A stretch of 39,682 nucleotides of DNA from contig JTLS01000035.1 in the NCBI GenBank assembly GCA_000826855.1, positions 1 to 39,682 of the forward strand, written 5' to 3'. The position numbers were made by a program, and so were the translations under genes. The notes under the pieces are model-generated. The model searched no databases. It was not told where the DNA came from and worked only from the letters and a program-made list of their open reading frames with translations. Shown in pieces: positions 1 to 39,682 of this stretch (positions are counted from its first letter, which is position 1; every line of letters begins with the position of its first letter). This stretch comes from Basidioascus undulatus (lineage: Eukaryota).

Positions 1-953
1 TGCGGAGTGGGGGAGGACGGAGGGCAGACGGACCGGAGAAGACCCGAAGGAGGGAGCCGGAGGACACGTCGAAGACGTATGCCTGGCCTGTTTGGGTGCC
101 AGCGACTAGGTACCGTCCGTCGGGACTCTGTGCGCCCGGCCCACAAGCAGATCAGCCCAGCCCAGCACAGTGCACGCAGGACAACACACGTATTCCAGGC
201 TCATAACAAACGCGGGCTTCCCCATCTCGAGCGCGCCGAGCGGCGCGCCGAACACGGGGTCTTCGGGCGTCTGCGGCTCGAGGGTCGAGGTAGAGTGGAC
301 GGAGAGATACGTCGAGGAGGGGGAGGAGGAGGACGCGGCGTAGTGGGAGGTGGAGGGGTGGAGGGCGGTCCGCCAGGGGGAGAAGCCTTCTGCCCCCGCC
401 GTTTGCCTGCTGGTGAGTCTGTGGTAGGAAGAAGATAGGTGGGATGGGGAGGAGTAGCGCACCTTGCGCCTCCAACCGCGCACGCGTCAGCCCCGCCTCG
501 AGGTCCACGAGCGCAACCGTCCCGTCCAGGGAGTTGGTGAGAGCGAGCGCGGGGGCGGTAGGGTGCGGGGAAGTGGAGAGGGAGACGAGTGCGAGCGGGG
601 AGGGCTGGAGGGTGTGTCGGTACTCGGCTGTTGGGCCGTCCCTTCATCCCCACCACGATCAACTCCCTTGCTCTACGGTTAAGGATACCCAACGGGCGCA
701 CCAGATCTTGAGCTGCCCGTCTGCGCCTGCGGAGACGACTGCGCCCGAGCCGGACCACCGGACAGACCAGACCGCGTCGGCTGGATGACGGGACTAGATT
801 AGCGAGGAGGAAAGGAGGAGGGGAGGGAGACGGACTGTGGTTGTGCGGTGACTCGGACGTGTCCGCTTGGGCTATGAATTGTTGGGACTGCTCGTCGCGG
901 GAGGTTCAGTAAACATTCGTATAGATCCAAGGTGAACGTGAAGGACTCGCCAT
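1..953 (-). CDS. SKI8: WD40-repeat protein, Ski8/Rec14/WDR61 family (5' part; runs off the window start)
   Basis: Manual splicing gives MSQQFIAQADTSESPHNHTDAVWSVRWSGSGAVVSAGADGQLKIWDGPTAEYRHTLQPSPLALVSL...NSLDGTVALVDLE...FSPWRTALHP...MGKPAFVMSLEYSPDGRYLVAGTQTGQAYVFDV. These are tandem WD40 repeats matching the Rec14/Ski8 pattern (cf. KGKFGLCIDYSPNGRFIVSGHQTGQ). Confidence 0.8.
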
Positions 954-1139
954 AGCTGCGACGTGAAGGTGTTGAAGCGAGAAGGCAGACGTCACTGGGC
1001 GGTCTCCTTGACAGACTGCCTTTCGGCGACCGCAGAATACCTAACACCGAAATGCGACGCCTACCGCGACCTCCCGGATAGCACGCGGAGCTGGCTAGTA
1101 CGTGTTCCTGAACCTCAACCTCACCGCCTCACGTTGAAC

Positions 1140-2139
1140 ATGACCGAGGTGTACGCCTCTACTTCCGCGCAGCCCAACGGCGACGCGACGCCGGACGATG
1201 TCCGACAGCACTTTAGCACTTTCACTGTGGGGAAGCTCGGTGCGTCGCGCTGGCGTCCGTGGCTCGAGACGCATGCTGACGCTGCGTGGGTGCTGGCACA
1301 GATGCTGGCATGGTGAGCATCGCCGTCCGACTGTCTGGCGTGGAAGCCGTGACTGAGCTTGACCTTGCGACAGGCGATCCTGATCGGCGAGCGCGCCTCG
1401 CTCATCGAGTTCCCCTCCCTCCTACTGCCCCCCGGCGTGACAGCAGGCAGCATCGTGAACATCGCGGTGCACCGGAACGTGCCCGCCGAGCGCGCGCACG
1501 CGTCGGCCTTCTGGCAGCTCCAGCGCGAGATCCTCGACACGTACGGGATCGAGACGCCCCAGGCGCCGGTGCTCACAGTGCGCAACGTCACGCAGACGAG
1601 CGTCGCGCTCGAGTGGGAGCCCCTCCAGCTCGCGACCGCCAAGCTCCGCAGCTTGGACATCTACCGCAATGGACAGAGGCTCGCGGCGATCCCGAATCCG
1701 GGGCATAATGTCACTAGTGCGTGTCTGTCTACGTTGTGGGGAGGGAGGAGAGATTGATGGAACTTTGGTTGGAACAGCCAAGCTCTCCGGCCTAGCGCTC
1801 TCAACCGAATATACGTTCCACCTCGTCCTGCGCACGACAGCGGGCACCTTCCCCTCCGAGGTCCTCCGCGTCAAGACGCACGCGATCACAGACACGTCCG
1901 GCATCAGCGTATGCTTTGGGCCCGTCGCGGACGCGGACCTCCTCGCGGCCGCGAAGGACGCGGTCGGCGAGATGGGCGCGCGCTGGAGCGAGCGCGTCAC
2001 GATCGACACGACGCACTACGTGTGCACTACCCCCGGCGGGGGGGTTGCGGGACCGAGCGTCGAGTACCAGAAGGCACTTCAGGCGAGCATCCCGGTTGTG
2101 CAGCCTCAGTGGATTCTGGCGTGCCACCAGGAGAAGAAG
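1140..2139 (+). CDS. CHS5: Chitin biosynthesis / exomer protein Chs5 (N-terminal domain, FN3, BRCT); 3' end apparently missing
   Basis: FTVGKL|DAGM|AILIGERASLIEFPSLLLPPGVTAGSIVNI is the Chs5 N-terminal signature (11-nt exon 1302-1312). It is followed by FN3 (VRNVTQTSVALEWEPLQLATAKLRSLDIYRNG...KLSGL) and BRCT (TIDTTHYVCT...IPVVQPQWILAC). GTGCGT donor at 2140. Confidence 0.92.
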
Positions 2140-2180
2140 TGCGTCTCCTCCCTCCGTTTCCTCTTCTCCTGTTCCCACCT

Positions 2181-2193
2181 CCCCCCCCCCCCC
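2181..2193. repeat. 13-nt poly-C homopolymer at the CHS5 / Vps51-like junction
   Basis: Read directly from the sequence. Confidence 0.95.
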
Positions 2194-2474
2194 ATGCCTC
2201 TGACAACGCCAACTCACCGCCTCCCCCACCCGCCTCCCCCACATCTCCCACATCCCGACGCCCCGACACCCTCAAGCTCCTGGGCAAGATCGCCGGGCTG
2301 CCGGACAGGCTGGCGGAGCTCCTCGATGCGGGTGAGCGCGAACGCGCGCGCGCGCTGTGGGAGAGGCGCGGGAAGGTCGTGCGAGGATGGGAGGAGCGGG
2401 GTGTGCGCGGCGCGAGAGAAATCATGGAAGAGTGCGAGGAGGTGTTGAGGGCTGCGGAGGACGTGGACAGCTAG
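2194..2474 (+). CDS. Orphan 3' coding fragment resembling the C-terminus of fungal Vps51 (GARP subunit)
   Basis: IAGLPDRLAELLDAGERERARALWERRGKVVRGWEERGVRGAREIMEECEEVL* resembles, from recall, the LPxRL...G...A...W...W...GV.G...C helical tail of small fungal Vps51 proteins. No start codon or N-terminal domain is present upstream. Confidence 0.5.
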
Positions 2475-2650
2475 GGAGGGGCGGCGCATTCGCCGGCGCA
2501 GGCATTCTTCTTTTTCTTTCATTTTGTATCTCAGCTTTCGACGCATTTCGATACCCCCATGACCCCCATGCATGCACTACGCGCACACACTGCTAGACCT
2601 GCGCGGAAGTGCGGATGCGTGTCTTCGACAAACTCGTCAATCCACCTCCC

Positions 2651-4257
2651 TCACCCATCCCGCCGCTCCGACTCCCTCTCCCTCTCCGGATCCCGCTGCG
2701 GCCGCGGAAGACCAACCGCAGGCGACGGTCGGCTGAGTACGCCAAAGGGCGAGCTCATTGCCGCCGCGGAGCCCGTCGCGCGGAGGGAGTTGCCCTGGCG
2801 TGCGGGGAGTGAGGGGATCGCGAAGCCGTCCCTCCCCCCGGCGGCGGCTGTTCGTTGTTGGCGCCGCTCGCCACGTGGGAGAAGCGTTGGGAGCGAGGCG
2901 GTATGTGCTGATGCGCTCGACGCCCAAGGCACGGCGGCCACGGCTAAAGGTGCCGAGCCTGCCCCGTCCGCCCACGGCGCCCTAGTCCCCACCGCCGCGC
3001 CTCCACCGGGCGCTTCCTCCAGCATTCTTCCCTCCTTCCCCTCTTTCGCTACTCCCATCCCCTCCTCCGCCTCCCATGGTAACAGCCCGCCGAAAACGAC
3101 GTGCTGCATAACGACGCGTTTCCGGAGCACCTCCGCGTCGTACATCTTCAGCATGCCCGAGTTGACCTTGGCCCAGCGCGCGACGGTCGTCGCGATGCTG
3201 TGCAGCTGCGGACTATGTTCGTGCCATGGCCCGCGCTTGAATTGCGCGATGCGCGAGATGTTTTGCGTGTAGAGGTTGATCGTAGGTGAGGGGACGGGCG
3301 GGTCGGCGAGGGAGAGGTGGGGCGGGGATTGGGATGCTGTGCGGGCAGGAGGGGGTCGGTTAGCGAGGCAACGCAGGAAAGGAGGGATGTGAGGGGAGGA
3401 GGACGAACACCGGACTTGCGCAGACCCAAAGATGTACGGCACAAAGCAGTAATCGTCGAGCCCCCAGACACCGTGGCTCCCCGCCGGCTCGAGCTTGTAC
3501 GTGCTCTCGAGCCTGAAGCAGACATCGAGATACCGCGCCAAGACGCGGAGGACGAGCGCGCGCTCTTCCTCCGCCGCCTGCTGCGTGAATCCTAGCTCGT
3601 GCAGCCCGAGGAGGAAAAGGAGGAAAGGCACCTCGTGCCCGGACCCATAGTCGATGCGAACGAACGAGCCGAAGGAGGCGAGGAGGTAGGGCGTGAGGTG
3701 GGGGATCGCGGGGCGTAGGGACTTGGGGAGGAGGGTGGAGAGGAGGGTGGGGGCGCGCTGCGGCGGATGGAGGGGAGGAAGGGGTGAGGAAGGGGTGAGG
3801 GCGTGGTGGGAAAGGCAAGGGACGGACCTCTTCGAGTCTTGCGCCCCAGTCACGGAATGCGAGGTTCCCGAATCGCTGGGGTGTAGGCTTAGGCGGGATG
3901 TCGGTCGTCCATCTGTCGAGCTCGTCCAGCATCGCGAGCAGCTTGCGGATCGGCTGTTGTACACCGCCCACCCACTTCCCCCATCAGTCTTCTCCCTTCA
4001 TTTCTTCATATCATCGCTTTGTCCAGGACCAAAACACTCACCTCGCTCACCCCCTCCTCAATCACCTTGTCCGGCAGCGGCGTATCCACCACCGCCTCAT
4101 TGAGCGTCCGCACAAAGAGCGTATACCGCGCGTACGCCTTCGAGCGCAGGAAGACCGGCATGTCCTCCTCTGTGAAGATGCGCCGCTGCGGGAGCGGCGC
4201 CAAGACAAGCTCGGATATTGGGATGTGCGGGAGAGGTGGGAGCGCGGGGGAGCTCAT
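2651..4257 (-). CDS. Serine/threonine phosphatase 2A activator (PTPA, Rrd1/Rrd2/Ypa family)
   Basis: Family motifs PQRFGNLAFRDW, SFGSFVRIDYGSGHE, YKLEPAGSHGVWGLDDYCFVPYIFGSAQ, KRGPWHEHSPQL and GMLKMYDAEVLRKRVVMQH; three GT-AG introns; low-complexity C-terminal tail. Confidence 0.95.
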
Positions 4258-4589
4258 GGTTCGTTGGTGAGGGTTGGGAGGGGATGATGGTCGGAGGGCA
4301 ACAGAAGGACGCGAAGGACGAGAGTAGACGTCATTTCCAGCCTGCGACTGTCGCTTTCACAAATGCAGTGTCAGAAAGACTGTCTTTTTCTGGCGATGTA
4401 GCTTTTCTCGAATATTCAACTACAAGATCCAGCAACGTCATTAGATGAGGTACGGTGACTGCTGGGCCAGGAGTGCCATGACAGACAGCTGTTCTTCATA
4501 GCACAAACCTCCAATTTGAATAACACGAACGCGAGTATTTTACAGCCTCAACCCGTCCTAAGGAACAGCAATCCCACCCATAGAGCTTC

Positions 4590-5832
4590 TTATTTCCCCC
4601 CTCCCTCCGACCCCGGGGAGCTAGGCACAGGCAAGCTCTTCCTCCTGCGGCTCCTCAAGCTCGTGCTCCTCCCACTGCTCGAACCACTTCCGCCGCTACC
4701 CACAGTCTCAAACGTCACGGCCTGCAGGACTCTCCGCCCCGACGAGGGCGAGGGCGGGGCGCTCGCCTCCCTCCCAGACTGCCCCGGGAGCGGCGGGGCC
4801 GTCTCGCGTTTGCGGGAAGAGCGGACGATACTGCGTTGCTGTTCTTTCAGCGACGAGCGTTTCGGTGTGCGCGAGGTGAGAGGAGACGAACATGTGCGAG
4901 AGAGATTTGGGCCTTTTGTGCTTTGCCAGCGGTGCGCTGGCCGGCGGGGATGCGGGAATGGAAGGGAGCGGCTTGTCGGGCACTGGCGGGGCAGAGTGCG
5001 GCCTGCGTTCGGTCGAGCTGCTTGTGGGCCCATACCGCTTGACAATCTTCCAGACCTCATCGACGCCCCTTATCCGCTTCACATCCTCCTTTTTTTCCCC
5101 TATTCCTCCTCCGCACGGAAGTTTCATCATTCCTAAGCTTCGGCAGAAGGCAGGACACGCAACGCACCGAAAAAGGCCGCCTCCAGCTCCCGCACTGCGT
5201 CCTGCTCGCCTATCGAGGCCGGCGAGAACTCCCGGACACTGAACTGGACGAGCGTACTCAGGTGAGCTATGTAGATCGTCAAGAGCGAATCCAGATCCGC
5301 CTGCGGAGTGGGACGCGGGGATGGAGGAGTTTCTGTCCCCTCAGGCGCAGCGTCGCTTTCAGTTCCAACGCCGGATGAAGTGCAGTGCAGGACATTCATT
5401 CCTCCATGTGAAGGAACTGCGCACCTCCAAACACTTCCAGCCATACACGATCCACTACCGAGCTAAAGGTCTCAGTACCTCCGTCCTCCGCCGCCAGCTT
5501 CTCTCACCCACGAAGTTCGGCGCAGGTACGTACGTACCTTCTCGGATCCACCCCTTGGTCTCCCCCGCCAACTCCCGTTCCGCCCGCTCCTCCCTCCTCC
5601 GCATCCGCTTTACTGCCACCCAGTCCACGAGCACGACGTTTGCGCGGCGTGCCTCGTTCGCGAGGAGCGCGGTGCGCTGGAGGGCGAGGAGGTGGTGCAT
5701 TACATGCGAGAGGAGGTGTAGGCGCTGGAGGATGATGTTGTTCTTGGTGTCGATAGGAAGCGGGGAGGGAGAGGGAAGTGGGGAGGGCGAGGAGGAGAAC
5801 GTGCGGGAGATAAGGGGGGCAGGTAGGGACAT
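4590..5832 (-). CDS. Hypothetical multi-exon protein of unknown function
   Basis: ORF pieces join in frame across canonical introns: MSLPAPLISR...GWIRE|VDRVWLEVFG|ETPPSP...LEAAFF|GEKKEDVKRIRGVDEVWKIVKRYG...SLSH|IVRSSRKRE...GGGK*. No family recognised. Confidence 0.6.
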
Positions 5833-6227
5833 ATTGGCAGTTTGGAGGCGTGAAGTCTTGTGGAGTTTGAGCAAGCTGCAGACTGCGATAAATGCGGTTG
5901 CACGTCAGGAGGAAAATGACTAGATGGAGGCAGACCAGAAAGTGGGAGGCCAAGGAATGTCGATGGAACGCAACAAAACGACTTCTCAAACAGCGACAGA
6001 GACGGAGCAGCAACTCGACCTAGAAACGGCACGAAACGGCGTCCGAACGGGCCGATGCATTCTGAGTGAATGCCTGTAAACGCCGTTTTGACAAGTTTTC
6101 AACTTTTGTTTCACGTCAACAGATTGCAAACATCCTTGAAAGGTATCGACCCGAACGGGGAAAATGTGCATGTCCAGGCCAGCTTATCAAGCTCAAAGCC
6201 GGTCCTTCATCTCTTCTTCGCGCGCAT

Positions 6228-8212
6228 TCAAGCCTTCTGCGCGGGAGCGTACCCGGCCTCCGCCAGCGCCTCCTGCACAGCCTGCAGCAGCCTGTCGACG
6301 TCCCCGCGCTCGGGGCGGACGACCGTCTCGCCCATCGTGCCTATCCGGAAGTACGTCGCCGCGCACGCGCGGTGCAGCCCGCCGGCGGCGACGACGCCCT
6401 TGGCCGCGAGCTTCGGGAGCACGTCCGTCGCCTTCAGGCCCTCGGGGAAGAGCACGGTCGTCATGCCGTTGGCGCGGTAGCCGGGCTCGCTGGCGAGCTG
6501 GAGGGAGAGCGGAGACGTATCAGATGTGCACCCAGAGAATGAAATCGATACTGGTCGAACCTGCTTCAACCCGAGGTCCTCCACAAACTTCTTCACTCGT
6601 GCGCTAACCTCCTTGTGCTTCGCGAACCGCTCCTCGAGGGTGGGCTTGCCGGCGGTGATAGCCTTAAGCGAGGTGTGGAGGGCAAAGACGACTGCGAGAC
6701 GGCACTTCATCAGTTCCCTGTTAATCTGCGCAAGAGAGGATGAAAAGCTCACGCTGGACGGGAGGGGTAGCGAAGTACGCGGCGTTGCCAGCCTCGTACG
6801 CCTTCATGATAGGGATCCACCTACGCCAGTTCTATCATGCCCAAGAAGTCAGTATTAGCCTTTAGCGCAGGTAGTGAACGCTATTAAAACCTACGGCGAA
6901 GTAGGACGTCGCAGGCGCCTTGCGGTCAGCGTTGACCTGAATAGCGCGCTGAGAGGCCCAGACGAGGGAGAGACCGGGCGGGCAGCCGATGCCCTTTTGC
7001 GAGGCAGACACAATAACCTGCGGAAACCCGACATCTTCAGCTTGAGCGCGATTTTCAACAAAGGCGAGGGAAGGCAGACGCACGTCGATGTTCCACTCGT
7101 CCATCCTGATCTCCTCGCTCGCGACGGAGCACACGCCGTCGAGGACGACGAGCGTGTCAGGCGAGAACTTGCGCACGAGCTGGCCGATCGCCTTGGCGTC
7201 GGAGAGTACGCCGGTGGAAGTGTCGACGCTGTGAGTCGTGGGACCGTTTTCGATCAGCTCGTCCAAGAGGCAGGGCCAGTATGAAAGTAGGACGCACTGG
7301 GTGAACGTGACCAGCTTGTACTTCTTCGCTTTCAGCTTCTCCCGGACCTCGTTGAGATCCGCGGCCTTCCCGACGGGCGCAACGACCTGGTCCACCTTCG
7401 CCCCGTACGTCTCCAAGCAAAGCGCGAACTACCCTCGCAGCATCAGCCCTTCACGAATGTGCGCCCGAGCAAGTCAAATTACCACTCACCTCGTCCCCAA
7501 AGTAGCCGGAGTTCAGCACAAGCACGTCCTCGCCCGGCTCCACCAAGTTGGATGCCGTTTGATCCCTGTCCCCCATGCGACGCATGCGTGAGCCGCATGT
7601 TCCCCCTTGGGTTCCGCGCGTGAAGCAAAGAGAGAAGACGCACCACCCAAGCGTGCCCGAGCCAGCGATGATGAAGGGCTGGGCGTCCTCGGTGTAGACG
7701 ACCTGGCGCATCATCTTGATGCTCTCGCCGAAAGCGGGGATGAAAGCGGGGCCGACATGAGAGCTGTAGGCGGTGTTTCCTTTCGGTCAGCTCCACGTCT
7801 CCCATGTTGTAGGCAACCGGGCAGTCGACGTACACAGAGGGGCGGGCGTTGGCATAGAGGACCTGCGTTTCGCACGGCCGACCTTATCAGCACTCCCTTC
7901 CATTTCACTATCGCCTTCTTATCGACAGCGCACCTCATCGGCGACCTCGATAGGGCCACTGCACAACCGCAAGCCATGAGCGATCGGTTAGCCTCAACAC
8001 GTCACGCCAGCTCACTCGCAGGGGCAAGGGCAAAGGGCAACTTACGGGATGACCAAGAGCGGGTGCTCCTTCTGCTTGAACTGGGTAGACATGTTTTTGG
8101 TATCGGGTGTGGAAGTCGATGCTGATGCTGAGGATGCTGTAGTTGATGATGATGGAGCAGAAGCAAGATGAGAAGCTACAGCCTGGAGTCGTTGAACTGC
8201 GCCGGAAGCCAT
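6228..8212 (-). CDS. AGX1: Alanine-glyoxylate / serine-pyruvate aminotransferase (PLP class V)
   Basis: LLVIPGPIEV, IAGSGTLGWDQ, LVLNSGYFG, HVDTSTGVLSD, VVLDGVCSVASEEIRMDEW, PLP-lysine motif SASQKGIGCPPGL, YFRIGTMG. Confidence 0.95.
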
Positions 8213-8296
8213 CGCGTACAAGTCACCACGTGCAGTAGTGTGAAGCGTAGCTCCGAGGGCGGGACTCCGTCGCGTTCGCATCTGCGCGCCGGCCTC

Positions 8297-8302
8297 TTTA
8301 TA
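8297..8302 (-). promoter_or_regulatory. Candidate TATA box for AGX1
   Basis: TATAAA on the minus strand 85 nt upstream of the ATG at 8212, in otherwise GC-rich sequence. Confidence 0.45.
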
Positions 8303-8599
8303 CACTCCCCCGACGCCCCATCCGAATCGTCCATAAGCGCGAAGACCGTCGGCCTGCCCGGGCCGACCGATCTTGCGGCAGCCTCCACCGGGCCACGCAC
8401 TTGCCTACTCGACCAAATCGCCGAAAGGATATGATCTTGCAACTTGAAACACTGGACACTCTGAAGCACAGAATTATGAATGCAAAGATATGATGCGGTT
8501 GGAGATGAATGCAGCGGGAAAGGAGAGCCATCAAGGAAACCCCGGGTCACAGAAAGAAAGCACATCTCGCGACATCAAGAACACATGAAGCCTGATCCA

Positions 8600-11500
8600 T
8601 CAAGACGAGGGCAGAGCAGGCGACTCCTCCGAGGCATCCATCGCCTCGTCCGCAGGCTTGGACTCGTCCTGGCTCGGCGCAGCCTCCTCCTGACTCGCCG
8701 GCTTAGGCGGCACCTGTCGTATGCCGAGCAAGCCAGTGTACTGCGCGATGCCGAACCCGCCCGAGCGGTCGGCCGGGGTGATCGACGAAGCGGGCGTCCC
8801 AGGCGTCGAATCGTAGCCGAGCATGCTCGAGTCGTTGTCGTAGTCCGAGTCCTCGGCGCGCCAGCGCGACTGCCGCGGCGGCTCGTCGTTGTCGTCGATC
8901 ATCTCGTACCCGTCGAGCGAGCGTCCTCCGCTGCTGCCTGCTTCGCCCTCGACGGGCGACACGCCCCGGAACGGCGAGTCGTCTCCGCCCTGCGGCGACG
9001 GCGGCAGATTGTAGTTCGTCTCCGGCATCTCGGTGTACAGCGGCGGGAGCTCGATGTCAGGCTGCGTGTCGAAGTCCGCGCCGCTTTGTCCGGGCAGCTG
9101 CGGGCCGATCAGCGACGGAGTGGAGCTCGAGGGCGAGTGCGGGGCGGAAGAGAGGCCGGGCGCGGCAGGAAGAGAAGAGGTCGTGGCGACGGGGGAGCCA
9201 CTGACAGGAGAGGCTTGCGCCGACTTGCGCAGCACCTCCTCGGCCTTCAGCCGCGCCGCACCGCCGATGGGGCGGGTGGTGCGGCGACGGTAGAAGAGGA
9301 GGTAGGCGGCCGTGGTCTGCAACCATCTCATCGCAGATCAGTTTCCGCGTCTTCATAGACGCAACATGGAAGCCAACACACTTTGACGTTGTCGGCGTCC
9401 ACCTTCGAGACCGAAGAGTCGTCAAAGTGGTGCCAGCTGCCGTCCTCGGTGTTCTTCGCAAAAGCGGTGTAGTGTCCGCCGCCGAGTCCGCCACTGTGGC
9501 ACAACACAAATCTCAATCAGCGTCCGTATCGCTCCACAAGTTGCGGCAGGAAGTACTCACTAGTGGTTGTCGATGGCATACAAGTCATAAACGAGCGGCT
9601 CGTCCGCGTCCTCGATCCCGACGGCCTTCGGATCCTTGCCCTGCAGACGCAGCGACTTGGCGACGTGCCGCTCGCCCACGCGCTCCTCGATGTTGAAGTC
9701 CTCGAGCGGGAAGTCGACAAAGGCGTCGATCTTGTCACGCGAGATGCGCGAGCTCTGCTCCAAAACAGTAGACGTCAGCTACTGAGATCTGGTACAATGC
9801 GATGAGTGAGCGACGACGCACCGAGAAGCGCTTGAGATGGACGACCAGCACGTCAGGGACCTTCCAGAGGTCGAACTTCTTCGTCGCCTGCTGGTGCTTC
9901 TTGCAGTCTGTAGCAACGATCCCAAATTCATCAATCAGTCACGCGCCAACCACGGCGTGAACGAAAGGAAGGACGACGCACTGGAGCAGTACCACAAGTC
10001 ATCCTCGCCGAGCTGCTCCTCCTTGCAGAACTCGTCCATGCACTCCTCGATCGAGATCGCCCGCTTCTTCTTCCCCGCGCCCGCCGTCTGCCTCGCGGCC
10101 GTGACCGCGGGGTCCTCGATGACCTCCCAGTCGAGCTCGAAGCGCGTCTTGTCCTTGTACCCGGTGCCCTGAGACGCGCCGAACAGGTGCTCGTACGCAT
10201 CCTCGGTCCACTCGCAGTGCACGGCGTCGCCGAACCGGAACGCCTTGTACCCGGCCGTCGGGGGCTTGGACGCGGCTGGCGGGGGCGAATCGGGCGGCGT
10301 GGCGGGGAACCCGCCGGGCGTGACAGGGGTGTCGGCGGCCTTCGCCTTCGCGTTGACGCCGTGGCGCTCGCGAAGCTCTTCGATCCACCCGAATCGCTCG
10401 GCGAGGTCCGGCGCGTTGAGCTTGCCGTGGATCCGCCCCTCGGCTATCTCGTCCCGCGACTTGTTGTGGTCGAGCCAGCACATCCTGAACAGGCGCGGGT
10501 CCGGCACGCGCTCGTCCGAGTCCGCCTCGGCGATGTATGCGTCCGCGTCCGCATCCGCAGCCACATCAGCCGCGGCCGGGGCGGGTGACGGAGCACCGGC
10601 CATCTCGACATCGGGAGGAGAGAGCGCGGATTGCGGAGCGGAGGCCGGAACCTCGGTGACGGACGACGCGTCTCCGTTGACGCGGATCTCAGCGACCATC
10701 TCGCCGTCCTCCTGAACCTGGCGTACTTGCGTCACAGACTCGCCCTCGTCGTCCTCGGCCTGGTCGTCTTGCTGCTCGGCGGCCTCGCGCGACTTGAGCT
10801 CGCGCGCCGCGGCAGCAGGGACCCACATCGCCTCGGGAGTATCCGAGTAGCGGCCGTACGCGCGCGTGATGGCAACGCGGATGTCGTCGGGGGTATGCGC
10901 CTGCTCGAGCGGGAGAGCAAGCATGAGCGGGTGGCCAAAGGCTGTCAACGACTTGTAGCTCGAGCCGCCCTCGGGCGTGTAGGCGTGATAGACGGGGAAG
11001 ACGACGTAGCCCGCCTCGTCGATGCGCTTCTGTCGCTCTTTGGACTTGTGGTCCTGCGGGACGTGGATGGGCAGCTCGTAGAAGTACGCGTCGTCGCGGT
11101 CGCCGATTTCCGTCACGGCGTCGTCGTCCTTGTAGACCTTGAAGATCCCGCCGCCGTAGATCTCGGCGCCCCACAACTATTAACCGCCGTTGTCAGCACG
11201 TACGCATAAGAGGAATGAGACTCAGCAGCACCCACATGCGAGGGCTTGACATCAACCAGCTCGCCGATCTTCTTCTTCAGCGCCTTCATGGACGAGTTGA
11301 CGGGCATCTCGATCGAGATCTGCAGACCATCATCAATTCTTAGCGCGACTGTCGCCCTCGCCGCCAACAGGTGATACACGCACCTTGATGCCCTTGTTCG
11401 CGACATCCATCGGGACGAAGTAGATCGCGCGCTGCCACTTCTTCGTGATCGGGAGCGGAAGGGTAAGGTACCTGCAGCAGAGCGTGAGTACCAATCATTC

Positions 11501-13659
11501 GTACCATGCGACTTTCCGCCCCGGCGCAGGAACATACATGAATGGGTCGAACGTGATCGAGACCTTGCGCACACCCTCCGCTCACAATCAGCCAGACGGT
11601 CTCACGCAAACTCGCAAGCGGCAGGGATGGGAGTAAAAGGCGCGGAGTATGGGGTACCGCGCGCTCACCTTCGAGCATTCGGGGCATACGACCGTAGACT
11701 TGAACTGGCCCTGAAACAGGTCGACGATGACCGAGTCGTTGCGCTTCTTGTAGAGCTCCCAGCAGAGCTGAGCGAACTTGGCGACCTCCTCATCACCGCC
11801 GCCCATCCAGTCGGGGATCTGCTCGAATCGATCGAACACGTCAGTGATGCGTCCCAGCGTATCGCAAAACCCGTCTGAGAGGATGCACCTCGGTATAAGG
11901 CTTCTTCTGAATCCGGTTCAAGTCCTCGTGCAGGCCGTCCAACAAGAACGCGAGGAGCTCCTGCGTGTCGTGCTGCAAACCGAATATACTCGTCAGCCCG
12001 ACTCGAAGGGCTGTACTTTTGAGGAGACACGTCGCACTTGTGCGTAGCCCGAGAAGCTGGGGGCAAACTTGCTGAGCGTCATCTTGAACTCGCGCGGGGC
12101 GATCGCGCCGCCGCCGCCGGCCCAGAGGCGCTTGATGAGCTGCCCGAACGACTCGGCGACCTGACCCGACATGCCGAGCGGGTTGTCCGGGTTGAGCTCG
12201 GACTCGTAGATGCCGGCTGCGCGTGGAAAGGTAGGGGCTTGCTGTGTCAGCAATTTCGACCTTCACAAAGTCAAGCACTCGAAGGCAATGGGACGCACAG
12301 AGGAAATACACCATCAGCTCCTTCGTGTTCGAGAGACATTGCAGAGCGGAGTTCATGAAGCCTGTGTCCGGCCCCATTCAGCGCGAGCTCGACACTACCG
12401 ACTAGATCGGGCAGAAACGCACAGGTGTTCCCGAGGTTCTGCAGTCCGACCAAGCCCTTCGGCTTGCCAAACGCCGCCTGGCTGCGCGTCGCAACCGCGT
12501 TCCGCTGCGGCACGGGGGGAAGTGCGGGCGGTTGCGCGGCGGGCTTCGAGCCGATGTTCTGTTGAAGCTTGGTGACGAAGTCGGATCCGGCAGCGAAGAG
12601 CGGCGCGCGCTTGGGCTCCTTCTCCGGCTCCCTCTCCGACAACCACGACCCATCCTCGTCCTGCAGCTCGAGCACGAACTCGCCCCCGTCCTCAAGGAGC
12701 GCCTCCCAGAGCTTCTTACCGTCCACGGCGAGCGAGCTCGCGTCGATGCGCTCGACGCTCGGCTCGCGGAGCTTGGAGGGGGGTATCGGGCCGGAGTAGG
12801 GCAGGGCGGACTTGGGGAGACGCCAGAGACGCGAGGGGCGGGGAGGCGTCGAGGAGGCGATGGCGGGGTAGAGAGTACCCGTGGCGAGCGCAAGGAGGGC
12901 GGTGAGGGGTGCGGCGGAAGAGAGCGTGAGGTTCGTAGAGGCGGAGGCGGAGAGCGAGGGCGTCGAGGGCTGGGACGAGGAGGTGGATAGGGAGTAGATT
13001 GTGAATGTCGGGGAGAAGAACTCGACGCGCTCGCTGTTGGCCGCCGTGCTGGTCTTGACGACCTTGCGGGGCAGGGCGGCAGGAGTCGCTCCGTACCTGG
13101 ACCCGAAACCGTTAGTCGAGCCTGACCCAGCTTAATCCCAACGTGGATGAACTCACCATTCGCTCAGCTTGGCCCAAGCGTCCTCCGGCACAAGCTCGAC
13201 ATCCACCCCAACGACAGGGTTCGTTTTGAGCGCGCCCTGCTCGTTGGCGAGGCGCGAGTTGTCCACTGGGCCCAGCTGCGCGTCCTCGCCTTCGTCCTCC
13301 CCCTCCGCGCAATCCTCGCCCATGCGCTCTCCCAGGCTCAGGAAGCGCCTCCACCACCAGCGCTCGACGAGGTACCACGTATCGCCCTCGACGAGCGGGC
13401 GCTTGAGGAGGGGCTCGATCAGGGCGCGCTGCTCGGCGGGGGAGGGCCTGCCGAGAGCGGTGTGGGCGAGGAGGCCGTCGAGCTCGGAGGAGGATGCGGG
13501 CTGGTGGGGCGGGGAGGACGAGGACGCGGACGAGGAGGGCTCTTCGGACGCGCCGCGCTTTGCGGCGGACGCCTCGGACGCCGCGTCGTCGTCCATGTCC
13601 CGCAAGCGCTTGCCCGAGGCCGACATCTCGGCGAGGGCGGGCGTGTTGGGCGTGGTCAT
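8600..13659 (-). CDS. UBP12: Ubiquitin carboxyl-terminal hydrolase, Ubp12/USP4/USP15 family (DUSP plus split peptidase C19)
   Basis: DUSP ([23 protein letters not shown]), Cys box [77 protein letters not shown], His box [34 protein letters not shown]. Confidence 0.93.
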
Positions 13660-14109
13660 TGGGGTCGTATCGGTCGGTCGCAGCTGATGTCTAGTGGTCG
13701 TGTCTAGGCGGGTGATTTTGTAGAATAAGAAAGGATGTTTAGCTATTGGAGACCGGAGAGCCTCTGAGCGGAGGAGCTCGAGCGAGCGGGAGGAGTCGAA
13801 GGAACGAGGAGGTCCAGAGCAGAGCAAACGTCAGTCTGTTGCCCGCTCCTCCACTGTTGAAAATTCGGTCCTCGCAATTGGCCCCTCTCCTCCATCATTT
13901 TGATACCGCATGCCTCCCCAGAGACTTTTCCGGTTTATACAAAGTAATACTTGACGTGTTCTACAGTCGCTCCGGACTGGAAGGGTATACATTTCAAGAC
14001 TTGTTTGGCGCTCACCCTGATCCCCACAGGCAGATTCCCCCTTCCTGCATCTCGGACGTCCTCGTTCCTTCCAGACACTCTCCATCACCCTACCACCTCT
14101 CCACTCATC

Positions 14110-14520
14110 ATGCCGTCCATCCGAAGCACGCACCGCACCACCTCCTCATCATTCTCGAAGCCCTACACACAGGCCGGCAAGGCCAAGCAGCCGGCGCCGG
14201 CGTCCAGGCGCAAGGCGCAGAAGGTCAAGGACCGGGAGGGGCTGGAGGAGCTCAATGGGCAGCTGGGGAGCTTGATGGGCGCAATGGCAGTGAGTAATCT
14301 TCCGATACTGCCACTCGTTGGGAGATAATGTGAGAGACAGACACGCTGGTAGCCTTAAGCGTGCGAGTCCAAGCCCTGAGCTGACGCCTTCATCCTGTCA
14401 CAGTCCAAGCCGCGCACCCCCAAGCCCTCACGAGCCGATCTCCGCGCACGAGATGCTGCCGCACAACGATCCGTCGACGAGGCGCTGGCGCAGCTCGAGA
14501 GCTTCAAAGGACTGTCGTAG
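14110..14520 (+). CDS. Small basic 98-aa protein, possibly RBIS/C8orf59-like ribosome biogenesis factor
   Basis: Exons 14110-14289 and 14404-14520 joined by GTGAGT...GCTGAC...CAG. The product has a K/R-rich N-terminal half, LEELNGQLGSL and a terminal SVDEALAQL helix. Gene model is well supported; family call is weak. Confidence 0.65.
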
Positions 14521-15465
14521 GCTCCGCGACCCACGCACACCCTTCCCTCTCGTCGCCACCCACCCACCACGCATATAGACGCACTTGGCAAACCGCTGTT
14601 GTACTATTAGCCTGCATATCATTGCATCACGCATCCGGGGGACTCTGAATCTTTGCCTTACAAGGGTTCGCGGTGTTCGCGACTCGGTCTACGGAGTGTT
14701 GGAGCTGCTGTGGCAGAAGCCGAGCAGGGTCGCTCATAGAAGTCATGCAAGACACTTCTTGGAATGCCCAAACTCCATGAATGCAGCTGTCTCAGAAAGG
14801 ATTAGGATCATGATCAACAGCGACCGAATCACCCAGCAGATGGAACCGCCGTTTGCGAAGCTGCTCAGCGTTGTGACGACCTTTAAATACTTTATCTGCT
14901 GCATCTCAACGATTCTTTGAAGTACTTTGGATGCCGTCCTTCAGCTCAATCGTTCGAGTTTATAATGGGACCACAAGGGTAAACCATGCATTCGTTCTTT
15001 TCGGGGTGCTTGAAGCGCTTGGCTGTGCAGCAGGCCACGCTTCGTTGTTTCGGGGATTGTTGGCACGCACCCGAAGGCCCTCTGTGCACAGATCCGCTGG
15101 CAAGGCCGCTGATCAGAGGTGAAGCACTGCATGTTGCACTCCTTGCAAAGCAGTAATACTTTCTATAAGCCCATCAGCCGACATATACACTGCTTGATAT
15201 CAATGCTTACGGGCCTACGAGGGGCCATTGAGTTGGCTCAAACCGCATTCTGATCGAGGAGGAAGTCCCTCGAGAGTGTTGCTGTTGAGAAGCGGTGGCT
15301 GCCGCAAATTCTCTGCATTACCGGAGATCACATAGCCAGATCTTCGGCGACAATCTTGCTAAGCAATAGGGAATCCGTCCGAACCATCTTTGAAATCATC
15401 CCGACGCACCCATATCCTGTGGCCTTGTGGAGCACTCGGAGCGTCATGAAATTTTATCCGCCCAT

Positions 15466-16585
15466 TCACACAATGTACTTCCCGTCCCGGATACGCTTTG
15501 CAAGCTCCCTCGTCAGACCGTTGAGGGGCTCCACGTCCTCGGCCAGGAGCCATCCCAAAGACACCGGCATGGCGACGAGCTGCACCTGAGATAACGGGCG
15601 GTGTCCGCCGTAGTGCGCGCTGAATTGGCCCGCCAATAAGATTCACCCTCTACCCAAGCAAATGTTCGGAACTGAATCACGACGTACCCGATAAGAACCA
15701 TGGTAACTGCCATCGGCTCCCCGTCAATCTTTCTGCTCTGCGCCAGCTTTGCCTCTCTCGCCTCCATGAACCCGGATCCTCGGGGTCCGATCTCCTCGAA
15801 CAGAAACCCATTTCTCCCGGACGTCCGGATCCATGAAGATCTGACTCTGGCCGGGTGCGACCGGGAGGGGCATGATGGGAATGAGGAGCCCGTGAGTGGA
15901 CGCGATCTCCGCTGAACCGCGAGTGGAGTACGAGGGGCGGAAGCGACCATGTGGCCAATGAGGACGTCGTTTGCCTGAGGAGCAAAATAAGGAGAGGACT
16001 TAGTACGTGCTTGCTGAAAAGGAGCCCAAGGAGACATGGGTTGGTGTACCTTGCAGATCGACATGATGGTCGCATAGTAGTTGTCCTGCGCCGGTCTGTG
16101 CTGTTCGCAAGTGCAAATCGGGTCGTGCACATTCGATGATGGTCTGTTGAGACTTTGGTTCATCTTGCACTTGAGAAACAGAGAATTGCAATGCGCCCAG
16201 TCAATGGTCTACGTTCAGGTGCTCCGCCGGCCGGCAGACAGACCTGCACTTTGTGGAACTTGCAGCCTGCCCTTTGCTGAAAGATTTACCATCTATCTCT
16301 TCAGCACACGTCTGGAAGGGGAACAAGACGAGGGAAGGTGGGACGTACACAATTTTTGCTACAGTAGAATGACATCCGCCGCACTGCTGCAGTTATCGCT
16401 CCGACGACTCTTCGAGCCGACAAGTGGCGCAGAACGGCCGATCGTCTACGTGTTAAAAAGAGACGACATTGAAGTGCGGTTGAGTACAGGAAGGGTTGCG
16501 AAAGTGTGAACGATGATTGTCGTGCCGCATGTTTCGAGACGTATCTTGCGGCGAGGTCTCCGCCCACCTCGGGCTGTAGGGACAT
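15466..16585 (-). pseudogene. MYND-type zinc finger protein pseudogene
   Basis: PFCATCRLEESSER*LQQCGGC/FYCSKNC|QRAGCKFHKVQ|CKMN keeps the MYND Cys/His spacing across GT-AG introns. It has an in-frame TAA (16393-16395) and a frameshift near 16370. The last exon ends ...KRIRDGKYIV* at 15466. Confidence 0.75.
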
Positions 16586-17815
16586 GTTGAACGATTTATA
16601 GGTAACGGAAGTAAATGTAGGGGTCATTTGAGGCCTATGAATGGTAAGGTGATGGGTGGGAGAAGCTCTGCGCTTGAGTCAACCTCGAAGTTGGTTGAAG
16701 GACTTTACGGGAGATCCGCCGTATAACCGGTGCAACGCAAACAACAAGATGTGAGCCTCGCCTTCGCTTTCGCTCTCTTAAGGACTTGGAAATGTACGGG
16801 AGAAAGGGGACTTAGAGATGCGTATGAAGCCTGGGTTCTCAACCGCATGTCCGCGCGGCTCTCGGCTCGCAAGCTGTGACCTGGGCTGGCCGTGGAGTAA
16901 CACCATCGGAATGCAAGGTGTGTACTCAATCTCTCGTTGTTCGGTTCCTTCTGACACATTATCCGTATATTTGGAGCATAGAAAGCTTGAAATAATTTCC
17001 GGAGGATGTAGTCATCAAGGTCATCTCGTCGCAAGGACTTTCAACGTTCCAACGGAGGCTCTTTGCCCGTGCCCTCCTCGCATCCCTGTCCCGGCCGCCA
17101 AAGGACCTTCCTGTTTTGGCAGCCACAGAATTACTCATCAGGGTCATACCTTGTTATAAACACCCAAATACCCGCAAGTGATTAGCATACCTTGTACGGT
17201 GTGTTGCTTGTGGAGCTTGAAGAGCACGCACTCCATCAGCTGCAGGTGCGGGTCCTCCCAGGCGCCTGCAACTTCCCCTCACTTAGAGGTAATAAACATT
17301 CAAAGATCAAAAGAGCATTTAATTTCTCTATCAGGCCCTCAAATGTTGCAGTGCAATCGCCAACGCAGCACAATTGGTCACACGAGGCTTTGCTCGACCG
17401 ATCGCGACGTCGATAGTCACAACCCCCGGGTTTCATCCGCTGAACGGCAGTGCTCTGCGCTCGTTTCATACCCTCATTACACCCGCAGGGATGGGTTTGA
17501 AGCCTCCAAAGCATGCATCCTGCTCGTGTTGTGAACAACATGCTTCGACACAGATCCATAAGGTGGAACGGCACGAGTTTAGTGGTCTGTTGTGATGGTC
17601 AATTCTTCATAGGCTGCCACACAGTTTCTATTTTTGCATTGAAATAAACTTCAATTCGTTTACTGCCAAGCACCGCGAAGCACCATCGCCGCTCCGGCGA
17701 GGAAGGGATGAATCCATGCGGCGGGCACGAACCTTGCTGCCTACCTGCGCTCCTTGAAGGAAGCTTTCCCTCAAACCGCTCCTTCTTCTTTCGGCCGTAT
17801 CTGAGAGCCTTTAGG

Positions 17816-18654
17816 ATGGCTGATGTCTCGTCCCTCGCACTACCCTCCGAGCCGTCGGCCAGACGCTCGACGGTCCAGCTCTGTCCACCTAACATTCGCC
17901 GCCTGGGCGCACTTTACCGCTTCTCGTCCCATAATCTCTCTCTAGTCGAGGGCGTCCTGCTCTACCGCCTCATCACCTCCGATACTATCGATGAGCCGGA
18001 AGACCCTCTCCCGCTGGCGAAGCTTCAGTACGAGCCCGGCTTGACGACAGTGCGCTGGCTCGAGACTGGAGAGCTGATCGGCACGATCGAGTGGGGCGAG
18101 GAGAAGGACACGGCCGAGAGGCCGCCAGGACATGAAGATGCTCCTGTATGGATATTACAGAAAGAGGGGTATAGGTGTACGGCACTCGGGGTGAGTCCTT
18201 CCATCGAATGTTCACCGATCGCCGCCTCCTCAATCCACACATACATGCTCGCCCCTCCCTGCAGAAACACCACACCTTTCCCGCGCATGATTCGGGTTAC
18301 CACATTGGGTGGGCTAAACACCTCCAACCCGAAGCTTTTTCGGCCTACCGGGTTTCTTCTCCCACCAAGCGGCCTTCCACAGCCCACCTCTTCAAGAAGG
18401 CGCCCATCGCGACGCTCGAAGCATCGAGGACCCTTCCCGGGCGCGAGCCCGAGCTCGCCATCAGCTCCGCAGGGGAGCCCGACTTTGAGAGGTTTCTCAT
18501 GAGCGGCATTGTGCTTTGGGAGGAGGAGCGGAAGAGGAAACCGGTTGGCATTGTTGCGAGCAGGATGGGATGGCGGGTGCGGTTGCTGAGGATGTTGGGG
18601 ATGGTGAGGACCGCCGAGACCGGCAGGGAGGTTGTTGCTGGGATAGGCTCCTGA
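17816..18654 (+). CDS. Hypothetical two-exon protein, DUF6593-like basidiomycete family
   Basis: Intron 18191-18264 (GTGAGT...GCAG) joins two long frames. Motifs TTVRW...ELIGTIEWG and IATL...PELAIS...FLMSGIVLWEEER resemble this family from recall. Confidence 0.6.
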
Positions 18655-19011
18655 ATTATTCATGCCTGAATCCAGTACAGGCCCCGGGCACTGGTTCCAA
18701 GAAAGTGTGCAGGAACATTGAGTGAGGAATCGACTTGGGTGGAGTATAGTCCCTTGCAGTCACCGTCTCTGTTGTTTCATCTTCCGGTGGCTGGGCTAAG
18801 TCGAAGTCGGCGGCGATACACATCTATTGTGCTCTACATTTTCTTTATTTCTTTGCAATTCTTACCCGCCCGCCTCAGATGATGCACTTATCTATATGAC
18901 GCACTACTGAGGTTCGTGGGAATCGCTGAATGGCATCTACTCTCTCGACTTCAGCTGTCTTGGCTGTCTTCTCCTCTCGCGGTCCACCTTCTTCCTCCTT
19001 CACTGCCTAAG

Positions 19012-21298
19012 ATGCCCAAGCCTACGATTGACTACAGCCTTTATTTGGTTACGGCGCGGAATCTGCTTCCCCCGGGCAAGGTGCGGTCCCTCTTCCTGCA
19101 ATGGCGGCGACCGCGGGCAAGCCACTGAGAATGGGCATGGACGATCGGACGAGCAGGACTACTACGAGTCGCTCGAGGAGTCGCTGCAGGGTGGGGTTAC
19201 GCTCGTCCAGCTGCGCGAGAAGCACGCGGACACGGGCGAGTTCATTGAGGTCGCTTCCCGCACCAAGGAGATCTGTGACAAGGTGCGCTCCATGTGTCCG
19301 CTGAGGGCAGTCGTGTGATCTTGCTGACCTGCCCATGGCACGACAGTACTCCGTCCCCCTCCTCATCAACGACCGCATCGACGTCGCTCTTGCCGTATCC
19401 GCTGCAGGTGTTCACGTCGGACAATCAGACGCGCCCCTGGCTATTGCGCGTCGGCTGCTCGGCGAAGACGCTATCGTCGGCGTGAGCATTGGAACGCCTG
19501 AGGATGCGCGTAAGGCGGTGGAAGGCGGAGCGGACTACCTCGGTATTGGGGCAGTGTACAGCACGCAGACCAAGGACGTTAAGAAGGAAAAGATCTTGGG
19601 GCCTCGCGGGGTAGGCAACGTGTTGGAGGCCGTAAGCGGGGACGTCAAGACCGTCACGATCGGTGAGCACATCTCAAATGCAAATCATTCCCTCTCTGTT
19701 CCTTAATAACGGAATACTTCTGCGGGATTTCAGGCGGAGTCAAATCTACAAATGCTCTCCGCATCCTCTACGGCTCCTTCGCCCCTGCATCCTCGCGGAC
19801 GCTCGACGGTCTGGCAGTCGTGTCCGACATCGTCGCGTCCTCGTCCCCGCGCGACGCCTCTCGCCGTTTGCGCGACCTAGTCGACGCATTCAAGTCGCGC
19901 CACGCCGACCCGGCTCAGGCCCTCGCGGCCGTCGAGCGCCCCGCCGAGCAGTGGTCAAAGGAGGCCGCTGCGCTGATCAAGACGCTGCGAGAGGTCCACC
20001 CGCTTGTGCAGCAAATGGCGAATATCGTCACGGCCAACGACCAGGTAGAACTGCTTTTTAATTGTGGAATGAAACCACCAGTGGGCTGAACCAATCTGCT
20101 TGTTCTAGGCTAATGCGACCATCGCCCTTGGCGCTGCGCCCACCATGGCTGCGTACGTCTTCACACTGGTTTTCATTGCGTCCTCTGTTACGAATGGCTG
20201 AGCCGAGGTCATCTGACGCAGCGTCGAAGGCGACCAGCCTGACCTTTCGCCCATCATCGGCGCGCTGCTTATCAACATGGGCACGGTGAATGACGACCAG
20301 CGCAAGAGCATGCTTCTTGGCGGTTTGTCCCATGTCCTTGCTTCCTTTCACAGCGCATCTTCTCGGAACCCTGGCGCTGATCATTTTATATCTGCTGTAA
20401 TTCAGGTCGACTCGCCAACCATAACCGCAAGCCGCTCGTCTTCGACCCTGTCGGCATCGGCGCGTCCAGTTTCCGCAAGGAGGTCGGGAAGGGTGCGTCG
20501 CCTCTGTTTTAACCCCCTTAAGATCATCTTTCAGGCTTGCTTACCGCTTTATACCAAACGCATAGAGCTTCTGGACACGTGGGCGCCCACTGTAATCAAG
20601 GGCAATGCTGGTGAAATCGGATCCATCTTCGGTTCGACTGAGGTGTGTTTGTCTCGTTCCTTACCTCTGCTTATTCGTTACTGAATCATTTATTGCAGGT
20701 CGCTTCTCGCGGTGTGGATTCCGTCGGACCGGGATTTAAGAACCCAGCGAAGATCGTTCAAGCGCTGGCGTACCGCGAACGTGAGCGTCTTTTCCTTCCT
20801 CCCTACTTCTATTCTCGGCTGCTCACTTTGCTGCCGAGCACAGGCTGTATTGTCGCCATGACCGGTATCGACGACTACATCTCCGATGGGCGGACAGTGC
20901 TCAAGGTCTCGAACGGGCATGCCCTTCTCGGGCAAATCACGGGCAGCGGCTGTGTGACCGGCACGGCCGTCGCGGCGTTCTGCGCGGCGGCATCGAGCCT
21001 TGCAGACGCGCCCAAGGCGGGTGGGGAGGACGGACAGCTGGTTAGGGGGGACATGCTACTCGGGACCCTGGCTGGGTGCGTTCTCGGCCCTTCCGCATTT
21101 GCATAGCCGGACATGCAGCTGACGAGCGGTCGGATTAATCTCAGCGTTCTTGCGACTGGGATAGCAGCGGAGATCGCGGCGCAGCGTGATGATGTGCGCG
21201 GACCTAATACGTTCCGGTCGGCCTGGATCGACGAGCTCGCGCACTTGACGCCCGATAAGATGGACGCGCGGGCGAAGGTCGAGGTGGTGAAGGTTTGA
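19012..21298 (+). CDS. THI6: Bifunctional thiamine-phosphate synthase / hydroxyethylthiazole kinase
   Basis: IDYSLYLVT, GGVTLVQLREK, VPLLINDRIDVALA, GVHVGQSD, GADYLGIGAVYST (ThiE). Then PLVQQMANIVTAN, ALLINMGT, PLVFDPVGIGA, VIKGNAGEI, SRGVDS, NGHALLGQITGSGC (ThiM). Confidence 0.97.
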
Positions 21299-21663
21299 GT
21301 GACTGGATTCGGTGAACATTGAGCAAGGTGCATGGACCGCGATGGACGCACACTTGTAGACGCTCGCTTTTATCTTTGTTAAATTCGATGGAGAGTCGGT
21401 ACGCGATCGCAACGCAGGTCTGCGTGGCTTGATCTGTTCGGTGACGATAGAGCTGTGGTTGATGTCGAAAGCATAATGAGTTCTTCAGAAAGGTCGCCTA
21501 AACCGACTCTGGCTTTTGTGGCCTGCAGCAGCGAGCAGGTTATGTATTGCAGCGTGTCAACTGACGCATATCAACCCAGAGGTTTCAACGTGCTCGGTGG
21601 GCAATCACGTTCAAGGAAAGCTACCGTGACACACGTTGTTCTTGTCACTAATAGTCGCCAACT

Positions 21664-22250
21664 CTACTTTCCCTCCCTCGACGCCTTGTACTCGTCCCGC
21701 TGGTCATGGGGAACAACCAAGAGCTCTATGTGTTGCACATGAAGTTGACTCATCAGTATTGCTTATCAAAGGATAAGACGTGCGAGGACCATCTCAAACT
21801 TACCAACGTCCTTCTCCGCCTTGAGATCGTCCTTGAAGACGTCGCTGACCAAATATCCGGTGTCCCAGCCCTCATCCTTGTACAGCAGATACTGTCATTC
21901 CGTACCCATCGACATCATATTTTCCTACGACTTCGCTGTCTTTCTCGGTTCGTTCAAGCCACGCCGTCTGCCCACACTGACGATCCCATCCGCAGTCTTA
22001 TGGCCCGCTCCACTCTCACGTGCATAAATAGCATCGAGTCGAACAAACTGAACGGCACGAGATCGGTGCCGTTGCAGACTTCCGCTGCATCCCCAAAGCC
22101 CTGAAAGGGGATCGTTGGCTTGGATGCGTCTTGCGGCCTCGGCTCGGTGAACTTGTACGGGGTGCTGAGAAATGGCGAGGTCGACTGGTGTCCGACGTGC
22201 GCTTCGTAGTCGGTGGGCGAAATCTGAAGGGAGCTGAATTGATTGGACAT
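21664..22250 (-). CDS. Small hypothetical three-exon protein
   Basis: MSNQFSSLQISPTDYE...LFDSMLFMH|YLLYKDEGWDTGYLVSDVFKDDLKAEKDV|ELLVVPHDQRDEYKASREGK*. The second intron is a clean GTAAGT...CTGAT...TAG; the first intron boundaries are less certain. Confidence 0.5.
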
Positions 22251-23495
22251 GGTGTAAGGCGACAATCGACGTGGCGATCTAGAGAAAAGGACAAGTTTCT
22301 CTTGGTAGAGGTGGTGGTGGATAGGAAAGAGCGCCCAAGCTGAGGCGTCGATCAGTTAATTGTGGGAAACTGCAAGAAACTTGAGGACCTCACTTCACCT
22401 CAGTACTTCGCACCTTCGGCGGCAGCGGAAACTTGGCACTACTGCAAGCGTGCTTGACGCCGGAGAGGCCGCTTCATTTGCGGTGGCATTCACCTTAATG
22501 AACTATAATACCTCGCCCGATGATGTGAAACCGACAGAAAACGTAGGCATCAGGGCCTGTACCGCGTCGCGGCTGAGTGTTTGGAGAGACCGTTCATTGC
22601 TGCGCGATATAATTCTTACCAGTGGACAAATAAGGGGTAGTCTAGACTGTGCTAGAAAAAAAAAACAGGGAATAAGAGTAAGATATATAGCGTCTCTGAT
22701 AACTCCGGTGATCAGCATGCGAGATGAATTCAAAGGAGAATGCGCAGACCAGCAGCCCACGGCAGGTGGGCGGTTCGCATAAGTTAACGGACTTCGGTGC
22801 TCAGAGGTGAATGCCTCAGTGAGCGTGAAAAATAACGATTCATTTTGTTTGACCAATACACTCGAGGACAACCAACAAAACAATGCGGAGCGGATGTGTC
22901 GCCGCCATCGGCGCAAGAATTTACCTATTACCGCGGCGAGGGGCTTCCACGGTGGCTACTTCTGCGGGCCTAGGAGGGATTGAAAGTAGGTGAAGCTATC
23001 TGTTGTGGAAGATGAACCGTTAAGTCGGTAAACAAACTGTTCTGATGAAGGCGGCTTAGAGATGGGCCGTGAGCAGTCCGCGTGCATGCGCGCGACCTGG
23101 ATATGAGAGTGTATGCGCTTCGTCAGATATGAGAAGATCAAGGATTTGATCCTTTTAACCTTCTAGTCACACACAAAGTGGTGATGAAGTCGAGTAATTC
23201 AGCACGAGAGGAAGGCGAAGAAGGCGTGAGGGCACCTGGCAGACAGACGGCAATGGACGGCGCAGCAAAAAGAATCCGGCCCGCAGGCGGAGTTCGGACA
23301 TCGTCCAGCGAACTCCCGAGTCGCCCGCTCCTGCGCCGTTTCGCCCGCCGAGCCGGCGCCTTTCTCCCCTTCACCGCCGCCCGACCCAAGCCCGACCTGC
23401 ACCACTCGTAGCGGGCCCGGAAGGTAACGAGCTTTATCACGGATGCTGAAACGCAAGTGCTCACGCATTTTGTGTAATGTGTAACAGTCATAGCA

Positions 23496-26400
23496 ATGCC
23501 CAACAACCCGCCTGGGGCTCAGCCTGGACAACAGCCGCCTCACTCCCGGGTTATGCCCAACATACCGCCCCCCTCCTCGTCCTCGTTCCCGCCCTTCAAC
23601 ATCCCCTTCTATCAAAATCCCATACATCAGCACCGGTCTTCGCCGTTCAACGGTGTTCAACCGCGGCTTCCCCAGTCCCAGCCGCTCGGCTCGCATCATC
23701 CAGGTTCGCCCGGACAGCTGCCCCCGCTGCTGCCGAGCGTCAATAATCTTCTTGGGCATCCGCCTGCACTGTCGAACGCGCAACCCGCTGCGTCTTCGTC
23801 GCCGCTCGAACCAGCGCATGCTAGCGGGGATGGGCGCAGAGTTGAAGATGGGGAGGAGGAGGATGATAGGAACGGCGGAGGGCAGCCGAGGCGGAGGATT
23901 CAGAAGAGGCGGATCGGTCTGTCTTGCACTGGTGCGTCTATTTCTCGAATGTCATGCTCGGTACCAGGAATATGATGACCCCTTTTGGTACTGAAGAATG
24001 TAAAAAGCGGAAGGTACGTCTTCAGTTTGATGTGCGGGTTGCGCTTGCGCTCAGGACGGGAACTCTTGCAGATCAAGTGCGACCGGGCTCAGCCTGCATG
24101 TGGTGCCTGCGCGAAACGGGGAGAGCCACATCGTGAGCTGACACTCCGAGATCGTTCTTATATGCAGCTGACGTGCAGGTGTCTCCAGGGTGCTTCTTCG
24201 AGCATGCACTGACGGGCGACGAGTAGTACGACTGCCTCTCTCCGTCTGCGCAACCCAAACTAGTTCTTACTGTCATTTCCCAGTCCGCCCGCTGCCCGTT
24301 CTTCCATTTCAAACGCTTCTCCCTCCCAACCGACGTCGCAGATCGAAGCGCGCATCTCTCACCTCGAGTCCCTGATATCCACCCTCATCCCGAACGCGAC
24401 CTTCCCATACTCGCACCCTCATTCCGCTTCTCAACCCGCCCCGAACGACGCCTTCACGCCGGCCCAGCAGGGCAGATTATCATCGGCGAAGGCGATCCCG
24501 TCCGAGGCAGGCTCGAACGGCCCGGATAGCGAGACCGAGGACGCAGCATTGGTGTTGGAGCATTTAGCAATGCGCGGGCGCGACGCCGCGCACGGTCCGA
24601 ATCCGCACGTTCCACCGCTTCCGCCGAGCAAGGACTCGTCGAGGGACCCCCTCGAGCTGTTTCCTTTCGGTCTGTGCGAGTCTATCATCGACGAGGAGGG
24701 CGTCACGCAGGTGCGCAACTCGCGGATGCGGGACCTTGTCGCCGAGTTGCCTTCTCGCGAACGGCTTGAGCGACTAATTAACTACCATGTATGTCAAACA
24801 TCACGTCGCTGTCCGTCAACTATCGCTCATGCTCGGTTTATTGCAGTTCGCCCATATCGAATGCGAGTAGCGTGCATACTCAACCGCAGCTTAGCGCACT
24901 CCTGAACTCCTTTCTTTGCAGGGATGTCCAAGACTTCGCACCTGCCTACATTCCGCAAGCGCCTCGCAACGTTCCTCGACAAGTCGTTCGCATCGCCGAG
25001 CAACCCGAACCCGACCTGCGATCCCGCCGACGCGGCGTTTCTGTCGCTCGTCTTCGCGTACCTGTTTAGCACGGTGCACGCTCTCGCGTTCGACGACCCT
25101 TCTGAGCAAGGCGCGATGCTGCGCGCCTGGTTTGGCGAACGGGGCATCCTGGAGTACGAGGCGCAGGGGAGGGTGTGGTATCGAGCGTCGCAGGCAAGCG
25201 ATTCTTCATCTGTCTTGGAGAATTCTGATTCGTTTTACTTACACTATTCAATAACTCCACCTTCTCTTTAGCGTGCGCTCGTTCTCGGCAACTTCTTCAA
25301 CAAACCGACACTCGAAACTCTGACAACGCTGATAGTCATGATGAAGTGCTCCTTCACGCTCGCTGGCCATTCTTTGGAGGCCCACATGACCTTCTTGTCA
25401 TTAGGCGTGTGCGTTTCTGCGTCCGGGACCGTATAAAGAGATTCGCTCAGATGCTAACCGTCCTTGTTACTCGCAGCCGCGTGCGTGCATCTCTTTCGCT
25501 GTGTAGCCGTTAACCACAGGCTGACTTCTTGGCCATCAGCATTGCTACCTGCTGAACCTGATGAACATACCAGACGAGAGCGTTCAACCGTCCGCACACG
25601 GTATTATCGAGCGAGAGGTATGCCATCTATCATGTCCAGCATCACAATGCACATGCTCAACAGTCGCTCACTTGCAGATTGGACGCCGCATCGCTTGGGA
25701 GTTTGTGACCTTGGATGTCTTCGCTGGTGAAATTCCATTGCAATAGCTCGTTCCGATGCGCACCTCACGTACTACCTCGGGCGCAGCTCAACAAAATGGC
25801 TTCCTCATGATGATCTCGCCATCGCAGTTCAAGACTTCGCTTCCGCTGCACGTCAACGATGAGGATCTTGTCGACGGCGTGCCGGTACAAAGCAAATCTC
25901 CGAATGTCCCAACAGTACGTTGAAATTGTTCCTGAGCCTCATGCGGGTACAGCCTTCACTGACTGCGATTTGTCTTCGTCGGACAGGAAATGAGCTGGGT
26001 CATGTGCGCCTCGCGCTGCTATTGGACCAAGAGCGAGAAACTGCAGGCGCTGACGCGAACCATCCGCCACACAGTGCGAAGTGTCAGCTCGTTGGCATTT
26101 TGCAAAAGTTCACCGAGACTGTGGGCGCTTGGAACACGCCGACGTACCCAGTCGTCCAGCAGACAACGGTGGCGTTGTATGGAGCGTACGACAATTGCCC
26201 GCCGTACATGCGCGACCTGGAGCTGGCGTGGAAACTCGGCCGGCAGATCTTTGTAAGCTATTTATCCCGACGTCGGGCGATTCCGAGCTGAATGCGAGAG
26301 GGATTCACAGTTCGGCGTCGCAATGGCGAACTGCGCGTACCTGAACCGCTTGATACGGCTGAACCGTCGGGTCCGTCGATGCTCAAACTCTCCTTCAGGC

Positions 26401-27557
26401 GTCGGGCTAACAGGCAGTATCGAACAGTACCTGTCGCGCGGGTACACTGATCCGCAGTATCGACCCTCGACCGATGCTTGCCTCTCGGCCGCACGCTCGG
26501 CGATGTACATCATTCGCAAGGCCCACGAGGCTAACTGGCCAGGTATCAAGTGGTGGTGCGTCTTCGCATGATTCGAGCATGGCAGAGAACGGAGTGTTGT
26601 GATTGACGCAATGGTGGTGCGCAGGGTGGTCCACCTGCACATACACACAGCCGCAGTGAGCCCAGTGCCTACGTAGACTTCCCACAAGCACGCTCAATCA
26701 TAAGTTTGGCATTGAATATCATTGAATAGGTCGTCCTCTGTATCGACCTACTCCACGACCAGCCAAGTGCTGAGGAAGCGGCTTCAAAGCGCGGCGACGT
26801 TGAAGCGGCCATCGCCATCCTCCTGTGCGTTCGAACATATGCTGTGACTTGGACTCAACATTCATAAACTGCCTCTTACTCTTTCAGACAAAACCAGACG
26901 CGTCATGGCTTCCCGTCGCGGGCGGCGAAGATCATTCGAGCGCTCTTGGAGGAGATCGACCTACGCGCTGATCCGAGCACTCCACGACAGCCGCTCCAGA
27001 ACGAGCTGCCCGGGTCTCTCAAGCGCAAGGCTTCGGAGTTCATCCGCGAGGAGGTCGGAGCGAATAGGCGGGAGCTTGGACGGGAGATCATCAAGGTACG
27101 TTGCTGCTCAGAGATCGAGACCCTGCAAGGTCGTTGGCTCACTGTGGATGTTCGCCAGCGGTTTGCACTAGCCGTTTCGAAGCCGCCTCAAGCACATCAG
27201 AACGGCCGCTCCGCCTCGTCGTCTTCCCCATCCTCGCCCGTCCCCGTTCCCGTCACGGTTTCGAGCCCGCAGATGGAGCACGGCGGCGGGCCAGCTGCCT
27301 ACGGCGCGCTACCGTCGCCGCAGCTTCCAGGCCAGCCGCGTTCGTCCGCGGCGACACCCGGGTCCGGGAGCGAGTTCGACTGGCTGCTCAACCTCAACCT
27401 CGACAGCGTGCCGGGCATGCCGTCTGCAGAGGCGGCCATGGCGGACGTGGCCTTCGTCGGCGGACCGCTCGTGCCCGGCGCGCCCGGCGCGCAGGGTTTC
27501 ACGACGAACGGGCTCGCTCCAGTCGACCTCGACTCGATCATTTCTTCGCTTTGGTAG
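23496..27557 (+). CDS. Zn(II)2Cys6 fungal transcription factor with fungal-specific middle homology region
   Basis: RRIGLSCT|ECKKRK|IKCDRAQPACGACAKRGEPH|RC is a Zn2Cys6 cluster. It is followed by the coiled coil IEARISHLESLI and middle-region motifs (LPSRERLERLINYH, HLPTF, IIEREIGRRIAWEFVTLD, LPLHVNDEDL). Confidence 0.92.
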
Positions 27558-27996
27558 TTGCATCGCTTCTTGATTGGCCGCAGGACCTTGTGTGGACGAC
27601 TCGCTTCGTCATTCGCTTTCTGCTCAAGACATGTATCTGCTTGTATTGTTGCTTCTTAAGTTCAAGGAGTGCGCGCGCCACTGCGGCAGGCACGAGCTCG
27701 ACGTGCCGGAAAGCAACGTCGCTCCGTTCCGGCCCCTCAAGCGCGCTGAATGGTCAGGATCGATCTAGCGGTGAAATTTACCTCGACGAACGGCCAGATG
27801 CAGCAGCGCATCTCAAGCAAGAGACACGCTCTATGGCGCTAACACATCAAACCAAAAGCATTCATGTTAACATCATGCACAGGAGGGACCGTCAAGGGAG
27901 CAGGCGGGCGGATGGAGAACGGTCCAGGTCGAGGGGAACGAAGGGGAGCGGACAAGTCAAGTGAAAGCGAAGCAAGGTAAGAGCGGCGTCGGCCCG

Positions 27997-30421
27997 TCAG
28001 CCATGTCGCAAGCTCGTCGGGCTCGTCGGCGCCGCCAGTGCAGATGTCCCAGCGCCGCTCGGTCCCGCACCGGCTGGCCCGCCCCCGCTCCCGCTACCGC
28101 CTCGAGGGACTCGGTTCGGGTCAGGCTCGATCTTTTCGATCTCGCGCTTGGCTTCCTCCCACGCTTCGAGGTTCTACAGAAACGCATCCACACACCCGTG
28201 GCCGAGTCGGGTCAGCAAACAAACAGCGCCCATGAGAGAAAAGGAGAGGGGAAGGCCGATGGAGACGTACGATCCTAGCCCACTCGCGGTGCAACTTTGC
28301 ATACGCGATGCACATCTCGCGGAAGTCGGCGACCTTCTGGCGCTGGAACCGGTCGAGGTCAGCCTGGATCGTCTGGCTCGCGTACTTGAGGTCCTGCGTC
28401 GACGCCTGCAGCGCGTCCTCCAGCTGTGCGAGTCGACGCCTTGTCAACTTTCGAGCGAAACCATATAGGGCAATGGAACGCGGTTGGCAAGACGAACCCC
28501 GTTGATCGCGTCTCGCGTCTTCCCAATCTGATTCCGCCTCGTCATCTCCGGGTCGACGTCCATGATGCCCTGCAGCGTGTGCGACAGCGCGCCGAGGAAG
28601 CTCAAGCTCCCTCCGCCTCCGCCCGCGCGTTTCGGCGCGGGCGGCGGAGGCGGCGGCTGTCGTGCGTCGGTGGGGACGGGCGAGGCGGGCGGGGAGATTT
28701 TGGAGAAGGGGCTGCTGGACGAGTCGCCACCGTCGCTCTCTTCGCGTGCAGGCGGCCCGCCTGGGCCAGGCGAGGAGGAGGAGGGTTGGGATCCGGAGCC
28801 GGAAGCGGGCGCGGGCGGCGGCAGGCCGATAACGGAGCCGCGCGTGAGGGCGTCTTCGAGCCGGCGGGCCTCGCGCTCGGAGCGCTCGAGCTCTGCGAGA
28901 GACTCGTGCTTCCCGTCCAGCGTATCGGAGACCATCTCGTACTGGACGTGCTTCATGTGTCGGTACGCGAGGAGCTTCTTGATGATGCTCGCGAACTGTG
29001 AGTACGTGTGCAGAGGCTCGGTGTAGGTCTTTTCCCATTCTTGGAGCTGCCATACAAGACGAAGCGGACGCATTACAGGTGAGTGAATAAGTATGCGGAG
29101 AAGGTGCGATTCAGGCAACGAGATAGGACACACCATCGAAGCGGTAGACATAAAGGTCGAATCGACCGCCTGGCCAGTCTTCTCGATCGCCGAAGCAAGC
29201 GCGTCGGACTCGCTCAAGCTGAATCCATTCAGGATCGCGCCCAGTTCCGAATAATCAGCAGCGGCATCTGAAACGCAAGGACCCGTCAGCTTCCATCTAC
29301 CGTTCCTCCGCGGCGACCTTCCCCTCTCGCGCAGCGCGACTTACCACTCCACCGCTTGACGGCCCTCCGGTTGACCTTCTCCATGCTCCCCTCGAGGTGC
29401 TGCGCGAATTTTTGCGTAAACAGCTCAGAGTCGATGAAGCGCTGGTCGGGTCGCTTGAGCGGGTGCGCCGCGGACGGCGCGGGGAGGGACGCGTAGGCGG
29501 TGACGTGCGAGACGTCTGTCGGGGCGTACGAGGGTGCGTGAAGAGGGTTCTTGGGGAGGAGGGAGAGCGGCGGGGAGTGGAGGACTTCGGACTGTTTGCG
29601 TCAAGCCTCTCGATCAGTCAGCGCGTGCCGACACGAAGCAGGCGGGAGGGGAGGGGACGGCGGGCCGACGCACCCATGAGACGCCCGGGGTGAGGAAGCG
29701 GACAAAGATGGCCTCGTTGCTGAGGATGGGGTGTCGGGCGATGCGGTTGAGGAAGTCCAGGAGCGTGCGCCGTCGGCGGGCGACGAGCGCCGTGTCCTCC
29801 TTGGCCTTGCCCTGCTTGGCCGCGTAGTCGCCGAGGGTGTGCTTGGACGGGATGGGCGGGATGATGAGCGTCGGGTAGAGCCTGCTCAGCGCTGTGCGCA
29901 GCGACTCGAAGTCCGAGTATCGACGCGCGACTTGCTGGTTCTGGATCGCGGCAGGGGCGGGTGGACGGGTGAGCCGTGAGGCCGCTACTACCTGGACCGT
30001 CCGCTCTCAGGACGCACATCGTGTTGTACGATATAAGCGATGTAGGATGATTTTGCGCCTTCAGTGGTCTTGACTGCGTCGATGATCTGCGTGAGGGCGT
30101 CCCCGATACGGAGCAGCAGCACAGCACAGCCCACGTGAGCGTGAGCGCGAGCTCCCACCAACTGCTGCACTGCAATGGCAACTCGACACGCACCGAGATC
30201 TCGAGCGGCTCCTCCCTCTCCTGTACGCTCTGCTGCACGCGCTGCTGCGCGTACGCGGCCGACTCGCTGCGCTCCGGCACCGGCCTCTCGTGCTCGGTGT
30301 GGTCGGGCGGGGACGCGTCCGAGGCGGCGCCGGAGGACGCGTGGTCGTCCTCGTCGTCGTCGTCCTCGCGGAACGGATTCGGCGCCTCGTCAGGCGGCGG
30401 CGAGTGGAATGAGGATGTCAT
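27997..30421 (-). CDS. SNX41: PX-BAR sorting nexin, Snx41/Atg20 family
   Basis: PX domain SYIAYIV...ARRYSDFESLRTALSRLYPTLIIPPIPSKHTLGDYAAKQGKAKED...RRRTLLDFLNRIARHPIL. BAR domain YSELGAILNGFSLSES, LASAIEKTGQAVD, GIMDVDPEMTRRNQIGKTR, IQADLDRFQRQKVADF. Confidence 0.88.
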
Positions 30422-30674
30422 TGGGATTTGATGGGAATGGGCAGAGTGAGAGTTTCGATGGGCTGCAGTTCACCGAGAGATGCGCGACAGCCGGTCCGTC
30501 ATGACGATGTGTCCGTCCGTCCGCTGTCTTCCGCGGTGATTTCCCGGATCTAGGCAGCCAGCTGCGCTCACGCTCCGCCTGCCAAGTTTCGAGATGCTGT
30601 GCGTTCCTGTTCCAAACCATCATCGTCTTGCTTTTGCCATCCCTTGCTCTACATAACATCCTTGTTCGCTTGAA

Positions 30675-32902
30675 ATGGTGAAGGATCCGGTTTACTACGA
30701 TTTGCTAGAGGTGCGCATTCGTGGCCTTACAACCCGCAGCGACCAGGACTGTCAGGCTGACAACGCGACCGAACTCGAACGCTCTGTCTAGGTCTCTCCC
30801 GATGCAGACGACATCGCATTGAAGAAGGCGTACCGCAAGGCCGCAATCAAGTGGCACCCGGACAAAGTCCATCTCGCTTCTCCCAGCAGATCTCGCGCCT
30901 TCCCTTCCCGAGAAGACGCTTAAACGTCTCCCTCCGCTGCCAGAATCCCTCTCCGGAAGCCGAGGCGCGCTTCCAGGCGATTGGCGAGGCGTATGCGGTG
31001 CTGAAGGACCCGCACGCTCGGGCATGGTATGATAAGAACGGCGTGAAAGAAGCGGGTGCGGCCGATCAGGAGGTCAACCCTGAGGAGCTGTTCGGTCAGG
31101 TGTGTCTCTAGGAGAAATTGACTGGTGATGCAGGGAGCTGATAAGATGTGGCGGTAGATGTTCGGAGGAGACGCGTTCAGGGATTATGTGCGTCTGATGC
31201 GAAGCGGGGGTATCGGTTGAGGGCGAGGGTGGGCGTCAGGGTTGATCGTGTCGGACCGATCAGATTGGGGAGTTCTCCCTGGTGAAGGACCTCAGTGGGC
31301 GGATGGAGGTGAGTCCTAATTCTGGGATAGGCGTTGACGAAGAGAGGAAGGACCGCTGATGGTGAATTGGCTGTGATGCAGGCGACTATGACCGAGGAGG
31401 AGAAGGCCGAGCTGGAGAAGGCTGCGGCCGAGGCCTCCGGCGCTGCGTCCCCCGCCCCGACACCCGCGCTCGACGAGAAGGCGCACGCCGAGCCCGCAGC
31501 TGCGGCTGCGGCTGCGGCGGACGGGGAGGCCAAGAAAGAGAAGGAGAAGGAGGAGAAGAAGAAGAGCAAGAAGCTCACGCCGGAGCAGAAGGAGAAGCTG
31601 GAGAAGTTAGAGACAGAGTCGGAGAAGGCACGGGAGGAGGTACGTCTTCGCGAGGAGGGGTGATATAGGCTTGGCGCTGACCGTGCATGGGGAACGGTGC
31701 CGCAGCGGTTGGAGAACCTCACCAAAGCACTGAAGGAGCGCTTGCGAGCGTACGTCGAGGCGAAGGACCCTGGCTCGAAGGACGACCCCGAGACGCATGC
31801 GTTCGAGGCGCGCGTGCGACGCGAGGCGGAGGATCTGAAGCTCGAGTCGTTCGGTGTCGAGGTGCGCTGGCCACTTTCATCCCGCTCGTAAGCATCCGGG
31901 TGGATTCTGACTTGCCTCTTACATTCAACCGCCCGGTTCAGCTCCTGCACACTATAGGCAGCATCTACCTCACCAAGGGCTCGTCGTACATCAAGTCGCG
32001 CAAGGGCTTCCTCGGCCTGCCTGGCTTCTTCAGCCGCATCAAGGAGAAGGGCGCGATCATCAAGGAGGGGTGGGGCCTGCTGGGGTCTGCGTGCGTCTCG
32101 CTTCTTACCTACGTTGACTGCAGCGGTCTGGCGGGGGATTGGCTGATGCATCTAGGTGCATTTGGCGCCACAGCGTAGGCGCGCAGATGGCGATGGAGGA
32201 GATGAAGTGAGTGACTTCCCCGGGATAGGATGCGTGATCTGACAGTGTCCTCGATACTTCTAGCAAGCGACAAGAGCAGGGCGAAGTCGCGCAGGAAGAG
32301 CTCGAGGCGCTCGGTGCGGACCTGACAGCGAAGGTACGCCTCATTCACCCCGTTTCAGTCCGGCGCAAAACGACTAACGCTCGTCATCTTTCAGCTCCTG
32401 CTCGCCTCCTGGCGCGCCGCGCGGTTCGAGGCGAACGGTGTCCTGCGCGAGGTGTGCGAGCGCGTCCTGAGCGAGAAGGGCGTCAGCGACACGGTCTTGC
32501 TCAACCGGGCAAAGGTAAACACGCCCCTTTCTGTCTCCTTGAGCTTCCCATTACGTCTTTCTGGAGGGTATTGACGCGACGGCGTGAGTGCAGGGCCTCA
32601 TGACCATCGGCGCGCTGTTCCGCTCTGTGCAGCCTGACGAGTCGGACGAGGAGCGACGCGAGCTGGAGCGGTGCGTCCCGTTGCCCTTTCCACCCTCTCA
32701 ACCTCTTCCTCGCTCGTTGGAGGCTATCATCTCACTTGCGAGTGAACGCATTCGCGCCTGTTCCAGACTCGTCGCGGAGGCAGGGAAGAAGAAGAGCAAG
32801 AAGGACAAGGCCAAGGCCGCGGGCGGCAGCGGCAGCGGCAGCAAGGTCGCCAGCCCCAAGGCGACCAGCCCGCCGGGCTCCCCCAAGCAGCCCAAGGCAT
32901 GA
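30675..32902 (+). CDS. DJP1: DnaJ co-chaperone with C-terminal DnaJ-X domain (Djp1/Caj1 family)
   Basis: MVKDPVYYDLLE|VSPDA...LKKAYRKAAIKWHPDK|NP...FQAIGEAYAVL (J domain with HPD), MFGGDAFRDYIGE, and X-domain AEDLKLESFGVELLHTIGSIY. Confidence 0.9.
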
Positions 32903-33895
32903 GCGGGTGCTGATTAACGAGTGGTCGTCTTCTTCCTTCAGCTTTCCTGTTCATGTCCTTGTGCCTCACATAGATTAGCCTAATAATTCTGCCACGCCCT
33001 CTTCTTTTTCGTGTTTTGGCCCTGTCAGTCCCTGTTTGCAGCATTGGCCCGTTTGCATGCCATTAGCCGATGCCGTACTTCCGCTGCTGTGTTTGTGGAA
33101 CGCATAATACACAACTTGCTCTGCGTTTCGTCATGTTTAAAAGCGTACAGCTAACCTGTTTCCAAGTACACTGTTGTCATGATTCAATAGCATGGCAGGT
33201 CCTTTACATTTGCATCGTCAGTCCATTCGGACGATGTTGACCTTGTCGTTCAGTCCTGCCCTCGCTTTCTGCTAGCAATGAACCCCTCTAGGTAACTAGA
33301 ACCTTCACGAACAGACCATCAAAGCTAATATTCCGAGCAGATCTTTGATCTGTTCGGTTGGAACTGTAGTCCGGATGAGTCCAAAGAGGGCACCATCGAC
33401 GGTCACATCTCGAAACGAACTTGCAGAGGGCGGCAAAGGCGGTCCGGCCACATGATAAGGTTCATTCGATCGGCTTGAAAAGCGTGGCCCTGCTCAGCTG
33501 ATCAGCCTCCGCTCGATGTTTGCCTGAAGGGTTGGCATTCTGCGACGGAAACGACGACGGTCCGTTGTTTTCACAGGTGGAGCGTTGGGGTCCTCTCCTT
33601 AAAACTCACTCACTCGCCCCCCGGCCCCAACAGCTGTCCTCCGGACCGCCCAAATCAGCCCCCCCTTGAATATACGACCGTGCTCCCGCTCTCTCCGTCG
33701 ACCTCTGTGCTTCTCGCGTACTCTCGCACGAGGTCACACACCTCGAATGCGCACGAGGTTCGGGTCCATGGCGTGAACCCCCCCCCGGTCGTACAAGTGC
33801 CGCGACCTCCGCCCACACCTCATTTTTCTGCTCTGCCTGGTTTTACGCCACTCTCACGCATACACTCATACACATACACTTACGACGAGCACTAC

Positions 33896-36800
33896 ATGGG
33901 TTTTGGTTACAACATCGTTGTAGCGGTCTTCGCTGCGATCGGTGTGTCTTTGGCTCTCTTCAACCCGCCGGCAGCCCATTCTGACTGCATCAACACTGCA
34001 GGGGCGTTTTTGTTTGGCTGTATGTGTTGGTCTCCCCCTCGCACAGCAGATCAGATTGAGCTCATTTTGGCCTTGCACCGGGTGCTCAGACGACAGCGGT
34101 ATCATCACGAGCGTCATCTCGCCTGAGTGCGCAACTCCTGCCCGACAGCTTGGGGTGTATGCTTTCCCTGACCTCATTGCCGTTTTCCAGCTACCACGTC
34201 TTTCGGAGGGATTTCAATTCTCCTGGTGATGACCTGACTGGTGCAATAGGTACACATCGTGTCTGCAGCCTCTTTTCGCGAACGAGCTGACACACGTCGG
34301 TTAATTTCTCAGTTTCTGTCTTCGCCGGTGGATGTGAGGCAGTGCGCCACCCTGATCTGTTGAACCAATGCTGACTTCTATCGGTTACAGGTTTCTTCGG
34401 TGCTGGACTCGCGGGGTATTCAGCCAACCGCTTCGGGCGAAAGCGAACAATTCAGCTTGGATGTGCCATCGCTCTGCTGGGATGCTCGTCAGTCGTCGCC
34501 CGTCTCTTCCTGTATTTCGATCAGCCTCTGACCTCCGTCCTACTTACGAATTCAACAGGTTGCAAACTGGAGCGCAGTGAGTCCTTGCGAGTGTGCGCAT
34601 CGGATGTGTTCTCTGACGGCAGCCAACAGCAACATTGCGACGCTGCTCATTGGCCGCTTGATAACAGGATTCGCTATCGGAGTTCTATCTATGATTACTC
34701 CTCTCTACCAGTAAGTATCGTATACAAAACATGTTGCTGTCGATGTAGGCTGAGCGGGGACCACAGATCCGAAACCGCCCATCCCAAGTACCGCGGTTTC
34801 CTCGTCGGAACCACGCAACAGATGATCGGCGTAGGATTCATTACGGCCAACTGGATCGGATACGGGTGCCAGTACTTGGAGAACTCGGGGCAATATCGGT
34901 TGCCCCTCGGCATCCAGCTTATCCCGGCCGTCCTCCTCCTCGTCGGCATGCAGTTCTGCCCCTTCAGCCCTCGGTGGCGTGAGTGCTGGATCTCTCCTCC
35001 TAATGTGTCCGGATGGTTTAATTAATTTGTGCACAGTCATTGAACAGGGACGAGAGGAGGAAGCTCGTCGCGCGCTGACGAAGTTGCACGGCAACGGTAA
35101 AAATGACGAATGGCTTGACAAGGTGCGTTCAAGAAAGAATGGACAGCGTGTGTCCGCCGGCTGTCATTGAGTCCTTCTCCGATAGCAATTTACGGAGATG
35201 GTTGAGCAAATTCGGTACGAGAAGGTCAACGAGTCGCATAGCTGGAAGGAGTTGGTCAACACCCGCCCCATGCTCAGTACGCCGCCTTCCCGTACAGTTG
35301 ACGGCTCTTGGGTGGCGTTGACGAGACTCTCCTCAACTTCTGCAGAGCGAACATTGCTCGCATGCGGGGTGCAGATGTTTGGGCAATGCACAGGCAAGCC
35401 GATTCGTTTTCATAGAATGAAGATTGCACGCAACTTACCACGCAACTTACCACTTACAACGCGTTTCATTGGCGCATCAGGCATCAGTACGTTCTTTCAT
35501 GATACCACGAATGGCTTATTTTAGCGAATATAACCTGACCCGCCTTTCTACAGAGTGCGTGTGTCCTCGATTACTCAATTCCGTGCCGGATACTGACCGG
35601 ATGCTCGCTCGTCAGCTTCATCAAGTGCGTCCCAAAACTCTTATTCCCACTGCGGCGCACTGACGCACCAGATACCACAGCTACTACGGCCCGGAGATGT
35701 ATCGGCTATTGGGGATTCCAGAGGGAAGCGGACAATACCTTCTCATCACGGGAATCTAGTACGTCGTCACCGCGCTCTTGTCTGTCTGGATGAATGCGTT
35801 AACGGCAATGATCTTTCAGTGGTGTTGTTGGGCCTATCAGTACGTGGACCGATGCATCGTCCTCGAAGTCCACATAGACTGATCACGGCCCGTTGATAGC
35901 GAACTTCTTCTTGTGCGTAACCTGGAGCACAGCGCTGGTCATTCTCCAGCTCAAAGCCATTCCATCCCAGCATCACCTTCTTGATCGATCGAGTTGGACG
36001 GAAGATTCCCCTTGCGATTGGCAGCTTCGGCATCGCTGTCGCCCTTTCCGTGGAAGCTGCCATGTAAGTCAAGCTAAGCCCCCGTACTGCTTTCCTTGTA
36101 CTGACTGCAGTGGACAATTCGCGCGTAGCAACTCGGAGTTTGACCCGGAGAAGGAAGAAGAAGCTACCAATCTCGACGCCCAACGTGCCGGTGAGTTGCC
36201 TCGGAGGATTCTGGCATACTTCACTGCTGATAACGGTGGGGTCACCTTAGGCATCACGATGTGTACGTGTATCGCGAGACAGACGCCCTCGGCAGACCAC
36301 GGCTCACTGCTGGTCGCCTTCAGTCTTCCTAGCATCCATCATCTTTTCGATCTCGTACGGTCCCATCAGCTGGGTTTACGTGTCCGAGATCTTCCCGAGT
36401 ATGTCTTGCGATGTGTCTCTATCTCGTAGACATCCTGACCGTCTTTACTCGCAGTGCGTGTCCGAGCGCAGGGCAACGCAGTTGCGACGATGTGTAAGTC
36501 TTTCCGATTCTTGTCCCTTATATGCCAGTGCCGGATGCTGACTGTCTATGTAAAGCAAACTGGTGAGACAGGCTGTCGCAACATCTAAGGATCCTGCTGA
36601 TGGCTGTCGAGCAGGGCCTTGAATGTCCTCTTCGCTCAGACGGGTTTGCGAGGAATGAACGCTATTCGAGTGAGCACCTCCATCTCGATGATGTTCGCCA
36701 CTGTAAAGGTTCCAACTGACGCCCATTGCTTGAAAGTGGAAATTTTACTTGATCTGGGTCATTATCAACATTTGCGTGAGTGCTCCTCAAATAGTGGAGG

Positions 36801-37242
36801 TCTCCAATGCCGTCGCAGACTTATTTTCTCTGGCAGACTGGCCTCATCGGTGCGCAATCCAGCGCTTGTTTTCTTCGTATCCCTTCTCATCGGCACTTCC
36901 GCAGTCATTTTCTTCTTCGTCGAAACGAAGGGTGCGTACGATGCCCGGATGCAGTGCTTCGATGCTGGAGCTGACGCAATCTTTCCCGGAGTTCAACAGG
37001 TCGTACACTCGAAGGTCAGTTGTCTTGACTGCGGAGATTCTCAGAATTCCCAGCTGAAGCCCGGATATTCCTTATCGCCAGAAATGGACGCCCTTTTCGA
37101 CGACCAGAGGATCAGCCATGCTTTGGCCGACGGCCGTGCCTCTGGAATTGCTTCTGGAAGACTTACCAAGGCCGACTCGTTCAGCGATCTGTCCAAAGAG
37201 GCGGAGGTGCATACCGAGCATCATCAGAAGGGGGAGGTCTGA
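33896..37242 (+). CDS. MFS sugar porter (hexose/monosaccharide transporter family), about 30 exons
   Basis: Spliced product includes GAFLFGYDSGIITSVI, NRFGRKRTIQ, LQTGA, GRLITGFAIG, PLYQSETAHPKYRG, RLPLGIQLIPA, PFSPRWL, GQCTGINFINYYGP, IDRVGRK, ISYGPISWVYVSEIFPMRVRAQG, SNWALN and VETKGRTLEEMDALF. Confidence 0.95.
35554..35554 (+). other. Predicted single-nucleotide exon (A) of the sugar porter gene
   Basis: Context CTGAC...TTTCTACAG|A|GTGCGT. It is required to keep frame and to encode the Asn of G-I-N. Confidence 0.85.
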
Positions 37243-37485
37243 GGCCGTTGTATCATCCTTGATGTTGGTTGTAACGCATGTAATGCTTCTGGGTCACTCG
37301 TTTCACCTGCTCGAAAAGCTGTGTAGCATTCAACAAACGGGGCGGCCCAAGTCAACTTTCCATGTCGCAGTATATAACGCAAGGCGCAGGGCAAGCCAGC
37401 TACTGAACAAGCGCTACTGCCACCAAAACGTTGCACGTTCGTGCATCTCAAGTATGAATGAACGTCGCAAGGGTTTATGCCCAAA

Positions 37486-38629
37486 CTACATTTTCATGCG
37501 AACTTCGACACCCACCTTGTTCACCACCGTGAGGCTGCGTTCTTCCACTAGCTCTTTGAATCGAAGGAGATTTGTATCCGACAACGACAGGCTGTCTTTC
37601 ACCCGGAGGTACTGCAGCGCGGGCAGTTTATGCCGTGACAGTGCCGCCAGGCCCTATGAAGCTGACCGAGGATGCACTCGTCGAGGTGATCGTAATTGTA
37701 GCCGAGCGTCGTGACGGTCGAATGACTGAATTCAGCGACCCCATGGTTGGCGAGGAAGTACACGGAGAGCAGATCGAGTGCGGGGCAGGCACCCCGGAGG
37801 TCGCCAAGGCTAAGCCGTGCACAGAGGAGATACGGAGCGCTTCGAGCTTTGAGCCGATGGCATTGAGTAGATTGGCGAAGGAGTAGCCCGGGAATGTTTC
37901 AGGCTCAATGCAAGATCACGAAGTACGGGAAATCTGGAGCGAGACTAGCACTGCAATGTTGTAGCTTCGAAGGTCGATCCCAAGGGAGACGTCAAGAGCC
38001 TGCAAGTGCTGCAAATCGAGGCATGGCGTGAGGTAAGGCCCCCCAGGGTCGTCTGAATCAGCTGCCTCTTCAAGTAGGCGCAAGCGGGCCAAAGAGGCGA
38101 ATACGATGTTCGGGCGTGCGTAGGTGTGGAGGAAGAGTTTGCGAAGGTTGAGAACACTCGGGTTCAGGGTGAACCCGGCGATGAAGGCAATCGCCGAGAA
38201 AGTAATCAGCTCCTGTTAGGTCGAGGGAGCGAAGGCCAGTGAGGCAGCTGAGAACCATCAAGAGCTGTGCGTAGGTTCGAGGGAGATATACTTGGTCTCG
38301 AGACGCAGGTTCTCCACGGCTGTCAGCTGGCCGAAGCGATGGTGCCGCTGATGAGGTCAAGAATGAGGTCGGGCAGTAACGGCTTCTCGACTTGGATCGC
38401 AGGGTAGGGCGGCGACTCCCCGACGTCCTTGAACAAGGCAACACCAACAAGTCAGTATGCAGTGTTGATCCCATGACAGGACCCTTCTCGAAGCTACGTA
38501 CCCGCCACCGTCTACAAACCAGCAGTAGATTCAGCGCTGGCTGCTCAAAGTCGACACGGTAACGCCACACGCTGTCGGCGAGCACCAAGCCCAGGATTTT
38601 GCCGAGGATCTCGTTGGGATCTTGTCCAT
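37486..38629 (-). pseudogene. F-box / LRR-like protein pseudogene
   Basis: MDKIP/NEILGKILGLV...LNLLLVCRRWR|(GTACGT intron) is an F-box with a frameshift right after codon 4. Downstream LRR-like pieces (LTGLRSLDLTG, LQHLQALDVS, KLEALRIS, CPALDLLSV, KLPALQYLRV) fall in shifting frames with stops. Confidence 0.7.
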
Positions 38630-39682
38630 GACGATGGACCACTCCCTCTCGAAGTGTGGCAGAGGATGATGAGAGGTTGCAGAGGTGGTGACGGTTCGAG
38701 GACGAAGGCCAAGAGAGCTGGGAGGAAAGGGGCAGTGCTTGTCGGGTGCGTCAGGTGCGTGCTGTCGGGTGCGTGCCGCGGCCTAGGCCGCAAGCTTCGA
38801 CCGTGTTGTGCCCGACTGCCCTTCCTTTCAGACTCGGTTTTCTACAACCTCAGTAGTCTTGAGTACCCTGAAATGCCCCATGCTTTACAAGGACCTCAAG
38901 CTGAGAGGGCGGCGGTTCTTCTACGGCCTCACAGCATATGTTCTGTCCTATCCGACGACTCACCCGCTCAGGCTCTTGGCGCTGAGGTATCCCCGGCTCC
39001 GTTCAGATATGAGTGCTAGTCCGGCCGTTTCTTTAGATGCCCTGTAACCACTAGGGCAGGAGTCTCGCAAAGTTGACTAACGCCATTCACCAGCAATCAC
39101 CAGCGTGGACCGCACGGTGTCCGACCATGGTCTTCGCGCCCCGGTCTTTTTTTCTGGTGTGTGGCGCGTCATAGGGTGGGGGCGTACGGACACAAAGAAA
39201 CATTGGAAATATAAGGCTATTTGTGCGTTGTTTGACCGTCAACGAAAGAGAGCTTCTGATGAGCTTGATACCGAGTCTTCCATGCGCTTCAGCTTCTTAA
39301 CATTCAACAACGTAGCAGCTGGTTCTCATGAACACAGCCGCAAGAGGAAAGCAAGCGCAGGGTGTCGCGAAAAACAATCCATTAGTGCAGTGATGGTGAG
39401 ATAAAATTGCGAAACACATTCTTCATCTTACCCTTGTCCTCTTGAGCTTCACTCGCACACCCCCAGCCAGACCCAGCCAACATGCTTTTCTGTTGGCTCT
39501 TGTTCGTCCTTGACTGACTCCTCCTCGCCGCGTGTACCTGTGCCAACTGCGCGGTGTACGTGCTGGTTGGCTACGCGATAATGCGCGCTGCGGGCCATGA
39601 GGGATTCGGAACTGCAACTGCCACCGAGGCCGTCCGCATCGGTGCTGTCGGTCAGAGAACTGCTACGTGAAAACTATTGGGT

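What the first reader, a model, noticed from the sequence alone, without database searches (positions are those of the whole stretch)
35487..35615. Single-nucleotide exon (A at 35554) in the sugar transporter gene
Seen: two complete introns separated by one base. Intron 35487-35553 has a GTACGT donor, CTGAC branch at 35535 and TTTCTACAG acceptor. Intron 35555-35615 has a GTGCGT donor, CTGAC branch at 35593 and GTCAG acceptor. Joining TGC ACA G|GC ATC A|A|C TTC ATC AA|C TAC TAC GGC CCG gives CTGINFINYYGP, the conserved sugar-porter QxxGINxxxYY motif. The Asn codon AAC is built from three exons, one base each, and skipping the A shifts the frame. Known: 1-nt exons are very rare (Arabidopsis APC11 is a described case) and are missed by gene finders. 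Inference: the two introns must be removed sequentially by intron definition, since both splice sites cannot be occupied at once.
Basis: partly seen in the sequence, partly recalled or inferred. Interest (0 to 1): 0.9.

Follow-up and report, generated by a model that had tools for sequence, protein, structure and literature searches.

The report
Real one-base exon, fungal sugar transporter
A fungal sugar-transporter gene cut into 30 pieces really does contain an exon only one base long, and a spliced transcript confirms it, but such exons are already described in plants and in two other fungi.

Summary
Two complete GT-AG introns (35487-35553 and 35555-35615), each with its own CTGAC branch motif, flank a single A at 35554. 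They lie in a sugar-porter gene on the + strand (33896-37242; 29 introns, 512 aa).

Run X3 holds one 2706-nt contig at depth 147 that lacks all 26 introns it spans. Between exons 12 and 16 it carries exactly 16 letters, which is 6 + 1 + 9. Skipping the A would give 15 letters, and the rival donor at 35491 would give 19.

Two sets of genomic contigs match the window with no differences.

This is not a new kind of thing. One-base exons are published for Arabidopsis APC11, for Fusarium CYP621A, and for 13 genes of Coprinopsis cinerea.

At this gene's intron density (one per 53 nt), random placement gives a one-base exon in 41% of trials. Homologues suggest that the upstream intron position is old and the downstream intron is the newcomer. 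Removal of the two introns one after the other is inferred, not shown.

The parts
33896..37242 (+). Sugar-porter (MFS) gene with 30 exons and 29 introns, giving a 1539-nt CDS and 512 aa
   Evidence: The model was built from coordinates. Exon 9 matches Pfam Sugar_tr at 7.9e-20. Introns 4 to 29 are all absent from the X3 contig. Exons 1 to 3 rest on the reading frame and on similarity to L001 only.
35346..35393 (+). Exon 12 (48 nt)
   Evidence: The X3 piece runs to 35396 because the next exon starts with the same 3 letters as the intron.
35394..35480 (+). Intron 12 (87 nt), GC-AG, phase 1 of Gly 272
   Evidence: Of the shifts allowed by the 3-letter ambiguity, only this one has GC..AG ends. Rhizoctonia homologues P0023 and P0062 carry a 20-residue insertion at the same place.
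35481..35486 (+). Exon 13 (6 nt)
35487..35553 (+). Intron 13 (67 nt), donor GTACGT, CTGAC at 35535-35539, with 15 nt from its A to the acceptor end; phase 1 of Asn 274
   Evidence: It is absent from the X3 contig. The same position is read through as coding sequence in 19 homologues.
35554..35554 (+). Exon 14: a single A, the middle base of Asn codon 274
   Evidence: The transcript contig carries 64 letters between the pieces ending at 35276 and starting at 35681, which is 48 + 6 + 1 + 9. This is the only all-canonical threading among 436.
35555..35615 (+). Intron 14 (61 nt), donor GTGCGT, CTGAC at 35593-35597, with 19 nt from its A to the acceptor end; phase 2 of Asn 274
   Evidence: It is absent from the X3 contig.
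35616..35624 (+). Exon 15 (9 nt)
35625..35680 (+). Intron 15 (56 nt), GT-AG, phase 2 of Asn 277
35681..35758 (+). Exon 16 (78 nt)
   Evidence: X3 piece, record positions 720-797, with 0 other letters.
36528..36542 (+). A 15-nt block in intron 23 that matches 35583-35597 of intron 14 with one mismatch, ending at the branch motif
   Evidence: The 10 nt upstream of CTGAC agree at 9 of 10 positions; the next best of the 91 intron pairs agrees at 6 of 10.

Best explanation
The A at 35554 is a true internal exon one nucleotide long. It lies between two ordinary short spliceosomal introns and supplies the middle base of the conserved Asn in the sugar-porter G-I-N motif. Both introns are removed and the A is kept in the mature mRNA.

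My reading of the mechanism is intron definition. Each intron is recognised across itself by its own donor, branch motif and acceptor, and the exon contributes nothing to recognition. The two spliceosomes cannot sit on adjoining sites at once, so the introns come out one after the other, in either order. The first ligation leaves the A attached to the neighbouring exon as part of an ordinary splice site for the second reaction.

The arrangement most likely arose when a second intron (intron 14) was gained one base downstream of an older intron position (intron 13). This happened in a gene so crowded with introns that exon lengths look randomly distributed.

Shown: the genomic anatomy, the frame, and the presence of the A in a spliced transcript contig. 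Inferred: that X3 is cDNA, stepwise removal, and the order of intron gain.
For: Anatomy. Both introns have typical lengths (67 and 61 nt; the gene's median is 61 and its range 52-87). Each has CTGAC 15 or 19 nt from its acceptor.

Frame. The ORF of 512 aa is intact only with the A. The Asn column is N in 41 of 67 homologues, and 41 of 67 are ungapped over 19 residues around it.

Transcript. Run X3 gave one contig of 2706 nt at depth 147. It has 0 other letters in the listed pieces and lacks introns 4 to 29. Between 35396 and 35681 it carries 13 letters, which together with the 3 ambiguous ones make 16 = 6 + 1 + 9. They are identical to the model.

Uniqueness. Only 1 of 436 threadings has all GT/GC-AG ends.

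Genome sequence. The contigs of X1 and X2 cover 33800-37300 with 0 other letters and 0 gaps, and neither holds a spliced form; one record was laid from each.

Intron definition. The 29 donors are preceded by 23 different triplets, so the exon side carries no consensus. Seven other exons of 7 to 18 nt are also kept in the contig (table 5c).

Origin. At the Asn, 19 homologues read G-[IV]-S plus extra residues. Twelve of them return to frame with D after 16 to 20 extra residues. This fits an unspliced phase-1 intron of 48 to 60 nt at the position of intron 13. No homologue shows the signature of a phase-2 intron there.
Against: The library type of X3 is not on record (listed as 'DNA?'), and no run is listed as RNA. 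That X3 is cDNA is my inference from its contig lacking 26 introns.

The evidence is one contig from one run, from the same sample as X2. Contigs drop rare variants, so an isoform that skips the A cannot be excluded.

X1 and X2 may be the source of the window, so they are not independent proof of the base call.

The transcript alone cannot say which A of the 129-nt stretch is kept. Only the splice-site rule points to 35554.

Stepwise removal and its order are untested.

The age of intron 13's position is inferred from protein sequences alone, in homologues of about 55% identity that may be paralogues. Parallel gain at the same site is possible.
Confidence: 0.9

Rival explanations
1. One long intron with a weaker donor. 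Splicing runs from GTTCTT at 35491 to the acceptor at 35615 (125 nt). This keeps the frame with one extra residue, and the internal AG-A-GT is a coincidence.
For: This model also gives an intact ORF.
Against: It predicts 19 letters between exons 12 and 16, but the contig has 16. It would put an extra residue into a block that 41 of 67 homologues read without a gap. A 125-nt intron would be longer than any of the gene's other introns, whose maximum is 87 nt.
Confidence: 0.02
2. The gene is broken or misassembled. A single 129-nt intron (35487-35615) is removed, the frame is lost, and the A only seems to rescue it.
For: Skipping the A is the simplest two-site splice, and it is what a gene finder would call (one search shows the result).
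Against: The contig carries the A, and all 26 spanned introns are cleanly removed, at depth 147. The genomic contigs of two runs agree with the window. The full model has no stop over 512 codons.
Confidence: 0.02
3. The spliced contig is not a transcript of this locus. It comes instead from a processed copy in the genome or from foreign DNA, so it says nothing about splicing here.
For: X3 is listed as 'DNA?' and no RNA holder is listed.
Against: X1 and X2, each about 34 Mb of contigs, laid only the unspliced form (one record each). X3 laid only the spliced form. The listed exon pieces have 0 other letters against the window. X3 holds 0.36 of the sampled words in 15.7 Mb, as a transcriptome would. 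Even a retrocopy would record the spliced mRNA.
Confidence: 0.03
4. The extra A comes from another A of the 35487-35615 stretch through non-canonical splice sites, or from a non-splicing event such as an untemplated addition.
For: 435 of the 436 threadings place pieces elsewhere, and the contig cannot tell them apart.
Against: Each of those threadings needs at least one junction that is neither GT-AG nor GC-AG. The 26 introns seen in this gene's transcript all fit GT/GC-AG. The A at 35554 is the only one with an acceptor, a donor and two well-placed branch motifs around it.
Confidence: 0.03

Closest known systems
Single-nucleotide exon of Arabidopsis thaliana APC11 (Guo and Liu 2015, PMC4674806; I read the abstract and the discussion)
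   Same: It is a constitutive one-base internal exon between two GT-AG introns and is needed for the frame. It was missed by annotation. The authors likewise propose intron definition with one intron removed after the other.
   Different: It is in a plant, in another gene, and was verified with GFP reporter constructs. Here the evidence is one spliced contig. Here the exon sits in a run of four introns within 16 coding bases, in a gene with 29 introns.
One-nucleotide exon of Fusarium CYP621A P450 genes (Nelson and Syed 2026, PMC12940212; I read the abstract, results and discussion)
   Same: It is fungal. One base is the middle base of a codon in a highly conserved motif, and it is confirmed by transcript reads. 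The two flanking introns together are about twice the usual intron length.
   Different: It is in an ascomycete. The exon base is G, which fits both splice-site consensuses; here it is A. Those authors favour rescue of a one-base deletion by a cryptic exon inside an old intron. Here the two introns each look complete and of normal size, and homologues point to a second intron gained beside an old one.
Ultra-short exons in the long-read annotation of Coprinopsis cinerea (PMC12230235; I read the passage in section 10)
   Same: It is a basidiomycete. The paper reports 13 one-nt, 57 two-nt and 27 three-nt exons, and states that omitting them breaks gene models. This makes the present case one of a known class in this group of fungi.
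   Different: It is a genome-wide count. I could not see which genes are involved: the readable supplements held none of my search terms, and the PDF supplements cannot be read here. The window's organism is not that species, since no homologue exceeded 73% identity over exon 9.
Spliceosomal twin introns (stwintrons) of filamentous fungi (PMC5587772, PMC6616335 and others; I saw the search listing and abstracts only)
   Same: There are two U2-type introns in direct contact that must be excised in consecutive reactions.
   Different: In a stwintron the inner intron interrupts a splice signal of the outer one, and no exon base is left between them. Here both introns are complete in the DNA and one base is retained.
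Recursive splice sites (ratchet points), as summarised in the discussion of PMC4674806
   Same: An acceptor is directly followed by a donor, and the first ligation rebuilds a 5' splice site for the next step.
   Different: A recursive site leaves nothing in the mRNA and serves the removal of long introns. Here one coding base stays and both introns are about 60 nt.

Membership tests
Single-nucleotide (1-nt) internal exon | The genomic arrangement is acceptor AG, one base, donor GT, with a complete intron on each side | tested here: met
   The donors are GTACGT and GTGCGT, CTGAC lies 15 and 19 nt from the acceptors, and the intron lengths are 67 and 61 nt.
Single-nucleotide (1-nt) internal exon | The mature transcript contains the base | tested here: met
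   The X3 contig has 16 letters between exons 12 and 16, identical to the model. The library type of X3 is not on record.
Single-nucleotide (1-nt) internal exon | Omitting the base destroys the reading frame or a conserved motif | tested here: met
   One search shows that the frame is lost and stops appear. Searches show that Asn is conserved in 41 of 67 homologues.
Single-nucleotide (1-nt) internal exon | It is not an error in the genome sequence | tested here: inconclusive
   The X1 and X2 contigs are identical to the window, but either may be the window's source. The exon pieces of the X3 contig agree as well.
Single-nucleotide (1-nt) internal exon | Inclusion is constitutive rather than alternative | not testable with these tools
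   Only contigs were available, and contigs drop rare variants.
Sugar porter family of the major facilitator superfamily (Pfam PF00083) | A significant match to the family profile | tested here: met
   Exon 9 alone scores 71.6 bits (cut-off 22.3), at profile positions 128-197 of 452. All 67 homologues carry PF00083.
Sugar porter family of the major facilitator superfamily (Pfam PF00083) | Signature motifs (names recalled from memory, not from a call): the G-R-[KR] loop, P-E-S-P-R-W, Q-x-x-G-I-N-x-x-x-Y-Y and P-E-T-K-G | tested here: met
   The model protein shows F-G-R-K-R, P-F-S-P-R-W (F in place of E), Q-C-T-G-I-N-F-I-N-Y-Y and V-E-T-K-G. Transport activity and substrate were not tested.
Stwintron (spliceosomal twin intron) | A splice signal of the outer intron exists only after the inner intron is excised | tested here: not met
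   Both introns have a complete donor, branch motif and acceptor in the DNA.
Recursive splice site (zero-nucleotide exon) | No nucleotide is retained between the two excised parts | tested here: not met
   One base is retained.

The most novel reading that the evidence does not exclude
The one-base exon is a by-product of intron saturation plus a recent intron copy. In this fungus the spliceosome imposes no lower limit on exon length, so that in a gene with an intron every 53 nt the exon lengths are simply exponential.

Intron 14 was created when a copy of intron 23 of the same gene landed one base downstream of an ancient phase-1 intron whose position is shared with ascomycetes. The two introns share a 15-nt block at the branch point. 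The route might be reverse splicing into the gene's own transcript followed by reverse transcription and recombination.

If this is right, the locus is a rare datable case of intron gain by intron duplication within one gene.
Probability: 0.12. Interest if true: 0.7.

Novelty: new member of a known kind. Interest (0 to 1): 0.5.

Why it matters
The finding gives a transcript-supported one-base exon in a further fungal gene family (a sugar porter), in a basidiomycete-like organism that is not among the published cases. It shows concretely how such exons break automatic gene models. Leaving the A out truncates the protein, and homologues in public databases carry read-through introns at the same place.

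It also puts the rarity in proportion. With 29 introns in 1539 nt, random placement alone gives a one-base exon in 41% of trials. The remarkable feature is therefore the intron density and the apparent absence of a minimum exon length, not the single exon.

The run of four introns within 16 coding bases would make a compact test piece for studying the order of splicing under intron definition.

Tried and rejected
No whole genome is held for this window, so paralogues and genome-wide counts of such exons could not be made.

No RNA holder was listed. The three runs listed are marked 'DNA?'.

X3 shows no depth over 35438-35671 (table 2). The 6-, 1- and 9-nt exons are too short to be laid and appear instead as letters between the sides of a joint.

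Earlier notes of this scan held nothing for this place, this sequence or the combined words. A search for 'microexon' returned cases in other genomes only.

The metagenome scan for orthologous loci returned 6 loci. L001, L003 and L005 cover the motif and read it without an intron, but at 27-47% identity they are not orthologues and say little. L002, L004 and L006 do not cover the motif.

Introns 13 and 14 are not copies of each other. Their local score is 12, against 11.6 +/- 2.1 for shuffled pairs.

The bare junction motif is not enriched.

The arrangement scan gave one false case at 32174.

The readable supplements of the Coprinopsis paper held none of 'microexon', 'sugar' or 'exon'. Its PDF supplements, which hold Figure S2, cannot be read here and may name the 13 genes.

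The Cryptococcus genome paper (PMC3990503) mentions microexons only as a mapping setting.

One Pfam call failed on a wrong frame and was repeated with the valid reference alone.

The long stop-to-stop frames of the rest of the window mostly gave no Pfam family: 16 of 18 had none.

Full report
WHAT IS THERE

The stretch lies in a gene on the + strand that I modelled from coordinates read off. The ATG is at 33896 and the stop at 37240-37242. There are 29 introns of 52-87 nt (median 61) and 30 exons, giving a CDS of 1539 nt and 512 residues with no internal stop.

Exon 9 alone matches Pfam Sugar_tr (PF00083) at 7.9e-20. Its best database relatives are sugar transporters of Agaricomycetes at 66-73% identity. 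Over its whole length the model is at most 58% identical to any of them; the best are Rhizoctonia solani proteins named high-affinity glucose transporter. No protein of the window's own genome is in that database. The organism is therefore a basidiomycete-like fungus that is not one of the annotated species.

Intron 13 runs 35487-35553, with donor GTACGT and CTGAC at 35535-35539. A single A sits at 35554. Intron 14 runs 35555-35615, with donor GTGCGT and CTGAC at 35593-35597.

Exon 12 (48 nt) is followed by a GC-AG intron (35394-35480), a 6-nt exon, intron 13, the A, intron 14, a 9-nt exon, intron 15 (35625-35680) and exon 16. That makes four introns within 16 coding bases, inside the most conserved motif of the family. 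The Asn codon 274 takes one base from each of three exons.

IS IT MORE THAN CHANCE?

The junction motif by itself is not: YAGNGTRNGT occurs 3 times against 2.67 expected. The whole arrangement (complete intron, one base, complete intron) occurs twice in the window, against 0.03 per shuffled window; 2 of 60 shuffles had at least one. One of the two is false. It lies at 32174, inside a coding exon of the neighbouring DnaJ-X gene. Sequence pattern alone therefore does not settle the matter.

THE DECISIVE EVIDENCE

The search for sequencing runs listed no run on record as RNA. It listed three runs marked 'DNA?'.

Laid on 33800-37300, X1 and X2 each gave one genomic contig identical to the window, with 0 other letters and 0 gaps.

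X3 comes from the same sample as X2 and holds 15.7 million letters and 0.36 of the sampled words. It gave one contig of 2706 nt at depth 147 that jumps over every intron from 4 to 29. There are 17 joints. Ten span one intron, six span two introns with a short exon printed as letters between, and one spans four introns.

That last joint runs from 35396 to 35681 and has 13 letters between. The first three letters of exon 13 are the same as the first three of intron 12, so the aligner ran on to 35396. Together this makes 16 letters, which is 6 + 1 + 9.

The record arithmetic agrees. Sixty-four contig letters lie between the pieces ending at 35276 and starting at 35681, which is 48 + 6 + 1 + 9. 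A script that rebuilt the model's string from coordinates found it identical to the 13 printed letters. Skipping the A predicts 15 letters. The only other frame-keeping model, a weak donor at 35491, predicts 19.

I enumerated all collinear ways to thread the transcript stretch through 35382-35692 with at most four introns of 30 nt or more. There are 436, and exactly one has GT-AG or GC-AG at every junction.

I take X3 to be cDNA, for three reasons. Its contig lacks 26 introns. The two 34-Mb contig sets hold only the unspliced form. X3 holds only the spliced one. This is my inference; the library type is not on record.

HOW IT MOST LIKELY WORKS

Each of the two introns is ordinary for this gene in length, donor and branch distance. 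The 29 donors are preceded by 23 different triplets, so the exon side carries no recognisable signal. Seven more exons of 7 to 18 nt are kept correctly (table 5c). This is what intron definition predicts: recognition happens across the intron and the exon is irrelevant.

The branch motif and acceptor of intron 13 lie within 20 nt of the donor of intron 14. From general knowledge of spliceosome size, which is also the argument of Guo and Liu, both cannot be occupied together. One intron must go first.

Either order works on paper. After intron 13 is removed, the A is the last base of the 5' exon before the donor of intron 14. After intron 14 is removed, the A is the first base following the acceptor of intron 13. 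None of this was tested, because contigs cannot show intermediates.

WHY HERE

The gene has one intron per 53 nt. In 20,000 random placements of 29 introns in 1539 nt, 41% gave at least one one-base exon. The mean number of internal exons of 15 nt or less was 7.0, against 8 observed. The internal exon lengths fit an exponential distribution (KS p = 0.94). The one-base exon is thus what an unconstrained, very dense intron set produces.

Other genes of the window are less broken up. One PTPA stretch of at least 229 residues is in a single frame.

Homologues give a hint on origin. In the alignment of all 67, 41 read the 19 residues around the Asn without a gap. In 20, the Asn column holds S. A pattern search also finds 20. 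One of these (P0012) is a match elsewhere in a protein that reads the motif normally.

Of the other 19, 18 continue with residues that spell a canonical donor if S is read as the first base of the Asn codon plus GT. Twelve return to frame after 16 to 20 extra residues with D, which is the last G of an acceptor plus the remaining two bases of the codon. In all 12 the residue before D can end in A.

These are gene calls that read through an unspliced intron of 48 to 60 nt in phase 1 of the same codon, which is the position of intron 13. One is named Meristemomyces frigidus, a Dothideomycete. Relatives with the mature reading are from Pseudocercospora, Lecanosticta and Hortaea.

Two Rhizoctonia proteins (Cantharellales) carry a 20-residue insertion at the position of intron 12. 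No homologue shows the signature of a phase-2 intron in the Asn codon.

I therefore think that the position of intron 13 is old and that intron 14 was added beside it. I saw no DNA of these homologues, so this is inference.

Introns 13 and 14 are not alike. Intron 14 shares a 15-nt block ending at its branch motif with intron 23, with one mismatch. The 10 nt upstream of CTGAC agree at 9 of 10 positions, and the next best of the 91 pairs agrees at 6 of 10. This was noticed after the fact. It is suggestive of intron copying and no more than that.

COMPARISON WITH WHAT IS KNOWN

One-base exons are in print for three cases:
- Arabidopsis APC11 (PMC4674806; I read the abstract and discussion).
- Twenty Fusarium CYP621A genes, with read support in two species (PMC12940212; I read the abstract, results and discussion). 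That paper calls itself the second example and the first fungal one.
- 13 genes of Coprinopsis cinerea in a long-read annotation, which also lists 57 two-nt and 27 three-nt exons (PMC12230235; I read the passage in section 10).

A plant-wide microexon pipeline (PMC8831610) I saw only in the search listing.

The present case meets the features of this class that I could test. It is not a stwintron, because both introns are complete in the DNA. It is not a recursive splice site, because a base is retained.

It differs from the Fusarium case in three ways. The base is A rather than G. It sits in a run of four introns. The likely origin is a second intron beside an old one, rather than a cryptic exon rescued inside one long intron.

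VERDICT

It is a new member of a known kind. Interest is moderate: it is a clean, transcript-backed example with a plausible origin story and a useful lesson on intron density, but it is no longer a surprise.

Noticed in passing
window 35394-35480: Intron 12 is a GC-AG intron (donor GCAAGC). The same six letters span both of its boundaries (the last three of the exon plus the first three of what follows), which is why the aligner could slide the joint by 3. The X3 contig confirms the junction.
   Followed up: partly
window 34559-34576, 35900-35912, 36251-36262, 36556-36562, 36837-36849, 37000-37014: Six further very short exons (18, 13, 12, 7, 13 and 15 nt) are all present in the spliced X3 contig as letters between joints (table 5c). 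In all, 8 of the 28 internal exons are 15 nt or shorter.
   Followed up: yes
window 35583-35597 and 36528-36542: Introns 14 and 23 share a 15-nt block with one mismatch, ending in the branch motif. No other copy with up to 3 mismatches exists in the window on either strand. This may be a trace of intron copying.
   Followed up: partly
window 33896-37242: The intron phases are skewed: 16 in phase 1, 10 in phase 2 and only 3 in phase 0. Phase 0 usually dominates in eukaryotic genes (recalled from memory, not from a call).
   Followed up: no
window 32091-32260: A look-alike arrangement (acceptor, one base, donor-like GTAGGC, with real introns nearby) lies at 32174. It is inside a coding exon of a gene whose neighbouring exon (31942-32088) matches the DnaJ-X domain at 1.1e-13. 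It is a false positive of the pattern scan.
   Followed up: yes
proteins P0023, P0062, P0036-P0064: Many public gene calls of homologous transporters carry 16 to 22 extra residues at or next to the G-I-N motif. These look like unspliced introns read as coding sequence, so the motif region is a recurrent trap for gene callers. P0016 ends with G-I-N-G-A-S-Y, which would fit an intron in phase 1 of the codon after the Asn in a basidiomycete-like homologue.
   Followed up: partly
window 2651-3997 (-) and 1459-2448 (+): Long open frames match PTPA (phosphotyrosyl phosphatase activator, 1.8e-72) and fn3_2 plus BRCT domains. These genes have much longer exons than the transporter gene. The transporter region has lower G+C (0.52-0.55) than most of the window, where it reaches 0.69.
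   Followed up: no
window beyond 37300: The X3 contig reaches record position 1486 at window position 37300 and is 2706 nt long. It therefore runs about 1.2 kb past the end of the laid stretch, which itself ends 58 nt after the stop codon. This could be a long 3' UTR or a read-through into the next gene. I did not examine it.
   Followed up: no

What the first reader, a model, noticed from the sequence alone, without database searches (positions are those of the whole stretch)
35394..35680. Chain of 6-, 1- and 9-nt microexons opened by a GC-AG intron
Seen: four consecutive introns (35394-35480 with a GCAAGC donor, 35487-35553, 35555-35615, 35625-35680) enclose only 16 coding nt (GCATCA, A, CTTCATCAA) in 287 bp. 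They encode the substrate-binding helix 7 motif. Skipping the 6- or 9-nt exon would keep frame but delete motif residues; skipping the 1-nt exon would shift frame. Inference: this could act as a splicing-efficiency switch for transporter output.
Basis: partly seen in the sequence, partly recalled or inferred. Interest (0 to 1): 0.7.

Follow-up and report, generated by a model that had tools for sequence, protein, structure and literature searches.

The report
One-base exon in fungal sugar transporter
A fungal sugar-transporter gene appears to build its key sugar-gating stretch from three tiny exons of 6, 1 and 9 bases, an extreme case of a known feature of intron-rich fungi that is probably always spliced the same way rather than acting as a switch.

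Summary
A spliced alignment against 21 homologues, not given the coordinates, recovers all four introns exactly. The best route without a 1-nt exon scores 26 bits lower and loses an Asn invariant in 21 of 21 homologues. The gene is an intact 512-aa, 29-intron sugar porter, and the codon of the helix-7b Asn is split over three exons. The junctions are predicted, not seen in RNA.

The switch idea has little support. Three of the four introns have top-class splice signals. The GC-donor position is GT in 6 of 38 paralogues. Skipping removes motif residues or shifts the frame. Exon skipping is 0.5% of splice variants in Coprinopsis, which has 13 one-base exons (PMC12230235).

The best explanation is constitutive, one-at-a-time intron removal at a family-wide intron hotspot. 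This ten-codon window is the most intron-dense in this genome's sugar porters (32 introns against a mean of 8.8 per window). The chain is still tighter than any in 38 paralogues. Regulated retention of the weak, in-frame, stop-free GC intron remains possible (about 15%).

The parts
33896..37242 (+). Sugar porter gene (MFS, PF00083): 30 exons, 29 introns, 512 aa predicted
   Evidence: exon 34768-34977 hits PF00083 at E 7.9e-20; 60% identity to best full-length homologue P0031
35346..35393 (+). 48-nt exon: first half of helix 7, including the invariant Gln; ends in the first base of the Gly codon
35394..35480 (+). Intron 1, GC-AG, 87 nt: longest and weakest-donor intron of the gene, in frame and stop-free if retained (+29 aa, 7 Lys/Arg)
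   Evidence: same position is GT-AG in 6 of 38 paralogues
35427..35450 (+). Perfect 12-nt tandem duplication in intron 1, repeating its CTTAC-type branch candidate (a third copy at 35453-35457)
35481..35486 (+). 6-nt microexon; with the next base it repeats the 7-mer of the intron 1 acceptor, giving a second CAG 7 nt downstream until intron 2 is removed
35487..35553 (+). Intron 2, GT-AG, 67 nt, branch CTGAC at 35535-35539; phase 1 in the Asn codon
   Evidence: position shared by 1 of 38 paralogues and 10 of 72 metagenome loci of one clade
35554..35554 (+). 1-nt exon (A): middle base of the invariant Asn codon
35555..35615 (+). Intron 3, GT-AG, 61 nt, branch CTGAC at 35593-35597; phase 2 in the same Asn codon
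   Evidence: position in 0 of 38 paralogues and 0 of 72 metagenome loci
35616..35624 (+). 9-nt microexon
35625..35680 (+). Intron 4, GT-AG, 56 nt, branch CTGAC at 35660-35664; a nearer in-frame CAG at 35671 is probably too close to the branch
   Evidence: position shared by 3 of 38 paralogues of one clade
35681..35758 (+). 78-nt exon continuing helix 7b (Tyr-Tyr-Gly-Pro)

Best explanation
The three microexons are ordinary coding exons, always included, of an intron-rich basidiomycete sugar porter. SHOWN by computation: four complete short introns; the join restores the helix-7 motif in register; these ten codons are the most intron-dense window of the sugar porter family in this genome; this gene is among the most intron-rich members (6.1 introns per 100 codons, exceeded by 2 of 38 paralogues). 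INFERRED: each intron is recognised across its own length (intron definition) and neighbours are removed one after another, because two spliceosomes cannot sit on a 1-nt exon. The chain arose by piling up of introns at a hotspot: an old one in the Gly codon, others old or gained in parallel, and intron 3 probably the youngest or a 2-nt slide of the intron that the closest relatives carry just downstream. The GC donor is a tolerated variant of a GT donor. Every microexon ends in A, so each donor doubles as a decoy AG; only the 3'-to-5' order (4, 3, 2, 1) avoids all decoys, so the slow GC intron is predicted to leave last. The product is one transporter with an intact TM7b gating Asn.
For: Model recovered independently and robust to penalties. 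Gln, Gly, Ile and Asn are invariant in 21 of 21 homologues. Flanking signals are strong. Hotspot: 22 of 30 possible positions occupied against 33% background, permutation P=0.0005; with one representative per 45%-identity cluster, 32 introns against a mean of 8.8, reached in 0 of 3000 permutations. The GC-intron position is held as GT-AG by 6 of 38 paralogues in 4 lineages only 28-37% identical to each other, the second most shared of 451 positions. In three 99%-identical metagenome loci a helix-7 intron has GC in one and GT in two (could be a sequencing error). Two further frame-restoring 1-nt exon candidates lie in this genome (L090, L091). One of 24 removal orders has no competing AG within 12 nt. 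Precedent: 13 one-base exons and MFS microexon enrichment in Coprinopsis; constitutive APC11 exon; CYP621A spliced in several conditions.
Against: The junctions are predicted only. No close orthologue with DNA was found, so conservation of the chain is untested. Exons of 6 nt or less are about 8-fold depleted (6 of 599 against about 47), and the tightest three-exon run in 38 paralogues spans 32 nt against 16 here, so this chain is rarer than the nulls imply. Sharing of intron positions is near chance overall (11 of 29 shared with a paralogue; background 33%), so only the Gly-codon intron is well shown to be old. At the strictest clustering (15 representatives) the distinct-position hotspot test is not significant (P=0.125), although the total-count test is (P=0.0003). 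Intron density also tracks sequence conservation (rho 0.40). The genome-wide 1-nt pattern gave 4 hits against 2 in its control, and one hit (L093) is false. Cryptococcus sugar transporters are 2-3-fold enriched for alternative transcripts. The ordering prediction may not matter, since the first YAG at a usable distance from the branch appears to be used by default.
Confidence: 0.72

Rival explanations
1. The GC intron is a regulated bottleneck. It is removed last and slowly, and under some carbon sources it is retained. That puts 29 basic residues into helix 7 in frame, giving an inactive protein from an mRNA that nonsense-mediated decay cannot see.
For: It has the weakest donor (1.3 against a median near 8), a non-consensus branch and the greatest length of the 29 introns, and it is 3n and stop-free. 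Retained introns are 67.5% of alternative events in Coprinopsis. Sugar transporters are enriched for alternative transcripts in Cryptococcus. An in-frame alternative GT donor lies at 35406 (+4 aa).
Against: 4 of 29 introns in this gene and 78 of 637 in paralogues are 3n and stop-free. The donor has a compensating CAG exon end. The position is GT in all 6 paralogues that share it. Part of the extra length is a perfect 12-nt duplication. No special RNA structure (z=0.78).
Confidence: 0.15
2. Microexon-skipping switch: inclusion of the 6-, 1- or 9-nt exon is regulated, giving altered transporters or NMD substrates.
For: Frame logic permits it. A glucose-dependent microexon switch is reported for Trichoderma Xlr2 (abstract).
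Against: Flanking sites are strong. Skipping the 6-nt exon removes the invariant Gly-Ile-Asn, and skipping the 9-nt exon deletes three helix residues. Skipping is 0.5% of events in Coprinopsis. The APC11 one-base exon is constitutive, and the CYP621A one is spliced in several conditions.
Confidence: 0.04
3. The real junctions differ: one 125-nt intron (35491-35615) replaces introns 2 and 3, so there is no 1-nt exon, or the donor at 35406 or the acceptor at 35671 is the main one.
For: These routes are in frame and stop-free.
Against: They score 12.7-26.4 bits lower. The no-1-nt route replaces the invariant Asn, adds a residue, uses a poor donor and ignores a complete internal branch, acceptor and donor.
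Confidence: 0.06
4. The region is a nested twin intron (stwintron) or an assembly artefact rather than a set of true exons.
For: Stwintrons give introns 1 nt apart in fungi (abstract), and neighbouring positions 1 nt apart are common in this window. A single-base error could turn GT into GC.
Against: Each intron has its own uninterrupted donor, branch and acceptor, and the middle base is needed for the frame. The four introns resemble each other no more than other pairs in the gene. The 29-intron reading frame is intact.
Confidence: 0.03

Closest known systems
One-base and other microexons of Coprinopsis cinerea (PMC12230235; passages, section 9 and part of supplement 1 read)
   Same: Basidiomycete. 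13 exons of 1 nt in 13 genes, about 9% of genes with an internal exon of 15 nt or less, and MFS families enriched.
   Different: No run of three consecutive microexons or helix-7 location is described in what I read; supplement 1 was cut and one file was unreadable.
Fusarium CYP621A single-nucleotide exon (PMC12940212; parts 1-2 of 3 of the text read)
   Same: The 1-nt exon supplies the middle base of a codon in a conserved motif and is missed by annotation.
   Different: There the base is G, conserved in 20 orthologues and read-confirmed. Here it is A, has 6- and 9-nt neighbours and a GC-AG intron, and conservation is not shown.
Arabidopsis APC11 single-nucleotide exon (PMC4674806; passages read)
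   Same: Constitutive 1-nt exon; the authors propose intron definition with one-after-another removal.
   Different: A plant gene; described as a single one-base exon rather than a chain.
Trichoderma virens Xlr2 microexon switch (PMC11121469; abstract and outline read)
   Same: Fungal microexon linked to sugar use.
   Different: It yields two functional transcription-factor isoforms; skipping here would damage the transporter's gating helix.
Sugar porter family (GlcP, STP10, XylE, GLUTs)
   Same: PF00083; profile E 8.8e-75 to GlcP with the helix-7 motif aligned.
   Different: The first Gln of the usual Gln-Gln pair is mostly Gly, Thr or Cys in this subfamily; substrate not determined.

Membership tests
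Sugar porter (PF00083) | Pfam Sugar_tr match above the curated cut-off | tested here: met
   Window exon 71.6 bits against a cut-off of 22.3; homologue P0031 390.6 bits
Sugar porter (PF00083) | Helix-7 motif with the conserved TM7b Asn | tested here: met
   Equating it with GLUT5 N293 (passages) rests on the motif and the GlcP/STP10 alignments, not on a direct GLUT5 alignment
Sugar porter (PF00083) | Twelve-helix fold and sugar transport | not tested
   No model was built; activity cannot be tested here
Single-nucleotide exon (APC11/CYP621A type) | One base between two complete canonical introns | tested here: met
Single-nucleotide exon (APC11/CYP621A type) | Base required for frame and conserved motif | tested here: met
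Single-nucleotide exon (APC11/CYP621A type) | Junction confirmed in cDNA | not testable with these tools
   Needs transcript reads from this organism
Single-nucleotide exon (APC11/CYP621A type) | Conserved in orthologues | tested here: inconclusive
   0 of 72 metagenome loci and 0 of 38 paralogues; of the 12 metagenome loci compared, the closest is 58% identical
U2-type GC-AG intron | GC donor with otherwise good consensus, at a position held by GT-AG introns in relatives | tested here: met
   CAG|GCAAGC; 6 of 38 paralogues with GT. The compensation rule is recalled
Stwintron | An internal intron interrupts the donor, branch or acceptor of an external intron | tested here: not met
   Flanks inspected against the definition in the abstract of PMC5587772
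Regulated microexon switch (Xlr2 type) | Condition-dependent inclusion | not testable with these tools
   Needs RNA from several conditions
Regulated microexon switch (Xlr2 type) | Skipped form gives a plausible second functional protein | tested here: not met
   Skips lose invariant residues, delete three helix residues or shift the frame; loss of function is inferred

The most novel reading that the evidence does not exclude
The chain is an ordered splicing relay. Each A|GT donor is a decoy acceptor for the intron before it, so the four introns must leave 3' to 5'. The weak GC intron acts as a final, carbon-responsive gate whose in-frame retention switches the transporter off without NMD. 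It would sit in a helix-7 window that attracts introns across the fungal sugar porter family.
Probability: 0.1. Interest if true: 0.7.

Novelty: new member of a known kind. Interest (0 to 1): 0.36.

Why it matters
One codon, for the residue reported to couple sugar binding to gating in all sugar porters, would be assembled from three exons. That makes this a compact natural test of how a spliceosome handles four introns separated by 16 exonic bases, and in what order. It also matters for annotation: the deposited model of a Microbotryomycete homologue (P0074) lacks 57 residues here and resumes at the exon after intron 4. The helix-7 intron hotspot offers a tractable case for studying intron gain, sliding and GT/GC exchange in conserved motifs.

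Tried and rejected
RNA evidence: no RNA holder listed for window:33800-37300, so no reads were laid; this says nothing about expression. Exhaustive enumeration of splice chains timed out and was replaced by forbidding sites. A 30th intron (37136-37198) proposed was rejected as a tail artefact; the frame is open to the stop at 37242. Special RNA structure: none (z=0.78). Origin of the introns by copying one another: pair scores are ordinary among 406 pairs. Recent gain of intron 1, suggested by a 6-nt repeat at its two ends (longest of 29), was set aside because the position is old. Close orthologues: the best exon identity was 73% and 69% among cluster representatives. The permutation test on metagenome loci is invalid because the loci are related. 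Paralogue set: L100 (66-aa fragment) and L009 (same contig as L118) were dropped, leaving 38. L093 was rejected as a 1-nt exon because the frame reads on. L090 and L091 could not be confirmed by homologues: searches were blank; Pfam placed L090 in Na_Ca_ex and gave nothing for L091; C1357 was not among the GH28 hits. The 2-nt pattern (4 hits, 3 in control) was not followed. Literature searches (listings only, except the papers named) showed no fungal chain like this and no helix-7 intron hotspot; the library lacks most subscription papers. Earlier scan findings: none.

Full report
Setting. The finding lies in a plus-strand gene at 33896-37242 of an intron-rich fungal genome (32.1 Mb, 2992 contigs). 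One intact exon (34768-34977) matches Pfam Sugar_tr, and its best homologues are basidiomycete sugar transporters at up to 73% identity. The lineage was not determined; donor usage and GC content recall Microbotryomycete yeasts (recalled, untested).

Checking the observation. The four introns and three exons are at the stated coordinates. I wrote a spliced aligner that allows a codon to be split by two introns and gave it a profile of 21 homologues and hand-set splice probabilities. I had seen the gene's donors when setting them, but the coordinates were not supplied. Ten runs that forbade sites scored 12.7-21.5 bits lower, and all still held a 1-nt exon. The best route without one uses a poor donor at 35491, scores 26.4 bits lower and replaces an Asn present in 21 of 21 homologues. 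The scores are uncalibrated, and no transcript was seen.

What is encoded. The 16 bases complete six codons of helix 7. The motif aligns with that of GlcP and STP10. The Asn whose codon is split over three exons corresponds, by motif, to the TM7b Asn. PMC10322154 (passages) describes that residue as strictly conserved and as coupling sugar binding to the outer gate. Skipping the 6-nt exon removes it, skipping the 9-nt exon deletes three residues, and skipping the 1-nt exon or retaining intron 2, 3 or 4 leads to a stop. Retaining intron 1 adds 29 residues in frame, 7 of them Lys or Arg.

How unusual it is. The gene has 8 internal exons of 15 nt or less, against 7.0 expected from uniform placement. 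Under that null a 1-nt exon has P=0.42 and four introns within 16 nt P=0.064. I modelled 38 paralogue loci from the same genome (637 introns). In them, exons of 6 nt or less are depleted (6 of 599 against about 47) and none is 1-2 nt. The tightest three-exon run spans 32 nt. In the ten-codon helix-7 window, 5 paralogues have no intron, 19 have one, 13 have two, 1 has three and none has four. The chain is therefore a true extreme, but of a continuous distribution.

A helix-7 intron hotspot. That window is the most intron-dense of 44 in the paralogues: 22 of 30 positions are occupied against a 33% background (permutation P=0.0005). With 28 cluster representatives it holds 32 introns against a mean of 8.8 (0 of 3000 permutations). 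With 15 representatives the total-count test holds (P=0.0003) but the distinct-position test does not (P=0.125). Density correlates with conservation (rho 0.40), yet other equally conserved windows are far poorer. Weighting the null by this density raises P(four within 16 nt) to 0.26, or 0.15 with a 1-nt exon.

Ages of the four introns. Intron 1's position is shared by 6 of 38 paralogues in four lineages 28-37% identical, all with GT donors. A read-through in a Rhizoctonia model fits the same position (P0024; inferred from protein). Intron 2's position occurs in 1 paralogue and 10 of 72 metagenome loci of one clade. Intron 4's occurs in 3 paralogues of one clade, and a Phenoliferia model resumes at the exon after it. 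Intron 3's position occurs in none, but five loci of the nearest subfamily have an intron 2 nt downstream. Position sharing is near chance overall (11 of 29), so only intron 1 is well shown to be old; introns 2 and 4 may be parallel gains.

Mechanism. Introns 2-4 have near-maximal donors and maximal branch-acceptor scores; intron 1 has the gene's weakest donor. Intron definition with one-after-another removal is the inferred route, as proposed for APC11 (PMC4674806, passages). Because each microexon ends in A, each donor forms a decoy AG 7, 2 or 10 nt after the true acceptor, and 1 of 24 removal orders (4-3-2-1) avoids all of them. This is a prediction, not a finding. In paralogues the skipped YAGs mostly lie within 8 nt of the branch (34 of 40), which suggests the first usable AG wins regardless of order.

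Regulation. For it: intron 1 is weak, long, 3n and stop-free; Cryptococcus sugar transporters are enriched for alternative transcripts (PMC3990503, passages); and a glucose-dependent microexon exists in Trichoderma (PMC11121469, abstract). Against it: stop-free 3n introns are common (4 of 29 here, 78 of 637 in paralogues), GC donors make up 16 of 637, and GC and GT alternate at one helix-7 intron among 99%-identical loci. The region has no special fold, and skipping is 0.5% of events in Coprinopsis. I put regulated retention at 0.15 and a skipping switch at 0.04.

Other 1-nt exons here. A strict pattern found 4 sites in the genome against 2 in its control: this one, L090, L091 and a false hit, L093. 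L090 lies in a Na/Ca exchanger gene and L091 in a stretch that recalls a GH28 motif (recalled; no tool hit). In both, the single base restores a plausible frame. The pattern's recall is about 6%, so the genome may hold tens of such exons (49 if all three are counted; very rough).

Comparison and novelty. Coprinopsis has 13 one-base exons and MFS enrichment for microexons (PMC12230235: passages, section 9, part 1 of supplement 1; unread supplements may list chains like this). Fusarium CYP621A has a read-confirmed 1-nt exon in a conserved motif (PMC12940212, parts 1-2 of 3). The region is not a stwintron by the definition in PMC5587772 (abstract). My searches listed no fungal 6-1-9-type chain and no helix-7 hotspot. 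Verdict: real, a new and extreme member of a known kind, most likely constitutive; interest 0.36.

Noticed in passing
G000 paralogue loci L003-L008, L010, L094-L125: Introns pile up in the helix-7 motif (22 of 30 positions) and next in the helix-1 and helix-2 windows (19 of 30 each) across 38 sugar porter paralogues.
   Followed up: yes
L090 (G000:C1220:3349-3429, minus strand): Candidate 1-nt exon (T) in a Na/Ca exchanger gene; removing the 142 nt as a single intron would break the frame.
   Followed up: partly
L091 (G000:C1357:5683-5749, minus strand): Candidate 1-nt exon (G) after a 19-nt exon, completing a Cys codon in a stretch that recalls a GH28 motif; family not confirmed.
   Followed up: partly
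G000 C869:1119-1195, C2177:16668-16739, C2326:15873-15954, C2526:11788-11877: Four candidate 2-nt exons by pattern, against three in the control.
   Followed up: no
L020:1348-1401, L021:1782-1835, L026:118-171: The same helix-7 intron has a GC donor in one and GT in two loci that are 99% identical in protein.
   Followed up: partly
L005 (G000:C2426): A paralogue has its own helix-7 chain of 18-, 9- and 7-nt exons at different positions.
   Followed up: partly
window 33747-33776: A 9-codon upstream ORF, with an internal ATG at 33768, ends about 120 nt before the transporter start; whether it is transcribed is unknown.
   Followed up: no
window 36556-36562, 36251-36262, 35900-35912, 36837-36849, 37000-37014: Further microexons of 7, 12, 13, 13 and 15 nt in the same gene; two introns end in AAG (36555, 36736).
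   Followed up: partly
P0074, P0024, P0063, P0033, P0021, P0119: Deposited models of several homologues are broken in or around helix 7, by read-through or omission.
   Followed up: partly
window 33001-38000: GC content is 52-55% here against 58-69% over much of the rest of the window; the gene's GC3 of 0.66 is at the low end of paralogues.
   Followed up: no
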